The translations under genes and the position numbers were made by a program. DNA of 64,000 bases. Origin: Ktedonobacterales bacterium (GTDB lineage Bacteria > Chloroflexota > Ktedonobacteria > Ktedonobacterales > JADMIN01). The stretch covers positions 124-64,123 of the forward strand of contig JAICVS010000003.1 of NCBI GenBank assembly GCA_025935195.1, in the 5' to 3' direction. This document shows positions 1 to 64,000 of this stretch, piece after piece (position 1 is the stretch's first letter; each line of letters begins with the position of its first letter). Below the pieces are notes generated by a model. That model did no database searches, was not told the DNA's origin, and saw only the letters and a program-made list of their open reading frames with translations.

Positions 1-54
1 GCTGGCGGTCGGGGCCAGATTCTTGTCTTCCATTTCCCAGGCGTGATCCAGCGT

Positions 55-91
55 GTGATAGTTCCCAATCTCTAGCGAACTAGTGATTGGT
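55..91 (-). mobile_element. Probable IS200/IS605 right end: subterminal hairpin / omega-RNA 3' region
   Basis: Directly after the tnpB stop on the minus strand: CCAATC-A-CTAG-TTCG-CTAG-A-GATTGG (UUCG-loop hairpin) then GAACTATCAC. The exact end position is inferred. Confidence 0.6.
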
Positions 92-295
92 TTATGCGGC
101 GAGCCGCACCGGGTGAACTACGCACCCTCTACTCCCTTGCGCGAAGGCGTCAGGAGCTACTTTGCGGATGATGTTGTAGGTGCCGTTGACATCGGCGTTG
201 ATGTGGCGCCCATCCGCCGCCCGGTACAGCCCACGCTTCACCCGCTTGCCGCTGAAAGTGGGAGCGGGCCGCGTGGCATCATAGGCGGGTAACGC
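92..295 (-). pseudogene. tnpB: 3' remnant of IS200/IS605-family TnpB (RNA-guided endonuclease), last ~68 codons only
   Basis: Manual minus-strand translation ALPAYDATRPAPTFSGKRVKRGLYRAADGRHINADVNGTYNIIRKVAPDAFAQGSRGCVVHPVRLAA* contains the TnpB C-terminal RuvC-III motif (RGLY...INADxNGxxNI). No start codon; similarity is lost upstream of ~296. Confidence 0.85.
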
Positions 296-380
296 GCAAA
301 GCGGACATGTTGCGTCCGCATTCCCGCGAGCCTGGCGACGAACCGGACGAGAGCGAGCGCCTGGCTTCGTCCGTTCCTCC

Positions 381-407
381 CTCTGCGTCCTCCGCGTCCT
401 CCGCGGT
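381..407. repeat. 3x 9-bp repeat CTC(T/C)GCG(TC/GT)
   Basis: ctctgcgtc-ctccgcgtc-ctccgcggt just downstream of the glgP stop. A related reverse-complement unit is at 43252-43280. Confidence 0.6.
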
Positions 408-415
408 TCAATTCG

Positions 416-2965
416 TCACGCCCAGCGGGCGAGGCCCATGTCGTAGGCGTGGGCCAGGCCGGCATGGTGTGGCACGACGCGCACGCCGAAGATCCAACTG
501 CCGCTGGTGTCGGGGCGCACGCGCGCCTGATAGGTATACGTGCCGCTCTCCGGCTTGCCAGCGCGCTCCAGGGGGATCACGCGCTGATCGGCGGATATGC
601 CGTCGTCGTCGCGCGCCGCCACCAGCTCCACGCGCACGTCTTCCGGCGTCAGCTTGCCCAGCCACACTTTCGCCGTGGCCTGGACGAGCTGGCCGATGGC
701 GATCTGCCCCTCGCGCGGCACGTCCACCTCTAGCGCCACCTCGCCCCAGCCCTCCAATATGGAGCGTTTCCAGCGCACCAGCTCGCGCGCGGGCGCGTAG
801 TTCTCCGCGTCCATGCGCGCGCCCAGGCGCAGAGCGGGGACGTAGAGCTGGTTCACGTAGTCTTTCAGCATGCGGCGCATGCTGAACTGTGGCGCGACGG
901 TGCGGATCGCCTCTTTCATGACGGCTACCCAGCGATGGGGGATGCCGCCGGCGTCGCGGTCGAAGTAGAGCGGCACGATCCGCTGCTCCAGCGCGTCGTA
1001 GAGGGCGGCGGCGTCGGCATCGTCGCGTGTCTGCTCGTCCTGATACTCACGCTCGGTGCCGATGGCCCAGCCGTTGGCGCCGTTCCACGCCTCGGCCCAC
1101 CAGCCATCGAGGATGCTCAGATTCGGCAGGCCGTTCAGGCTCGCCTTCTGCCCGCTGGTGCCGCTGGCCTCGTGCGGGCGGATGGGGTTGTTGAGCCAGA
1201 CGTCGCCGCCGCTGACCAGATGCCGCGCCATGTCCATGTCGTAGTCTTCGAGGAAGACGATCGTGCCGGCGAACTCCGGCTGGCGCGAGAACTCGTAGAC
1301 ACGGCGGATGAACTCCTGGCCGGGCTGGTCCGCCGGGTGCGCCTTGCCGGCGAAGACGAGCTGGACCGGGCGGTCGGGGTTGTTGAGAATGCGCAGCAGT
1401 CGCGCCGGATCGCGGAAGATCAGCGTCGCGCGCTTGTAGGTGGCGAAACGGCGCGCGAAACCAAGTGTCAGGGCGTCTGGGTCCAACACGTCCGCCGCCG
1501 CGCGCACGGCGGCCGGCCCTTCGCGCAGGCGCGTGCGCTGGCGGGCGAGCCGCTCGCGGGCGTAGGCGATCAGGTCTGTTTTGAGGGCGCGATGCGCCTG
1601 CCACAACTCGCCGTCGGGAATCTCGCCGATCCGCGCCCACAATTCCGGCTCGTCCAGGTGGGCGTACCAATCTGGGCCGAGAGAGCGTTGATAGAGCGCA
1701 TCCAGCCGCGGCGCCAGCCAGGTGGCGGTGTGGACGCCGTTGGTGATCGAGCCAATCGGCACCTCGCTCACCTCGATGTCGGGCCAGAGGAAGTGCCACA
1801 TGCGCCGCGAGACATCGCCGTGCAGCGCGCTCACGCCGTTGTGCTGGGCCGAGAGCCGCAGCGCCAGCACGGTCATGCTGAAGCCGGTACCCCACTCCAC
1901 TTGCTGCGCCGCCAGCGCGTGAAAACGCTCGCGGTCCAGGCCGAGCTGGGGCCAGTAGTCGCTGAAGAAGCGATCAATCAGGTCGAAGCCGAAGACATCG
2001 TTGCCGGCCGCCACCGGCGTATGCGTGGTGAAGATGGCGTTGGCGGCGGCGATCTCGCGCGCCACGTCGAACGGCACGCCCAGCCCGCCGATCAGCTCGC
2101 GGCAGCGCTCCAGCCCCAGGAAGGCGGAGTGGCCCTCGTTCATGTGCCAGACCAGCGCGTCCACGTTCAGCGCACGCAGCGCGCGTACACCGCCGATGCC
2201 GAGCATGATCTCTTGCGCGATACGCATCTGCTGGTCACCACCGTAGAGCCGCGCCGAGAGGGTGCGGTCCGCCTGGGCGTTCGGCTCGACGTCGGTGTCC
2301 ATCAGGTAGAGCGGCACACGCCCGACCTGGACGCGCCAGACCTTGGCGAAGACGGTGCGCCCCGGCAGCTCGACCGAGATCATCACCTCCTCGCCGCGCG
2401 GATTCTTGGCGGGCGTGGCCGGCACCTGCGAGAAGTGCAGCTTCTCGTAGAACGCCTCTTGCTGGCCCTCACGGGTGATGCGCTGGCGGAAGTAGCCCTG
2501 CGGGTAGAGGAAGCCGACCGCGACGAACGGCAGGCCAAGATCGCTGGCCTCCTTGCAGTGGTCGCCGGAGAGGATGCCCAGGCCGCCGGAGTAGATCGGC
2601 AGCGACTCGTGCAGGCCGAACTCGGCGGAGAAGTAGGCGATGGTGCGGTTGGCGTCCTGTGGATAGGTGCGGCTGAACCAGGTGCTTTCGGGGCGCATGT
2701 AGGCGTCGAACGCGGCCAGCACGCGGTCGTAGTCGGCCAGGAAGGCGGCGTCGCCGGCCAGCGCCTCCAGCCGCTCCGGAACGGCTTCGATCAACATGCG
2801 CACGGCGTTGTGCTCGGTCTGTTGCCAGAGGCGCGGGTCAATGGCGGCGTAGAGCGCCTGCGCCTCGGGATGCCAGGTCCACCACAGGTTGTATGCCAGC
2901 TCGTGCAGCCGCTCGATCCGCGCGGGGATGGTCGGGAACACGGCCACACGTCCCAGAATCTTCAC
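416..2965 (-). CDS. glgP: Alpha-glucan (glycogen) phosphorylase
   Basis: LAYNLWWTW, AYFSAEFGLHESLPIYSGGLGILSGDHCKEASD, HMNEGH, FARRFATYKRA, EASGTSGQK PLP-lysine motif. GTG start at 2965 preceded by AAGGAG. Confidence 0.97.
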   Translation of the reverse strand: MKILGRVAVFPTIPARIERLHELAYNLWWTWHPEAQALYAAIDPRLWQQTEHNAVRMLIEAVPERLEALAGDAAFLADYDRVLAAFDAYMRPESTWFSRTYPQDANRTIAYFSAEFGLHESLPIYSGGLGILSGDHCKEASDLGLPFVAVGFLYPQGYFRQRITREGQQEAFYEKLHFSQVPATPAKNPRGEEVMISVELPGRTVFAKVWRVQVGRVPLYLMDTDVEPNAQADRTLSARLYGGDQQMRIAQEIMLGIGGVRALRALNVDALVWHMNEGHSAFLGLERCRELIGGLGVPFDVAREIAAANAIFTTHTPVAAGNDVFGFDLIDRFFSDYWPQLGLDRERFHALAAQQVEWGTGFSMTVLALRLSAQHNGVSALHGDVSRRMWHFLWPDIEVSEVPIGSITNGVHTATWLAPRLDALYQRSLGPDWYAHLDEPELWARIGEIPDGELWQAHRALKTDLIAYARERLARQRTRLREGPAAVRAAADVLDPDALTLGFARRFATYKRATLIFRDPARLLRILNNPDRPVQLVFAGKAHPADQPGQEFIRRVYEFSRQPEFAGTIVFLEDYDMDMARHLVSGGDVWLNNPIRPHEASGTSGQKASLNGLPNLSILDGWWAEAWNGANGWAIGTEREYQDEQTRDDADAAALYDALEQRIVPLYFDRDAGGIPHRWVAVMKEAIRTVAPQFSMRRMLKDYVNQLYVPALRLGARMDAENYAPARELVRWKRSILEGWGEVALEVDVPREGQIAIGQLVQATAKVWLGKLTPEDVRVELVAARDDDGISADQRVIPLERAGKPESGTYTYQARVRPDTSGSWIFGVRVVPHHAGLAHAYDMGLARWA

Positions 2966-3024
2966 TCGTCGGTTACTCCTTCGTCCGTGGGAGCGTCCAT
3001 CCTCCCATCGTTGCACATCCCAGC

Positions 3025-3053
3025 ATTATACGCAGCCGCGCATCCCCTGCCAA
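3025..3053 (-). promoter_or_regulatory. Sigma70-type promoter for glgP
   Basis: TTGGCA-17 bp-TATAAT on the minus strand. Confidence 0.6.
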
Positions 3054-3196
3054 AGGCAGCCCAAAAGTAGCGAGATGTATGCCATGCGCGCCCGATCCGG
3101 TACGATAGCTCCGCCCCACCATGTTTCTTTCGCGGTTCGCTCGCGGCTCGCACCGAAGGAGCCGGGGGTGAGCAATCCCCATCCCAGGAGTCATCC

Positions 3197-4648
3197 ATGC
3201 CGGCGGAACTCGATCTCAGTGGGCCGCTCACACGACGCTCCACGCGGCTTCCGCAGGAACTACACTGGGCAGCGACATGGCACCAGCGCGGTGAACACCT
3301 GCGCGCATGGTGTACGCGCGCCGAGGGGCGGCGCATGCTCCTGCTGCTGGCGCTGGCGCTGCTCGTCCGCCTCCCGCTGATGGCCTTCCACGGCTTCTTC
3401 TACGATCTCCAGGGCTATGCCGTCTGGGGCGAGGTGCTGGATCACCACTTCTTCGACTTCTACACGGCGTGCTGCCCCGCCACGCTGCCGCCGCACGCGC
3501 CGCCGACGTACCCGCCGCTCACGGTGTATCTGTACGGCCTGCTCTATGCCGTCTACGCGCTGCTCGGCCGAACGATCACCCCGGCGCCGCCGCTCGATCT
3601 GCACCAGTCCGTGCCGCTCACCGTAATCCTGAAGCTGCCGATGCTCGTGGCGGACCTCGCCACCATCGCGCTCATCTACGCCGTGGCGCGGCGCGTCCGC
3701 TCCGAGCGGCTGGCGCTCGCCGCGGCGGCCTCGTACGCTTTCGCGCCCGCCGTGCTCTTCGATGGCGCGCTCTGGGGTCAGACCGACGGGCTGACGCTGC
3801 TGTTCATCCTGCTTGCGCTGCTGGCGGCGCTGCGCCATCGCGGCGCGTGGGCAGGCGTGTTCTTCGCGCTGGCGGTGCTGCTGAAGCCGCAGCCGCTGGC
3901 CTTCGCGCCGCTGCCGCTCGTCTACCTGTACCGCTGGGCGGGGCCGCGGCAGGCCGTACGCTGGCTCGCGGCCGCCTCCGCCACCGTGGTTGTCGTCTAC
4001 TTGCCATATCTATTGCATCCTGTGGCGCAGATCGGGCAATTTTTGTCTGTCCTGCACGACGGCTTCCGGCAGGAGCCGTACGCCAGTATTGATGGCTTCA
4101 ACCTGTGGTGGTTCCTCGGCGCCGCCAACCACGACTACGCGACACCCTACCTGGGTGCGCTCTCACCGAACACGCTCGGCCTCATCCTCTTCGCGCTGGT
4201 CCTGCTCGTCACGCTGGCCGGCATCTGGCGCAACCCATCGCCTGGCACGCTCTTCCTGGGCGCGGCGCTCGTCGCGCTCGCCTTCTTCGATGTGACAACC
4301 TTGCAGCGCGAGCGCTACCTGTACCCCGCCGTCGCTCTGTTCCTGCTGGCCGCGGTGTACAACGGCACGCTGCTGCTCTTCTCCATCGGCGCCGGGGTCA
4401 CGGCCTTCCTCAACATGGCGATGCACCTGATCATGCGCGCCGATCCCGCCTTCGGCGGCTTCCATGCTGATCCAGGCATTGACCTGAACGCCTGGGCCAG
4501 CTTTCTCGTCCATCATGGGGAATATAGCATCGCCGTCGCCGCGGTGAATGTCGGGCTGTTGCTGGTGGCCGTGCTGATCTTCCCGCGCACGCTGCCGGCG
4601 CGGCGGGCATCACACGGGAGATGCGAGGCGGATGCAACCGTGATGTGA
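3197..4648 (+). CDS. GT-C fold integral membrane glycosyltransferase (GT87/PIG-M-like mannosyltransferase)
   Basis: Many hydrophobic helices; YPP, WGQTD, LKPQ, FNLWW and RERYLYP motifs; AGGAG RBS. Confidence 0.75.
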   Translation: MPAELDLSGPLTRRSTRLPQELHWAATWHQRGEHLRAWCTRAEGRRMLLLLALALLVRLPLMAFHGFFYDLQGYAVWGEVLDHHFFDFYTACCPATLPPHAPPTYPPLTVYLYGLLYAVYALLGRTITPAPPLDLHQSVPLTVILKLPMLVADLATIALIYAVARRVRSERLALAAAASYAFAPAVLFDGALWGQTDGLTLLFILLALLAALRHRGAWAGVFFALAVLLKPQPLAFAPLPLVYLYRWAGPRQAVRWLAAASATVVVVYLPYLLHPVAQIGQFLSVLHDGFRQEPYASIDGFNLWWFLGAANHDYATPYLGALSPNTLGLILFALVLLVTLAGIWRNPSPGTLFLGAALVALAFFDVTTLQRERYLYPAVALFLLAAVYNGTLLLFSIGAGVTAFLNMAMHLIMRADPAFGGFHADPGIDLNAWASFLVHHGEYSIAVAAVNVGLLLVAVLIFPRTLPARRASHGRCEADATVM

Positions 4649-4790
4649 GACATGCGTACCCTCTGTTGAGACTGGCGCGCGGATCGCACGGAACGCGGAC
4701 AGGCACTCGCTCGTTGTAACACGTTGAGAGGCTCATTGCGCCCTCAGTCTCGCCTGTATATCCCACCCGCCCCAATGGAGGTAGCCCACC

Positions 4791-5174
4791 ATGTACAACG
4801 CGAACGCCAATGCCGCGCGCGGCTCCCGTTCCTTCTCACATCCCAATCAATGGGCGCTGATGCTGCACATTGGCAAGACGTTCGCGCTCGTGCGCGCGGT
4901 GCTGGCCGATCCGCGCGTCCACTGGCTGCCCAAGGGCGTCTTCCTGGGCACGATCGGCACACTGCTGCTGGCGCTGCTGGGCGGCGACACGGTGGCCGGG
5001 GCGGTCGAGGCGTTCATCCCGGTCGTCGGCCCGCTCATCGGCTGGCCGGCGGACGCCGGCCTCGACTGGGTCGCTTTCGCCGTTGCCGCGTTCAACCTGC
5101 TACGTCTCTTCCCCGCCGATGTCGTGGGCGAGCATTACGACCGCCTCTTCCGCGCCGGCCGCCGCGCCGCGTAG
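4791..5174 (+). CDS. Small membrane protein, YkvA/DUF1232-like
   Basis: DPRVHWLPK...FIPVVG...D pattern; GGAGGT RBS. Confidence 0.65.
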   Translation: MYNANANAARGSRSFSHPNQWALMLHIGKTFALVRAVLADPRVHWLPKGVFLGTIGTLLLALLGGDTVAGAVEAFIPVVGPLIGWPADAGLDWVAFAVAAFNLLRLFPADVVGEHYDRLFRAGRRAA

Positions 5175-5271
5175 CTGGCCGGCGATTGACATCGCGCCTG
5201 GGGGCCGTTGGCCGCCACGTCCACCTGTGTGGACCAGGGATCGGCACCGCTGATGGCCGCAATCCCAACTA

Positions 5272-5318
5272 CAGCAGAAGGCCCTCCGCCCCGCACAGGG
5301 AAAGAGGGCCTTCTGCTG
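5272..5318. terminator. Hairpin between convergent genes
   Basis: CAGCAGAAGGCCCTC ... GAGGGCCTTCTGCTG, a 15-bp perfect inverted repeat. Confidence 0.65.
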
Positions 5319-5351
5319 CTTGGCTCATTTGCGTTCGCGGTTCACACGCGG

Positions 5352-6074
5352 CTATGGATGGCCGAAGCCGCCGCGGCGCCCATCGTCGAGCAGCGGATAA
5401 TGGCCGGCGTTCACCGCCTGCTGTACGGCGCTGAGCGCCATGTCGGACTGCTGCTGCGTGATCTGGCCGGCGCTCACCGCCTTCGCCAGATCCGCTTTCA
5501 CCGCGGCGACGTACGCCGATTGTACCGCGCTGACATCCACCTTCTGGTCGGAGGCGATCTGCGCGACGGTCTTGCCGCCCGTGAGCGCCGTCTGGAGATC
5601 GGCCAGCGGCATGTGGAGCGCGCCCGCCACCGCGTTCAGGATGTCTTGCCGCGCGCCTGTGAGCGCCGCGCCGAACGCGCCAGCGCCGGCCCCGGCGCCG
5701 CCGCGTGGCCCATGCCCGGCAATGAATTTGCCGATGGCCTGGCAAGGATTGCTGGCGTTCTGGTTCAGCGCGTTTTCGAGCCGCGTCTTCTGCGCGGCGG
5801 TGATCTTGCCGTCGGCGACCAGCTGGTCAATCACCTTCTGCACGGCGACCTTGTTCGCCGCCTCTAGCTGGGCGTTCGTCTTGCCAAGCTGCTGCGCCAG
5901 CGTGTCTTCGTAGAGCTGGCAGTAGTCGCTCTTGGTCGCCTGCGCCTGGTGGGCCTGGCGCGGCGTGTTGTTGGCCGCGAACACGGGCAGCCCGCCACTC
6001 GACAGCATGCCGGCCAGCAGTCCGACGACGAAAATGCCGCCGGCGCCCGCCGCGATCCATATGCGCTTGCGCAT
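5352..6074 (-). CDS. Exported alpha-helical hypothetical protein
   Basis: MRKRIWIAAG signal/TM segment; two similar helical repeats (LVADGKITAAQ / AVSAGQITQQQ); GGAGAGG RBS before the ATG at 6074. Confidence 0.75.
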   Translation of the reverse strand: MRKRIWIAAGAGGIFVVGLLAGMLSSGGLPVFAANNTPRQAHQAQATKSDYCQLYEDTLAQQLGKTNAQLEAANKVAVQKVIDQLVADGKITAAQKTRLENALNQNASNPCQAIGKFIAGHGPRGGAGAGAGAFGAALTGARQDILNAVAGALHMPLADLQTALTGGKTVAQIASDQKVDVSAVQSAYVAAVKADLAKAVSAGQITQQQSDMALSAVQQAVNAGHYPLLDDGRRGGFGHP

Positions 6075-6439
6075 CGTTTCCTCTCCCTCTCGTTTCGCCA
6101 TCTTCACGGATCGGCCGTCACGGATCAGCAGCCGTGGTGATCCCCGGCCTGTGATGCCTTCGATACGGATCGTACGTATGGGCGCCGCGCCCGGTCGCCA
6201 CTGTTTGTGAAGTTTCGGCAAAGTGTGTGCCGGCGCGCGTTTGGCGCTTGCGTTCATCCAGCATTGTATAGCGCGGCGAGATGAGAGCGCGATTGGAGGA
6301 GTATTGGAAGCGGTGGCATGTACTCTGACGTGCCGCGTGTATGCGACGCGCGCATCCGAGCGCGTCAGCTTTTCGGCAGGAAGCCATGACGCTGGAGGCG
6401 CGCTTCCGTCCCGCACCCTCTCTCATGGCTGTCGCGGGG

Positions 6440-6482
6440 CAAAAAGAAGGGGAAGGGCGGGATGCCAGCTCGCCCTTCCCCT
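6440..6482 (-). terminator. Rho-independent terminator
   Basis: AGGGGAAGGGCGAG-loop-CCCGCCCTTCCCCT followed by TCTTTTT on the minus strand. Confidence 0.6.
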
Positions 6483-6624
6483 CGCCGCCCGCGCATATGC
6501 GCGGGCGGCACTGAGAGCCATTCGAGAGCCCGCGACCGCCATGGGGACAACGGCCGCGCAGCCAGGGACCGCAGGGAGTGCATCCTCGTTTGGGTGGAGG
6601 AGTCCGCGACTCGGATAGCTCATA

Positions 6625-6669
6625 GAAAGAAACGCACCGCCGCGCCTTTCGTTAGGGGCGGTGGTGCGT
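6625..6669 (-). terminator. Terminator hairpin downstream of the sigma/anti-sigma operon
   Basis: ACGCACCACCGC...GCGGCGGTGCGT followed by TTCTTTCT on the minus strand. Confidence 0.55.
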
Positions 6670-6696
6670 CTTCCAGCAAACTGATGGTGAGAGGCT

Positions 6697-8484
6697 CTAT
6701 CCGGCGACCGTCCATACCAGCGGCCGGTTGTCAGCGGCCGCCGTGTCGGCCAGCTTTAGCTGCGCGCCGTCCGCCGGGGCGATGGCGAGGCCGGTTCCGC
6801 TGCTGATGGCGAGGCTCTTGCCATCGGGCGCCCATAGCAGCGCGGCATCGCCGTGCTGCTGCGCCAGTGTCGCGATGGCGCCCGGCCCACTGGCACTGAG
6901 CGTCATGACGGCGACGCCGCCGCTCGTCCGCGCCGCGAGGTGGCCGCCATCCGGCGCCCACGCCACGGCGCCGGAGACACCCGCCAGCACGGGTGTGATC
7001 GCGCCGCCCGGCGCCCACAGGAGGAGATCGCCGTTCACTGTCACGACGGCGACGGCCTGTCCCGCTGGCGCCCATGTCACGCTCGCCACCACCGCGTTGG
7101 CGCTGGCGCTCTGGGCGAAGCCCGCGCCCGTCGCGGAGACCGTCGCCAGCGCATCGCTCGTCTGGCTCGCCAGCGCCCACATCCCGCCGTTCGGCCGCGG
7201 CGAGAAGGCCGCGGCGCCGTAGCGCGAACCGGTTGGCGTCAGCCGCAATGGACCAGTGTCGCCCAGCGCTGAGACGGTGAAGATGCCGGTGATGGAGGCG
7301 CCTTGTGTCGTCGCCCAGGTGAGCGCGGGATGCAGCGGATCGGCAGTCCAGGCGAGCTGGGCGATGGTCGCGCTGTCTGCCGGCGTCGTCAACTGCCGCT
7401 GCTGCTTCGCCACCAGATCGTAGGCCCAGAGCGATTGCTGCCCCGGTTGCCCGGCGCCGCTCGCTGCCACATACGCGATTCGCAGCGCGTCCGCGCTCCA
7501 GAGTGGCGTGCCGATCACGGTCTGCCCCGCGCTGGAGATGGCGCGCGGATTGGTGCCGTCACTGTTCACGAGCGTGAGCGCGCCGGCCTGTGTGACGTAG
7601 GCGAGCTGCGCGCCGTCCGGCGACCAGACGATGCGCATGGCGGAGGTCGCGGCGCAGCCAGCGGCGGCGGGGCCGCACTGGCGTCCGAGCACGGCGATCA
7701 CGTGGTCGCTCTGGCCGTCGGCGCGCACGATATGCAGGTCGCCGGTGCGCACATCCACATAGGCGATGCGGGTGCCGTCGGCCGAGACGGCCCACGACTG
7801 GCCCACATTCACCGCTGACGATGTCAGCCGCTGCGCCAGCTCTGGGCCGTATTCCGCCGCGCTCCAGAGCGCGCCCGCTCGCGCGTAGACGACACGCGGC
7901 CCCGCCGCCAGCGGGATGCCCTGGCTCGCTGGGCCGCCGAGGTTCTGTGTGGGTCCGCGTGTGCTTGTTGTCGCGGAATAGAGAAGACCCTGCCTCAGTA
8001 GCAGGGCCGACCCGAAGAGGAGCACGAAAACCGCCGCCGCCTGCAGCGCGACGCGCGCCCATCCAGGTGGACCTCCGCTATGGCGGGTTGGGCGCGCGCG
8101 CGAAGAACCAGCGGCGGCTGGTGTGGCTGTTTCGCCGGTTTCGGCTGCTGGAGCCGCCGCGCCCATCTCGCCATGCTCGCCGTCGCTCTGATGTGGCAGC
8201 GGGCGCAGTGTGGTGCGCCGGCCGGCATGCCGCCCCGCGTCGCGCTCGAGCGAGCGCAGCAGGGCGGCGAACTCAGGCGAGTCGAAGATGCGGTCATGCA
8301 GCTTGGCGGGTGGCGCCACACGCGGCGCCGCCGCCAGCAGCAGATCGAAACGACGATAGTCGGCCGCGAGCTCGCTACAGTGGGCGCAGGTTTCCACGTG
8401 CGTCCGCACCTCCTCGCGGAGCGGCGAGGCAAGCATATCGTCGAGATAGGCGCTGAGGAATTCCTCGGCCTTCTCGCAGGTCAT
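6697..8484 (-). CDS. Anti-sigma factor: N-terminal zf-HC2 (ZAS), TM helix, extracellular TolB/WD40-like beta-propeller
   Basis: MTCEKAEEFLSAYLD...HVETCAHC (HxxxCxxC); TM near residue 150; repeated WSPDG/WAPDG motifs; overlaps the sigma stop (ATGA). Confidence 0.85.
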   Translation of the reverse strand: MTCEKAEEFLSAYLDDMLASPLREEVRTHVETCAHCSELAADYRRFDLLLAAAPRVAPPAKLHDRIFDSPEFAALLRSLERDAGRHAGRRTTLRPLPHQSDGEHGEMGAAAPAAETGETATPAAAGSSRARPTRHSGGPPGWARVALQAAAVFVLLFGSALLLRQGLLYSATTSTRGPTQNLGGPASQGIPLAAGPRVVYARAGALWSAAEYGPELAQRLTSSAVNVGQSWAVSADGTRIAYVDVRTGDLHIVRADGQSDHVIAVLGRQCGPAAAGCAATSAMRIVWSPDGAQLAYVTQAGALTLVNSDGTNPRAISSAGQTVIGTPLWSADALRIAYVAASGAGQPGQQSLWAYDLVAKQQRQLTTPADSATIAQLAWTADPLHPALTWATTQGASITGIFTVSALGDTGPLRLTPTGSRYGAAAFSPRPNGGMWALASQTSDALATVSATGAGFAQSASANAVVASVTWAPAGQAVAVVTVNGDLLLWAPGGAITPVLAGVSGAVAWAPDGGHLAARTSGGVAVMTLSASGPGAIATLAQQHGDAALLWAPDGKSLAISSGTGLAIAPADGAQLKLADTAAADNRPLVWTVAG

Positions 8485-9113
8485 CGGGTACCGCCTCCCC
8501 CCTGTTCCAGCGTCCGGAAGTGCTCCCGGAAGGAGTGCCGCGCGCGGGACAGGTACATTTTCACACCGCTCTCGGCGATGTTGAGGGTTGCCGCGATCTC
8601 GGCGTACGAGAAGCCCTCCTGCGTGTAGAGCAGCAGGGCCGCGCGGTAGTGGCGCGGCATGCGCCTGAGCGCGGCATGCACCAGCTCCGTCGTGCCGATG
8701 GTCTCCTGTGGGTCGGCGCTCTCGACGTCGGCGGGCTCGTGATCGAGATCCTGCCAGGGAAGCCAGGCGATCAGCTTGCGCCGACGCAGCGCGTCGTAGG
8801 CCGTGTTGGTGGCGATACGATACAACCAGGCTGAAAGCTTCAGGTTGGCGTCCATCTTTGGCAGCGCCTTGTAGGCTTTCAGGAAGGTGTCTTGCGTCAG
8901 ATCGTCCGCCTGCTCGCGGCTGCCGACCAGGTGATAGATGTAGTTGTAGATCGGGGTCTTGAACTCGTCGTAGATCCGTTCAAAGGACCACGCTTGTTCC
9001 GCCGCCCTTGCCTCAGCCACCGGTGCGCGTCCCTTCACAGCGTCGGCCTGCCAGCCGGCGGCTTCGCTCAGAAGAGAACGCCCCACGACCGCGGTCCCGG
9101 TTGTCAGGTTCAT
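8481..9113 (-). CDS. ECF RNA polymerase sigma factor
   Basis: ADDLTQDTFLKAY, WLYRIATN, region 4 GFSYAEIA..LNIAESGVKMYLSRAR; GGAGGA before the ATG at 9113 (start uncertain). Confidence 0.93.
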   Translation of the reverse strand: MNLTTGTAVVGRSLLSEAAGWQADAVKGRAPVAEARAAEQAWSFERIYDEFKTPIYNYIYHLVGSREQADDLTQDTFLKAYKALPKMDANLKLSAWLYRIATNTAYDALRRRKLIAWLPWQDLDHEPADVESADPQETIGTTELVHAALRRMPRHYRAALLLYTQEGFSYAEIAATLNIAESGVKMYLSRARHSFREHFRTLEQGGGGTR

Positions 9114-9443
9114 TCCTCCGGCCCCCCCGCGCCGGTCCCGGTCCCGCTGCTGAGGGGTGCGGTCTTCCTCAGCCCCTCTGGAGGATGCAACGGACTTCCG
9201 TGACGGCGGTAACATAAATCTGGCAGGCTGCCTTTCCCATTGGGTGAACGGCGCCATCATATCAGACCTACGACCAGCCGCCCAAGCCAGCCGCCCAACT
9301 TTCCTATCCCACGACCGTGCCGGCCGCCTGGCTCGTTGGCCGCCGCACGCTCCTCCCGCAGGCGCAGGTAGCAGCCGTACTTCGCCAAGAGCGGCCGGGC
9401 GAGTGTGCGGACAATGCGCATGAGGAGATCGTGGCGCCGCGGC

Positions 9444-10775
9444 TCACGACAGCGGCAGCGTGAAGCGGAAATCGCTGCCCGCCGGCGTCGTGGTGGATGA
9501 GGCTTCCAGCCAGAGCCGCCCGCCCATGCGTTCCACCAGATGATGGCTGACGAACAGCCCCAGCCCCAAGCCGGAGAGGTTGCGGCGCTCCGATTCCGCC
9601 GCGTGGTAGAGGTATTCGAAGATGCGCTCGCGGTCGTCCGCCGCCACGCCGATGCCCGCATCGCGCACCGAGACCAGCGCCATGCCATCCTCGCGGCGCA
9701 TCACTAGTGTGATCGCGCCGCCGCTGGGGCTGTGGCGCGCGGCGTTGTCAAGCAGATCGCGCAACACCTGCTCCACGCGGGCGGCATCCCATGTGCCGGC
9801 CAGCGGCTCCACGGGCGCCGAGACGACGAACTCATGTTGCGGGAAGAGCGAGCGCCGCCGCTCTATCACCCGCGAGGCGATGGCTTGCAGCTCGGCGTGC
9901 GCTGGCAGCAGCTCCAGGGCGCCGCGATGGATGCGCGAGGCGTCGAGTAGCTCGCCGATCATCTCGGCCATGCGCATACTCTGCTGCTCGATGGCTTCCA
10001 CCGAGCGCCGCATGCTGTCAGGCAGCGGCGTCTTGCGCGCCTGTCGCGCGAGGAGCTGGGCGTAGCCCTTGATCGAAGTGAGCGGGCTGCGCAGCTCGTG
10101 CGCCGCCAGCGAGATGTATTCGTCGCGGGCGCGCGCTTCGTGCGCCGCCTGATCGGCGAGTCGCGCGCGGTCGAGCAGGGCGGCCAGGTGATCGAGGACG
10201 AGCTGCCAACGTGCGGAGATCGCCGCCATCACTGTGCCGGGCGCATCCTCCCCGGTCTCTGTGGCGGCAATGAGGACGCCCGTGAGCACGCCGTCCGGCC
10301 CGATCAAGGGGACGCAGCGCGCGCCGTGTGCGGTGGCAGACAGGTGACGGCCGAGCACCCGCTCGTCCACATCCGCGCCGAAGCCGAGCGTCTTGACCGG
10401 CCCGCTGTGAACGGCGTTCTCCGGCCGCGTGCCCTGCTCGGCAAGCGTGATCAGCTCTTCCCCACGCGGCGCGAGCAGGCGCAGGCCGCGCGTGTCCGGC
10501 AGGAGGCGCGCGCCGATGGCGAGCGCGCGGTCGAGCGCGGCATCCAGCGGCAGCGGCGCGACGAGCAGGCGCGAAAGGGCGGCGATTGCCGCCAGCGTAT
10601 CGCCAGTATCGCCAGTATCGCCAGTATCGCGCGACTGGGCATCGCGTGGCTTGCGGCGTCCCCCGGCGGTCTCGGCCGCGCCGTCTGCCGACGATGGCGC
10701 CGATCCTTCCCTTCCCGCAGCGGCATGGACGCCCAGATCACGCTCATCTGCTGCTTGCTGCTGGCGCACGAGCAT
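9444..10775 (-). CDS. Cytoplasmic sensor histidine kinase (GAF-like + HisKA + HATPase)
   Basis: H-box AHELRSPLTSIKGY, N-box LLDNAARHS, DAGIGV, GLGLGL; start at the ATG at 10775 after GGGGAGG. Confidence 0.9.
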   Translation of the reverse strand: MLVRQQQAADERDLGVHAAAGREGSAPSSADGAAETAGGRRKPRDAQSRDTGDTGDTGDTLAAIAALSRLLVAPLPLDAALDRALAIGARLLPDTRGLRLLAPRGEELITLAEQGTRPENAVHSGPVKTLGFGADVDERVLGRHLSATAHGARCVPLIGPDGVLTGVLIAATETGEDAPGTVMAAISARWQLVLDHLAALLDRARLADQAAHEARARDEYISLAAHELRSPLTSIKGYAQLLARQARKTPLPDSMRRSVEAIEQQSMRMAEMIGELLDASRIHRGALELLPAHAELQAIASRVIERRRSLFPQHEFVVSAPVEPLAGTWDAARVEQVLRDLLDNAARHSPSGGAITLVMRREDGMALVSVRDAGIGVAADDRERIFEYLYHAAESERRNLSGLGLGLFVSHHLVERMGGRLWLEASSTTTPAGSDFRFTLPLS

Positions 10776-10964
10776 CCCTCCCCAGATGACGGCATTTTTG
10801 CTATAGCGGACGAACGCACGAAACATGCCATAGGTGACAGATGGCGCATGCCCTCTGGTACGTACGCGCGCATGGGTGTACAATTGGTCACATTCCAGCG
10901 ACGGACGGGCGGCGATGGCCGCGGCGGATGTCAGTGGGCGGGTTGGCGGGAGTCTATACGTATT

Positions 10965-12317
10965 ATGAAGTGCCCGAACTGCGGCGGGACCGCGTTTGCC
11001 GGCAATCGCTGCCGGCAGTGTGGCTTTCTGATCAGGCAGGGCGACGCGCGCGGCAGGCCAAGCGGCTCGCTCGGCCAGGCACGACCTGGCGCTGGCGCGA
11101 GCGGCCAGGAGCGGCGGTCGGGCACGCTCGCGGACTTCTTCTCACCCAAGTCTCCCAAAGCGGCAAAGCCGCCCAAGCCGCCTAACGGTCCAGTACGCGG
11201 CCCGGCCGTGCGCTCCCAGCCTCGGCTGGGCAGGCGCCGTGGTAGCGCTCCACAGGCGTCGCCGCCCACTGGACCCATGCGCCCATCTATGCCGCCCACG
11301 CCGCCCGCGCCACCCACACCGCGCCCGCCGATGCGCTCGCCCCGCACATCAGGATCGCTGGACCAGTTTGGTGTCGCCGTGTCGCCGGAAGGCTGGGACG
11401 ACATCCCGTCACGCTGGGACGAAGGCCTGCGTTACGCGCCAGATGCGGACATGGTGGAAAGCTGGGACGATCTGCTGCCGGCCGGCCCGCCGGCGCAGCC
11501 GCTAGAGCCGGCGCAACCTATGGGACGACCAGACAACGGTGTCAGCTCTGGCTCGCTCTCCGGCGCGCGCAACCGCGCGCCGATGGTGCCGCTCGAAGAT
11601 ATGGCGCGGCTGCCGTTGGGCCAGTGGGTGCCAGGCATGCCGATCCCCCGCCCGATCTCGCGCACACGTGCGGTGGCGGTGGCGGCGGGCCGGCTCACCT
11701 CGAACACGATGCTGATCTCGCTGATCCTGCTCATCCTGGCGATTCCTGTCTACATGGGCATCACGAAGCTGGGCCTGCTGAACCCGAAAACGACCACGAC
11801 CGCCGCGCCGCGCACGCTCGTGCCGACACCGGCGCTGGCCAAGGGCTTCACCGGCTTCCAGACCACGGAATTCGCCATGGCGTACCCGGCGGCGTGGCAG
11901 CTCACCGCGACGGACGCCCCGCTCAACAGCGGGGAGGTGCTGCATCTGGAGCGGTTCACCGGCGTCCCCGGCCCCGCCGACACCTCGCTGACGGTGGCGA
12001 CGATCGCCGCCTACCCGGCCGATCTGCTTGAAAGCCGCATGGACCCTATCGCGCGGCAACTGCGCGCCGACCAGACGTTGAGCGCGACCGCCGAGCGCAC
12101 CGTCACCTACAACGGCATCCGCTGGACCGAGAAGGACTATCAGCAGACGGTGGTGAAGGGCAACGCCACTGTGACGCTCACGCTGCGCGTGCTGGCAATA
12201 GATAAGGCCGCCACCTCCTACTTTGTGATCGCCGTCGCCCCCAGCAGTGCCTTCGCCAGCGCCAACGCCGACACCTTCGAGCCGATCTTGGCCTCGCTGC
12301 GCTTCCCCAAGGGATGA
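10965..12317 (+). CDS. Membrane-anchored protein: N-terminal Zn ribbon, Pro-rich linker, TM, C-terminal PsbP/DcrB-like domain
   Basis: MKCPNCGG...CRQCG; TM LISLILLILAIPVY; FAMAYPAAW...FEPILASLRF pattern typical of the PsbP-like fold. Confidence 0.7.
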   Translation: MKCPNCGGTAFAGNRCRQCGFLIRQGDARGRPSGSLGQARPGAGASGQERRSGTLADFFSPKSPKAAKPPKPPNGPVRGPAVRSQPRLGRRRGSAPQASPPTGPMRPSMPPTPPAPPTPRPPMRSPRTSGSLDQFGVAVSPEGWDDIPSRWDEGLRYAPDADMVESWDDLLPAGPPAQPLEPAQPMGRPDNGVSSGSLSGARNRAPMVPLEDMARLPLGQWVPGMPIPRPISRTRAVAVAAGRLTSNTMLISLILLILAIPVYMGITKLGLLNPKTTTTAAPRTLVPTPALAKGFTGFQTTEFAMAYPAAWQLTATDAPLNSGEVLHLERFTGVPGPADTSLTVATIAAYPADLLESRMDPIARQLRADQTLSATAERTVTYNGIRWTEKDYQQTVVKGNATVTLTLRVLAIDKAATSYFVIAVAPSSAFASANADTFEPILASLRFPKG

Positions 12318-12323
12318 CACCAT

Positions 12324-12366
12324 GCGGCTGATACTACGCGGCTGATACTATTCGCTGATACTATTC
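12324..12366. repeat. Short tandem repeat 3x GCTGATACTA
   Basis: gcggctgatactac-gcggctgatactattc-gctgatactattc between convergent stop codons. Confidence 0.75.
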
Positions 12367-13042
12367 AAGGCGCGGAGTCGGGGCGCTGGAACCGCTCCCA
12401 ATCGGCGGCGAAGCGGGCGACCGCCGTGTTCGTGAGGGGATCGGCGGCGAGCGCGCGGATGATCTCCGGCGCGGCGGTGATGTCGCCGCCGCCGGCCAGC
12501 AGCGCCTCCGTCACCTCATCAGCGGACTTGAGGCTGGCGACCAGCAGGCGGGCGTCACTGTGTTGCGCGGCGATCAGGCGTGCCATCGCGCCGAGACGCG
12601 CCGGGGCGTCAACGCCGGCGCGGCGCAGCCGGCCGAAGTATGGGATGACCCAGGCGGCGCCGGCCAGCAGCGCGCAGTAGGCCTGGGCGACGGAGGCGAC
12701 GGCCGTGAAGGAGAGGCGTGCGCCATCCTCGCGCAGAGCGTGCGCCGCCTCCAGCCCGTCCGAGGTCAGCGGCAGCTTGACGACGACGCGGGACGGCTCC
12801 AGTTCGACGTAGCGCAGGGCGGCGGCGCGCAACTCCTCGGCGCTGGCGGCCGACGGCTGCATGAAGACCGGGCCGGGGCAGATGTCCAGCAGGCCGCGCG
12901 CGATCTCGCGGTCGGTCGCCCGCTGGCCGCGCTCACGGGCGGCCAGCAGGATGCTGGGGTTGGTGGTCGCGCCGGTGATGGGGAAGACGGCGCGCAGCGC
13001 GGCCACGTCGTCGAGATGGGCTGAGTCCGCGAAGAGCGCCAT
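12365..13042 (-). CDS. fsa: Transaldolase-family protein, fructose-6-phosphate aldolase type
   Basis: FADSA, GATTNPSIL, Schiff-base VVKLP, PYFGR, ASLK; Gln (VFMQ) and Tyr (PY) at the FSA-diagnostic positions. Confidence 0.75.
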   Translation of the reverse strand: MALFADSAHLDDVAALRAVFPITGATTNPSILLAARERGQRATDREIARGLLDICPGPVFMQPSAASAEELRAAALRYVELEPSRVVVKLPLTSDGLEAAHALREDGARLSFTAVASVAQAYCALLAGAAWVIPYFGRLRRAGVDAPARLGAMARLIAAQHSDARLLVASLKSADEVTEALLAGGGDITAAPEIIRALAADPLTNTAVARFAADWERFQRPDSAP

Positions 13043-13068
13043 AGCGACGCCTCTTTTCTCGCTTGCGA

Positions 13069-13929
13069 TCAGATGCCGCCGAGCAGGGGGTAATGGAAGG
13101 GGCGCCCCTGGAACGCCTGGATGGCGCCGTAGATGCCGAAGCCGATCTCGACGAGGACGAGCGCGATAAGGAGCAACCAGCCGCAGGTGAGGCCGAGGAT
13201 GGGGAGCGCGGTGAGCCGCAGGCGCTTGCTGGCCGCCGCGCCCGCGAACCCCAGCACGAAGATCAGGAAGATCGGCAGCGCGACGAAGACGCCGACGGCC
13301 GAGACGAGCAGGTGAAAGAAGAACGCCTGTTTGCCCTGGTGAGAAGCATAGGGCGAGCTATTCCTGGCGGCGAGCCAGACGACGAAGGGCAGGATCAGCG
13401 GCGCGAAGAAGACGCTGAGGTGGCAGAACCCGGCCAGGATGCGCTCGCTATCCGGAATGCCGGAGGGATGCGCGATGGCGGACGGCGGGTAATAGCCGTA
13501 GCCATAGCCCGGTGGCGGTGGGGCATAGCCCGGTGGCGGTGGGGCATAACCGCCCGGAGCGTACGGTCCCCAGGGCGGCGCAGCGCCGGGCGGTGGTGGG
13601 GGAGGGGCATATCCAGCAGGCTCCGGCGAGACCGCGAAGGGCGGCGCGCGCAGGTCCGGCCGGCGCGCGAGGATGGCGTCGAGCAGGCGGCGCGCGTCCG
13701 GCGGATCGGCGGGTGTGAGGGAAACGGTGCGCCCCGGCAGGCCCAGCGAGACGAAGGGCGCGGCCGCGTCGCCGGCCAGCCTGACGTGCCGCAGCGCCGC
13801 CAGCGGGTAGACCTGATCGGCGCCCGCCAGCCGGTCCGGCCAGAGGTCGAGCGTGCCGCTGTCGCGCAGGGCGATGGAGAGCAACGGCGCCGGCTGTCCC
13901 GACGCAGATGGTGATGTAGCGTCCATCAC
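13069..13929 (-). CDS. DUF4870-like membrane protein with Pro/Tyr-rich linker
   Basis: ERILAGFCHLS...HQGKQAFFFH...GAIQAFQGRPFHYP; GYAPPPP repeats. Confidence 0.75.
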   Translation of the reverse strand: MMDATSPSASGQPAPLLSIALRDSGTLDLWPDRLAGADQVYPLAALRHVRLAGDAAAPFVSLGLPGRTVSLTPADPPDARRLLDAILARRPDLRAPPFAVSPEPAGYAPPPPPPGAAPPWGPYAPGGYAPPPPGYAPPPPGYGYGYYPPSAIAHPSGIPDSERILAGFCHLSVFFAPLILPFVVWLAARNSSPYASHQGKQAFFFHLLVSAVGVFVALPIFLIFVLGFAGAAASKRLRLTALPILGLTCGWLLLIALVLVEIGFGIYGAIQAFQGRPFHYPLLGGI

Positions 13930-13931
13930 AG

Positions 13932-15077
13932 TCAGCCTCCCAGCGCGCGGGCGATGACGACGCGCTGAATCTGGTTGGTGCCTTCGTAGATCTGGCAGAT
14001 CTTGGCGTCGCGCATCATGCGCTCGACGGGGAACTCTTTCATGTATCCGTAGCCGCCGAGCACCTGGATGGCGTCGTTGGTGACTTCGATGGCGATGTCG
14101 GAGGCGTAGGTCTTGGCGATGGCGGACTCACGGCTGAAGCGCGACACGCCGGCGTCCATCAGCTCGCCGGCATGGTAGACCAGGCGGCGCGCGGCCTCGA
14201 CTTTGATGTCCATGTCGGCGAGCATGAACTGGACGGCCTGGTTGTCGAAGATCGGCTTGCCGAACTGGACGCGCTGTTTGGCGTACTGGACGGCGAAATC
14301 GAGCGCGCCCTGGGCGATGCCGAGCGCCTGGGCGGCGATGCCGGGGCGGGTGCGGTCGAGGGTGGCAAGGGCGATCTTGAAGCCCTCGCCCTCTTTGCCG
14401 AGCAGGTTCGCGGCGGGGATGGCGCAGTCTTCGAAGACCAGCTCGCCGGTCTGGGAGCCGCGGATGCCCATCTTGTTCTCGATCTTGCCGAGGTGGAAGC
14501 CGGGGGTGCCGTCCTCGACGACGAAGGCGGAGATGCCGCGCGTGCCGGTGGCGGAGGGGTCGGTGACGGCGAAGACGGTGTTGATGTGGGCGATGCCGGC
14601 GTTGGTGATGAAGTGCTTGAGGCCGTTCAAGACGTAGGTGTCGCCGCGACGCTCGGCTTTGGTGCGCATGGCGCCGGCATCGGAGCCGGAGCCGGGCTCG
14701 GTGAGCGCGTAGGCGGCGAGCCATTCGCCGGTGGCGAGCCTGGGGATGAAGCGCTGCTTCTGTTCCTCAGTGCCGGCGAGCAGGATGGGCAGCGCGCCGA
14801 GCTGCTGGACGCAGAGCAGGAGCGCGGTGGTGGCGCAGGCTTTGGCTAGCTCCTCGATGGTCATGAGGATGCTGACCTCGCTGGAGCCGAGGCCGCCGTA
14901 CTGCTCGGGGAAGGGCATGGCGAGGATGTCCTGCTTGGCGAGCAGCTCCTTCATATCCCAGGGAAACGCGCCCTCGGCGTCAATCTGGGCGGCGCGCGGG
15001 GCGACTTGTTCACGGGCGAGGTCGCGCACCATCTCGATCAGCATTTGTTCTTCGGAAGAAGCTCGCTCGACGGCCAT
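13932..15077 (-). CDS. Acyl-CoA dehydrogenase
   Basis: ALTEPGSGSD, LNGLKHFITN, KMGIRGS, RVQFGKPI, GGYGYMKEFPVERMMRDAKICQIYEGTNQIQR; AAGGAG RBS. Confidence 0.96.
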   Translation of the reverse strand: MAVERASSEEQMLIEMVRDLAREQVAPRAAQIDAEGAFPWDMKELLAKQDILAMPFPEQYGGLGSSEVSILMTIEELAKACATTALLLCVQQLGALPILLAGTEEQKQRFIPRLATGEWLAAYALTEPGSGSDAGAMRTKAERRGDTYVLNGLKHFITNAGIAHINTVFAVTDPSATGTRGISAFVVEDGTPGFHLGKIENKMGIRGSQTGELVFEDCAIPAANLLGKEGEGFKIALATLDRTRPGIAAQALGIAQGALDFAVQYAKQRVQFGKPIFDNQAVQFMLADMDIKVEAARRLVYHAGELMDAGVSRFSRESAIAKTYASDIAIEVTNDAIQVLGGYGYMKEFPVERMMRDAKICQIYEGTNQIQRVVIARALGG

Positions 15078-15235
15078 GTGAAACGCTCCTTTGCGTCTAC
15101 GGTACAGATGGGTGTGGTGCGGCGCCGTGTGGGAATGAGCCCGCCAGGGCGCGGATGCGCGGCCGGTAAGGGCCGTGGTGATTATACGATAGGGGCGGTG
15201 GCGCGACGGTGAAGGGCGAGTGCGGCGCGATGCAC

Positions 15236-15512
15236 GCTCGCGGCACTGAAGTGCCGGCGCACGGCACGGCTGGGGCTGAATCCCTACGGATGCTCGGCGC
15301 GGCAATGTTCACCAGAGAGGTCAACATTGCCGTTTTTGCCGCTTTTCGATGTTGCATCGGGCGCATCCTCCGCGCGAATCCGCAATTCAAGCGGCTTTGC
15401 CGCTCCCGTGAACGTGACATTGCGCGTTCTGGGCGGCAAAAGCGGCAACGATCTGGCAAGAAACGGCAAGATGTGGCAACGGATGGCAATGCCGGCGGCA
15501 AAAACGGCAAGG
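15236..15512. repeat. Dispersed intergenic element copy 1 (REP-like hairpin doublet + GGCAA/TTGCC array)
   Basis: 28 bp identical to 36533-36560; 15301-15450 aligns without gaps to 36647-36796 (106/150 by hand count). Confidence 0.85.
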
Positions 15513-15535
15513 GTACGCGGGGAGATATGGGACAT
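15284..15535 (-). CDS. Possible 83-aa protein encoded across element copy 1
   Basis: AGGAGGT 5 nt before the ATG at 15535. This frame is similar to a minus frame of copy 2 (RSLPLLPP...GKNGNV), but the similarity may only reflect DNA motif conservation. Confidence 0.35.
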   Translation of the reverse strand: MSHISPRTLAVFAAGIAIRCHILPFLARSLPLLPPRTRNVTFTGAAKPLELRIRAEDAPDATSKSGKNGNVDLSGEHCRAEHP

Positions 15536-15576
15536 TTCACACCTCCTGTGGACTGACTCGTCGTCATTTGCCGCCG

Positions 15577-15604
15577 CCCCGGCATGAATGCCGGGGGTAA
15601 TCCC
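15577..15604. repeat. REP-like palindrome family A (CCCCGGCATGAATGCCGGGG-GTAATCC)
   Basis: Palindrome with a conserved TAATCC tail; further copies at 19075, 37465, 54087 and 63012, with variants elsewhere. Confidence 0.85.
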
Positions 15605-15629
15605 GGTTCGGCGCCACGCTGATAGAACT

Positions 15630-15658
15630 AATTTACCATAAACGAGCATGGATAGCAA
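15630..15658 (-). promoter_or_regulatory. Sigma70-type promoter reading into element copy 1
   Basis: TTGCTA-17 bp-TAAATT with extended -10 TG. Confidence 0.45.
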
Positions 15659-15829
15659 GGGCGTAAGGGGCCAGCGGCGTATGGGACGGCCGGCGATTGA
15701 AATCGCGCCTGGAGGGCGTGCCGCCGCGACGTCCGCCGTCGCGGACTCGAGAGAGAGGAAAGCGGTGGGCGAGGGTGGTTCCCTCACCCATCCGCCGTCT
15801 CGCGCGGAATTCCGGTGCGGCGTCGGGCG

Positions 15830-16224
15830 CAGGCGATGCGGGCGGGCGAGCGGGCGGACGGTTGAACTGACGGCGATGCGGGCGGGCGCAGGCGATGCGG
15901 GCGGGCGCGGGGGGCGCTCGGCGTAGCGGTAGAACGCCCGCTCGCTCGCTGGGATACTGCCCCCATTGGGCACACACCGCCACGGGGATCACCGTACCGC
16001 GGCTCAATGCCGCCGCGGGACCGCATGGGGACGCTGGCGCGGCCGGCGCGGCCGGCACAGCCGGGCACCTCCTGCTGGTACACTGTGTTCACCAGCACGT
16101 ACACGGTCGTCAGAACGGTGTCTACGTCCGACCATTGGGGTGCCTCCTTCGGTAGGCCAGATTCAGCAGCCTCAACCGTCACCGAGACCCCTTTCCTGTT
16201 TCGAGTCAACTTACAGCAAACGTT
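15830..16224 (-). pseudogene. Degraded IS982-like transposase 5' remnant with probable left end
   Basis: AAGGAGG RBS, ATG at 16135. Pieces in different frames stitch to MV/DVDTVLTTVYVLV...GPAAALSRGTV...QWGQYPSERAFYRYAER...PHRRQFNR, which matches the IS982-family N-terminus as I recall it. Several frameshifts. Confidence 0.7.
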
Positions 16225-16313
16225 GAAGTGCTGGCGCACGACGACGGGGCTGAAGCTCCACAACCACCAGTAACTCACGCGGTTTCCAGATGATCGAGGA
16301 ACGCTGAGACGAG

Positions 16314-16955
16314 ATGCCAGAGAATCTGCAACACCTACCGTTTGATGGCGATGATAGAGAGCCTCACGCCGCATCCGTGGTCGCGCCCGGCGGCCGGCCC
16401 GATCCGCCGCACAGCCCGTGGCGCACGGTCGGCGCGCGTGAGGTGTATCGCAATCCCTGGCTGGCCGTCACCGAATACGCGGTCATCCGCCCGGACGGGC
16501 AGCCCGGCATCTATGGTGTCGTGGACCCCGGAGATAACGTCTCGGTCGTGCCGCTGGATGATGAGGAGCACGTCTGGCTGATCGGCGAGTTTCGCTATCC
16601 GACGCAGCGCTTCGCCTGGACGCTGCCCAGCGGCAAGGTCGAGGCGGGCGAAGATACGCTGGCGGCGGCGCGGCGCGAGCTGGCTGAGGAGACCGGCCTG
16701 CACGCGGCGGAGTGGGAGATGCTGGGCGCGCACCCACTGAGCGACGGCACTTCGACCCAGATCAGCCACATTTATCTGGCGCGTGATTTGTGCCAGGGCG
16801 AGGCGCGGCCCGAAGGCACCGAGCGGCTTACGCTCAGACGGCTGCCGCTGCGCGAGGCGGTGGAGGCATGCCGTACGGGCGCCATCACGGATGCTACCGG
16901 CGTGCTGGGCATCTGGGGTGCGTGGCTGCGCCTGCATGGCGTCACCGGCTGGTAG
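16314..16955 (+). CDS. NUDIX hydrolase (ADP-ribose pyrophosphatase-like)
   Basis: Nudix box GKVEAGEDTLAAARRELAEETG; VYRNPWL and FRYP motifs. Confidence 0.92.
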   Translation: MPENLQHLPFDGDDREPHAASVVAPGGRPDPPHSPWRTVGAREVYRNPWLAVTEYAVIRPDGQPGIYGVVDPGDNVSVVPLDDEEHVWLIGEFRYPTQRFAWTLPSGKVEAGEDTLAAARRELAEETGLHAAEWEMLGAHPLSDGTSTQISHIYLARDLCQGEARPEGTERLTLRRLPLREAVEACRTGAITDATGVLGIWGAWLRLHGVTGW

Positions 16956-16958
16956 TCT

Positions 16959-18263
16959 TCAGGCCATCAGCAGGCCGCACGCCCAGGCGAAGGTCAGCGC
17001 GCCGCCCAGGCAGGCGGAGAAGGCCAGTATGCCCGCGCGCGCGCGCGGCGATCGCTGGCACCGCGCGGCGAGGGGGATAGCAAGCGGGAACACTACCAAC
17101 AGGTAGCGTGGCAGCGAAAACAGGGCATCGAAGTAGGGGCTTTGTGAATCACCTGGGATGGGGTGCAGCGTCAGCGAGAGGGCCAGCAGGAGCGACGCGC
17201 CCGCCCAGACCACGAACGAGGTTGGGATGCGCGCGCCCACGGCCGAGGCGCGCGGCCACAGGAGGGCGCACAGCAGCGCGAGGGCCAGCGCCAGCACGGC
17301 GAGGTCGAATCCCGACCGCAGTGCCGCCAGCGGCTGCGCGGGACGCAGTAGGATGGAGAGGTTGCGCATCACGCCGTACCAGGGCCAGTCTAGCTCGCGG
17401 CCCCAGATCGCGTACTCGGCGTGTTGCGCTGCCGCGGGTGAGCCGTAGGCATGGCTGAGCACAAGCGCGACGCCGCCGAGCGCGGAGATGGGCAGCGCGA
17501 CCGCGCCCGCCACCTGCCAGTTGCGGATGGCGGCCACTCCAGAGCGGCGGTAGGCTTCCAGGGCGAGCGGCACGAGCAGCAGGATGCCCGGCGCACGGGT
17601 GAGGGTCGCGAGCGTGACCAGCACGCCCGCGACCAACCAGCGCTGGCGGCGCATAGCGTACAGCGCGCCTGTGGCGAGCAGCAGGAAGAACGACTCGGTG
17701 TAGCCCGTGGCCAGGAAGAACGCGAGCGGCGAGAGCGCGATGACGATGACCACCCAGCGTGCCAGCGCGCGATCTCCGGTCTCCTCCGCCACCAGCCGCC
17801 TGAGCAACACGAGCGCGGCGAGCGCGCAGAGGTTGGCGATCACGAAGCCGGCCAATGCGACATTGCCGCCCACGAGGGGCGCGGCGAGACGCTCCAGCAG
17901 CGGCAGCAGTGGCCAGAAGGCGGCGCTCGCCGGCAGTGTGTACCCATGCGCGGCGATCCGGGCGTATGAGTCGGCATCCCAGGCATGCAGCCAAAACGAC
18001 GCGAAGACATGGGGCGTCACTGGGTGCGCGTAGCCCACCAGCGTCCATTGTGGCACACCAGATAGCCAGGCGAGCGCGCAGGCAACGGCCACGAGCGCGA
18101 GATGCGCGAGCCACGCGCCGGCCGCGTCATGCCATGCGGCGCTGGCGCGCGCGCGCTCCGCCCATGCCGTCGCTTGCCCTAGCCATGCACCCAGCCGCGG
18201 CGCCCTGGCTCCGGCTGTTGTCTCCCTCACCGCCACCGCTCGCCATCCTCTCAGGGAATCCAT
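16959..18263 (-). CDS. GT-C membrane mannosyltransferase (PIG-V-like)
   Basis: WDADSYARIAAHGY, AFWPLLPLL, YTESFFL, LTRAPG, SLPRY; start uncertain. Confidence 0.8.
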   Translation of the reverse strand: MDSLRGWRAVAVRETTAGARAPRLGAWLGQATAWAERARASAAWHDAAGAWLAHLALVAVACALAWLSGVPQWTLVGYAHPVTPHVFASFWLHAWDADSYARIAAHGYTLPASAAFWPLLPLLERLAAPLVGGNVALAGFVIANLCALAALVLLRRLVAEETGDRALARWVVIVIALSPLAFFLATGYTESFFLLLATGALYAMRRQRWLVAGVLVTLATLTRAPGILLLVPLALEAYRRSGVAAIRNWQVAGAVALPISALGGVALVLSHAYGSPAAAQHAEYAIWGRELDWPWYGVMRNLSILLRPAQPLAALRSGFDLAVLALALALLCALLWPRASAVGARIPTSFVVWAGASLLLALSLTLHPIPGDSQSPYFDALFSLPRYLLVVFPLAIPLAARCQRSPRARAGILAFSACLGGALTFAWACGLLMA

Positions 18264-18339
18264 GCTCTGTGGGCATCTTTCGTACATGACGGGCGCCCGC
18301 GCGAGGTGTAACGGGAATGCGCCCGCATGCCGGCGTGCG

Positions 18340-19032
18340 TCAGGCGCCGCGCCATCCATCTTCCAGCGCCAGCAGCCCACGCAAATCCGCGAAGGCCTGG
18401 TCCGCGCCACAGGCACGCAGCTCGTCCAGTGAATGCACCGGCCCCGTCGCCACTCCCACCGTCCGCATGCCGGCCGCGACGCCGCAGGCGACGTCCGCGG
18501 GGGTGTCGCCGACGATGTAGACACGCGCTGGGGGGAAGTCGCGGCCGAAGACGGCGCGCGCCCGCCCCAGCGCCAGCGGCGGCAGCGCCTCGCGCGCCTC
18601 CGCCTCGTCGCCGAAGGCGCCGCAGCCAAAGTAGCCATCCAGGCCCGCCGCGCGCAGCTTGGTCCAGGCGATACGCTCGACGTTGCCCGTCACCAGCCCC
18701 AACGCCGCGCCGCGCTCGCGCAGCCAGGTGAGCGCTTCGACCGCGTGGGGCGTGTGATAGGGGCGCAGATCATCCGGGACGTGCCGCTCGTAGGCGGCGG
18801 CGGCGGCGGCGAAGAAGGCCGGCAGCCCGGCCTCGGCGTCCGTGTCGAGTACACCCGCCGCGCGCAGCACGCGCCGCGCGATGGCTGTGTCGGTCATGCC
18901 GGCTGTCTGCCCCAGCGCGTCCGCTGAGAGGCGCACGCCGTACACCGCCTCCGCCGCGTCGCAGATCGCCTGCCGATGGGCGGGCGGCATGCGTCGCAGC
19001 AGGGTTCCATCAATATCGAACAAGAACAGCAT
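18340..19032 (-). CDS. HAD-family hydrolase
   Basis: FDIDGTL motif I, LVTGN, KL, VGDTPAD motif IV. Confidence 0.92.
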   Translation of the reverse strand: MLFLFDIDGTLLRRMPPAHRQAICDAAEAVYGVRLSADALGQTAGMTDTAIARRVLRAAGVLDTDAEAGLPAFFAAAAAAYERHVPDDLRPYHTPHAVEALTWLRERGAALGLVTGNVERIAWTKLRAAGLDGYFGCGAFGDEAEAREALPPLALGRARAVFGRDFPPARVYIVGDTPADVACGVAAGMRTVGVATGPVHSLDELRACGADQAFADLRGLLALEDGWRGA

Positions 19033-19074
19033 CGGCGCCCTTCCCAGTCCTCTTCATCCGCCACGGAAACGGCT

Positions 19075-19102
19075 CCCCGGCATTCATGCCGGGGGTAATC
19101 CC
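19075..19102. repeat. REP-like palindrome family A (loop inverted)
   Basis: CCCCGGCATTCATGCCGGGGGTAATCCC. Confidence 0.85.
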
Positions 19103-19337
19103 TGGCTTGGCGCGGGTTGGATAGCTCAAGAGCGCGGATGACATCGGTATTCAGCCTCCGTGTTCCCTCCCTCCGCCCGCGTGTCCTCTGGGGTAGTTCT
19201 CGTCGTCGTTCTCGTTATCGGGCGGCTTGCCGTTTGCATGGGGACGGCGGCGCGATTATGATACCATTCTGGGGACACGTCCGATACCACCCGAAAATCC
19301 CATTTGGCTGGTCGCGGAGCGGAGAGGAGAGACAGGC

Positions 19338-20120
19338 ATGCAGTTGAGCTTTGACCTGGGAGATCCTCGCCAGCCACGCGGTCACGCGATCGTGTACGCG
19401 CGCACTGGCGGCGTGGGCGGCGGCATCGTCGCGACCTACGTCGTCGTGCTGCCCATCCAGTTCTCCATCGGCAAGTACCTGCCGCCCATCCTCTCCGGCC
19501 AGGTGCCACTCGAAGGGCTGGCTGATCCGGCGGCGATGAGCGTGGTGCCGATCCCGCCGATGCTGGAAGACATCCCGGCACTGAGCGCGCTGCGCCAGCT
19601 TGCCGAGCGGCGCGGCGACGACCTCTGCGACCTGGGCACGATCTTTTTGAGCGACGACGGGCAGCGCATGGCCTACGCCGCCGAGGCTTGCCAGGCGTAC
19701 GGCCAGGTGTACGGCGAGTTTCGCCAGCGCTGGCCGGCGGTAGAGGTCGAGGAGGAGCGCGGCGCGACGCCGCTCGACGATCTGAATGTCGAGGATGTGA
19801 TGGCCGAGGTGCTGCCGGAGCGCGACCGCCTGGGCGAGCTGGCCCGGCTGATCGGCCAGGCGCGCTACGCCGTGGACGGCAACGATGCGCGCCTGCTCGG
19901 CGATGTGACAGCCTCGATGGGCCGCATCACCAAGACGCTTCCGGAGAAGTACCGCGCCGATCAGCTCGTGCGCGCCGCCGTGCGGCCGGACGCGGCTGGC
20001 GCGCGGCTGGCCGAGCTGTATTTGCAGCGCGCCTACAAGCTGCTCGAAGAAGACTACGCCGCCATCCCGCCCATCGAGCGCGAGATACAGGCCGCCAGAG
20101 AATCCCTGGGTGGCGAGTGA
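19338..20120 (+). CDS. Hypothetical protein with C-terminal helical, UVR-like tail
   Basis: GAGGAG RBS, host-like codon usage; GHAIVY...ATYVVVLPI...KYLPP; ends LEEDYAAIPPIEREIQ. Confidence 0.75.
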   Translation: MQLSFDLGDPRQPRGHAIVYARTGGVGGGIVATYVVVLPIQFSIGKYLPPILSGQVPLEGLADPAAMSVVPIPPMLEDIPALSALRQLAERRGDDLCDLGTIFLSDDGQRMAYAAEACQAYGQVYGEFRQRWPAVEVEEERGATPLDDLNVEDVMAEVLPERDRLGELARLIGQARYAVDGNDARLLGDVTASMGRITKTLPEKYRADQLVRAAVRPDAAGARLAELYLQRAYKLLEEDYAAIPPIEREIQAARESLGGE

Positions 20121-20151
20121 CCGCCCATCGTTGAAGGAGCGAACGGCCGCT

Positions 20152-21621
20152 ATGCCGATGATCGTCCACGCCGATATCACGACGCTGCTGGAAGCCCTCA
20201 GCGCCAGCGACGAAGACGGCGCCATCCACGCTACGCTGCGCCTGCTGGGGCCGGAGAACGCGCCGCCCGCCAAGATCGCCGCCCGCGTCGGCATCCCCGC
20301 CGCCTGGGCTGGTGGCGACGGCCATCCGCTGGCCGTGCTCTCCGTCTCTGGGCGGATCGCCGAGTGGATGCGCTCCATCCCCATCGGTCCGGAGCCGGGC
20401 GCGGAGACGCGCCGCCAGCTCGCGCCGGCGCTGCCGCTCATCCAGAGCTTCCGTGCCGTCGCCGCTCAGGTGGCGAAGGGCCTGCCGGAGCCGCATCCCA
20501 CGCTGCCCGGCGGCATCTCGCCCGCTGACCTCAAGCATGCCGAGGGCGCGTTCGGCGCGCTGCGCGACGCCGTGGCCGCGCGCGATCTCGACCGCGTGCG
20601 CGCTATCTTGATGGGCTTCTACATGACCGGCACGGATTATCGCGCCATGCTGACGGCAATCTACGGCGCGTTGGCGCTGCGCTATCCTGAGGGCGGCCAC
20701 CCACTCTATTTCGCCATGGCCGGCAGCCGTGTGCTGGAGATGGCTGATTGGGGTGATCGTGTTCCCGCCTATATCTACTGGGTCTCATCTCTGATCGTGG
20801 ACAACACGCCCGATGCTCCGGCCGCCGAGACCGCGCACGCATACGCCTCCGCAGCCGCGCACGATCTGGGCTGGCTGCGCACGCGCCTCGCGATCCCGAA
20901 GAACGAGGCGGCGGGCGAGAGCTTCCGCCATGCCGTCGCATCCGGCAGCGCGACGGAGGCGTGCGACGCGACGCTGGCGGCGCTGCGCGGCGGGGCGACG
21001 CCGATGGGTCTGGCCGCGGCGCTCGCGCTCACGGCGGCGGAACAGCTCAACGCGGTGCCGCGGGGCGATGCGGATGGCCTGCCGCGTGCGGGCCACGCGC
21101 TGCTCTACGCCCACGCCGTCCACGTCGCCACGCTGCAGACGCAGAACAAGGAGATCTGGCCGCTGCTCTACACCGCCGCGTGCGCGGTCAACGCGGTGCG
21201 CCCGGCGGGCGGTGCTGGCGGGGTCGAGGCGGGGGCGCGCGCCGTGCCGTCTTCGCCGATCGGTGGGCTGATCGCGGCCAGCATGCTGCGTACGCTGGAG
21301 CAGCAGGTCGCGGCAGGAGACAGCGCGACGGCGCTCGCCATCGCTCATCGCTACTTACAGATGGGCCATGAGCCGCGCGCGCTGGCCGGTGTGATCGGCA
21401 GTGTCGCCGCCACGCGCGACATCGATCCGAGCGATGTGCGCTCGCTGCATATCCTGCCGATGGTGGCCGCCGCCGCCGAGGAGTATCTGACGCTGCCGCC
21501 CGCGCTGGCCGCCGGCGGCCAGAACGCGCTGCTGACGGCGGCGATCCGTCTCGCCAGCGAGCTGGGCGGCGGGCATGCGCTCGCGGATCGTGTGCGCGCG
21601 GCGATCAACGCTGAGGTGTAG
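20152..21621 (+). CDS. Hypothetical alpha-helical protein with repeated GH motifs
   Basis: AAGGAG RBS; GDGHPL, EGGHPL, RAGHAL, SLHIL spaced about 100-140 aa apart. Confidence 0.75.
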   Translation: MPMIVHADITTLLEALSASDEDGAIHATLRLLGPENAPPAKIAARVGIPAAWAGGDGHPLAVLSVSGRIAEWMRSIPIGPEPGAETRRQLAPALPLIQSFRAVAAQVAKGLPEPHPTLPGGISPADLKHAEGAFGALRDAVAARDLDRVRAILMGFYMTGTDYRAMLTAIYGALALRYPEGGHPLYFAMAGSRVLEMADWGDRVPAYIYWVSSLIVDNTPDAPAAETAHAYASAAAHDLGWLRTRLAIPKNEAAGESFRHAVASGSATEACDATLAALRGGATPMGLAAALALTAAEQLNAVPRGDADGLPRAGHALLYAHAVHVATLQTQNKEIWPLLYTAACAVNAVRPAGGAGGVEAGARAVPSSPIGGLIAASMLRTLEQQVAAGDSATALAIAHRYLQMGHEPRALAGVIGSVAATRDIDPSDVRSLHILPMVAAAAEEYLTLPPALAAGGQNALLTAAIRLASELGGGHALADRVRAAINAEV

Positions 21622-21625
21622 CACA

Positions 21626-21668
21626 GAGTCCTCACCCCGACCCCCTCTCCTTGCGAGGCGAGGGGGCT
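21626..21668 (+). repeat. Dispersed repeat family B (BoxC-like GAGTCCTCACCCC...CCCTCTCC...GAGGGGG)
   Basis: Similar to 31888-31928 and 50405-50450; each copy follows a + strand stop codon within a few nt. Confidence 0.75.
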
Positions 21669-22707
21669 ATGTCGCGACCGCGCCGGATGGGCGCAGGCGG
21701 GCGAGCTGCTCGAACAGATCATGCTCTTGTGGCGTGAGGCGGCTGGGCAGGACAACCTGGACACGGGCGAAGAGGTTGCCGGCGCCGTCGCCTTTCAGAT
21801 GGGGCATGCCCTTGCCGGTGAGGCGGAAGGTCTGGCCGTTCTGCGTCTCCGGTGGGATGGTGAGCAGAAGGCGTTTGCCATCGGGCGTGGGAACGGGGGC
21901 CTCGCCGCCGAGGACGGCCATGGTGAGGGGAACGGGGATGTCCACGGTGAGGTCGTCGCCTTTGCGCTCGTACTGTGGATCGGGCCGAACGGTGACGACG
22001 AGATAGAGATCGCCACGCGGGCCGGCGCCGGCGCCCGGATTGCCCTCGCCGGCGACGCGCACGCGCGCGCCGGTATCCACACCGGCGGGGATGCGCACTT
22101 CGAGGCGCCGCGACTTGTTGATCGTGCCGGAGCCGCCGCAGGTGGGGCAGGGGCGCACGCCGATTTTGCCCACGCCGCCGCAGGTGGGGCAGGTCTCCGG
22201 CGCTTCGACGTTATAGACGCGCGAGGCGCCGGTGTAGGCCTCTCTGAAGCCGATCTCGACGGGCTGCTCGATGTCGCTGCCAGGGCGTGAGGTGAAATCG
22301 CGGACGGTGCCCCGGCCGCTGGGGCGGCTAGCCGTGCCGGTGGCCGTGCCGCGACGGCCAAAGAGCGTCTCGAAGAAGTCGGAGAAGCCGGTGGGATCCT
22401 CGATGTCGAAGGGGATGTTGGAGCTGCTGCCGGAGGGCGATGGGCGCGTGCGGGCACGTGCGGGCGCGCTCGGCCCGAACTGCTCCTGCCAGTTGGGGCC
22501 GAGCGTATCATACTTGCGGCGCTTGTCGGGATCGGAGAGGACTTCGTAGGCCTCGTTGATCTCCTTGAAGCGGGCCTCAGCGGCCTTGTCACCCGGATTG
22601 ACGTCCGGGTGGTACTTGCGCGCGAGGCGGCGGTACGCCTTCTTGATGTCGTCAGCGGATGCCCGCTTCTCGACGCCGAGAATCTTGTAGTAGTCTTTGT
22701 AATCCAT
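21667..22707 (-). CDS. dnaJ: DnaJ-family co-chaperone (J domain, single Zn finger, C-terminal domain)
   Basis: [11 protein letters not shown] motif, [18 protein letters not shown] and [18 protein letters not shown]. Confidence 0.93.
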
Positions 22708-22764
22708 CGGCCCTCATACCGGCTCAGAGGCGGATGTGTCTGGGGTTGCCGGAGGCGTCGAGGC

Positions 22765-23334
22765 TCAGGCAGGCGAGCCGGAGCTGACGCGGACACGCGC
22801 GGGGCGTAGGAGGTCAGCGCCGAGCAGGTAGCCCTTGCGGACCTCGCCGACGACGGTGTTCTCGGGTTGCTCTGAGGCGATGGTCTCGACAGCCTCGTGC
22901 AGGCGTGGGTCGAATTGCTCGCCGACCGTGGCGACGGGGGTGAGGCCCTCGGTCTTGAGCAGCTCGTTGAGCTGCCACCGTACCATGCGCAAGCCCTGCT
23001 GGAGGCTCTCGCGGTCCATGGAGTCTTCGTAGCTCATGGCGCGGTCGAGATTATCCATGACGTCGAGGACTTTCTCGAGGAGGTCGCGGCGGTTGCGCTC
23101 GACACGCTCGGCGGCGAAGCGTTCCTGGCGCTTGCGGAAATTCTCCATCTCGGCGCGCTCGCGCAGCCACTTGTCCTTGAACTGCGCGGCCTCGTCGCGG
23201 GCGGCTTGAAGCTGCGCCTGGAGGTCGCCGTCACTGACGACCTGGGGCGCTTCGCCGCCGGACGTGGGGGTGTCCGCTGGTTCCCGCTCCTGGGTGGTCT
23301 GTCGCTCCCGCACGTCGTCTGTGGATTCTGCCAT
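22765..23334 (-). CDS. grpE: Nucleotide exchange factor GrpE
   Basis: RAEMENFRKR, VMDNLDRA, FDPRLHEAV, KGYLLGADLLRPARVRVS. Confidence 0.95.
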   Translation of the reverse strand: MAESTDDVRERQTTQEREPADTPTSGGEAPQVVSDGDLQAQLQAARDEAAQFKDKWLRERAEMENFRKRQERFAAERVERNRRDLLEKVLDVMDNLDRAMSYEDSMDRESLQQGLRMVRWQLNELLKTEGLTPVATVGEQFDPRLHEAVETIASEQPENTVVGEVRKGYLLGADLLRPARVRVSSGSPA

Positions 23335-23461
23335 CGTATGCTCCTACCGCCTGCTGAAGAGAGACGTTGTTATCACCGTGGACGGTCGAGGCGGGCGGGG
23401 AGCCTCCTGGCTCGGCTCGCCCACCTCGCGACCGTGCTTGTCGCTCTATCTTCCGTCTCGC

Positions 23462-23491
23462 AGTATAGCCCCGCACCGGAAGAGGTGTCAA
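23462..23491 (-). promoter_or_regulatory. Sigma70-type promoter for grpE-dnaJ
   Basis: TTGACA-18 bp-TATACT. Confidence 0.6.
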
Positions 23492-23749
23492 AAAAGCGGG
23501 AGGCCCGATACATGGCGAGCGATGAGCGGTCCGGCATGCGTTGTGCGTAGTGGGCCGGTGCCGGTGTGGTGGAGGGAGACGGATGAGGCGCACCGGCGGC
23601 GGGCGGCACGGTGACGACACAACGGCGGCGGGACTAGGACTTTGCTGATCCAGCGATGCTAAACTCTGCCGTGCTCGTTGTAGAGGGTAGAGACCGCGAG
23701 CAGGCGTCCATGGAGGCGCCGCTATACTAGGATCGCTGGTGGAGAGGGA

Positions 23750-24217
23750 GTGGGGATCGTGCGAGAATCAGGAAGCTATCCGAGTCCGCTCGCGGAGCGG
23801 CAAGGAGTGACGCTGCCCGCGGAGATGGCGGCGGCGAGGACGGCGGGGCGGCGACCGGCGCTGAAACGGGCGCGGCGGGCGAGCCTGGCGCTGGCGTTGA
23901 GCCGACTGGAGCGAGAGCACGTGGCGCTATTGCTGGCGATCTGCGAGCTGGAGGCGCCAGCGGGCGGCGCGGATGTGAGTGCGGATGCGGATGGGAATGC
24001 GCGGGCGCTGCGGGCGGCGCTGCTGCCGATGCTGCGCGAGGATCTGCGGCAGACGCAGCACGCGCTGGCGCGGGCGGCGCGCGGGCAGTACGGCGTGTGC
24101 GAGGTGTGCCACAAGGCCATCGCGGGGCGCACGCTGGAGCTGCGGCCGGCGGCGACGCGCTGTGGGGTGTGCGAGGGGCGAGCCGGGCGGCGCGCGGCGG
24201 TGCGCGTGCGCGACTGA
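23750..24217 (+). CDS. TraR/DksA C4-type zinc finger protein
   Basis: ALARAARGQYGVCEVCHKAI...LELRPAATRCGVC. Confidence 0.8.
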   Translation: MGIVRESGSYPSPLAERQGVTLPAEMAAARTAGRRPALKRARRASLALALSRLEREHVALLLAICELEAPAGGADVSADADGNARALRAALLPMLREDLRQTQHALARAARGQYGVCEVCHKAIAGRTLELRPAATRCGVCEGRAGRRAAVRVRD

Positions 24218-24237
24218 GCCATTGCGCGGCGAGCTGG

Positions 24238-25548
24238 CTAGCGCGCGGGCTTGACCGCCGGCTGAACAGGTTCCCGCTCAGCCACGGTCGCGGCGCGTGT
24301 GGGCAGGCGCAGGCGGGAGAGGCCGTAGGCGGCGGCGAGGCCGATGAGGAGGATCGGCGCCCATAGCAGGGCGGGCTGGCGGCTGGCCGTTGCGAGGTCG
24401 AAGAGCAAGCCGCCGAGGAATTGGCCGAGGCCCGCGCCGATGGCGACGGCCAGCGCGCCGAAGCCGAAGTAGGCGCCGAGCATGTGCGCCGGGGCGAGGT
24501 CGGCGGTGACGGCGTTGACCGTCGGCCAGACGAGCATGCGCGCGAGGGCGAAGACGGCGATGCCAAGCACGAAGACCGTGACGCTGGGTGTGACGAAGAC
24601 CAGCGCCATGCCGGCGCCACTGAGCGCGACACTGGCCGCCAGCACCACGCGCGGCGTGTAGCGCTCGCCTACATAGCGGGCGAGCGGGTATTGAATGAGG
24701 ATCGCCGGCGCGGCGTTGATGGCGAAGGCGAGGCCGGCGAGTGTGGCGCCGAAGGATGGGCCGCCGATGCGCAGCGCGGCCAGCGGCACAGCGATGTTGA
24801 GCTGCGCCCAGAGGAACCAGAAGCCCGCCAGCAGCAGCGTGAGCAGCACGAAGGCGCGGTCGCGCCGCAATGTATGGAGCGTTGCCATCACACTGCTCAC
24901 ATTGCTCGCGCCGGCTGGATCGGTCGCGCGCTCGCGATCCGAAGCGGCGACGCCACCCTTGAGCAGGGTGTCGGGGAGGAACGCGAAGGAGAGCGCGCCG
25001 ACGAGCACAAAGCAGCCGGCGGCAGCCAGGCTAACGACGACGAAGTTGATGCCGAGCAGCGCGACACCTAGCAGTGGGCCGATGGTCTGGCCGGCGTTGC
25101 CCATGGTGGCGGAGGCGGCGAACATGCGCTGGCGGCGCTCCGGCGCGACGAGATCGGCCAGCGCGGCGGTGCCGGAGGCATCGAAGAACGCGCCGCCGAC
25201 GCCGGAGACAATCGCCCACAGGATCAGCATGGGTAGGGTGGTCGAGACACCGATGCCGACGAAGCCGGCAGCGCGGACAAAGCAGCCAATGACGATGGCG
25301 GTGCGCGCGCCGAAGCGGTCCGCGAAGACGCCGCCCGCGAGGTCGAGGCCCTGCTGAGCGAGCTGGCGCAGGGCGAGCACCAGGCCAATGGCGGCGGCCG
25401 TAAAGCCCAGGCCGTGAGAGAAGTGGATGGCGATCAGCGGCACGAACATCGAGAAGCCGAAGTTCATCAGGCAGGTGTTGGTCAGCAGCGTCACGACACC
25501 AACCTGGGATGTGGTCGCGGTATGCGTCAGCTTCGAGGTGATCTGCAT
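24238..25548 (-). CDS. MFS transporter (MdtH-like)
   Basis: About 12 TM segments; QQGLDLAGGVFADRFGAR motif A; GAYFGF. Confidence 0.88.
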   Translation of the reverse strand: MQITSKLTHTATTSQVGVVTLLTNTCLMNFGFSMFVPLIAIHFSHGLGFTAAAIGLVLALRQLAQQGLDLAGGVFADRFGARTAIVIGCFVRAAGFVGIGVSTTLPMLILWAIVSGVGGAFFDASGTAALADLVAPERRQRMFAASATMGNAGQTIGPLLGVALLGINFVVVSLAAAGCFVLVGALSFAFLPDTLLKGGVAASDRERATDPAGASNVSSVMATLHTLRRDRAFVLLTLLLAGFWFLWAQLNIAVPLAALRIGGPSFGATLAGLAFAINAAPAILIQYPLARYVGERYTPRVVLAASVALSGAGMALVFVTPSVTVFVLGIAVFALARMLVWPTVNAVTADLAPAHMLGAYFGFGALAVAIGAGLGQFLGGLLFDLATASRQPALLWAPILLIGLAAAYGLSRLRLPTRAATVAEREPVQPAVKPAR

Positions 25549-25941
25549 GGAGAACGGTACCAGTGGGTTGTAACGGGACGGACAAGCGGGCGCTTGAATG
25601 CGCGCGTAAACAAGATTATAACAGCGCATGGAAGGCGGGCATGACCCGCTGAGGCAGAGACGCTGACCACGGTGCGGGCGATCATGTTGACGAGTTCTTA
25701 AGTGGGCAGCTTCATTGCGCTGAAGGAGCGGCAGCCCAGCGAGCGTGCTACGCTCTAGGTATCGGCCACCATGCGAGGCAGGACGCGGGCAGTTGAGATA
25801 GCCCATTCGGCACGGGCGCGCAGTACCCATGCGTTGTACCGCTTTAGAATGGATACGCGCGCATTGCCGGCGGCGACGCGCGATTGCTTTGCCGCGCCCC
25901 GAGGCCAGCGCCGTCGGTCAGTGGTGGATTGAGAGGCGGGA

Positions 25942-27126
25942 ATGCTGGAGACGCCGACTATCGCGACACCAGCGCCGTCCGATGCAACACATCGTGCCGC
26001 GCGCTGGCGCATCGGACGGATGCGCGAGTGGTCGCGCCCGCGGCTGGCATCTACGCTGGTGGCGGTGCTGCTGCTCGCCCTGCCGAACCTGCTAGTGCAG
26101 ATGCATCGGGCGTATTTCGATGGACTGAGCGACAATTCATGGGCCATGCAGCGTGTCGCGGCGTGCGAGAGCCTGGGCCGTCCGGCCGACGTGCTCTATC
26201 TCGGCTCGTCGCGCACGGCCTTCGGGGCGGCGCCGGCAACGGGAGACGCGATCCTGCGCGAACAGTTCGGCGTTCACACGCTCGGATGCAACGCCGGCAT
26301 CTTCGGTTCCACCATCGAGGACGACTATTATGCGCTGAAGCGGCTGATCAGCGATGGGTACGTGCCGAAGCTGGTCGTGGAGACCTTGTGGGAATGGAAC
26401 CTGAACATCAACGCGCCAGTGCGCGCTGACGCGGACTCCGGCAATCTCGTGGAGGCCGAGCGCCTCGCCACGCTCGGTGATACGGCGGCGCTGCGCGATC
26501 ACTTCGGCGCCGGCCCGCGCGGCCTTGCCGGCACGGCACAATTCGCCGCCAAACGCCTGATCCCGCTGTACGGCGACGCGATCGGCGTCTATCGGACGGT
26601 CTGCGGCAGCTCGCGGATTGGCCCCTGTGCTGATGGAATACCGCTCGGCGTGAGTGCGGGCGAGCAGCAGTTGTACGAAAACGCCGATCGGCAAGGCTGG
26701 GTATCGGGCGGGAGCGGTTCATTGGCGGGATTGTCGCCCGCCGCACAGAAGAGGGTCGGAGATCGCGTCACGCAGCTCGAGCTGCCGGACTATCACCAGT
26801 TCGTGATCGGCGGCAAGGAGCCGGCCTATCTGGCGAACCTGATCGCGCTGGCCCAGGCGCATCATGCGCGTGTCGTTCTCGTCGCGCCGCCGCTGCATCC
26901 CATCTTCCGCACCAACGCCTTCGATGCACCGGACGTGCTGCCGCATATCAGCGCGTACTGGGCAACATTCGCCCGGCAGCACGGCGCGCGCTACGTTGAC
27001 CTGTATGCGTCAGCGGACTTCACAGACGGGGATTTCCGCGATCCGTCGCATCTGAACGCCGCCGGGGCAGAGCGTCTCACCAGTTGGTTGGCCCTGCACG
27101 TACTCGGCCCAATGCTCGCAGCGTGA
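25942..27126 (+). CDS. Membrane-anchored SGNH/DltD-like protein
   Basis: N-terminal TM; YLGSSRT block I; FRDPSHLN (DxxH); directly upstream of an MBOAT gene. Confidence 0.75.
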   Translation: MLETPTIATPAPSDATHRAARWRIGRMREWSRPRLASTLVAVLLLALPNLLVQMHRAYFDGLSDNSWAMQRVAACESLGRPADVLYLGSSRTAFGAAPATGDAILREQFGVHTLGCNAGIFGSTIEDDYYALKRLISDGYVPKLVVETLWEWNLNINAPVRADADSGNLVEAERLATLGDTAALRDHFGAGPRGLAGTAQFAAKRLIPLYGDAIGVYRTVCGSSRIGPCADGIPLGVSAGEQQLYENADRQGWVSGGSGSLAGLSPAAQKRVGDRVTQLELPDYHQFVIGGKEPAYLANLIALAQAHHARVVLVAPPLHPIFRTNAFDAPDVLPHISAYWATFARQHGARYVDLYASADFTDGDFRDPSHLNAAGAERLTSWLALHVLGPMLAA

Positions 27127-27217
27127 CCAGCAGGCGCGGCTGATCCGGAATCGCCGGCAACACTCTAAACGGTTGATGGGAACGACGCGAGCGCACGGCA
27201 GAGGCAGGGGATAGCGG

Positions 27218-28708
27218 ATGCTCTTCAATACTCTCACCTACGGCGGGTTCTTTCTGGCGGTCTTCGTCGTCCACTGGCTGCTGCCACAGCGTGCGCGGCG
27301 GCCGTTCCTGCTGATTGCCAGCTACTACTTCTACGCCTCGGCAATCCCCCAATACCTGCTGCTCATTCTCACGCTGACGGCCGCGAACTACGGCTTCGGC
27401 CTCTGGCTCGGCCGCGCCGTAGGACGGACGAAGCGGGTTGCGCTCTGGGTCGGGATCGGGGGCAATCTCGCCTGCCTCGGCTTCTTCAAGTATAGCGGCC
27501 TGCTGGCATCGAGCGCGGTGAGCATCGCGCGCCACCTGCCGGGCATCCTACAACCAGTGCAGGATCCGATCGTCGTCAATGTGGTGCTGCCGCTCGGCAT
27601 CTCGTTCTTCACCTTCGAGTTCATCCACTATCTGGCGGAGGTCTACAAGGGCCTGCGCCCGATGAAGCACCCGATTGACTTCGCGTTGTTCGCGGCCTTC
27701 TTTCCCACGCAGATCGCCGGGCCTATCAAGCGGTTTCCCGATTTTGCCAAGCAGCTCCTGCACCCTCAGCGGTTCCGTGAGGTGGATTTCGACGCGGGCA
27801 TCGGCCTTATTCTGCGCGGCCTGCTGAAGAAGGTCTTGCTTGCGGATGTGCTCTCGCCGCTGGTGGCGGTGGCATTCGCGCAGCCCGGCGCGCTGGGGCC
27901 GGCCGCCGCCTGGTTCGCGGTCTTCGCGTTCGCGGCGCAAATCTACGGCGATTTCTCCGGCTATACCGACATCGGACGCGGGAGCGCGCTGCTGCTGGGC
28001 TACTGGGTGCCAGAGAATTTCAGCCGCCCGTACCAGTCCGCCACGCCCGCGGAGTTCTGGCATCGCTGGCATATGTCGCTCTCCACCTGGTTGCGCGACT
28101 ACCTCTACATTCCGCTCGGCGGCTCGCGGGTGGCGCGCTGGCGGGTGTACGTGAATCTGATGATCACGATGGCGCTGGGCGGGCTGTGGCATGGGGCATC
28201 GTGGCACTTCATGGTCTGGGGCGTCTATCAGGGCGTATTGCTGTGCGGCCATCGCCTCTGGTCGCGCACCGTTGGGCGTGTTCCGCTGTACGCTGGCGCG
28301 ATGGCAACGGTCGCCGGCCAGTTCGTGAGCCGGGCGGCGACGCTCGTGCTGGTCTGCGCAGGCTGGGTGATCTTCCGCGCGCCGTCGGTCGGGGCATCGC
28401 TGCGCATGTTCCGTAGCATGGTGGCGATCCATCGGCCGGCCTGGGCCGGTCTGCACCCGGCCGCGCTCTCCACGCCGATGCTGCTGATGCTGGGTGTGAC
28501 CGTGGTGGTGGTCGGCGGCTGGGTCTACGCGATCGCCAGGCCGCTCATGGGCGGAGTGTGGGAGCGCGCCGCCGTGCGTGTGCGCTCCGAGTGGTGGCCC
28601 GCCGCGCACGTCTTCTTCGTGCGGCCCGCCTTCTTTGCGGCGGCGGTGTTGCTGCTGACACTGTGGCCCCCGCACAGCAGCCCGCGCTTTATCTACTTCC
28701 AGTTCTGA
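27218..28708 (+). CDS. MBOAT family O-acyltransferase (AlgI/DltB/PatA-like)
   Basis: PLGISFFTF, GPI, DFSGYTD, ENFSRPY, EFWHRWHMSLSTWLRDYLYIPLGG, GLWHGA, FIYFQF. Confidence 0.95.
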   Translation: MLFNTLTYGGFFLAVFVVHWLLPQRARRPFLLIASYYFYASAIPQYLLLILTLTAANYGFGLWLGRAVGRTKRVALWVGIGGNLACLGFFKYSGLLASSAVSIARHLPGILQPVQDPIVVNVVLPLGISFFTFEFIHYLAEVYKGLRPMKHPIDFALFAAFFPTQIAGPIKRFPDFAKQLLHPQRFREVDFDAGIGLILRGLLKKVLLADVLSPLVAVAFAQPGALGPAAAWFAVFAFAAQIYGDFSGYTDIGRGSALLLGYWVPENFSRPYQSATPAEFWHRWHMSLSTWLRDYLYIPLGGSRVARWRVYVNLMITMALGGLWHGASWHFMVWGVYQGVLLCGHRLWSRTVGRVPLYAGAMATVAGQFVSRAATLVLVCAGWVIFRAPSVGASLRMFRSMVAIHRPAWAGLHPAALSTPMLLMLGVTVVVVGGWVYAIARPLMGGVWERAAVRVRSEWWPAAHVFFVRPAFFAAAVLLLTLWPPHSSPRFIYFQF

Positions 28709-28752
28709 GCGCGGCTCTGTTTCCCGCTCCTGATCCTGATCTCGGCCCGGCG

Positions 28753-30960
28753 CTATGGGCAGAGACGCGCCGCGCCCGCGCTCTGCCACATGACGGCGAG
28801 GGTCGTGTCGCCCTTCAAGCCAGGAACAGTGTAGGTGGGCATTCCACCGGCCAGGACGAGCGGCGAGCCGGTGGGGAACGGGCAGGCAGGCGCGGGCGTG
28901 TGGATGGCGACGGTGAGCGCGTAGGTGGAGCCCGCCTGACGTGTCAGCAGCAGACTGTAGGCGCTCGTGGGAGTCGCTGGGGCGGGGACGGCCCAGGTGA
29001 GGGTGACGGTGTGGCTGAAGTGGGGAGCCAGGCCGATGCCGCCGCCGAAGACGTCACGCGCGCCGGCGTGGCGCACGCGGTCCAGCGAGAGCAGCCCGGA
29101 CCACTGGAGGAGCTGCGCGCCGGCGGGAACGTAAACCTGGATCTCGTCGTAGAAGCCCGTCACACCCTGTGGATCGTAGGGGTCGTCGTGCGGGTCGTAG
29201 GCGTAGTGGATGGTGAGCGTGTGTGTCACACTGCCGTCCGCGCCCACGGTCACATCGTCGCTGGCGGTCTCCGTCGTGTATTGCGATGCCTTGTTGATGC
29301 CGACGTTGTCGTCCACCAGCGTGAGCGTGTCGCCGGCGACGGGCGGCAGCGCGTTGGTGAAGTGCGCGCGGTCCAGCAGCGCGTAGACACCGGGATCGTT
29401 GACGTAGACCTGGAGGTCTTTCGCCGTCAGCGCGTCGCGCACGATGGTGAGCGCGCCGTGAAGCTGGGCCGGCGGCAGCGCGCGCAGGCGGGCGAAGACG
29501 GTCTCACCGAGCACGGAGGTGAAACGCTTGCGCTCGGATGTGTTCGTGCCGGCGGGGAGCGTGCCGGTGATCTCGGGATGCGCCTGATAGAAGTGGATCT
29601 TCGCCTCGAGGTTCTCGCTGGTGACGGTCTCGTTGTAGCCCGGCAGGTCGATCGGCCCGGTGAGCGTCAGCAGTCCGGAGATGAAGCGCGGAGTGATGGC
29701 GATCACACCGTCCACGGTGTCGCCGCCGCTTTCCTGTTCGTAGATGCGCTCGGCTAGCTGGGCGTTGGTGGGAAAGTCAGGCGAGAGGTTGCTGTCGCGC
29801 AGGCCCATCGCCGGCGCCAACTGGAACCAGGAGTATTCAGGCGGGAAGGGCAGCACACGCCGCGCCGCGTTGTCCAGCAGGTAGGTGTCGCGCACGGCGG
29901 CGCTCTCGACTCTGCCACCGGCGACGGTGACGATGCCGTAGTTGCCAATGAAGCCGCCACCCGCGCGCAGCTCCGCCGAGTCCAGCAGCTCCAACAGATA
30001 CGAGGTCGGCTGCCGCACGCCGAGCAGCGCTGGCGCGGCCTGGAGCAGGGTGTCCGCGTCGGCGAACGTCTGAGGCAGCGCCGGGGTGACGCGGTCGAAG
30101 GCGGTGAGCAGCGAGGTGACGGAAGCGCCGAGGCTATTGGGGTCGCGGATGGAGCGGCGCAGCGCCTCAGCCCGCGTGATATGGGCGCGCGCATCGCTGA
30201 GGACGGCGCGCGCCTGGGTGAGCTGATCCAGCGTGAGCGCCGGCGCGGCTGGTTGGGCGGCGGTCGGTGCGGTGGGTGATGCGGTCGCGGCTGGTGTGGC
30301 GGCGGAGCCGCCAGCGGCGGCGGCGGAGGGCGAGACGGCGGCGAGAATCGGGATGGCGGCGTCGAGCGCCTCGCGGCCCGCGCTGGCAAGCTCATGCCCC
30401 ATGCGCAGCAGCGTGAGGCCGTCGGATGCGCGGCCCTGGATGCCAAGAAGCTGTGTGGCGGGGCCGAGCGCGGCGGCCTCTGTCTGGGCATCCGTCAGGT
30501 CATGATCGGTCGCGGCGACATCCGCGCGCAGTTCGAGCAGCAGAGTATGATCGAAGGGCGACGCGCTGAGCTGCTTGGCGACGCTTTGCGCATGGTGGAC
30601 GTGATCCTGCGCGGATCGCAGTGTCATGGCGAGCCGCGCCGCGCGCACGCCGAGCAGGATGCCGCCGCCAGCGCCGGTCGCCACCAGCAGCACGGTGACG
30701 CACAGCACGACGAGGAAGATCGTCCGCGCCCGGCCCCGGCGCTGGAGCAGCAGGCGCGTGGCATGACGGCGGCGCACACGCCGGAGCGCGCCGGAGTGTC
30801 GCGGCAGGGAGACGCGCGGGAGCCGGGCGGTGGGCAGATCGGCGATGGATTCCGGCTCTTCGTTGCCAACCGCTGGCATACTAGCATCACGCGGACGCGG
30901 ATGCGAACGCACCGCCGATCCAGGGCGATCAGCCGAGCCGAAACGATCCGGGGAACCCAT
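28753..30960 (-). CDS. DUF4012-like membrane-anchored extracellular protein
   Basis: TM, then YLLELLDSAELRAGGGFIGNYG, RDSNLSPDFPT, VDGVIAI, NK motifs; start uncertain. Confidence 0.8.
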   Translation of the reverse strand: MGSPDRFGSADRPGSAVRSHPRPRDASMPAVGNEEPESIADLPTARLPRVSLPRHSGALRRVRRRHATRLLLQRRGRARTIFLVVLCVTVLLVATGAGGGILLGVRAARLAMTLRSAQDHVHHAQSVAKQLSASPFDHTLLLELRADVAATDHDLTDAQTEAAALGPATQLLGIQGRASDGLTLLRMGHELASAGREALDAAIPILAAVSPSAAAAGGSAATPAATASPTAPTAAQPAAPALTLDQLTQARAVLSDARAHITRAEALRRSIRDPNSLGASVTSLLTAFDRVTPALPQTFADADTLLQAAPALLGVRQPTSYLLELLDSAELRAGGGFIGNYGIVTVAGGRVESAAVRDTYLLDNAARRVLPFPPEYSWFQLAPAMGLRDSNLSPDFPTNAQLAERIYEQESGGDTVDGVIAITPRFISGLLTLTGPIDLPGYNETVTSENLEAKIHFYQAHPEITGTLPAGTNTSERKRFTSVLGETVFARLRALPPAQLHGALTIVRDALTAKDLQVYVNDPGVYALLDRAHFTNALPPVAGDTLTLVDDNVGINKASQYTTETASDDVTVGADGSVTHTLTIHYAYDPHDDPYDPQGVTGFYDEIQVYVPAGAQLLQWSGLLSLDRVRHAGARDVFGGGIGLAPHFSHTVTLTWAVPAPATPTSAYSLLLTRQAGSTYALTVAIHTPAPACPFPTGSPLVLAGGMPTYTVPGLKGDTTLAVMWQSAGAARLCP

Positions 30961-31205
30961 CACATGTCCTCTGCTCTCCACCGCCAGCCACATCACCCGC
31001 GCCCGACGCGCCCACTACCACACGCCGCGCGCCCCGCTCGCTCAGACTATAGCAAGACAAGCTGAGAATGCGCCAAGAAAGCGGCTGGATGACATACCTT
31101 CGCTCACTCGGTCGTGTACGGCGAGTGCACCGCCCTCAGGCAAGACGTATGGCCGGTGTGGCACATTACAACTGTGGCGCGCTGGCGGCGAGATCATGCC
31201 AAGGA

Positions 31206-31883
31206 ATGAAGGGAGATGTACCCATGCACGATTGGGATGTGTCGGTGGAGGAGGCGGTTGCCATCCAGCGGCGCCTGCGCGCGCTTGTGCGGGTGGAGGC
31301 GGATGTCGCGCTGGACCAGGTGCGCATCGTGGCGGGGGTGGATGCCTCCTACAAGGATGTGGCGCGGGCGGCGGTGGTGGCGCTCGCTTTCCCGGCGCTG
31401 GAGGTGGTGGAGACGGCGGTGGCGGTGCGTGCGATCCCGTTCCCGTACGTGCCGGGGCTGCTCTCGTTCCGTGAGGCGCCAGCCGTGCTCGACGCGCTGG
31501 CGAAGCTGCGTGCGCGGCCGGATGTGCTGATCTTCGATGGGCAGGGGCTCGCGCACCCACGCCGGCTGGGCCTGGCCTCACACCTGGGTGTGTACCTCGA
31601 TATGCCGAGCGTCGGCTGCGCCAAGTCGCGCCTGGTCGGGCGCTATGAGGAACCAGGGCCGCAGATAGGCGACCGCGCGCCGCTGGTTGACCGGGGCGAG
31701 GTGGTGGGGGTGGCGCTGCGCACAAAGCCGCGCACGAATCCACTGTTCGTCTCAGTCGGTCATAAGGTTGACTTGGAGACGGCGGTGGCGCTGGTGCTGG
31801 CATGCCTGCGCGGCTATCGCCTGCCGGAGCCGACGCGGCTGGCGGACCGGCTTGCCGGCGAGCGCGCGCTGTCGGCTGAGTAG
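31206..31883 (+). CDS. nfi: Endonuclease V (deoxyinosine 3' endonuclease)
   Basis: AGVDASY, FPYVPGLLSFRE, FDGQGLAHPRRLGLASHLG, GCAKS, VSVGH, YRLPEPTRLAD. Confidence 0.96.
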   Translation: MKGDVPMHDWDVSVEEAVAIQRRLRALVRVEADVALDQVRIVAGVDASYKDVARAAVVALAFPALEVVETAVAVRAIPFPYVPGLLSFREAPAVLDALAKLRARPDVLIFDGQGLAHPRRLGLASHLGVYLDMPSVGCAKSRLVGRYEEPGPQIGDRAPLVDRGEVVGVALRTKPRTNPLFVSVGHKVDLETAVALVLACLRGYRLPEPTRLADRLAGERALSAE

Positions 31884-31887
31884 CCAG

Positions 31888-31928
31888 GAGTCGTCACCCC
31901 CGGCCCCTCTCCTTGCGAGGAGCGGGGG
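31888..31928 (+). repeat. Dispersed repeat family B
   Basis: GAGTCGTCACCCCCGGCCCCTCTCCTTGCGAGGAGCGGGGG after the nfi stop. Confidence 0.7.
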
Positions 31929-31965
31929 AGGCAGAGGGGCCGGGCGAGTGATGGTGACTTGGCGC

Positions 31966-34161
31966 CTACTTGAAGGTGATGGGGAAGGTCGTCTGGACGA
32001 ATTGGTCGGCATTCGGCGCGAGGACTTTGACCGTCACATCCCACGCGCCGGGCTGCACGACATCCATCGTACCGGTGTACTGGCCGGGCTTGGCCTTGCC
32101 GGTCTCCTTGAGTTGCACGCCGGTGCCGAATGGGGTGTTGGGGGTGGCGGCGAGCGCGCGCAGCACGACGACGGCCGCGCCCGCGAGTGGCTTGCCCTTG
32201 GCGTCCGTCACCGTCACGGTGATGGCGTTGGTGCCCACCGCGGTCGTACCCAGGCTCAGTGTCACACCCATGGTGCTGGCCTTCTGTGTCTTGGTGAAGA
32301 CGGCGGGGCCGGTGGGCGCGGCGGTGGGGCTGGAGGCTACGACCGGCGGCGCGCTGGACGCGACGGAGCCGGCGGTGGGCGTAACGGCGAGCGTGCCGGC
32401 GAAGGCGCTGAGCAGCGCCACGCAGAGCAGCACGGCGAGGCCGACGATGGCCTCCCAGAAGAGCCAATCGCTGATGCGGCGCGAGAGCGCCTGCGCCTGT
32501 GGCGGCAGCCGGTCGTTCACCGGGCGGGTTGGAGCCTCCAGCGTCGCGGTGGAGGAGCCTTTGCGGCCCTTGCGGCTGCCGGCGGCGACGAGCTGTGGTG
32601 TGGCGACGCGCGCGGCGGCGACGGCATCGGCCGCGACCAGTGTGTGGGCGAGCTGGGGGCGCAAGATGAAGGCATGGTAGGCGCTGATGCCGACCATCAG
32701 CAGGAAGAGCTCGATCTTGACCAGCAGCGTCCAGCCGTAGGCGGTGGTGATGAACTGCTGGATGGAGGTGAGCTGCACGGTGGTGCTGAGTGAGCCGGTG
32801 GAAGCGAGCAATGTGGCCGCGACGATGGCGAGCGCGCCGAACTGCGGCAGGCCGAGCGCCAGCACGCGCGCGCGCTGGCGCGCGTTCAGGCGTGTGAGCG
32901 CGGGCACGAGCACGAGACTGATGTAGAACAGGCCGCCAACCCAGGCGCTATTGGCGATCAGATGCACGAAGTCTACGGTGTTGGCGATCAGAGCTTTGTC
33001 ATCCGACGAGGCGGCATGGCCGGAGAGGGTGAACGCGACGATCAGCACCAGCGCCAGCGCCAGCTCGGCGCGGCCCACCCAGGAGCGGTGGCGCAGGCCA
33101 TCGGCCAGCCGGTGCGGCAGGCGGCGTACGTCGCCCAGCGTGTGCAGCAGCGCCTGCCGGAAGTCGGGGACGCCGGCCTCACCATCGTCCGCGAGCAGCG
33201 CCTCTTCGAGGCCGGCGGCTGATGCGGGCGCCTGGCGCATCTGCCAGCGATTGCGCGCGCTGATAAGGGTAAGCGCGAGCGCGGCGGCGGCCACGATCTG
33301 GCGCACCCACCAGAACTGGCCGAAGCGCGTGCCGAAGAGGATGTTGCCGGCGACGGAGAACGAGAAGGCGTTCGATTGCCCGGTGGCGAGGGCAATCGCG
33401 CCCATCTGGGCGAAGATGATGCCCACGTCGGCGGCGATCAGCAGGCCCAGCGCGTAGGGCGCGAGCCGGCGGAAGCGGCGCTCAGCGGCGTAGGCTGCCG
33501 CGGCGAGGCTGGAGTCCGTGGTGAGACCGGGGGCCAGCACCCAGGTCTCCCAGATCACGCCGCCGATCCAGAAGGCCAGCAGCACGAATGAGAGCCAGGT
33601 GGTGATGGTGAGGGCGATGGTCGGGGCGTCCAGCGTGCCGTTGCCGGTCTTGGACGCTCCGCCGGGCGGCAGCTTGACGTTGGTGGCCGCCTGCACTGTG
33701 GAGCCGGGGGGCGCGTAGGTGAAGACGTAGCCGTCGCTGGTCACGTGGCCATCCACGGCGGACTGGGTGGTGAAGAGCACGAGATAGTTGCCGGCGGGCA
33801 GGTTGTCTTCAATCGAGACCTGCATCTGGCGCGCGTCGCTCTTGAAGACGATGCTGTCGCCTTTATCCACCTGGTTGTAGCTGGACGAATCGAGCACGCG
33901 CACCTTGGTGAGTGTGGGGTTGAGCGCCTCGCTGTACCACAGATGCGCCACCTTGGGCGCCACGGTGACGGTCGAGTCCGGGGCGGGATCGGCCTTGACC
34001 AGATTGGAGTGCGCCGAGGCGGTGGGCAGCGTGCCGGCGAACGGGCTGGCTGGCACCATCAGCGCCAGCGCGAGGAACGCGCCGCAGATCGCCGCGAGCG
34101 CCAATGGCCGCAGGTGGCGCCGTGCCGGGCGCCCTCGCCACACCTGAGCGGAAGACCTCAT
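31966..34161 (-). CDS. Copper resistance/uptake CopC-CopD fusion with C-terminal YtkA/FixH-like domain
   Basis: Signal peptide then AHSNLVKADP (N-terminal His), SAVDGH, SGHA, HLIANSAWVGGL, YGWTLLVK. Confidence 0.88.
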   Translation of the reverse strand: MRSSAQVWRGRPARRHLRPLALAAICGAFLALALMVPASPFAGTLPTASAHSNLVKADPAPDSTVTVAPKVAHLWYSEALNPTLTKVRVLDSSSYNQVDKGDSIVFKSDARQMQVSIEDNLPAGNYLVLFTTQSAVDGHVTSDGYVFTYAPPGSTVQAATNVKLPPGGASKTGNGTLDAPTIALTITTWLSFVLLAFWIGGVIWETWVLAPGLTTDSSLAAAAYAAERRFRRLAPYALGLLIAADVGIIFAQMGAIALATGQSNAFSFSVAGNILFGTRFGQFWWVRQIVAAAALALTLISARNRWQMRQAPASAAGLEEALLADDGEAGVPDFRQALLHTLGDVRRLPHRLADGLRHRSWVGRAELALALVLIVAFTLSGHAASSDDKALIANTVDFVHLIANSAWVGGLFYISLVLVPALTRLNARQRARVLALGLPQFGALAIVAATLLASTGSLSTTVQLTSIQQFITTAYGWTLLVKIELFLLMVGISAYHAFILRPQLAHTLVAADAVAAARVATPQLVAAGSRKGRKGSSTATLEAPTRPVNDRLPPQAQALSRRISDWLFWEAIVGLAVLLCVALLSAFAGTLAVTPTAGSVASSAPPVVASSPTAAPTGPAVFTKTQKASTMGVTLSLGTTAVGTNAITVTVTDAKGKPLAGAAVVVLRALAATPNTPFGTGVQLKETGKAKPGQYTGTMDVVQPGAWDVTVKVLAPNADQFVQTTFPITFK

Positions 34162-34310
34162 TCCTGTGCCTCCAACCTCATGTCACCTCAAGTCACGGTA
34201 CTACACGCGGCCGCACTACGACGCTTCGCGGCCCATTCTACATCTGTTGCTGCTGGGGGGCTATTGGTCATCTGGCATATTGCGTCGCGGCGCGAGGCGC
34301 AGCCGTGCTG

Positions 34311-34330
34311 ATTTTGCAGATATTTTGCAG
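34311..34330. promoter_or_regulatory. Direct repeat ATTTTGCAG x2 (11-bp period) upstream of copCD
   Basis: attttgcag-at-attttgcag; possible regulator binding site. Confidence 0.3.
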
Positions 34331-34476
34331 TGCGCGGCATGCCATAAGGACTACCACCTCCCATCACCCACACGACTTGCACAGGGAACAGGCGAGACGC
34401 CGGCCACCGGGAATGGCAGCCGGCGTCTCCAAGGCGGGGCGCAGGGCGCCCGCGCCGATGCGCTACAAGAGCGAGG

Positions 34477-36060
34477 CTACGACATCAGCGGGACGGCGAT
34501 TGGCTCTTCGTGGTAGTCGCCGGTTGTGGTCTTGTCGGTGCCGCGCGCCATGCCGACGGCGTTGAAGATCAGCGTCAGCACGCCGGCGACGACGAAGTTC
34601 AGGATCAGCGAGTAGAAAGCGGCGTAGCCGGGGATGGTCAGGCCGCCCAGGTGCAGCGGGAAGGTGGACGAGTTGAACGGCGCGCTGCCGCCCGACACGT
34701 TGACGTATGCCATGTACGTGCCGCTGATCATGCCAATCGCCCAGCCGATCAAGAGCGCCGTGCGGTTGAACCAGCGGGTGTAGAGGCCGACGACGACGGA
34801 CGGCAGCGTCTGGATGATCCACACGCCGCCGAGCAGCTGGAGCTGGATGGCGTACTGCAGGGGCAGGAAGATGATGAAGGCGAGCGCGCCGAGCTTGACC
34901 ACCAGCGAGACGAGCTTCGCCATGTTCGCTTCCTGCCGGTCGGTGGCGTTGGGGTTGATGTATTCCTTGTAGACGTTGCGTGTGAACAGGTTGGAGGCCG
35001 CGATCGACATGATCGCCGCCGGCACGAGCGCGCCGATGGCGATGGCGGCGAAGGCGAAGCCGACGAACCAGTCCGGGAAGGAGTTCAGGAAGAGCGCGGG
35101 GACGGCGAAGTTGTTGCCGTACTGCTTGAACAGTCCGGCGAACTGCGGCTTGGCCTTGACGCCGGCCGTGACGGCCATGTAGCCCAGCAGCGCGATCAGA
35201 CCGAGCAGGAAGGAGTAGGCGGGCAGCAGCGCGGTGTTGCGCTTGATGACGTTGCGGCTGTTGGCGCTGAGGACGCCGGTGACGGAGTGGGGGTAGAGGA
35301 AGAGCGCCAGCGCCGAGCCGAAGGCGAGGGTGGCGTAGGCGGCTTCGTTGCCGAAGTTTGCGGCGGTCGGCGTGGGGAAGATCAGGTTCTTGGCCGGCTG
35401 GGTGGCGAAGATGTGGCCGTAGCCACCGAGCTGCGTCGGGATGATGATCACGGCGGCGAGCACGGTGATGTAGATCAGCGTGTCCTTGACCAGCGCGATC
35501 ATGGCGGGGGCGCGCAGGCCGCTAGTGTAGGTGTAGGCGGCGAGGATCACGAAGGCGATGATCAGCGGCAGGTCGGCGGCGAATCCCGTTCCCTGGAGGC
35601 CCATGCCGGCGAGCACGACCTGGATGCCCACGAGCTGGAGGGCGATGTAGGGCATGGTGGCGAGGATGCCGGTGAAGGCGATGGCCAGCGCGAGCCAATG
35701 GCTGTCGTAGCGGCCGCGCACGAAGTCGGCGGAGGTGACGTAGCCGTGCTTCTTGGCGACCGACCAGAGGCGCGGCATCACCAGGAAGACGAAGGGGTAG
35801 GTGATGATGGTGTAGGGCAGGGCGAAGAAGCCGATGGCGCCGGCGCCGAAGACGAGGGCGGGGACGGCGACGAAGGTGTAGGCGGTGTAGAGGTCGCCGC
35901 CGAGCAGGAACCAGGAGACGACCGTGCCGAAGCGGCGGCCGGCCAGGCCCCATTCGTGGAGCGTGTCGAGGTCGCCGCGGCGCCAGCGGGCGGCGAAGAA
36001 GCCGAGGACGGTGACGAGCGCGAAGAGCAGGATGAAGACGATCAGGGCGGTGACGTTCAT
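34477..36060 (-). CDS. mctP: Sodium:solute symporter, monocarboxylate permease MctP-like
   Basis: EWGLAGRRFG, WFLLGGDLYTAYTF, ATMPYIALQLVG, LFLYPH, ALVPAAIMSIAASNLFTRN. Confidence 0.88.
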   Translation of the reverse strand: MNVTALIVFILLFALVTVLGFFAARWRRGDLDTLHEWGLAGRRFGTVVSWFLLGGDLYTAYTFVAVPALVFGAGAIGFFALPYTIITYPFVFLVMPRLWSVAKKHGYVTSADFVRGRYDSHWLALAIAFTGILATMPYIALQLVGIQVVLAGMGLQGTGFAADLPLIIAFVILAAYTYTSGLRAPAMIALVKDTLIYITVLAAVIIIPTQLGGYGHIFATQPAKNLIFPTPTAANFGNEAAYATLAFGSALALFLYPHSVTGVLSANSRNVIKRNTALLPAYSFLLGLIALLGYMAVTAGVKAKPQFAGLFKQYGNNFAVPALFLNSFPDWFVGFAFAAIAIGALVPAAIMSIAASNLFTRNVYKEYINPNATDRQEANMAKLVSLVVKLGALAFIIFLPLQYAIQLQLLGGVWIIQTLPSVVVGLYTRWFNRTALLIGWAIGMISGTYMAYVNVSGGSAPFNSSTFPLHLGGLTIPGYAAFYSLILNFVVAGVLTLIFNAVGMARGTDKTTTGDYHEEPIAVPLMS

Positions 36061-36154
36061 GTGCGGCTCCTTGGCTGGGAGATTCCAACGAGCGGGAGGG
36101 CCGCGTCTGACGAGCCGATCCCGCGTGGGCCGTCTGTCGTCGTGTGGCGCTGTG

Positions 36155-36361
36155 TCACTTGGTAGCGAAGTAGACCACGGCGGTGAGGGCCGCGCCGATG
36201 ATCACCCAGAGGAACTGGTACCAGTAGAAGAAGGGGATGCCCGCCAACTCCGGCTGGATGGAGTTGTAGAAGGGCACCCAGAGCAGCGCGATGAATGGGA
36301 CGACGAGGAGCAGGTACCACCAGCGTTTGCCGCCGCGATTGGCGGCCGGTCGGTCTACCAT
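36155..36361 (-). CDS. DUF3311 small membrane partner of the SSS permease
   Basis: VPFYN...P.LAGIPFFYWYQFLW; typical position upstream of mctP. Confidence 0.88.
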   Translation of the reverse strand: MVDRPAANRGGKRWWYLLLVVPFIALLWVPFYNSIQPELAGIPFFYWYQFLWVIIGAALTAVVYFATK

Positions 36362-36532
36362 ACCGAGTTCCCTTTCGCTGCGAGGCCAAAGCCGCGACGC
36401 GATCCACTATCGCGCCGCGAGTCTTTGGTAGCAAGGAGTATACCAGATACAGGGGCGGCTCAGCAGCAGGAATCCGGGTGCGCTCTTGCGCCGGCTGGCT
36501 CAGCTTGCGGGGGGCGCGGGCAGCGATTGCTG

Positions 36533-36895
36533 GCTCGCGGCACTGAAGTGCCGGCGCACGCCAATGGGCTGAAGCCCCACGGAGATGCCAACAGTGCGAT
36601 ACGACGCGATATGTTCTCCAGGCAGGGAGGAGATGTGGTGGGGGATGGCAATGTTGACTGGTGCGGTGAACATTGCCGTTTTTGCCGTTTTTCGATTTTG
36701 TGGCGGATGGCGATCCGGCGCGGAGGCAGAATTGAAGCCGGTTTGCGCGACGTGGCAACTTGACGTTTTGTGTTATGGGCGGCAAAAGTGGCAAGGATCG
36801 GCAAGAGATGTTTGCCGCTTTCATTGCCACTTGGGGTGTAAGGGGTTGCCGTTCGTCGTGCCGTCCGCGATTCTGTGATGTCATTTTCATTGCCG
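36533..36895. repeat. Dispersed intergenic element copy 2 (REP-like hairpin doublet + GGCAA/TTGCC array)
   Basis: See copy 1; the core motifs are offset by a constant 21346 bp. Confidence 0.85.
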
Positions 36896-36964
36896 CCACT
36901 CTCCCCCGCTCCCCGCTTCCCGCCGCGCCTGCTTGTGAGGTCTCGCCACTGCTTCATCGAGATC

Positions 36965-36994
36965 AATATGGAACGTACGCTTCAATTTTGTCAA
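36965..36994 (-). promoter_or_regulatory. Sigma70-type promoter reading into element copy 2
   Basis: TTGACA-18 bp-CATATT on the minus strand. Confidence 0.45.
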
Positions 36995-37227
36995 GGTGAA
37001 GCGGTGAGAGCGGGAAGGTATCGGGCAGGAACGTGGCATGCGCGAGGGCGGGCTGGGTTGGGTAGGGAACGTGGCGTGCATAGGGAGCCGGCTGGCGGTT
37101 GAAACCGCCCCTGGAGGGCGTGCCGCCGCGAAACCGGCCTGCGCCGCTTGGGGAGAGAGCGGGTGATGCGTGGCGAGTCGGGCCGTATACGGGGAGCGCC
37201 GGAGGGCGGAGGGCAGGTCAGCGGCTC

Positions 37228-37256
37228 TTGCGTTTGGCGGCGAACTGTGATATGGT
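37228..37256 (+). promoter_or_regulatory. tRNA promoter
   Basis: TTGCGT-17 bp-TATGGT with extended TG. Confidence 0.55.
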
Positions 37257-37290
37257 ACATGGCGCTGGCGGCGTGCGCGCCGAGGGCCAT

Positions 37291-37361
37291 TCCGGGATCG
37301 TCTAGTGGTAGGACGACTGACTCTGGATCAGTTAACCGTGGTTCGAATCCACGTCCCGGAG
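37291..37361 (+). tRNA. tRNA-Gln (anticodon CTG), CCA not encoded
   Basis: Acceptor stem TCCGGGA/TCCCGGA; D arm GTCTAGTGGTAGGAC; anticodon arm ACTGA-CTCTGGA-TCAGT; T arm CGTGG-TTCGAAT-CCACG. Confidence 0.97.
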
Positions 37362-37379
37362 CCGAACATCATCACGGCG

Positions 37380-37413
37380 TGGGAGCTGGGTATCACCTGG
37401 CTCCCATTTTTTT
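37380..37413 (+). terminator. Rho-independent terminator after the tRNA
   Basis: TGGGAGCTGGGT-ATC-ACCTGGCTCCCA followed by T7. Confidence 0.8.
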
Positions 37414-37464
37414 GTCGGATGGGATGTGCCGGATGCGGCAAGGTTGTTGTCGCTCGCAAGCTTT

Positions 37465-37489
37465 CCGGCATGAATGCCGGGGGTAATCC
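37465..37489. repeat. REP-like palindrome family A
   Basis: CCGGCATGAATGCCGGGGGTAATCC. Confidence 0.8.
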
Positions 37490-37675
37490 TCGGCCCCGCA
37501 TGAGTGGAGGAGCGGCCAACAGCCTCGACCAAAGCGATATGATGTGCCATATGCCGCGGGTGGTCGTTCTATCTCAACAGGCGCGGTCTGGCCGGGGCGG
37601 GAGCTGGATGGATGAGACCGGGCGGTGGTGATGCGGCTCCGGCGGATGGTGATGCGGGCAGGGAGGGGGTGGGCG

Positions 37676-38917
37676 ATGCGCGGCAAGGGACATCTCCCGG
37701 TCTTGGATGGCCTGCGCGGGCTGGCGATCTTGCTGGTGCTGCTCAATCACGTGACGCTCTACACGCCGTGGCCGAGCGGCTGGCCGCCGCTGCTCGCGCA
37801 GATCGGGCTGTTTGGCTGGGCGGGCGTTCAGCTTTTCTTCATCCTGTCGGGCTTCCTGATCTTTTTGCCCTATGCCGGCGCGCTGGTGCGGCAGACTCCC
37901 TGGCCCGATCCGCTGGCGTTCTATCGCCGGCGCGCGCGGCGCATCCTCCCGGTCTACTTCGCGTTCCTGGTCGCGGTGGGACTGCCGCTGACGCTGGCCG
38001 GCCATCTGCACGCCGCGCGCCTGCCCGCCGCGATCGTGACGGCGCTGCTGCTGCACAATATGGATACGGCGGCCACGAACCTCGTCAGTCAGCTCAATGC
38101 GCCGCTGTGGACGCTCGCCATCGAGTGGCAGTTCTACCTGATCTTGCCCTGGCTGGCGCGTGGCTTTGCCCGTCTGGGCGCTGGGCGGCCGGGGCGGCTC
38201 TGGCGTCCGTTGGCGCTGGTGGTGGCGTTCGGCTTCAGCGCAAGCGTGCTGGCGGCGGTGGTGCGCCATGCCAGCGGCCAGATTCAGCCGGAGGATGCGC
38301 CCGGCGCGGTGGGGCTGGTGGTGCGCTTGCTCTATGGGGTGCGGGGACGCTACCTGGAGGAGTTCGCGCTCGGTATGGGGCTGGCGATCCTGTACGTCGC
38401 GTACGTGGCGGTGATCGAGCCGGGGCGCATCGCCGTACAGTGGCGCCGCCGCGTGGTGGGCGCCTGCCTGATCGCGGCGGGCATCGGGCTGCCGCTCTGC
38501 CACCTGTGGGCACGCGCCGCCGGGCAGTACGACCTGGGGGCCGACTGGACGCGCTTCGGTGTCGCTGGATGGATGTGGGCGCTGGCGGGGCAGTGGGTGG
38601 TGGCCGTCTGTTTCTGCCTGCTGCTGGCGGCGGGGCTGCTCTCGCGGGGGACGCTGGCGCGCGCGCTGGCGGTGGCGCCGCTGCGTTGGCTCGGCACGAT
38701 CTCGTACAGCGTCTACGTCTGGCACCTGTGGGTGTTCCGCCTGATCGCGCCGGGCTGGCTGCTGCTGCCGGCGGTGATCCTGCTGGGCGCGGCATCGTAC
38801 TACGTGATCGAGCGTCCCTTCCTGGCGGCGCGAGGCGACGTTATGCGCGGCGCTGGCGTTGGGCGGCCCGCGAGTGACGTGGGGGCCGCTGCGGTGAGGG
38901 CGAGCCGGGCGGGATGA
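37676..38917 (+). CDS. Acyltransferase-3 family (OafA/YrhL-like) membrane O-acyltransferase
   Basis: LDGLRGLAILLV, GVQLFFILSGFLI, FYRRRARRILP, WTLAIEWQFY, GTISYSVYVWH, SYYVIERP. Confidence 0.93.
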   Translation: MRGKGHLPVLDGLRGLAILLVLLNHVTLYTPWPSGWPPLLAQIGLFGWAGVQLFFILSGFLIFLPYAGALVRQTPWPDPLAFYRRRARRILPVYFAFLVAVGLPLTLAGHLHAARLPAAIVTALLLHNMDTAATNLVSQLNAPLWTLAIEWQFYLILPWLARGFARLGAGRPGRLWRPLALVVAFGFSASVLAAVVRHASGQIQPEDAPGAVGLVVRLLYGVRGRYLEEFALGMGLAILYVAYVAVIEPGRIAVQWRRRVVGACLIAAGIGLPLCHLWARAAGQYDLGADWTRFGVAGWMWALAGQWVVAVCFCLLLAAGLLSRGTLARALAVAPLRWLGTISYSVYVWHLWVFRLIAPGWLLLPAVILLGAASYYVIERPFLAARGDVMRGAGVGRPASDVGAAAVRASRAG

Positions 38918-38971
38918 TATCGAATTTCATCAAGCGCGAGCGGACTGAGCGGACTTGCAGCGCATCCGCGC

Positions 38972-39000
38972 TTGCACTTTGACAGGTGGTCTGGCATAAT
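38972..39000 (+). promoter_or_regulatory. Sigma70-type promoter for island genes
   Basis: TTGCAC-17 bp-CATAAT with extended TG. Confidence 0.5.
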
Positions 39001-39094
39001 GCAAACGTGCATGAGGAAGCTTCCATTCCATGTAGTAGTTCCCACCGGCTTACCTTGGCCGTTGGCTATCGTTGCTTAAAGCGTAGGGACTGGC

Positions 39095-39463
39095 ATGAGG
39101 ATAATGCACTTTCGCAAGGGCAAGCAAGGCGAACCGAATACTGAAGCGCGGCCACCTCAGAATCTAGAACCCAGTCCACCCCCTGAGACTGCCTTCGCTG
39201 TTCAAAGCAGGGCGGAGAAACTCCGTGAACTGGCACGCCTTCAACAGGATGTTGCTATGAGGTTGCAGCAAACGGCAAGCAAAGAACATGATATTGCGAA
39301 TCTGTGCGAAGCTATTAGTGAGCTTGACCTGAGGGACCAAGTCCGGGAGATGGAGATGGAGGTGCTAGGGCTGTTGAATCGTGCCCTTAAAGTGGAGAGG
39401 ATGGCTCTGGAGAGAGTGGCCCAAACACTTGAGGAAGAGAAGCTTGCGCTGCAAGTGGGCTAA
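39095..39463 (+). CDS. Hypothetical helical/coiled-coil protein (122 aa)
   Basis: Pro-rich N-terminus, then E/L/R-rich heptad-like pattern; co-oriented with the other island genes. Confidence 0.6.
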   Translation: MRIMHFRKGKQGEPNTEARPPQNLEPSPPPETAFAVQSRAEKLRELARLQQDVAMRLQQTASKEHDIANLCEAISELDLRDQVREMEMEVLGLLNRALKVERMALERVAQTLEEEKLALQVG

Positions 39464-39548
39464 CCTGTCTTCACGCTGTGCAGCTTGGAGGCATGATAGA
39501 TTTCGCGGAAGGCCTGAACCGTAGATTTGGGGGAGGAGAGATTGCATA

Positions 39549-39881
39549 ATGGCAGATATCGGTGATGTGCGGTCAAAGGCACTGATAAAGGCCCGCCAGC
39601 TTCAGAATGATGCGAACCTGATCGCTCAGAATGAGCGAGAGGAAGAGGCTCTGCTAGGCAAGCTTGAGGAGATTGCTGACCAATACCACGATTTGCTGGG
39701 AATGTGGGAGGGAGCAGGAGACACACAAATGGCCGAGCAAGTTCGAAAAGAAGAAGAACGAATGAGGCAGTTGATCACTCGGCTTACGGAACTGGCAGAT
39801 CGAACAGCGGAAGAGGCGAAGAAGGTTCTTGGCGAGGTTAAGGATGTGCTGAGAAATGTCAACGACAGGCCACTTCAGTGA
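39549..39881 (+). CDS. 110-aa helical hairpin protein with central WEG, WXG100-like
   Basis: GGAGGAG RBS; W-E-G at residues 53-55 between two long amphipathic helices. Confidence 0.6.
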   Translation: MADIGDVRSKALIKARQLQNDANLIAQNEREEEALLGKLEEIADQYHDLLGMWEGAGDTQMAEQVRKEEERMRQLITRLTELADRTAEEAKKVLGEVKDVLRNVNDRPLQ

Positions 39882-40062
39882 CTGAAATGCTGGCCATCGA
39901 CATGCCCAGTATTGCAATTGCCTGCGTGACCGTCAGCGATCAACAGGAAATGCCGCACGTCCTATGCAAACGTGAGGTGGGATGACGTCGGACTTCGCGC
40001 CATCAGCAACTTATGTACATCCTTGGGGGAGATAGTATTAGCTGCGGTCGGGAGGGGATGCC

Positions 40063-41592
40063 ATGGATGCTTCTGCAGTGGCTCGTAAACGGGCATTACT
40101 TAGCACAGCGTATTTTGGCGATCCTACCGCCGAATTTGACCAAGCACTACATGCTACATTTGTAGAGACCGACATCTGGGCAGGCGTGATCAAGGATCAA
40201 GTGAATATTGTACTAGGGGCAAAGGGCACGGGGAAGAGCGCGATGTATTCCCTCCTCTTTGTCAAGCGCAGGGAATTGCGCAAGCGTCGGATCGTCGTCG
40301 TGGGTGCCGAAAGCCTGGAGGACGATCCCATATTCGTCAGCTTATCCATCAATCCAACTCTAAGCGAAGAGCAGTTTGCCACCCTGTGGAAACTGTATTT
40401 CCTTGCCCTTGTTGGAGGCGCACTCAGGTCACTGAGGATACGCGACGCCTCGGCACGTCGGGTCATCTCTGTACTCGAAGGAGAGAGTTTGCTACCACGT
40501 GCGGATGGATCGCTATTCGTGAGGACATTCAACGAGGCGCTGCGCTATGTCAACGCAGAACTAGAGGGGGAGTTCGGCGTTTCCGGGCCATCGCCTGTGC
40601 AGGTAAGAGTCAGCGGTAGAATCGTCTTGCACGAGCCCACAGCCGAGGAGCGACAGCAGGGCAAGATCGGGCTCAATGAACTGCTTACGCTCGTCGGAAA
40701 GTCTCTCACGAAAGCGAAACTAGCTGTTTGGCTACTCGTTGATAGGCTCGACATGGCGTTTCCATCGGATGAAGCCCTGGAAATCCGTGCACTCAGAGCA
40801 CTCTTCCGAGCGTACATATCGCTGGGGTTGCCAGCGTACGGGTTCAAAATCAAACTCTTCGTGCGTGCAGATACATGGGATCGTCTTACTAGGAACCTTG
40901 ATGCAGGGGGCAGGTTTCCTGGCGCCAACATGCTCAACGGCACTGAGATAAGATGGAGCAGCAATGCTCTGTTGAATCTAGTAGTCCGCCGTATCCTACA
41001 CAATGAGCACCTCTGCAGGCATTACGGGGTCAAAGCAGACCATGTTCGGGCGGACTACCGACAACAAGAGGCACTATTCGCTCGCGTGTTTCCGGAACAT
41101 GTCGAGACGGATGCCGGCATAGTGAAGACCTTTGAGTGGATCCTACAACAGATTCGAGACGGTACAGGCAATGTAGCTCCGCGAGAACTCATCCTCATGT
41201 TGTCTTATGCACGCGAGGCCCAGCTGCAACGCCTAGACCTTGGGATTGTCGAGAGCGTCGACGAGCATCTGTTCGATCAAAATGCATTGAAGATAGCTGC
41301 CGCTAAAGTGTCGGATTTCCGCTTGTATCGCACGCTCTTCACTGAGTATCCATACATACGCTCGGCAGTCGACGCCTTACGCGGTGGAGAAGCCTCGTAC
41401 ACAGTAGAGCGGCTGGAGCGGCTATGGCGCGATTTGCCATGGCAGGTTATGACAATGAACGACACTCACCAACTGGTGGATCGACTTACAGCGCTCGGCT
41501 TCTTTGAAGTGAAGTCGGCAGGGAATGTAACCATGTACCACGTCCCACCGATCTACCAGCACGCATTGGCTTTGTTCGAGCAGCATAGATGA
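40063..41592 (+). CDS. P-loop ATPase, Sll1717/FunZ-like
   Basis: FGDPTAE, Walker A GAKGTGKS, WKLY, Walker B LLVDRLD, KLFVRAD.WD, RW...LLNLVVRRI, RDG...PRELI, C-terminal winged-helix-like LTALGF...YHVPPIYQHAL; GGAGG RBS. Confidence 0.8.
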   Translation: MDASAVARKRALLSTAYFGDPTAEFDQALHATFVETDIWAGVIKDQVNIVLGAKGTGKSAMYSLLFVKRRELRKRRIVVVGAESLEDDPIFVSLSINPTLSEEQFATLWKLYFLALVGGALRSLRIRDASARRVISVLEGESLLPRADGSLFVRTFNEALRYVNAELEGEFGVSGPSPVQVRVSGRIVLHEPTAEERQQGKIGLNELLTLVGKSLTKAKLAVWLLVDRLDMAFPSDEALEIRALRALFRAYISLGLPAYGFKIKLFVRADTWDRLTRNLDAGGRFPGANMLNGTEIRWSSNALLNLVVRRILHNEHLCRHYGVKADHVRADYRQQEALFARVFPEHVETDAGIVKTFEWILQQIRDGTGNVAPRELILMLSYAREAQLQRLDLGIVESVDEHLFDQNALKIAAAKVSDFRLYRTLFTEYPYIRSAVDALRGGEASYTVERLERLWRDLPWQVMTMNDTHQLVDRLTALGFFEVKSAGNVTMYHVPPIYQHALALFEQHR

Positions 41593-41842
41593 GATTGATG
41601 TCGGAACATTCAGGGTGAGGCTAAGTGGCAAGTCGTCGACGATCCACTGGCTGTAAGTTCTACTCGCTGCCAAATCTAACCGGATTCTCAATGGCTACTG
41701 CCGCCTGGGTTGCGTCTCGGATACATGCTTAGGGGATCGCACGCTTGCGTCGCGGGCATTCCTTGGCGCAACATAGAACATTCAAGCTCGCTCGCGCGCT
41801 CGTTTGAGCCACTGCAGGCTGTATGATTGATTCGGTGCGTCC

Positions 41843-43135
41843 TCACGGCCGGCGCGAGCGCGAACCGCCGCTCATCGCTCTGGTGGCGCCCGTGTCGTCG
41901 TCGTCCGTGTCGTGCGCGTGCGCTGGATGGATGGTTCGCTCGTGTGGTGGCGGAGGGATGGTCGCGGCATCGGCGGCAGCGGATGCGGCGGCAGCGGCGG
42001 TCGTGACCGGGACGACGGGGGCGCCGAACTGTTCGGGGAACTGGTGCGCGTGCGTCTGCCGCCACTCGCGCCAGATTTCGGAGAGCGCCGCCTGGATCAG
42101 CCCGGCGAGCGGCGAGGCGAAGAGCGCGCCCCAGATGCCGAAGAGCTCACCGCCGGCCAGCAGCGCGAAGATCGAGACGGCGGGATGCACGCCGACCGCG
42201 CGCCCAACGACGCGCGGCCCCACCACGTCGCCCTCGATGATATGCACAATCACGAAGTACGCCAGCACGACCAGCGCCAGCACCCAGCTTTGCGTCAGCG
42301 CGATCAGCACGCAGGCGGCGCCGGAGACGAAGACGCCGATCACGGGGATGAACTCCAGGATGAAGGCGAGCACGCCCAGCAGCACGGCGTAGGGGACGTG
42401 CAGCGCGGCCATGCCGATGCCCACCAGCGCGCCGATCAGCGTGGAGAGGATGAGCTGGCCGCGGATGTAGCCGCCGACGACACGCTGGAAGGTCAGCAGC
42501 ATGAAGGAGACGCGCGTCCGGTGCTTGATCGGGGCGCTGGTGCGCAGCCAGGCGATCACGCGCTGCCCGTCAATCAAGAGGTAGATGCTCAACACCGTCA
42601 CCAGCACCGTGTCCAGCACGCCGTTGAAGATGCCTTCGAGGAAGGGCACGATGCCCGCCGCCAACACCTGCGTCTGGCGCAGGATCTGATCGCCGACGGA
42701 CTGAATCTGTGATTGCGAGATGCCCAACTGGCGCAGTCGTGTGATCAGCGGCGAATCCGCGCCGTTCTTGCCGGGGGTGATCAGGGTGGAGACCTGCTGC
42801 GTGAGCATGCCGACCTGCGTGATGGCTGTGCTGACGATGAGATAGCCGAGCGCGCCGATGACGCTGACGAAGGCCAGGTAGACCACCAAGAGCGCCAGCG
42901 GGCGCGGCAGGAAGCGGCTCAGGAACTTGACCGCCGGCATCAGCGCGTAGGCCAGCAGCGCCGCGACGATCAGGATGAGCAGTGCGCGGATCACGTGCGA
43001 GGCGGCCCAGACGACGAGCGCGACGATGATCAGCCAGCCGAGCACGGCGATGGCGGTGTCGCGCCGCCGCGCCCAACGCTCGTTGGCGGGCGAGACATCG
43101 CGCCGGTCAGATGATTGTGGTGCGGTGGTGAGCAT
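41843..43135 (-). CDS. AI-2E family transporter
   Basis: LLAYALMP.V, GGYIRGQL, FIPVIG, IEGDVVGPRVVGRAVGVHP, GGELFGIWGALFASP. Confidence 0.92.
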   Translation of the reverse strand: MLTTAPQSSDRRDVSPANERWARRRDTAIAVLGWLIIVALVVWAASHVIRALLILIVAALLAYALMPAVKFLSRFLPRPLALLVVYLAFVSVIGALGYLIVSTAITQVGMLTQQVSTLITPGKNGADSPLITRLRQLGISQSQIQSVGDQILRQTQVLAAGIVPFLEGIFNGVLDTVLVTVLSIYLLIDGQRVIAWLRTSAPIKHRTRVSFMLLTFQRVVGGYIRGQLILSTLIGALVGIGMAALHVPYAVLLGVLAFILEFIPVIGVFVSGAACVLIALTQSWVLALVVLAYFVIVHIIEGDVVGPRVVGRAVGVHPAVSIFALLAGGELFGIWGALFASPLAGLIQAALSEIWREWRQTHAHQFPEQFGAPVVPVTTAAAAASAAADAATIPPPPHERTIHPAHAHDTDDDDTGATRAMSGGSRSRRP

Positions 43136-43251
43136 AGCCATCCATCCTGAGCGCGGAGCGACGCGCATCCTGGCCGGGTCCGCCGTATCTCCCGCGTATG
43201 GCACAGTATCGCAACTGGCGGGCCAGTCCGGCACGAGGAGGGACGAGAATT

Positions 43252-43353
43252 ACCACAGAGGACACGGAGGAACACGGAGGGCAGAGGGCAGAAGAGGAGA
43301 GAGGATGACGAGAACCAACACAGAGGAACGGAGGCGAGGGAGGTTCACGGAGG
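43252..43353. repeat. Purine-rich tract with 9-10 bp CAC(A/G)GAG repeats
   Basis: accacagag-gacacggag-gaacacggag, and later cacagagg and cacggagg; related to the reverse complement of 381-407. Confidence 0.5.
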
Positions 43354-43502
43354 GGGTAGGGAGAGGCAGCGCGCGGGCCACTGCGGGGAGAGGGGGGCGG
43401 AGTGTGCTGGGCAGGGTCTAGTGCCATGAAGAGAAGGCTTGAAGACAGGCCGCTGTGTGCGGTAGCCTACTGTGCAGACATGGCGCCCGGAAGGAGGAAT
43501 GT

Positions 43503-44111
43503 GTGGATCAGTCGAGCGCTTTCGCCGCTCTGCCGCCGCCAGCGGCGCGGCGCCGTCCGCTACGGGCTGTCGTGCGCGCGGTGGCGCTGCTGGCCGCCTG
43601 TATCCCACTCGCCGCCTGCACGCTCTCGATCACGGGGCCGCGCGCGGCGACAACATCGGGCAACGCGATCTCCATTCCGGTGCGCGTGGTGCATGACGGC
43701 GCGGGCGGCACGGCTATTCTGGTCGGCGTGACCATCGGCGGCAAAGGACCGTTCACCTTCGTGCTCGATACCGGCGCCGAGTCGTCGCTGATCGATTCCG
43801 CCACCGCCAAACGGCTCGACCTCAAGGCCGCCGGCAGCCCGCACCCGATCTCTGGCATCGGCGGCGTGCAGCAGGCCGTGCCGGTCCAGCTCAAGGATTG
43901 GCACGCGGATACGCTGCGGCTGCCGGCGGTGACGATGGATAGCGCATCGTTCGCCGGCGACCGCTTCGGCAACAATATTCGCGGCCTGCTCGGTTCGGAC
44001 GTGCTCAGCCAGTTCGGCACGATTACGATTGACTACGCCGGCGGCACGCTCACCGTCTACAAGCAGATCGCGGCGGTGCGGCCGCGCTTTGGGTACGCCC
44101 ATGCCGCCTGA
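43503..44111 (+). CDS. Retropepsin-like aspartic protease, probable lipoprotein
   Basis: AAGGAGG RBS before a GTG start; LAAC lipobox; FVLDTGA catalytic motif; GLLGSDVL. Confidence 0.85.
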   Translation: MDQSSAFAALPPPAARRRPLRAVVRAVALLAACIPLAACTLSITGPRAATTSGNAISIPVRVVHDGAGGTAILVGVTIGGKGPFTFVLDTGAESSLIDSATAKRLDLKAAGSPHPISGIGGVQQAVPVQLKDWHADTLRLPAVTMDSASFAGDRFGNNIRGLLGSDVLSQFGTITIDYAGGTLTVYKQIAAVRPRFGYAHAA

Positions 44112-46176
44112 GCCACCTGAGCGCGGCGCCGGGGCATCCGCCGGCGACGAGCGCGAGACGACCGAGGCGGCGCGGCAGCCGCCACACGTGGGGGCGCCGG
44201 CGATTGTGGGCGCCGACATCGGCGGCACGTTCACCGATTTCGTGTATTGGAACGGGCGCGCGGTGGTCTTCTCCAAGCTGCCGACCACGCCCGCGCCGGA
44301 GGACGCGCTGCTCGCGGGCATCGCGCGGCTCGACGCCGACCGCGCGGATGTGACGCTGGTGCATGGCTCGACAGTGGCGACCAACGCCTTTCTGGAGCGC
44401 AAGGGCGCGCGCGTTGTGCTTGTCACCACGGCGGGCTTTGGCGACGTGCTGGAGATCGGCCGGCAGAATCGCGCGCGCATCTACGACATCCGCGCCGCCA
44501 AGCCGCTCCCGCTCGTGCCGGCCGTCTGCCGGCTGGAGGCGCACGAGCGCCTGGACGCTTCGGGAAACGCGCTCGTGCCGCTCACGGATGCTGAGGTGGA
44601 GCGCGTCGCGCGCGCGGCCGAGGCGCTGCATCCCGAGGCCATCGCGATCTGCCTGCTGCACGCCTACGCGAACCCGGCGCACGAGCTACGCCTGCGCGAC
44701 GCGCTGCGCGCGCTCACGCCGTTCGTCTATTGCTCCGCCGAGATCGATCCGGCCTACCGCGAATACGAGCGGTCGAGCACGACGGTCTTCAACGCCTACG
44801 TCGGCCCGCTCGTCGCCGGCTATGTGGAGCGGCTGCAAGCGCGGCTGCGCTGCCCGCTGCGCCTGCTTGGCTCAAACGGCGGGCGCCAGGTGGGTGGGCC
44901 GCTGCGCCGGCCGGCCAGCATGATCCTCTCCGGTCCGGCTGGCGGCGTGATCGGCGCGCGCGCCGTGGCGCGGGCGGCGGGCGAGCGTGAGATCATCACG
45001 CTGGATATGGGCGGGACGAGTACGGACGTGGCGCTGATCGCCGGGGAGCCGCTGGCCTCGCGCGAGACGCTGCTGGAGGGGCTGCCACTGCGCGAGCCGA
45101 TGCTCGACATCCACACCATCGGCGCGGGCGGCGGCTCCATCGCGCGTTTCGACCGCGGCGGCGCGCTGGTGGTCGGGCCGGAATCGGCGGGCGCGAACCC
45201 CGGCCCCGCCTGCTATGGGCGCGGCGGCGAGAGCTTCACCGTGACCGATGCGCACGTGATCCTCGGCCATGTGCCGCTGGATGCGTTTCTAGGCGGGCGC
45301 ATGCCGCTGGACCACGCCGCCGCCGAACGGGCCGGCCGCGCCGCGCTGGCTGGCCGCGCGCATGGTGATCCCGACGATCACGATCTCGTGGCCTTCGCGG
45401 AGGGGGTGTTGAGCGTGGCTGAGGCGGCGATGGAGCGAGCGATCCGCGCCGTCAGCGCGCGGCGCGGCTACGATCCGGCGGGGTTCGCGCTGTTCTGCTT
45501 CGGCGGCGCGGGCGGGCTGCACGCGGTGCGGCTGGCGCGGGCGCTTGGCATGCGCGGCGTGCTGATCCCGCGCGCGGCCGGCGTGTTGAGCGCGCTGGGC
45601 ATGGCGCTGGCCGATACGGTGGCAACGGCGCGGGAGAGCGTCTTGCGCGAGCTGGATGCGCGCGACGACGCGGAGCTGCGCGCGCGCTTTGCGCGGCTGG
45701 GGCGCGAGGCCAGCGCCGCACTGCTGGCCGACGGCCACGCGGGCGAAAGTCTCACTCTGCTGCCGGCGCTCGATCTGCGCTATCGCGGCCAATCCTACGA
45801 GTTGAGCATCCCCTGGGCGGATGAGGGCGCGGCCACTGGCGCGGCGTTCCATGCCGAGCACCTGCGCCGCTTTGGATATGCCGATCCCACACGGACTGTG
45901 GAGGCGGTCAACGCGCAGGTCACGGTTCGCGCCATCAATGACGGCTTCCCGCTGCCGGAGCTGCCGGAGGGGGAGGCGGAGGCGCCGGAGCGGCGCGTGA
46001 CGGCCTACTTCGAGGGCCGGCAGTACGAGACGGCGGTATATCGCATGGCGCGGCTCATGCGCGACCAGCGCATCGCCGGCCCGGCCATCCTGGCCGACGA
46101 CTTCGCGACCGTGCTCATCCCGCCGGATACGATGGCCCAGAGTGATCGCTTCGGCACCATCCATGTCACGCTGTAG
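44101..46176 (+). CDS. Hydantoinase/oxoprolinase family protein (A subunit)
   Basis: DIGGTFTD, HGSTVATNA, REYERSSTT, SGPAGG, DMGGTSTD, GAGGGSI, GPESAGANPGPACYG, FGGAGGLH, RYRGQSYE. Confidence 0.93.
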   Translation: MPPEPPERGAGASAGDERETTEAARQPPHVGAPAIVGADIGGTFTDFVYWNGRAVVFSKLPTTPAPEDALLAGIARLDADRADVTLVHGSTVATNAFLERKGARVVLVTTAGFGDVLEIGRQNRARIYDIRAAKPLPLVPAVCRLEAHERLDASGNALVPLTDAEVERVARAAEALHPEAIAICLLHAYANPAHELRLRDALRALTPFVYCSAEIDPAYREYERSSTTVFNAYVGPLVAGYVERLQARLRCPLRLLGSNGGRQVGGPLRRPASMILSGPAGGVIGARAVARAAGEREIITLDMGGTSTDVALIAGEPLASRETLLEGLPLREPMLDIHTIGAGGGSIARFDRGGALVVGPESAGANPGPACYGRGGESFTVTDAHVILGHVPLDAFLGGRMPLDHAAAERAGRAALAGRAHGDPDDHDLVAFAEGVLSVAEAAMERAIRAVSARRGYDPAGFALFCFGGAGGLHAVRLARALGMRGVLIPRAAGVLSALGMALADTVATARESVLRELDARDDAELRARFARLGREASAALLADGHAGESLTLLPALDLRYRGQSYELSIPWADEGAATGAAFHAEHLRRFGYADPTRTVEAVNAQVTVRAINDGFPLPELPEGEAEAPERRVTAYFEGRQYETAVYRMARLMRDQRIAGPAILADDFATVLIPPDTMAQSDRFGTIHVTL

Positions 46177-46243
46177 TAGGAAAGCGCCCCGACAGCTCAC
46201 AGGCCATCGGGGCGCGGTCGTCACGTGTCCTCGCGGATGTGGG

Positions 46244-47698
46244 CTAGCGTCCGTCGCCGCCGGGGCCGAAGCGCGGCAGGCGGGTGTCGTCCACGATCTC
46301 TTCCTCGTCGGTGTAGACCTCCTCGGCGGTGGCCCGGCTCTGGCCGATCAATTGCTGGCGGCCCTTGGCGTCCACGGCGTAGATGTCGCGCTCGACGGTC
46401 ATCTGCCCGGCGGCGCCACCGGCGCTGGTGCCTTGCGCGTTGACGACGATGCGGTCCAGCTCCTGGATCGTCACCGGCTCATCCTTCTTGCGGCGGCGCA
46501 GGAAGAAGAGCAACAGCGCCAGCAGCAGCAGCAGGAAGAGCAGGCCGATCACGCAGAAGACCAGCGTGGGCGGCGCGGGCGTGGGCGAGGGCGGCAGGAC
46601 TTTGCCATGCACCAGCAGCGTCGCCTGCGCCGAGAACTTGGGCTGCGCGCAGGCGCCGGAGGGCTGGACAGCCTTGACGGTGAGCGTCGTGTCATTGTCG
46701 GGGCTGGGCGCGTTGAAGGTCGCGCTGAACGAGCCGTCGTTGTTCACCGTCGCGGTCGCCGCCGCCGTCTGGCAGCCGTCGCTGCCGCCGTAGAGGATCT
46801 GCACCTGCCCGTCGCTCGACGAGAACTGCGTGCCGGTGACGGTGACCTGCTTGCCGGCGTCCACCGGCCCGCTCACGGTGATGGTCGGGTTCAGCTGCGC
46901 CACCTGCGCCTGCACGTCCAGCGTCGCCGTGGCTTGCAGGTTGGGCGTGGCGCCGCAGCTCTTCTGCGGCTCGACGGCGACGACTGCGAGCTTGGTCTCC
47001 ACCGTGACGGCCGGTGCGTTGAAGGTGGCGGTGAAGGTGCCGTCGTCGGCGACAGCGGCGGTGGCGACGCTGTTGGCGCAGCCGTTGGAGCCGTCGGCGC
47101 TGTAGAGCACCTCGACCTGGCCGCCCGACTTGGTGGAGGGGAAGAAGTCCTTGCCGGAGACCTGCACGGCGCCGCCGCTGGCGACGGGGCTGCTGACCGT
47201 CAGCGATGGGCTGAGCACCTGGAAGCCGCCGGGGCTTTCCAGCGTCGTGCCGGTGCCGCTGTCGGTGGCGCAGATGGCGTACTTGCCGGGCGCGGTGGAG
47301 GGCCAGGCGAAGACGATGGTGATGGTGCCGTCGGCGCCCACCGTTCCCGTCGCGCCGGTGATGGTGATGATCGTGCCGGCGCAGTCGGTGGCGCTGTAGC
47401 CGATGACGATGCGCGCGCCGGGGGTGAGGCTGGTGCCTTTGAGGGTGAGCTGCGTGCCGGTCATGCCGTAGCCCGGCGTCACCGAGACGCATTTGCCGGG
47501 GTCCGAGGCGCAGAGGGAGCGCGGAATGGCGGGTAGAGCGGGATGCGGCGGGCCGGCGAGAGCGACGCCGGACAGCGTGACCAGCGCGAGTAGCGCGGCC
47601 AGGGCGAGCGCCGTGAGCAGCCGGCCTCCGTGGCGCCGCGCGCCCGCCATGCTGGCATCCTCACGATTCGGCGTGTGTGCCGTCGGGTCGTGTCCCAT
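46244..47698 (-). CDS. Secreted cell-surface protein with about 3 Ig/IPT-like repeats and a C-terminal TM anchor
   Basis: Signal peptide; repeats V.V.G..F...DG(T/S)F(T/S)ATFNAP with paired Cys; hydrophobic tail followed by RRRKK; AAGGAGG RBS. Confidence 0.8.
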   Translation of the reverse strand: MGHDPTAHTPNREDASMAGARRHGGRLLTALALAALLALVTLSGVALAGPPHPALPAIPRSLCASDPGKCVSVTPGYGMTGTQLTLKGTSLTPGARIVIGYSATDCAGTIITITGATGTVGADGTITIVFAWPSTAPGKYAICATDSGTGTTLESPGGFQVLSPSLTVSSPVASGGAVQVSGKDFFPSTKSGGQVEVLYSADGSNGCANSVATAAVADDGTFTATFNAPAVTVETKLAVVAVEPQKSCGATPNLQATATLDVQAQVAQLNPTITVSGPVDAGKQVTVTGTQFSSSDGQVQILYGGSDGCQTAAATATVNNDGSFSATFNAPSPDNDTTLTVKAVQPSGACAQPKFSAQATLLVHGKVLPPSPTPAPPTLVFCVIGLLFLLLLLALLLFFLRRRKKDEPVTIQELDRIVVNAQGTSAGGAAGQMTVERDIYAVDAKGRQQLIGQSRATAEEVYTDEEEIVDDTRLPRFGPGGDGR

Positions 47699-47877
47699 GG
47701 TGGCCGGCGCCTCCTTCTCTCTCTTCCACTTCTTCATCAATCCACAGCCAACTGGTTAGGAGTCGTCTGGATGGCTGTTGCCGGAATATTGCCGGAATGT
47801 CGTCGGGGCGCGCCGAAGTGTCAGGCCGAACCGACGCGCCGATGGTCACACCATGAGGTGCCGGCGCAAACTCAGCC

Positions 47878-47906
47878 AGTGTAGCAGTGCGGCGGCGTGC
47901 CGTCAA
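47878..47906 (-). promoter_or_regulatory. Sigma70-type promoter for the surface protein gene
   Basis: TTGACG-17 bp-TACACT. Confidence 0.6.
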
Positions 47907-48160
47907 GCGTCGCTCTGCCAAAATGCGCGCGGTGGGCGTGACGCCCCTTAGTCGTTGAAACGAACGAATAGCCCATCGGTATTGCGCGATGCACAGATGG
48001 CCGGAGTCTGGGCGAGAGAAGTGCGGGAGAAGCGATCGTTGCGGCGGTACTTCCGGCGTGCGCCATGTGGGGCCGCGCTTTGCGTGGCGCGCGATTCGCT
48101 CTATAGTTATGGGAACGGCCATATGCCGGATGGGAGCACGACGAACGACGAGGAACAGCT

Positions 48161-49477
48161 ATGTCTAGGGGGCAGCACGCGGATCGGCGCGACACCGGCA
48201 CGCCGCACCCACCCGGTGAGCGCGGTGGTAGTGGGCCCATGCCGGGTGGGATGCTCGGTGGCCAGCGCGAGGGCGCGGGCTACACCGGGGCGACGCCGCC
48301 CCCCACCTCCGCGCCGGAGTGGCCGCGGCCCCAGCTCATCGCGACCATCGCGGAGCTGGCGGCTGTGGCACCTATCCTCGCCGCCGCGCCCGTGCTGGCG
48401 CTGGACGCCGAGTTCTTCCAGGTGCGCGCGCGTGGTCCTGACGACCCGACGCACCGGCTCTCGCTGCTCCAGATCGCGCTGGATCAACCGCGCGTCTCGT
48501 ACGTGGTGGACGCGCTGCGCATCGCGGACCTCAGCCCACTGGCGGCGCCGCTCGCCGATGGGGGCATTCTCAAGCTGTTCCACGGCATCGGCGCGGACGC
48601 GCGTGTGCTGGCGAGCCGCGGGCTGGTCGCGCGCGACACGCTGGACCTGGAGGCGGTGAGTCGCTCGATCTTCGGCCAGCGCGAATCGGGCTTGCAGGCG
48701 ATGCTCCAGCGCGCGAGCGGCGTGCGGCTGGATAAGAGCCTGCAACGGGCGGACTGGTCGCGCCGGCCGCTGACGGCGGCGATGATCGCCTACGCGGCGC
48801 GCGACGCGGAGATGACGCTTGTGCTGTACGCCTGGCTGGCCGAGCGGTATCCCACGGCGGTCGCGCTGCATCGCAGCCCGGCCGAAGAGCCGCCCCCGGC
48901 CGTCGCCGCGTGGATTTTGCCGTATCTGGAGGGCGCGCGCCCGCGTCCGGTCGTGCTGGCCGTGGCGGAGGCGGGCCTGGGCGCCGATGTGCCGGCGCAG
49001 CAGCGGGCGCTGGGCGCGGCGCTGGGCGCTGTGTGCCACCCGCCGCAGCGCGCGCGCGTGATGCGGCTGATCACGGACCTGGAATTGGTGGGGCTGGCGC
49101 CCAATCTGCGGCCATATCTCACCTCGGCGGCGTCTGAGGAGCGCGCGGGCGCGGCGCGGGCGCTGGGCCGCTTGCACGACACGGCGGCGGCGGAGCTGAT
49201 CGCGCCGCTGCTGGCCGACCCGGTGCAGGACGTGCGCCAGGCGGCGGCGCTGGCGCTGGAGCTGCTGCATGGCGCGCCGCCAGCGCCCCGCCCGCCCTTC
49301 CGCCCGCATACCGGCAGCCTGAGCGGCCCAAGCGGGCCGGTGCGCTGGACGAGCGGCGGCACGAGTGGCGACACGCCGGACGACGACGGCGCGGGCTGGC
49401 GCTCGAAGCTGCGCGCGCGTTTCGGCGCCACATCATCGCCCCCGCTGGCAGCGGACAGTGCGAGCGAGGAAGGCTGA
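48161..49477 (+). CDS. RNase D-like DEDDy 3'-5' exonuclease fused to HEAT repeats
   Basis: LDAEF (ExoI), FHGIGAD (ExoII), DWSRRPL...YAARD (ExoIII); C-terminal ERAGAARALG...LADPVQDVRQAAALAL; start uncertain. Confidence 0.85.
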   Translation: MSRGQHADRRDTGTPHPPGERGGSGPMPGGMLGGQREGAGYTGATPPPTSAPEWPRPQLIATIAELAAVAPILAAAPVLALDAEFFQVRARGPDDPTHRLSLLQIALDQPRVSYVVDALRIADLSPLAAPLADGGILKLFHGIGADARVLASRGLVARDTLDLEAVSRSIFGQRESGLQAMLQRASGVRLDKSLQRADWSRRPLTAAMIAYAARDAEMTLVLYAWLAERYPTAVALHRSPAEEPPPAVAAWILPYLEGARPRPVVLAVAEAGLGADVPAQQRALGAALGAVCHPPQRARVMRLITDLELVGLAPNLRPYLTSAASEERAGAARALGRLHDTAAAELIAPLLADPVQDVRQAAALALELLHGAPPAPRPPFRPHTGSLSGPSGPVRWTSGGTSGDTPDDDGAGWRSKLRARFGATSSPPLAADSASEEG

Positions 49478-49555
49478 CGCATCGCGGCGGGCCTGATGTG
49501 CGCCGGGCACCGGCGCGAGCGGCAGGGACAGCGCCGCGATCTCCTCGGCATCCCC

Positions 49556-49584
49556 TTGACACGCCGCCGTTGTGACGGTACTAT
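49556..49584 (+). promoter_or_regulatory. Sigma70-type promoter
   Basis: TTGACA-17 bp-TACTAT, followed by an imperfect palindrome ATACCGACTGGGTAGTAT. Confidence 0.6.
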
Positions 49585-49687
49585 TTGTATACCGACTGGG
49601 TAGTATGGAAAAGAGCGTGGGATGAGGCGTCCGGCTTCGCGCCGGACGCATGCGGCGGACGAGCGGCATACGAGAGGAGCGGCGACG

Positions 49688-50398
49688 ATGGCGGTATTGG
49701 CGACGGAACAACATGAGTTCGCGGTGACGGGTGCGCCGCGTATCCACCTGCGCAACACCGCGGGCAACGTGACAATTCGAGCGGGCGCGGCGGGGCAGGT
49801 AGCGGTGACGGTGACGAAGCGGGCGCGTAACGGCATCTTCGGCACGACGGATGCCGGCGACCTGGAGAAGCTGCATGTGGACGCGCGGCAGGAGGGCGAT
49901 ACGATCTCGATCATCACCGAGCCGCACGACTTCAGCTTCTGGCGCAAGTCGTACACGGTGGATGTGGAGGTGGTCACGCCGGTGGCGACCGACCTGGATC
50001 TGCACGTCAACGCCGGCAATGTGCGCGTCGAGGGCATCGCGGGCGTCTTCCACGCCAAGCTGAACGCGGGCAACCTCGATACGGCCGGCGTCACCTTCGG
50101 CGAGCGATCCGATCTCTCGCTCAACGCCGGCAACCTGACCTTGGAGGGCGCGCTGGCGGCTGGCGCATCGCTGAGCGCCGCGGTGAACGCGGGCAACGCG
50201 CGGCTGCGGCTGCCGCGCGCCACCGCCGTCTTCCTGGATGCGCGCACCCACGCCGGCAATGTGGATGTCTCCGGCTGGCCGGTGAACTCGCGGCGCACCT
50301 TCGCCAGCGCATCCGCCAGTGGGGCGCTGGGTGAGGGCGCGAGCGGCACGCTGGCGGTGAAGGTGGACGCCGGCAACGTCGTGATCACGGCCGTGTAG
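49688..50398 (+). CDS. DUF4097-like beta-strand repeat protein
   Basis: Repeated (N/T/H/D)AGN(V/L/A) units; GAGGAG RBS. Confidence 0.8.
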   Translation: MAVLATEQHEFAVTGAPRIHLRNTAGNVTIRAGAAGQVAVTVTKRARNGIFGTTDAGDLEKLHVDARQEGDTISIITEPHDFSFWRKSYTVDVEVVTPVATDLDLHVNAGNVRVEGIAGVFHAKLNAGNLDTAGVTFGERSDLSLNAGNLTLEGALAAGASLSAAVNAGNARLRLPRATAVFLDARTHAGNVDVSGWPVNSRRTFASASASGALGEGASGTLAVKVDAGNVVITAV

Positions 50399-50404
50399 GG
50401 CGAG

Positions 50405-50450
50405 GAGTCCTCACCCCCTAGCCCCCTCGCCTCCGCGGAGGCGAGGGGGG
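50405..50450 (+). repeat. Dispersed repeat family B
   Basis: GAGTCCTCACCCCCTAGCCCCCTCGCCTCCGCGGAGGCGAGGGGGG. Confidence 0.75.
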
Positions 50451-50579
50451 AACTCGTCTCTCCGCCGCGCTCTTGGCTCGCCCGCGCGCCGGGTGGTAGG
50501 CTCTCTGATAAGAAGTGGCATCGCCACGGAATGGAGATGCTGGACGCAACGGAGCGCGAGCGCGGGGAGGCAAGGCGAG

Positions 50580-51452
50580 ATGGCGGATCACACGACGAGC
50601 TTTGGCATCAAGACGGCGCCACAGTTCACGGCGTACGACGACATGCTGCGCGACTGGCAAGAGGCGGACGGCGAGCCGCTGTTGGAGCACGCCTGGGACT
50701 TCGACCAGGTCATGCCGCTCGGCTCCGACCCGACCGGCCCCTGCCTGGAAGGCTGGACACTGCTGGCCGCGCTCGCCGCCCAGACGCGGCGCATCCGTGT
50801 CGGCGTGATGGTGACGGGCAACACCTACCGCCATCCCGCCGTGCTCGCCAACATGGGCGCGACGGTGGATATCATCTCGAACGGCCGGCTCGATTTTGGC
50901 ATCGGCGCCGGCTGGAACGAGCTGGAGCATAGCGCGTATGGCATCCCGCTCTATCCGGCTGGTGAGCGCATCCGCCGGCTGGGCGAGGCGTGCGCGGTCA
51001 TCCGGCGCATGTGGACGGAGGAGGCGCCCGACTTCGAGGGCCGCTACTACCAGCTCAAAGGCGCGCGCTGCGAGCCCAAGCCCATCCAAAAGCCCTATCC
51101 GCCGTTCGTGATCGGTGGCGGCGGGGAGCAACTGACGCTCCGTGTCGTCGCCGAGTACGCGGACATCTGGAACTTCGCGGGCGGGCCGGTGGAGACCTTC
51201 ACGCACAAGAGCGCGGTGCTAGACGAGCATTGCCGCGCCATCGGCCGCGACCCGGCCAGCATCACGCGCTCGGTGCAGGTGACGGTGACGCCGGCGGACC
51301 TGGTCGGCGTGCGTGAGTCGGCGCGGGCCTACATCGCGGCTGGCGCGCGGCACGTCATCCTCAACCTGCGCGCGCCGTACCCAGAGGGCATCTGTCACCG
51401 GCTGGTAGGCGAGGTCGTCGAGCCGCTACGGCAAGCGCACGCGGCGGGGTAA
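50580..51452 (+). CDS. LLM-class (probably F420-dependent) oxidoreductase
   Basis: EGWTLLAALA, VTGNTYRHPAVLANMGATVD, GRLDFGIGAGWNE.EH, PKPIQ, IGGGGE. Confidence 0.9.
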   Translation: MADHTTSFGIKTAPQFTAYDDMLRDWQEADGEPLLEHAWDFDQVMPLGSDPTGPCLEGWTLLAALAAQTRRIRVGVMVTGNTYRHPAVLANMGATVDIISNGRLDFGIGAGWNELEHSAYGIPLYPAGERIRRLGEACAVIRRMWTEEAPDFEGRYYQLKGARCEPKPIQKPYPPFVIGGGGEQLTLRVVAEYADIWNFAGGPVETFTHKSAVLDEHCRAIGRDPASITRSVQVTVTPADLVGVRESARAYIAAGARHVILNLRAPYPEGICHRLVGEVVEPLRQAHAAG

Positions 51453-51487
51453 CGCCGAGCGCGACCGCCACGGCGATGATCGCCATC

Positions 51488-52249
51488 TCAGACCTGTTCG
51501 GTCGGGCGGATCAAGACCTCGTTGATGGCGACGCGGCGTGGGCGTGTCACGATGTACTGGATGGCGTCGGCGATGTCCTCCGCTTGCAGGGACTCAACGC
51601 CAGCCAGGAACCGCAAGCTTTGCTCGCGCACCTCCTCCCGTACGTGGCTTCCCAACTCGGTCGCGACGAATCCCGGCTCGATCACCGCGACGCGCACATG
51701 TCGTTTCGTCACCTCCTGGCGGAGCGACTCGCTGAAGGCGACCACGCCGAACTTGGTCACGTCGTACACACCCGCGCCGCTGCGCGCGACTCTGCCGGCG
51801 ACAGAGCTGACGTTGACCAGATCGGCGACCCGGCGTGGCGCGTCCTCTGCCGCCCGCAAGAGGTGTGGCAGGGCGGCGTGCGCCGTGTAGAGCAGGCCCA
51901 GCACGTTCAGGCGCACCATCCGCTCCCACTCATCGAGCGGGGCGTTTTCAATGGGGCCGAGCAGCATCACGCCGGCGTTGTTCACCAGAATGTCGAGTCG
52001 TCCCAGCTCGGCCACCGTGCGCGCGACGGCGGCCTGCGCCTGGGTCTTGTCGGTCACGTCAGTTTCCATGACGAGCGCGCGGCCGCCCCGCCCCGTCATC
52101 TCCCCAGCCAGTTGATCGAGGCGTTCCTTGCGCCGCGCCGCCAGCGCGACTGCCGCGCCGTGGTGGGCCAGCGCTCGCGCCGTCGCCGCGCCGATGCCGC
52201 TGCTGGCGCCGGTGATAAGCGCCACCGTGCCATCAAGTTGTCCTGCCAT
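51488..52249 (-). CDS. SDR family oxidoreductase
   Basis: TGASSGIG, NNAG, SSVAG, YDVTK (YxxxK), EPG. Confidence 0.95.
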   Translation of the reverse strand: MAGQLDGTVALITGASSGIGAATARALAHHGAAVALAARRKERLDQLAGEMTGRGGRALVMETDVTDKTQAQAAVARTVAELGRLDILVNNAGVMLLGPIENAPLDEWERMVRLNVLGLLYTAHAALPHLLRAAEDAPRRVADLVNVSSVAGRVARSGAGVYDVTKFGVVAFSESLRQEVTKRHVRVAVIEPGFVATELGSHVREEVREQSLRFLAGVESLQAEDIADAIQYIVTRPRRVAINEVLIRPTEQV

Positions 52250-52584
52250 CTATCCGCTCCCCTCTCCTATCCGCTCCTGGTGCGATGTCTTGATAATTGC
52301 TAGGTGCGGGCAGTGCCTCACGGTCCGCGCGTCCGCTCTCGGCCAGCACGTCCCGTGCCGTGGGACCGAGCCTGTGGCGCGTGCGCGAGAGCGCGTCAAT
52401 GCGCTGAACGCGGGGAAGGGGAAGGGAGCCGGGCGATTCGGGCACAGCAGGTGGATGCGCTCGACGTGCGCGGGGGCGCGTTCGACGACCCACGAACTGG
52501 CGGTGCTATGATCCCGGCGTGCTGTGAGCGCGAGCGGTGCGCGTGCTCCGCCGCGGGACGGCACAGTGGAAGGAGGGCAGCCGC

Positions 52585-52992
52585 GTGGCTTCGGTTCAGG
52601 TTCGCTACATCGTGCATGATGTGGATGCCGCCATCGCGTTTTACCGCGAGCAGCTCGGCTTTCAGGAGGTGATGCATCCCGCTCCGGCGTTTGCTATGCT
52701 CTCCCGCGGCGACCTGCGCCTCGTGCTCAGCGCGCCAAACGCAGCGGGCGGCGGCGGTCAGGCGATGCCCGACGGGACCATACCCGAGCCGGGCGGCTGG
52801 AACCGCTTCGCGATTGAAGTCGCCGACCTCGGCGCCGCCGTCGAACGCCTGCGCCAGGCGGGGGCCCGCTTCCGCAGCGGCATCATTACCGGAGTGGGCG
52901 GCAAACAGGCTATCCTCGAAGATCCGTCGGGCAATCCCATCGAATTGTTCGAGCCGCTCGTGCCCGAGGCGCGCCTTGGACCGAACACGTAG
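52585..52992 (+). CDS. VOC/glyoxalase family protein
   Basis: VRYIVHDVDAAIAFY, PGGWNRF, EDPSGNPIELFE; AAGGAGG RBS before a GTG start. Confidence 0.9.
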   Translation: MASVQVRYIVHDVDAAIAFYREQLGFQEVMHPAPAFAMLSRGDLRLVLSAPNAAGGGGQAMPDGTIPEPGGWNRFAIEVADLGAAVERLRQAGARFRSGIITGVGGKQAILEDPSGNPIELFEPLVPEARLGPNT

Positions 52993-53030
52993 CCTGGGGG
53001 CGGCGCGAGCGCCGGGAAGGGAGCGAGATC

Positions 53031-54074
53031 ATGCACGAAGCGATGAGCGAGACGACCATTTCGCCCACGCGGGCGAGAGAGCGTGTCACCGTCGAGATGC
53101 CCGCATTCACGAGCGCGGCGCTGGCGGATAACCCGCTGGGCGATCCGGCGACGCGCAGGCTGCCCATCGTACTGCCGCCGGGCTACGCGGAGTCCGGCCG
53201 GCGCTATCCCGTCATCGTCGGACTGACGGGCTTCACCGGCCGGGGCGTGATGCTGCTCAACGACGACGCCTGGCAGCCGAACCTGACAGAGCGGTTGGAG
53301 CGACTCTACGCGGCCGGCATGCCGCATGCCATCTTCGTGCTGCCGGACTGCTTCACGCGCTACGGCGGCAGCCAGTATCTCAATTCCAGCGCGACGGGCC
53401 GCTACGAGGAGTACGTGATCGCGGAGATCGTGCCGTGGGTGGATGCGCACTATCGCACGATTGCGGCGGCGGAAGGGCGCGGCGTCTTCGGCAAGTCCAG
53501 CGGCGGCTACGGCTCGATGATCCTGGGCATGCGCCACCCGGATGTCTTCGGCGCGCTGGCCTGCCACAGCGGCGACATGGCGTTCGAGTTATGCTACGCC
53601 AAGGACTTCCCACTGTTCTGCAACGCGGTGAACGCGGCGGGCGGTGTCGCGGCATGGTGGGAACAGTTCGCGGCGCGGGTGAAGAAGCGCGGGGAGGATA
53701 TGGCCGCGCTCAACATCCTGGCGATGGCGGCGTGCTACTCGCCCGACCCCGCCGCGCCGCTCGGCATCGGCCTGCCGTTCGACCCGCACACCTGCGAGCG
53801 TATCGCGGAGGTGTGGGCGCGCTGGCTGGAATGGGACCCCGTCGAGCTGCTGGACCGCTACGGCGAGAACCTGCGCCGGCTGCGGCTGCTCTACATGGAT
53901 TGCGGCACGCGCGACGAGTTCAGCCTACACTACGGCGCGCGTCAGATGGCAAAGCGGTTGGGCGAGCGCGGCATCGCGCACGAGTACGAGGAGTTCGACG
54001 ACGGCCACATGAGCGTCCAGTATCGCTACGATGTCTCGCTGCCCAGGCTGGCCGCCGCGCTGGCGCACGAGTAA
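53031..54074 (+). CDS. Alpha/beta hydrolase, putative esterase
   Basis: LPPGY, RYPV, GGSQYLNS, nucleophile GKSSGGYG, DCG..DE, FDDGH. Confidence 0.88.
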   Translation: MHEAMSETTISPTRARERVTVEMPAFTSAALADNPLGDPATRRLPIVLPPGYAESGRRYPVIVGLTGFTGRGVMLLNDDAWQPNLTERLERLYAAGMPHAIFVLPDCFTRYGGSQYLNSSATGRYEEYVIAEIVPWVDAHYRTIAAAEGRGVFGKSSGGYGSMILGMRHPDVFGALACHSGDMAFELCYAKDFPLFCNAVNAAGGVAAWWEQFAARVKKRGEDMAALNILAMAACYSPDPAAPLGIGLPFDPHTCERIAEVWARWLEWDPVELLDRYGENLRRLRLLYMDCGTRDEFSLHYGARQMAKRLGERGIAHEYEEFDDGHMSVQYRYDVSLPRLAAALAHE

Positions 54075-54086
54075 CATGAGTAACGG

Positions 54087-54170
54087 CTCCCCGGCATGAA
54101 TGCTGGGGGTAATCCCGTTGCCCTATGCTCCAGTTGCTCCACGGGATTCGCTGTGGCATTCATGCCGGAG
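54087..54170. repeat. Inverted doublet of REP-like family A (REPIN-like)
   Basis: CTCCCCGGCATGAATGCTGGGGGTAATCCCGT ... ACGGGATTCGCTGTGGCATTCATGCCGGAG between convergent genes. Confidence 0.75.
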
Positions 54171-54196
54171 AACAACAACACCTTCCCGAAGTGGGC

Positions 54197-54721
54197 TTAC
54201 ACGATCCAGTCTTTGCGGAGCGTGAAGGCGCGCAGGGCGTCCTCCTGGATCGGCGCGCAGATGGCGCCGGGACAGACGACGCGCACGCGGGCGACAGCCT
54301 CCTCGGCGCTCGCGCCGGCGCGGATGAGATAGGCGGCGAGGATGGTGCCGGTGCGGCCCTGGCCCATCAAGCAGTGGACGGCGACGGCGTGGCTGGCGGC
54401 GCGCATGCGGTCAATGAAGGCGAGCGCCTCCTCGAACTGGCGCGGCGTGGGGGCGCTCATGTCCATCACGGGGATATGCAGGCTTTCCAGGCCGTTGCGG
54501 GCGAGCGCGTCCACCGGCAGTGGCTCCTCGGTGAGGGTGAGCAGCGCGCCGATGCCCTGCTCGCGCAGCCAGGCGAGGTCGTCGTCCAGGCGCGCGGCGC
54601 TGGCTCCATTCCCATTCCCGCCTCCGCCGCTCCAGGCAGCGTTTGGCCCGTGCCCGCCGAAGCCGCCGGGGCAGGGACACCCCGCCAGCTCACCCTCGAT
54701 CAGCCAGTAGAAGCCGCGCAT
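54197..54721 (-). CDS. Dual-specificity protein phosphatase family protein
   Basis: HCLMGQGRTG (CX5R P-loop), HIPVMD, PGAI...Q. Confidence 0.9.
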   Translation of the reverse strand: MRGFYWLIEGELAGCPCPGGFGGHGPNAAWSGGGGNGNGASAARLDDDLAWLREQGIGALLTLTEEPLPVDALARNGLESLHIPVMDMSAPTPRQFEEALAFIDRMRAASHAVAVHCLMGQGRTGTILAAYLIRAGASAEEAVARVRVVCPGAICAPIQEDALRAFTLRKDWIV

Positions 54722-54766
54722 GCGTCCATCGCCTTTCGCAAATCGTATCGTGAAGTGGTGCTGTGG

Positions 54767-55366
54767 TCAGGCTTCCCGCTCCCGCCGCTCCCAGTCGGCT
54801 TTGTTCAGCGCGTACTCGACATCATCGCCGTCCCATATATCCTGAGATGTGGCGTGGAAGGTGCCGGCGGCCGCGAGGTCGGCGGGGGTGAGGCGAAATG
54901 TGCGCGCCAGCGTCAGGCCGGCCTTCTCCATCACGCGGCGCGAGGCGCGGTTGTCCTGATAGGTGGTGGCGATCACACGCTCGGCGCCCAGCGCGGTGAA
55001 GCCCTTGCGGATGAGCGCACGCGCGCCTTCGGTGGCGTAGCCCTTGCCCCAGGCTGCGCGGCGCAGCCGGTAGCCCAGTGCGATCTCGCCGGGGTTGCCG
55101 TCGTCATGGGGATGGAAGCTGAACCATCCCAGGAAGTCGCCGCTGGCCTTCTCGATGGCTGCCCAGACGCCGTAGCCGTCGTAGCGCTCGTAGGAGCTGA
55201 GGCAGCGCGGCAGAATCTCGTGCGCGATCACGTCGCGGGGCGTCGGCGTGCCGCCGCTGAGGTAGCGCATCACGGCGGGATCGCTGTCCAGCGCGAACAG
55301 GTTGTCCACATCAGCTTGGGTGAGCTGGCGCAGCGTCAGGCGCTCGGTTTCCAGATAGACGTACAT
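54767..55366 (-). CDS. GNAT N-acetyltransferase (RimJ/RimL-like)
   Basis: ETERLTLR, LGYRL...WGKGYATEG, NRASRRVMEKAG. Confidence 0.92.
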   Translation of the reverse strand: MYVYLETERLTLRQLTQADVDNLFALDSDPAVMRYLSGGTPTPRDVIAHEILPRCLSSYERYDGYGVWAAIEKASGDFLGWFSFHPHDDGNPGEIALGYRLRRAAWGKGYATEGARALIRKGFTALGAERVIATTYQDNRASRRVMEKAGLTLARTFRLTPADLAAAGTFHATSQDIWDGDDVEYALNKADWERREREA

Positions 55367-55500
55367 CGCGTCCTCCTCTCGTCAGTGATACGATACGTTG
55401 GCCATCGGGCGCATCCCGCGTTCCGGCAGGGAGCGCCTGCCGATTCGGCTAGGAGAGATGGGATCGAGAGGGGATGGAGACGAGAGCGCAAGGCGCGGCT

Positions 55501-56481
55501 ATGGAGGCAGCGGCTATGGTGGATCTGTACCCGGAGATCGAGCCGTACGCGCATGGCATGCTGGACGTGGGCGACGGCAATCGCGTCTATTGGGAGACCT
55601 GTGGCAATCCGCACGGCAAGCCAGCCGTCGTCGTGCATGGCGGCCCCGGTTCCGGCTGCATTCCGTGGCATCGCCGCCTCTTCGATCCCGCCGCTTACCG
55701 CCTCGTGCTCTTCGATCAGCGCAACTGCGGGCGCAGCCGGCCGCACGCCAGCGCGCCGGAGATAGATCTCGCGCGCAACACCACCGCCTATCTGATCGTG
55801 GACATGGAGCGGCTGCGGAGTCACCTGGGTATCGAACGCTGGCTGGTGTTCGGCGGCTCCTGGGGCAGCACACTCGCGCTCGCCTACGCCGAAAGCCATC
55901 TGGAGCGGGTCACGGAGTTGGTTTTGTTCGGCGTCACCACCGGACGGCACACGGAGTTCGACTGGACCTTCCGTGGCGGGCTGGCGCGCTTCTTCCCAGA
56001 GCAATGGGACCGCCTGCGCGCGTCGCTGCCGCCCGCGGAGCGCGACGGCGATGTCGTCGTGGCCTACTCCCGGCTGCTGAACGACGCCGATCCCGCGGTC
56101 CGCCAGCGCGCCGCCGAGGCGTGGTGCCTGTGGGAGTCCGCGACGCCGGGCTGGCCGCCGTCGGATAGCCTTTCCCCGCGCTTCACCGATCCCGCCTACG
56201 CGCTGGCGTTCGCGCGCATCGTCACTCACTACGTGCGCCACAACGCCTGGCTGGAAGATGGCGTGCTGCTGCGCGGCGCGGGCGCGCTGGCCGAGATTCC
56301 CGGCGCGCTCATCAACGGCCGCTTCGACTTTCAAGCGCCTCTTGCCAACGCCTGGGAGCTGCGGCGTGTCTGGCCGCGTGCCGAGCTGGTGATCGTGGAT
56401 GACGCCGGCCACATCCCCACCGTTCCCGGCGTCACCCAGGCGATCATCCGCGCGACCGACCGCTTCGCCGTGAGTCAGTGA
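55501..56481 (+). CDS. pip: Prolyl aminopeptidase
   Basis: LYPEIEPY, HGGPGSG, FDQRNCGRS, FGGSWGSTL, GRFD, AGH. Confidence 0.93.
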   Translation: MEAAAMVDLYPEIEPYAHGMLDVGDGNRVYWETCGNPHGKPAVVVHGGPGSGCIPWHRRLFDPAAYRLVLFDQRNCGRSRPHASAPEIDLARNTTAYLIVDMERLRSHLGIERWLVFGGSWGSTLALAYAESHLERVTELVLFGVTTGRHTEFDWTFRGGLARFFPEQWDRLRASLPPAERDGDVVVAYSRLLNDADPAVRQRAAEAWCLWESATPGWPPSDSLSPRFTDPAYALAFARIVTHYVRHNAWLEDGVLLRGAGALAEIPGALINGRFDFQAPLANAWELRRVWPRAELVIVDDAGHIPTVPGVTQAIIRATDRFAVSQ

Positions 56482-56584
56482 TAACAACTCCCGCGATGTT
56501 GTAGATACATGTAGATGGTGCCAAGGCTGATGTCATGCGGATTGGCGCCATGGGAAACTACAACAACAGCCACAGAGTTGTTAT
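56481..56584. repeat. ~104-bp nested inverted repeat (long hairpin)
   Basis: ATAACAACTC/GAGTTGTTAT, TGTTGTAG/CTACAACA and ATGGTGCCAA/TTGGCGCCAT nested pairs. Confidence 0.7.
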
Positions 56585-56605
56585 GAGATAGCGCCGGAGG
56601 CATGC

Positions 56606-56634
56606 CTCGCGGCCTGAAGGCCACGGCTAATCCC
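56606..56634. repeat. REP-like family A variant
   Basis: CTCGCGGCCTGAAGGCCACGGCTAATCCC (TGAA loop, TAATCC tail). Confidence 0.6.
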
Positions 56635-56668
56635 CGCGTGTATGAGATGCCTGGGCAACAGGACCGAA

Positions 56669-58027
56669 TCAGGGTGCGGCATGCCAGAGGATGCGTTGGT
56701 CGTTGTTTTCGTCTGCGAGGCCGCTGAAGACGGCGGCCCAGGTGTGATCGGCCAACATCGGCTCAACGATGAGGCGCGACGGCAATCCCGAGCCCGCCGG
56801 GACATACTCAGTGGCAAGGTCGTCGAGGTTCATGTCGTTGCCGATCGGCAGGATCTGCATGACGGTGGAGTCTGCGCCGAGGTGCCAGACGCCATAGCCG
56901 AGCAGAGTCTGCGATTTGCCCGGCGAGACGATGCGATAGTGATACCCCTGATAGCAGTCACCGCCAGTGCTGATTTCCAGCCAGTACATCTCGCCCGAGG
57001 TGCTCGGCGCGTTGGGCGGGTTCATCCCGGTGCGCCAGGTACTTCCGCCATTCGCACTGCTGAGCAGGCTGACGTGGTCGGCTTGCCCAGCTATGTGTGC
57101 GGCGCAGAGGCGTTCGGGCGCATGTGGCGTCGTAGCGAGTAGCACATCGCGCAGCGGCTCAGTGCCCATTGGTCCGACAACATCCCAGTGGCGCGCATCG
57201 TCTCTGGAGTGTTCGAGCATTGGTGGCTGGCCGCTGTGTGAGAGCGCGCGATACCATGCATGCTCACCGCGGTAGTCGGGAAGCGGGTCGGTGTCAACCT
57301 GCCAGCCTTGCCGTTCCAGCCCGCTCAGCGCAGATTCGATAGTTGTCCATGTCGCGCCGTCGTCTATACTCATCGCGAACACTGAGGAACTTCCGTCGGG
57401 CGAATCGACAGTGCGGTCACCATAGAGCACGCCGTGACGGTAATAGGAGCCGATGTCGACGTGGGGCCAGTGGCCTGCCACAGCTGTGTTCGCAGTGACA
57501 CGGTGCCAGGTCGTGCCGGCGTCGTGGCTGACCCAGAGCGTTGCGGTCGATGCCGTCGTCGGCGGCGTGAGGCTAAACTTGGGCAGGATGCCGGCAAACA
57601 GCGTGCCATTGCCGCCGGGCGGAGCGGCGACCTCACAGTCATCGCCGTTCTCAAATGGTGGATGGAGGAGTTGCCAATGCGTGCCGCCGTCGTGCGTGAG
57701 CCAGAAGTGTAGATGCCCAATCAGCCAGGTGCTGGGGTCTGTGGGGGCGATGGTAAACGAAGAGCCGCAGGCCAGCATCAGGCCGGGCATATCCTCGCTG
57801 GAGGCGACTCCGTAAAGAACCGTCTTGCCGTGCGGCGTGATGTTGTGCCATCCTGCTGGGGCAAGCGCGGGATAGATGAGTGGCGAGAAAATCGGCGAGA
57901 ATGCGCCGAAGAACGTCAGGGCAGGGAGCAGCGCGAGAATAAGACGGACCCATCGGTTGCCCAAGAGGCGCCAGATACGGCGCACGAGCGACGGCTCCGC
58001 GAGTGCCGATGGGGCGTCCGCGACCAT
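56669..58027 (-). CDS. Membrane-anchored BNR/Asp-box beta-propeller protein (sialidase-like fold)
   Basis: N-terminal TM; five Asp boxes THDGGTHW, SHDAGTTW, SIDDGATW, SRDDARHW, SANGGSTW; GAGGAGG RBS. Confidence 0.8.
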   Translation of the reverse strand: MVADAPSALAEPSLVRRIWRLLGNRWVRLILALLPALTFFGAFSPIFSPLIYPALAPAGWHNITPHGKTVLYGVASSEDMPGLMLACGSSFTIAPTDPSTWLIGHLHFWLTHDGGTHWQLLHPPFENGDDCEVAAPPGGNGTLFAGILPKFSLTPPTTASTATLWVSHDAGTTWHRVTANTAVAGHWPHVDIGSYYRHGVLYGDRTVDSPDGSSSVFAMSIDDGATWTTIESALSGLERQGWQVDTDPLPDYRGEHAWYRALSHSGQPPMLEHSRDDARHWDVVGPMGTEPLRDVLLATTPHAPERLCAAHIAGQADHVSLLSSANGGSTWRTGMNPPNAPSTSGEMYWLEISTGGDCYQGYHYRIVSPGKSQTLLGYGVWHLGADSTVMQILPIGNDMNLDDLATEYVPAGSGLPSRLIVEPMLADHTWAAVFSGLADENNDQRILWHAAP

Positions 58028-58191
58028 GAAGGAGCGCTCCTCCTCACGAGAGTGAACCCATGCATGCCGATGATAACGTGGCGCTGTGGTGCACGTCAAT
58101 CGAGCTTGTACAGCACACTTTATGGCGACTCGTTGGCCAGATGGCAGAGGTGCGGAGTATACGAGTGGCATGTCGCCAGGCGAGTACCTGG

Positions 58192-58282
58192 GCCATGGCC
58201 TCCGGGAGGAGGCCATGGCTAATCCCACGGAGCACTTGACGCCTGAGGGCAACTGGCTTCGCCTTGGAATTCATGCCGGGAG
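58192..58282. repeat. REP-like family A variants
   Basis: GCCATGGCCTCC-GGGA-GGAGGCCATGGC-TAATCC and a degenerate GGAATTCATGCCGGGAG. Confidence 0.55.
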
Positions 58283-58506
58283 ATCGGCAAGCCGCAGTTC
58301 AGCTGACGCGGCGCGACTTGCCCCTGCCAGTACGGCTCGCGCAGGTCGCGCTTGAGAAGCTTGTGGTGTGACAGGCCGGCGCGCAAGCGGTAGCGGCCCC
58401 TCACCTCTCCTTCCCGCGCGTCGCTCGCCGGTGCTACACTGCCGGCATCGCCTATCATCACCCACCATTGTCCGTCAAGCGCATGTGAGCCAGGAGATAC
58501 AGCCTC

Positions 58507-59649
58507 ATGATTGATTTCACCCTCAGCGACGAGCAGCAGGCCATGCGAGAGCTGGCGCACACCTTCGCCGAGCAGGAGATTCGCCCCGTCGCCGCCGAGC
58601 TGGACGAGCGCGAGGAGTTCCCCTGGGAGCTGGTGAAGAAGGCGGGCGAGCTGGGGCTGACCACCTTCGCCTTCCCCGAGGAGATCGGCGGGCTGGGCAT
58701 CACCGACGAGCTGACCAACTGCATCATCACCGAGGAGCTGGCCTGGGGCTGCGGCGGCGTCGCCACCGTGCTCGGCGGCACGCACCTGGCGAGCATCCCC
58801 ATCCTGCTGGCGGGAACGGACGAGCAGAAGCGGCGGCTGCTCAAGCCCATCGTCGAGCGCAACGGCCTGTGCGCGATGGCGCTGACGGAGCCGGGCGCTG
58901 GCTCGGATGTGGCGGCGATGACCACCACGGCGCGGCGCGAGGGCGACAGCTACATCCTCAACGGCGCCAAGCGCTTCATCACCAACGGCGGTATCGCGGA
59001 CCTGTACGTCGTCTTCGCCACGGTGGACCGCGCGCTCGGCTATCGCGGCGTGACGGCGTTCATCGTGCCGGGCGAGACGCCGGGCCTGGCGGGCGGCAAG
59101 AAGGAGAAGAAGCTGGGCATCCGCTGCTCGCACACCGGCGAGGTGCTGCTAGACGACGTGCGCGTGCCGGTGGAGAACCGGCTGGGCGCGGAGGGCAGCG
59201 GCTTCAAACTGGCGATGACGATGCTGGATCGCTCGCGGCCGATGGTGGCGGCGATTGCGCTGGGCATCGCGCGGGCGGCGTACGAATACGCGCGCGACTA
59301 CGCGAAGGAGCGCGTGCAGTTCGGCCAGCCCATCGCGGCGAACCAGGGCATCCAGTTCATGCTGGCCGACATGGCGACCAAGGTGCAGGCGGCGCGGCTG
59401 ATGACGTGGTGGTCGGCGCGGGTGACGGAGACGGGGCGGCCGTTCCTGTACGAGAGTAGCATGGCGAAGAACTTCGCGTCGGATGTGGCGATGGAGGTGA
59501 CGACGGACGCCGTGCAGATCTTCGGCGGCTATGGCTACATCCGTGAATATCCAGTGGAAAAACTCTTCCGTGATGCCAAGATCACGCAGATTTACGAGGG
59601 CACGAACCAGATTCAGAAGATGGTGGTGGCGAGCCAGATATTGAAGTAG
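58507..59649 (+). CDS. Acyl-CoA dehydrogenase
   Basis: ALTEPGAGSD, LNGAKRFITNG, KLGIR, RVQFGQPI, GGYGYIREYPVEKLFRDAKITQIYEGTNQIQ. Confidence 0.96.
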   Translation: MIDFTLSDEQQAMRELAHTFAEQEIRPVAAELDEREEFPWELVKKAGELGLTTFAFPEEIGGLGITDELTNCIITEELAWGCGGVATVLGGTHLASIPILLAGTDEQKRRLLKPIVERNGLCAMALTEPGAGSDVAAMTTTARREGDSYILNGAKRFITNGGIADLYVVFATVDRALGYRGVTAFIVPGETPGLAGGKKEKKLGIRCSHTGEVLLDDVRVPVENRLGAEGSGFKLAMTMLDRSRPMVAAIALGIARAAYEYARDYAKERVQFGQPIAANQGIQFMLADMATKVQAARLMTWWSARVTETGRPFLYESSMAKNFASDVAMEVTTDAVQIFGGYGYIREYPVEKLFRDAKITQIYEGTNQIQKMVVASQILK

Positions 59650-59875
59650 CCGAGGAAGCGCCGCCGGAGGTACTATCCGCTTCACGTCCGGCGCGGCCAC
59701 ATCGTTTCAGCACATGGTAGACGGGCGGCTGGACGAGCGCCCGGCGCCACGTGACGCCCTGGACGGCGCATGCGGCCAGGTTTCGCGCGTATGCCCGATT
59801 GGCTCGGCATGGCGCGTGCGTAGTACCCATGCGCGGCGCACGCTGGCAGCCGGGAGCAAGTATCCAGCCGACATA

Positions 59876-59904
59876 TTGACGGCTGAGCCGCGGGGGCGTA
59901 CGCT
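59876..59904 (+). promoter_or_regulatory. Sigma70-type promoter
   Basis: TTGACG-17 bp-TACGCT. Confidence 0.5.
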
Positions 59905-59955
59905 GCCGGCCGTATCCGCGAACGAGCGAGTGACGAATTGGCGAGGAGTGAGATG

Positions 59956-60549
59956 ATGGCGGGCGGGGGCGGGAAGCAGCGCGAGCGGCGAGGGGCCGCA
60001 CGCCGTGAGGCGGCGACGGAGCGGGCGGCCGGGACGGCGGCGCGGGCGGATGTGTCCGTGGCCGTCGCGGCGGCTCCCGCACGGCGGCGCGCACCCGCGG
60101 CCCACGCTGGCAAGAACGCGCAGCGCATACCCCTTTCGGCGGTGGCTCCCTGCGCCGACTTCGATACGCTGCGCTCGCTCTCGCCCGCGGATGCGCGCAT
60201 GCATGTGGACGCCTACCTGCACGCGGTGATGCCGGCAGAGGAGGCGGACGCCTTCGAGGCGATGCGCTATCGCTGGGAGCTGCATTTGGTGGAACTGGAT
60301 CAGCTTTGCCTGCTGCGCAGTGTGGATCTCGCCTCGGCCAAACTGCGCCGCTACCGCGCGGCCGTGCGTCGCGGCGGCCACTTTCCGCCGCTGGTGGGCC
60401 TGGGCGGCGACGGCCGGCGTGTGACCGACGGCGTGCTGCTCTGCGACGGCTACCACCGTGCCATCGCCATGCGCGACGCCGGGGTGCATTACGTCTGGGT
60501 CTGGCTGGCCGCCGGCATGTGGGAAGCGAAGTCGCGGCGGAGCGCGTGA
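59956..60549 (+). CDS. Hypothetical protein with ParB/Srx-like motif
   Basis: FPPLV...LLCDGYHRAIA; GAGGAG RBS. Confidence 0.6.
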   Translation: MAGGGGKQRERRGAARREAATERAAGTAARADVSVAVAAAPARRRAPAAHAGKNAQRIPLSAVAPCADFDTLRSLSPADARMHVDAYLHAVMPAEEADAFEAMRYRWELHLVELDQLCLLRSVDLASAKLRRYRAAVRRGGHFPPLVGLGGDGRRVTDGVLLCDGYHRAIAMRDAGVHYVWVWLAAGMWEAKSRRSA

Positions 60550-60632
60550 CCTGCCGCGTTGCGAGGCACGGAGACGTCAACAGACGAGACAGGTTACCCG
60601 ACGGATGCCGGAGATGAGGGCAGGGGCGCCTG

Positions 60633-61190
60633 ATGGATGCAATTGACCAAGTGTGGCAGCGAATTGAAGCCGGCTTGCGCCTACATGCGTCTTCGACCGG
60701 GCCGCAACTCGCTCCCGGAGCCTCCGAGCGAGCGATTGAACAACTGGAAGGTGTGCTGGAGGTCACCCTGCCCGAGGACTTCCGAGCATCGTATCGCCTG
60801 CACGATGGGGGCTTTACGATGCAACTGGTCACCGACATGGAGATACTGCCACTCGAGGACATAGCCAAGACTTGGCGAATTCTGGAGGAGTTACCGCACG
60901 ACGATGAGTGGGCACGGCAGCCCCCCCACTATTTCACGGAGGAGGTCGTGCGCTCTGGCTGGAAGACTGGTCCTATCCAGCCCGTCTGGTGGCACCGCCG
61001 CTGGGTTCCCTTCGGCTCCGATAGCGCAGGCAATCTTACGTGTCTAGATCTGGCCCCGGCATTGGATGGTACGATGGGGCAGATCATTGATTGGGATCAT
61101 GAGTGTGGCCCTTCGCGTATGCTCTTCCCCGATTTTGGGCATTTCCTCGCCGCCTTGGCAGATCAGGTAGAGCGCGGCACCAACAAGTAG
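60633..61190 (+). CDS. SMI1/KNR4 (SUKH) family protein
   Basis: LAPGASE..I..LE..L.VTLPEDFRASYRLHDG, WVPF..D.AGN..CLDLAP...GTMGQII. Confidence 0.9.
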   Translation: MDAIDQVWQRIEAGLRLHASSTGPQLAPGASERAIEQLEGVLEVTLPEDFRASYRLHDGGFTMQLVTDMEILPLEDIAKTWRILEELPHDDEWARQPPHYFTEEVVRSGWKTGPIQPVWWHRRWVPFGSDSAGNLTCLDLAPALDGTMGQIIDWDHECGPSRMLFPDFGHFLAALADQVERGTNK

Positions 61191-61201
61191 GGAGCCAATA
61201 G

Positions 61202-61438
61202 ATGATAGATGAACTGAGCACTGTTGTGTTGACGACGAATCTGCCCTAGCATGATCTGCGCGCCCGCGACCTGGGTACAGTGGTGATGGTGCATCAAGGC
61301 GGCAAGGGATATACTGTCGAGTTCATGATACTGAGCGGCGAGACGATTGCCGTGGCGACGCTCTCTGCCGATCAGGTGCGGCCAACGCGCGCGAATGACA
61401 TCGCTCACGCGCGTGAGCTGGCAACGACAATACTCTAG
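61202..61438 (+). pseudogene. DUF4926-like protein interrupted by an in-frame TAG at codon 16
   Basis: Manual translation MIDELSTVVLTTNLP*HDLRARDLGTVVMVHQGGKGYTVEFMILSGETIAVATLSADQVRPTRANDIAHARELATTIL*; GGGAG RBS; absent from the ORF track. Confidence 0.8.
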
Positions 61439-61501
61439 CCTACACTGGCATGAGCCGCCATCCGAGCGGCCGATGCGCGGCAGGGCTATGTGTTTGTTCG
61501 G

Positions 61502-62593
61502 TTATTTGGCCGCGGCGGCTTTGCGCAGCGATTCGAGGTCGCGCACCATGTAGGCCAGCTCCTGAGCCAGCCGCGAGACCTCGTCTTGGTTGTTGAAATA
61601 GGTCATCTGCATGTCAATGCCCATCAGCGCGCCGAGCAGCAGCGCCTCGGGGACCGCCTCGCGCTCTAGGATGGAGAGCGGGCGCACGCGGCTGTAGGTG
61701 GCGATGCTGGCACGTAGCAGCGGCGGACGGCGGTCGCCCAGGCCCCAGGCGAAATCGAAGAGCGCCGTGTCACGATGCACCTTCTCGAAGTCGAGGATGC
61801 CGCTCACGGCCAGGCTCATGGCGTCGCCACGCCAGAGCACGTTGGCGGCGACGTAGTCGCCATGCACGATCAGCTTGGGCAGCGCGGGATAGAGATTCTC
61901 GAAATAGCGCGTCGCCAGCCGGTCGCGGATGTGCGCCAGCAGCTCCGGCGCGAGGTCGGGGTGCGGCTGCCAGCTCTCGAGGACGCGATCCACCGTCTCG
62001 ATGGTCCAGGCGCTCCAGGGGGCGAACTCCTCGCCCTCCGGCACGAAGCCTTCGATGCGGCGATGCAGCGTGGCGAGCATCTCCGCGGCCTTGGGCCGGC
62101 CCCACATCCACTCCTGCGGGCTGGCGATGTGGCCGTCGAGGGCGCGGTAGAGCGCCCAGCAGGTGCCGGCGGCCTGGGTGTAGCTCTGGCCGGAGCCGGC
62201 CTCAGGCACTACGCGCGGGACGGGCAGCGGGTCCGGGCCGGAGGCCAGGTGCGCCAACACGCTGTGCATGTGCTGGATCGCCGACGCGGGATACCAGGAG
62301 TAGAAACGGCGCAGGAAATAGCGCGCGTCGTCGCTGATGACCTCCCAGTAGTGGGCGCGGGGACGATCCGTCCCCGTGGTCGTGGGCTTGCCCGCCTGCG
62401 CATGCTTCAGGCCAAAGCGGGCCAGCACCTCCTCCACCGCGGCGGGGGCGTTCCACTCGTCGAGCGTGAGCACCTCGCCGGCCAGACCGCGCTCCTCCGC
62501 GCAGTCCTCGCAGCCGATCAGCTCGCCAGCGGGGTTGACGACGACCACCTCAAGCGGCCGCTGGCAGAAGGGACACAGGAGCGGCATGGACAT
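61502..62593 (-). CDS. APH/homoserine kinase type II-like phosphotransferase with N-terminal Zn ribbon
   Basis: CPFC...CEDC; LATLH; HGDYVAANV; ILDFE; AAGGAG RBS before the ATG at 62593. Confidence 0.85.
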   Translation of the reverse strand: MSMPLLCPFCQRPLEVVVVNPAGELIGCEDCAEERGLAGEVLTLDEWNAPAAVEEVLARFGLKHAQAGKPTTTGTDRPRAHYWEVISDDARYFLRRFYSWYPASAIQHMHSVLAHLASGPDPLPVPRVVPEAGSGQSYTQAAGTCWALYRALDGHIASPQEWMWGRPKAAEMLATLHRRIEGFVPEGEEFAPWSAWTIETVDRVLESWQPHPDLAPELLAHIRDRLATRYFENLYPALPKLIVHGDYVAANVLWRGDAMSLAVSGILDFEKVHRDTALFDFAWGLGDRRPPLLRASIATYSRVRPLSILEREAVPEALLLGALMGIDMQMTYFNNQDEVSRLAQELAYMVRDLESLRKAAAAK

Positions 62594-63011
62594 CGAGGTC
62601 TCCTTAGTGGAGCTTGCGCTTCCAATACTATGCACCTTGCACCTCAGTCGTTCTGGCTCGCCTTCCTGTTCACCATCAGTGTACCCAATGATGGCGCACA
62701 GGTGGTGGCAGTGCGGATGCCATAGCACAGGCGGGCTAAGATGAACGGGTAGGCAAGAAGCGTGCAAGTGGGAGGTCGAACGACGTCCTGTGTTGCCCCA
62801 CCATACCTGCAGCATACACCGTCGCCAGCAGCGGGCGCCGACAGCCCAAACCGGCCTGAAGCATAGCACATCCGTAACGGCTTTGCACAATCGTCGCGCC
62901 GTGACGGACGGCATACGCTTCCTTTGCATTCTACCATGAAGCACAAAGAACGCAACTGATAAATTGTTAAATACATCACAACTGAGACGGATGTGGGCGA
63001 GGGGAGCGCCG

Positions 63012-63030
63012 CCCGGCATCAATGCCGGGG
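63012..63030. repeat. REP-like palindrome family A
   Basis: CCCGGCATCAATGCCGGGG. Confidence 0.65.
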
Positions 63031-63144
63031 AGCCAACGCATGACACCGCCCCAACGCAAAGCGGTATCACGACCGACAGAAGGATGCGGAGCGCGTCGGA
63101 TGCGCCCTCCATCGTCGCCATTCAGTCCGCGTGACAACGCCCGC

Positions 63145-64000
63145 TCACTCGCCGGACGTCGCGACCGCTCGCGTCTTGCCATCTCCGCGCTTCGCGGATG
63201 CGGTTTTGCCGGTCTTGCTGGCCTTGCCATTGGCGCTCGCTTTGGTCCCCGCTTTGGTCCCCGCCGTGCGCCGCCCGTTCGCGCGCGCGGCCGTAGCGGC
63301 CGCCACTGGATGCGCGTGCGCCGCCAGCGTGCGCTTGATGCTCGCCAGCGCCTTCTCGATGTTCTCAATGGAGTTGGCGTAGGAGAGGCGGATGTAGCCC
63401 TCGCCGTAGGCGCCGAAGGCCGTGCCGGCGAGCGCGGCGACGCCGCCTTCGTAGAGCAGCAGGTCGGCCACCTCACGCGAGCTCATGCCGGTGGCGGTGA
63501 TGTTGGGGAAGACGTAGAAGGCACCGCGCGGCGTGCGGCAGGTGAGGCCGGGGATGTCGTTCAGGCCGGCCACGATCACGTCACGCCGCCGCCGGAACTC
63601 GGCCACCATCTCGTCACAGGGCGCCTGCGAGCCAGTGAGCGCGGCGACGCCGGCCATCTGTGTAAAGGTCGCCGTGCAGGAGTTGCTGTTGCTCATCAGC
63701 TTGGCGACGGCGGGCGCCAGCTCGCGCGGGAAGAGGCCGTAACCCAGGCGCCAGCCGGTCATGGCGTAGATCTTCGAGAAGCCATCCAGCACGATGGTGC
63801 GCTCGCGCATGCCTGGCAGCGCGGCGATGCTCGTATGCTCGCCTTCGTAGATCATGCGGCTGTAGATCTCGTCGGAGAGCACGATCAGGTCGGGATGCCG
63901 GCGCACCGTCTCGGCGAGCAGCTCCAGGTCGGCGCGCGAGAGCATGCCGCCGGTGGGGTTGTGCGGCGAGTTGAGGATGACCATGCGTGTGCGCGGGCCA
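63145..64000 (-). CDS. PLP-dependent aminotransferase class I/II (aspartate aminotransferase-like), 5' end outside the window
   Basis: NSPHNPTG, SDEIY, DGFSKIYAMTGWRLGY, GAFYVFP, GYIRLSYA. Confidence 0.95.
   Translation of the reverse strand, partial: GPRTRMVILNSPHNPTGGMLSRADLELLAETVRRHPDLIVLSDEIYSRMIYEGEHTSIAALPGMRERTIVLDGFSKIYAMTGWRLGYGLFPRELAPAVAKLMSNSNSCTATFTQMAGVAALTGSQAPCDEMVAEFRRRRDVIVAGLNDIPGLTCRTPRGAFYVFPNITATGMSSREVADLLLYEGGVAALAGTAFGAYGEGYIRLSYANSIENIEKALASIKRTLAAHAHPVAAATAARANGRRTAGTKAGTKASANGKASKTGKTASAKRGDGKTRAVATSGE

Follow-up and report, generated by a model that had tools for sequence, protein, structure and literature searches.

A dispersed intergenic repeat with a predicted promoter and a pentamer array of helical period in an uncultured soil Ktedonobacterales genome

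Architecture of the locus

The window, a 64,000-nucleotide stretch of DNA from an uncultured soil Ktedonobacterales bacterium, contains an acyl-CoA dehydrogenase gene on the minus strand (13932..15077; Pfam Acyl-CoA_dh_N, _M, and _1, E-values down to 3e-52). Upstream of this gene, on the same strand, lies a non-coding element of approximately 368 bp (15301..15668; a full-length nhmmer hit), of which approximately 20 bp are an inserted REP sequence. The sense strand of this copy, referred to as copy 1, is the minus strand of the window. At its start is a predicted promoter (15630..15658, minus strand) with a -35 box TTGCTA (15653-15658), a 17-nt spacer, TGG, and a -10 box TAAATT (15630-15635), followed by a conserved initial transcribed box (AGTTCTATCA in sense; 15620..15629, minus strand) whose columns are 90% to 99% conserved in an alignment of 84 copies. 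A preliminary description of this DNA had noted the minus-strand promoter and set it on the far side of the cassette. The promoter is indeed there; it belongs to the element, whose conserved 5' end it forms, and the array therefore probably lies inside a transcript, as UUGCC repeats.

The array of copy 1 consists of eight pentamers (15435..15510, minus strand), GGCAA on the plus strand and UUGCC in the presumed transcript, and its end units are dimers spaced by 9 bp. All eight plus-strand starts that had been reported (15435, 15444, 15455, 15465, 15475, 15485, 15497, and 15506) were recovered, as were the inverted TTGCC units at 15327 and 15336, to which further inverted units at 15397 and 15568 can be added. 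The 15/17 inverted repeat is also real, pairing CATTGCCGTTTTTGCCG (15325-15341) with CGGCAAAAGCGGCAACG (15433-15449) at a distance of 91 bp. Continuing in the sense direction, a conserved middle block of the CTTGAATTC type (sense; 15383..15391, minus strand), with GGCATTCGAGAGGAGGA next to it in sense, stands at fixed distances to the array and to a 3' dimer (15327..15340, minus strand; GGCAAAAACGGCAA in sense, TTGCCGTTTTTGCC on the plus strand). This dimer is nearly invariant across the 84 copies and is a unit common to other genera. A terminal 12-7-12 palindrome (15301..15331, minus strand), reading GGCAATGTTCAC-CAGAGAG-GTCAACATTGCC on the plus strand, closes the element with a sharp 3' boundary.

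The limits given earlier, 15236-15660, have to be replaced by 15301 to approximately 15668, and several neighboring features thereby lose their place in the cassette. The 28-bp hairpin (15236..15263, no strand assigned) is identical at 36533-36560, as had been stated; it lies outside the element as a separate repeat, and both it and the GGGCTGAA hairpin are unrelated REP-like repeats. The 28-bp hairpin occurs at seven exact places in the genome and at 24 with up to four mismatches, and only the two in this window are within 150 bp of a copy of the element. A close relative (98% protein identity) carries a different hairpin repeat in place of this stretch. The REP-type hairpin CCCCGGCATGAATGCCGGGGG (15569..15589, no strand assigned), formerly counted as a cassette part under the name REP-A, is found inserted in copy 1 alone and is absent from the family consensus; this stretch alone yields short matches in other genera. 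The AGGAGGT-ATG sequence is missing from the consensus as well.

The second copy in the window had been recognized by an indel-free core match of about 70%, and this match holds (15301-15450 versus 36647-36796, ungapped, 106/150 = 70.7%), with the motifs and their spacing of about one helical turn kept and the spacers diverged. It is not a complete copy, however, as only the core is preserved (36639..36806, minus strand; nhmmer model positions 58-225), comprising the palindrome (36647-36677), the dimer, the middle block, and the first three array units. The region corresponding to its other half (36800-37010) has no second match anywhere in the genome. A promoter-like site, TTGACA-18-CATATT, is found nearby at 36994-36965.

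A dispersed repeat family

What had been described as one of two copies belongs to a family of approximately 160 copies of a non-coding repeat of approximately 365 bp, distributed through a 4.7-Mb genome in 278 contigs. A blastn search of the repeat against its own genome returned 136 matches of at least 100 bp, and an nhmmer profile returned 161 copies with more than 100 model positions covered. Full length, defined by a model start at or before 70 and an end at or beyond 405, is reached by 88 of the 161; the promoter end is reached by 101 hits in all, and approximately 60 copies are core-only, without the promoter half. We based the conservation profile on 83 extended copies, the pentamer and column statistics on 84 full-length copies, and the promoter statistics on 81 anchored copies. 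In the profile, conservation is at background level outside the span 15301-15668, ending approximately 10 bp upstream of the -35 box on the 5' side and, sharply, directly after ATTGCC on the 3' side. The copies are strongly diverged (mean pairwise identity 65.5%, maximum 82.8%, 3,486 pairs), yet the promoter, pentamers, and blocks are 90% to 100% conserved despite the overall identity of approximately 65%.

The family matched nothing in Rfam 15 at gathering or permissive thresholds, nothing in 72,556 plasmid records, and nothing in 50,697 phage records, in agreement with the earlier view of a dispersed, non-autonomous, non-coding element of an unrecognized family. There are more than two copies, spacing is conserved among them, and no known family was matched. 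A published description of intergenic repeats in Ktedonobacteria was not found; the term "undescribed" refers to a limited literature search and to the Rfam, plasmid, and phage searches. A scan of species-representative genomes for an exact 18-mer gave at least 67 loci. The full element is in none of those listed; among the matches listed, the majority are isolated chance hits from unrelated phyla, and three loci in two Ktedonobacterales MAGs are related dimer repeats. Judged from its sequence and distribution, the repeat is a genus-restricted, non-coding, non-autonomous dispersed family.

A long autonomous partner, for which the preliminary description had suggested looking, was not found: between the two examined pairs of inverted copies less than 6 kb apart lie only housekeeping genes (PFK in one; MFS and ChrB in the other) and no transposase. 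Target duplications were not detected over 72 copies, in which the longest word common to both flanks has a mean length of 4.92, compared to 5.16 for mismatched pairs; with a fuzzy 5' boundary and old copies, eroded duplications may have escaped this comparison. Promoter-targeting Mutator-like MITEs (ISKra4 or TnGBS type) end approximately 15 to 17 bp upstream of a host -35 box; inspection by eye of the 36 flanks listed revealed no -35-like box at a fixed distance beyond the 3' end.

Pentamer array and fixed internal segments

The window has 194 matches to GGCAA, compared to 125.6 +/- 10.5 in 100 shuffles, none of which reaches 194. Across the 84 full-length copies, neighboring units are spaced by 9 bp (131 times), 10 bp (94), 11 bp (64), or 12 bp (45), so the spacing of 9 to 12 bp seen in copy 1 extends to further copies. 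Exact units number 2 to 10 per copy, mostly 5 to 7. The span of the array is quantized (41-42, 50-52, 60-63, 71-73, 81, and 92-94 bp), and dividing it by the number of intervals gives 10.1 to 10.3 for 5 to 10 units, with a mean spacing of approximately 10.2 bp. Length steps of 10 bp are also expected from slippage in tandem repeats and alone are no proof of a helical-phase constraint.

Downstream of the array, the internal distances are nearly constant. The last array unit and the middle block are separated by a fixed 48 nt in 57 of 62 copies, and the middle block and the 3' dimer by a fixed 49 nt in 56 of 62. The element is also asymmetric in composition, with a sense-strand C/G ratio of approximately 2 over alignment columns 61-270. 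In 78-nt windows over the array this ratio exceeds 1 in all 84 copies (84/84; median 1.93), compared to a median of 1.00 in 13,323 control windows.

The TTGCC-N4-TTGCC dimer recurs in other genera of the same family. Its 15-mer occurs 188 times in this genome, where a reversed control occurs 11 times; three other genera have 57, 49, and 29 occurrences. The motif is abundant in six genomes (G000, G013, G002, G036, G015, and G035) and absent from the genera g5, g15, and g6. The dimers of one sister genus (g16) keep one orientation per cluster and are mostly co-directional with the downstream gene (9 clear versus 3, of 20 loci, as read from crude gene calls). A reverse transcriptase beside a dimer array in another genome (G013) belongs to a DGR-like locus, with an FGE-sulfatase protein and a short RVT_1 frame, and its proximity was judged coincidental.

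Promoter and genomic context

Each full copy carries a predicted near-consensus sigma-70 promoter with an extended -10 element. Among the 81 anchored full copies, 57 have TTGACA as the -35 box, 74 have a spacer of 17 nt, 63 have TG before the -10 box, and 52 match the consensus at 9 or more of 12 positions. The promoter of copy 1, with 8/12 consensus matches, is below the threshold of the promoter scan. An extra GGCAA approximately 16 bp upstream of the -35 box is present in 6/32 and 10/36 among the copies listed.

For 111 of 156 copies (approximately 71%), the gene downstream shares the strand of the element, compared to 70 of 144 for the gene upstream, as counted from gene calls by a crude GC3 heuristic that over-extends starts. 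Since the gene faced by the remaining 45 of 156 copies lies on the other strand, the element is not simply a leader. We sampled 40 of 63 downstream genes, and the 35 with Pfam hits represent varied housekeeping functions, including thyX, cysS, gcvT, uvrB, rph, sdhC, a PBP, two ParA-like genes, and acyl-CoA ligases. At the loci examined, the element is not accompanied by a rep or par gene.

At the acyl-CoA dehydrogenase gene, the upstream regions of 80 related loci contain the element only in contigs with 98% and 100% protein identity. Twelve relatives with 82% to 89% identity, whose upstream DNA was read, have their own TTGAC-type -35 and TATAAT-type -10 boxes at this gene, and of that promoter only the TATAAT is kept in this genome. 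The search for empty sites suggested earlier thus gave lineage-specific presence at this locus. A precise empty site was not obtained, as synteny with the NUDIX gene is lost in the relatives. Contigs from DNA sequencing runs have the same arrangement as the window and none joins across the element (four contig-only runs in all). One RNA-library run has contigs only over 15296-15376, a multi-copy stretch that could be DNA carry-over, and over the REP-like stretch 15701-15781.

RNA structure and coding potential

RNAalifold gave no consensus fold for either strand of 106 ungapped copies (-0.2 and -1.0 kcal/mol). A scan of all column pairs (84 to 106 copies) recovered pairings only between invariant motifs and almost no covariation. 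Folded singly, the sense strand of copy 1 has z = -3.8 relative to shuffles and the opposite strand z = -3.9; because the two scores are alike, single-sequence folding does not separate the strands. The terminal palindrome lies approximately 115 nt downstream of the array; by the standards of this genome its stem is rich in AT, and mismatches in it are frequent. Variants in its arms are mostly uncompensated, with two compensated copies (C53 and C102) versus more than 20 that are not. The 12-7-12 form is reminiscent of a tyrosine-recombinase attachment site, in which inverted core arms surround a spacer of 6 to 8 bp that partner sites have in common, with an integrase gene close by; here, the 7-nt spacer differs among copies and is found in both orientations. 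A HUH or rolling-circle origin was considered and rejected, since the loop, the expected position of a conserved nick site, is conserved least of all.

Coding signal was not detected in the family: the best frames are free of stops in just 61/106 and 70/106 copies, and codon-position entropy is flat. Unit spacings that include both 10 and 11 exclude a peptide repeat. Two candidate proteins were rejected. An 83-aa protein on the minus strand of copy 1 (15284-15535), preceded by AGGAGG-ATG, has no Pfam hit, and its start and Shine-Dalgarno sequence are absent from the consensus. A hydrophobic, type-I-toxin-like peptide on the plus strand, with its ATG in GGCAATG, is open in 61/106 copies, often loses its start, and has no codon periodicity.

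Comparison with known systems

The promoter-carrying repeats known so far tend to be recent, with few differences among copies, and are regarded as selfish. Correia elements (CREE/NEMIS) of Neisseria are 100 to 155 bp long, with 26-bp terminal inverted repeats, a TA duplication, and mutually similar copies; they affect neighboring genes and are transcribed with them. Like these, the family described here comprises many small, non-coding, intergenic copies with promoter elements, where Correia elements number hundreds. It differs from them in its unit of approximately 365 bp, in its copies of approximately 65% identity without detected inverted termini or duplication, and in the phased pentamer array at its core. 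REPs are imperfect palindromes of 20 to 40 bp. The family resembles REP/BIME in being a mosaic intergenic repeat, and true REP-like hairpins flank (15236-15263) and interrupt (15569-15589) copy 1, but the unit is ten times longer than a REP, is not palindromic overall, and bears a promoter. Direct repeats of approximately 10 to 11 bp bound cooperatively by oligomeric proteins are known from ParR-parC of plasmid R1, MraZ boxes, and the direct-repeat units of Streptomyces PhoP. The present array resembles these in its 5 to 10 short direct repeats, which are spaced by about one helical turn and lie near a promoter. Those systems occupy one or a few loci and have a known cognate protein, whereas here there are approximately 160 loci and the array is approximately 130 bp downstream of the promoter.

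Putative mobile promoters, as outlined in PMC3575422, are similar promoters reused before unrelated genes within a genome, in groups defined by high similarity. By that outline, the conserved promoter inside a repeat, upstream of unrelated genes and mostly in the same orientation, is comparable; the age and divergence of the family and the approximately 330 bp of conserved sequence downstream of the promoter are not. The heuristic of RhoTermPredict, as summarized in PMC6407284, looks for a 78-nt C>G tract with a C every 11 to 13 nt and a GC-rich hairpin within 150 nt downstream. Measured against that summary, the element has a C>G tract of approximately 70 to 80 nt with regular C residues and, within 150 nt of it, a palindrome with the AT-rich, often mismatched stem noted above, and departs from it in the conservation of the full pentamer, in the spacing of 9 to 12 rather than 11 to 13 nt, and in the presence of the motif in the G/A-rich orientation as well.

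Proposed role and alternative explanations

The promoter, the array, and the exact internal lengths have been kept at more than 100 loci despite identity of approximately 65%, which argues for selection on each copy. With a probability of roughly 0.55, we consider the region to be a selected, portable promoter-plus-leader cassette in which the pentamers would act as recognition units for an oligomeric factor. In sense, its parts are, in this order, a predicted near-consensus sigma-70 promoter of the extended -10 type, approximately 130 nt rich in C and poor in G, the array (usually 5 to 7 and ranging from 2 to 10 units of approximately 10 nt), two length-invariant segments, the GGCAAAAACGGCAA dimer, and the 12-7-12 palindrome as the end. 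Each copy may fire its promoter toward the neighboring gene, and the pentamers may bind one oligomeric factor that sets how much transcription passes.

This factor could act in two ways, which we rate about equally. A sequence-specific DNA-binding oligomer could coat one face of the array and pair the array with the inverted dimer and the palindrome, creating a roadblock or loop; a dispersed chromosome-organizing site for a nucleoid protein is counted here. The occurrence of the same pentamer in both orientations within one element, the extra GGCAA upstream of the -35 box in some copies, the operator-like or recombinase-core-like form of the 12-7-12 palindrome, and a 3' dimer more conserved than any possible pairing partner all favor such a protein. 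A reader of double-stranded DNA would predict neither the strand-asymmetric composition nor the one-orientation clusters of the sister genus. Alternatively, Rho or another multimeric RNA-binding protein could load onto the nascent UUGCC tract, and pausing or stopping could occur at the palindrome. The C>G asymmetry of the array strand, the rho gene present in the genome, the resemblance of the layout to the RhoTermPredict heuristic, and the one-orientation g16 clusters point in this direction. However, Rho needs only YC dinucleotides, leaving the full UUGCC, the dimers that are GGCAA in sense, and the fixed lengths unexplained; in addition, the spacing is 9 to 12 nt, not 11 to 13, and the terminal stem is often mismatched. 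The nucleoprotein scaffold of the preliminary description is still live insofar as the pentamer occurs in both orientations, the segment lengths are fixed in the absence of a conserved RNA fold or reading frame, and the period is constant at approximately 10.2 bp regardless of unit number, while its iteron or origin variant is hard to reconcile with the approximately 160 chromosomal copies beside varied housekeeping genes.

The copies might instead be remnants of a decaying MITE-like or REP/BIME-like mosaic, spread by a transposase or recombinase that bound GGCAA as subterminal or arm sites, so that the motifs are leftovers without a function for the host. We regard this as unlikely, at odds as it is with several features. 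Direct and inverted sets of pentamers are similar to transposon ends with multiple sites or to the arm sites of integrases, and the high copy number, intergenic location, mosaic composition (approximately 100 promoter-end and 60 core-only copies), sharp palindromic 3' end, palindrome spacer in both orientations, and lineage-specific presence at the one orthologous locus examined are all as expected for mobile DNA. Against it, there is no terminal inverted repeat, since TTGAC is all that the 5' end (a C-rich run and TTGACA) has in common with the reverse-complemented 3' end (GGCAATGTTGAC); nor was there a target duplication, a pair of copies more than 83% identical, or a transposase within the two inverted pairs. 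Neutral relics at 65% identity would also not keep the promoter and pentamers at 90% to 100%, or approximately 100 nt free of indels. Less likely again is a family of stand-alone small-RNA genes, each with a promoter, an RNA of approximately 330 nt, and a closing hairpin, whose UUGCC units pair with their own GGCAA dimer in a 15- to 16-bp duplex or sponge an RNA or protein. The ends of the unit coincide with the promoter and terminal hairpin, the first array dimer and the 3' dimer are complementary over 16 nt in most copies, and of seven copies with a C-to-U variant in the 3' dimer, two have the matching G-to-A change and four keep G, allowing a G-U pair. The better-than-shuffled fold of copy 1 is matched by its opposite strand, and the 84 to 106 copies provide neither a consensus structure nor more than slight covariation, with hairpin variants mostly uncompensated. 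The element also lacks a U-tract terminator and a match in Rfam, and the invariance of the paired segments puts the pairing beyond a covariation test. Finally, short repeats in direct orientation with a period of about one helical turn are reminiscent of plasmid iterons and parC-type centromeres. An iteron-type replication origin, partition site, or chromosome-organizing site is nevertheless very improbable for approximately 160 copies over 278 contigs, located by housekeeping genes, without a rep or par gene at the loci examined or a match in the plasmid collection, and with a unit that includes a conserved promoter and transcript-like strand asymmetry.

Conclusions

Beyond the promoter-plus-leader cassette itself, we tentatively suggest a broader possibility, to which we give less weight. 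The dispersed element may have connected over 100 housekeeping genes in one genus to a single candidate oligomeric factor that reads the helically phased array, either as a new global DNA-binding regulator, forming a loop or roadblock just downstream of the shared promoter, or through a sequence-tuned Rho-loading pad. Selection acting on a repeat family would have created such a regulon and would be maintaining it, and, as sister genera share the TTGCC-N4-TTGCC dimer, the dimer would predate the element.

If the copies are the remains of a decaying transposon, they constitute an ordinary new repeat family. On the cassette reading, they may be working cis-regulatory parts rather than debris before core genes such as cysS, thyX, uvrB, and rph, and TTGCC-N4-TTGCC would be a recognition motif directly usable to find the factor. 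The family would then be a clear case of repeats building a genome-wide layer of control in a little-studied phylum.

Copy number and boundaries

The cassette at 15236-15660 of the window was taken in the preliminary description for copy 1 of 2. However, a blastn search with this interval against the source assembly (4.74 Mb in 278 contigs, 87.6% complete, with the window on contig C15) gave 136 matches of at least 100 bp, and the genome-wide profile scan suggested there, run with a profile from 65 copies, gave 210 nhmmer matches: more than 100 model positions are covered in 161, and the promoter end is reached in 101. In an alignment of 83 copies with 250-bp flanks, conservation starts at GGCAATGTTGAC and stops approximately 365 bp further on, the final conserved stretch reading CCTTGACA, 17 nt, TGGTAAATT on the window minus strand. 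The element thus opens on the minus strand with a predicted sigma-70-type promoter that has an extended -10. The minus-strand promoter noted earlier is thus present, but it is the conserved 5' start of the element and not a flanking feature. Of 81 anchored copies, 57 have TTGACA as the -35, 74 have a 17-nt spacer, 63 have TG ahead of the -10, and 52 match at least 9 of 12 promoter consensus positions. The promoter predicted for copy 1 (15301-15668; TTGCTA-17-TAAATT, 15630-15658, minus strand) has 8 of 12 and falls under the promoter-scan threshold. An operator-like palindrome, ACTGAC-N4-GTCAGT, lies approximately 20-30 bp upstream of the -35 in several copies (for example, on source genome contigs C276, C69, C265, C275, and C28).

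The palindrome end is sharp, with the boundary directly past the outer arm of a 12-7-12 palindrome. About 60 copies, including copy 2 (36639-36806), consist of the palindrome-proximal core alone; the rest of copy 2 occurs once in the genome. A tRNA gene (37291-37361, plus strand; Rfam RF00005, 63 bits) lies about 300 bp from the promoter-like site of copy 2, which points away.

Conserved features

Mean pairwise identity among 84 full copies is 65.5%, and the best pair reaches 82.8%, although assembly could have dropped very similar copies. Conservation is nonetheless 90-100% in the promoter, in the start-site box AGTTCTATCA, in the array pentamers (GGCAA on the plus strand, TTGCC in the sense direction), in the middle block CTTGAATTCGGCATTCGAGAGGAGGA, and in the inverted 3' dimer (TTGCC-N4-TTGCC on the plus strand). 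The last array unit lies 48 nt from CTTGAATTC in 57 of 62 copies, and CTTGAATTC lies 49 nt from the 3' dimer in 56 of 62. Length variation is almost confined to the array and comes in steps of about 10 bp, with spans of 41-42, 50-52, 60-63, 71-73, 81, and 92-94 bp, or 10.1-10.3 bp per unit.

The motifs reported for copy 1 were recovered, with plus-strand GGCAA starting at 15435, 15444, 15455, 15465, 15475, 15485, 15497, and 15506 and units of inverse orientation at 15327 and 15336. As described, 15325-15341 and 15433-15449 form a 15/17 inverted repeat, and 15301-15450 aligns ungapped with 36647-36796 at 106 of 150 identical positions. The reported spacing is retained in additional copies, where neighboring units are 9, 10, 11, or 12 bp apart. 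The window as a whole holds 194 GGCAA matches versus 125.6 +/- 10.5 in shuffles.

Adjacent repeats

Other parts assigned to the cassette are separable from it. The 28-bp hairpin is indeed identical at 15236-15263 and 36533-36560, but it belongs to a separate, REP-like repeat family: it has seven exact places in the genome and 24 with up to four mismatches, only two of them near element copies, and similar hairpins occur in another Ktedonobacterales MAG (locus L032, about 200-330). A contig with 98% protein identity in the neighboring gene carries a different hairpin repeat at this position. The 28-bp GC-rich repeat often precedes the GGGCTGAA(G/T)CCC hairpin. Two features also listed as cassette parts, the AGGAGG-ATG and the REP hairpin at 15569-15589, are confined to copy 1. 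The hairpin (CCCCGGCAT-GA-ATGCCGGGG) interrupts this copy and is common both in the source genome and in two or more further genera of the family (matches in genomes G007 and G008). At 15701-15781, contig depth is raised over a multi-copy CGGCGATTGAAATCGCGCCTGGAGGGCG-type stretch, probably an additional repeat family, in the two DNA runs as well as in the RNA-library run. All four sequencing runs at the locus consisted of contigs, and those of the single RNA-library run cover multi-copy parts only.

Nature of the element

Protein coding was rejected: of 106 copies, at most 70 keep any given frame open, whichever the strand, and entropy is flat across codon positions; an 83-amino-acid minus-strand frame in copy 1 is without a Pfam match. 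A conserved RNA fold was rejected as well: RNAalifold gave approximately 0 kcal/mol on both strands for 106 ungapped copies, and when all column pairs were scanned, the only pairings were between invariant motifs. Common variants of the terminal palindrome (GGTGAC, GTTCAC, ACTTTGCC) are uncompensated, with two compensated copies versus more than 20 that are not. Its 7-nt spacer occurs in both orientations across copies (for example, cgcgcca and tggcgcg), a pattern suggestive of small inversions where the DNA forms a hairpin or cruciform. A classical MITE was likewise rejected, given that terminal inverted repeats are absent beyond TTGAC and target duplications are lacking; no transposase lies between the copies of either of the two inverted pairs within 6 kb.

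Among known kinds, the nearest are dispersed repeats that bear promoters, namely Correia elements and 'mobile promoters' (PMC3575422). The present element differs from these in size, age, and the lack of inverted termini and duplications, and unlike them it has strongly conserved internal lengths and a phased pentamer array. No published description was found in a literature search on Ktedonobacteria intergenic repeats, and Rfam, plasmid, and phage collections gave no match.

Genes beside the copies

Genes were called with a crude GC3 method (3,625 calls, 81% of the genome, starts over-extended). By these calls, 111 of 156 copies share their strand with the gene downstream in the promoter direction and 70 of 144 with the upstream gene, and the downstream bias is alike for full (64/87) and core-only copies (47/69). 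Forty of 63 same-strand genes downstream of full copies were sampled, and the 35 with Pfam matches are varied housekeeping genes without a shared theme (thyX, cysS, gcvT, uvrB, an XPB-type helicase, a PBP, shikimate dehydrogenase, two ParA-like ATPases, rph, sdhC, prmC, three acyl-CoA ligases, and others).

Copy 1 faces an acyl-CoA dehydrogenase gene and copy 2 a sodium:solute symporter gene. Among the best 80 metagenome loci related to the former, the element is present in two alone (98% and 100% protein identity). Twelve relatives with 82-89% identity, whose upstream DNA was read, are without it; in these, a promoter of their own, with a TTGAC-type -35 and a TATAAT-type -10, lies 60-150 nt ahead of the start codon. 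The source genome has kept TATAAT without a suitably spaced -35, which, at this one locus, fits the idea that the element promoter took over.

Distribution among relatives

Among 31 genomes (the source, 18 family members, and 12 from other families of the order), where the source is the sole representative of its genus, the full element is present in the source genome only; elsewhere, matches are confined to the REP insertion or dimer region. The 15-mer TTGCCGTTTTTGCCG occurs 188 times in the source genome versus 11 for its reversed control, and 57, 49, 29, 15, and 15 times in five genomes that represent three further genera of the family; the 124 genomes of the three other families essentially lack it (0-2 matches). 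In the other genera, dimers form nearly always single-orientation clusters of 3-14 units in long intergenic regions. The dimer thus predates the 365-bp element and is more widely distributed. At 20 dimer loci, as we read the crude gene calls, nine clear cases versus three have the GGCAA-reading strand running toward a same-strand downstream gene.

Three loci of other genomes have further features. Locus L191 (G013:C103, 103-2969) encodes an FGE-sulfatase/TPR protein and, after it, a short frame that weakly matches reverse transcriptase, a layout resembling a diversity-generating retroelement, directly adjoined by a GGCAA-dimer cluster. Locus L102 (G002:C12, 1-1200) has more than 1 kb of CCGGCAA units on the T-poor strand, with one frame that stays open and would read as a Lys/Ala/Pro/Thr-rich low-complexity (AKTAK-like) protein; it may be either coding or a very long non-coding array. 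Locus L104 (G015:C3, about 240-256) carries GAACATATGTTC between a promoter-like TGcTATACT, which it closely follows, and a dimer cluster; it is a perfect GAAC-N4-GTTC palindrome, like the SOS boxes of Gram-positive bacteria.

Possible mode of action

The pentamers could be read in double-stranded DNA by a protein that oligomerizes along one face of the array, and the bound oligomer could bring the array together with the inverted dimer and the palindrome. This would account for the full pentamer, the opposite orientations, and the fixed lengths, and fits the 10.2-bp period, but predicts neither strand asymmetry nor the single-orientation clusters of sister genera. The predicted transcribed strand is C-rich and G-poor (C/G about 2 in alignment columns 61-270); in the 78-nt array window, C/G exceeds 1 in 84 of 84 copies (median 1.93), versus a median of 1.00 in 13,323 control windows from intergenic DNA. 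Alternatively, Rho or another RNA-binding protein could read the transcript, with the array as a Rho-type C-rich tract and the palindrome as the downstream hairpin. The source genome has a rho gene. In a published heuristic for Rho-dependent terminators (PMC6407284), a 78-nt tract has C>G and C residues at intervals of 11-13 nt, and a hairpin comes at most 150 nt after; the element agrees loosely, with 5-10 units at 9-12 nt and the palindrome about 115 nt beyond. However, Rho-type reading leaves unaccounted for the conservation of whole pentamers, the fixed segment lengths, and the opposite-orientation pentamers, which form the 3' dimer, occur in the palindrome arms, and in 6/32 and 10/36 copies listed lie approximately 16 bp upstream of the -35. 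We rate reading in DNA and reading in the transcript about equally and, because each leaves features unexplained, keep both under one statement: the pentamers would be recognition units of an oligomeric factor that controls transcription from a portable promoter.
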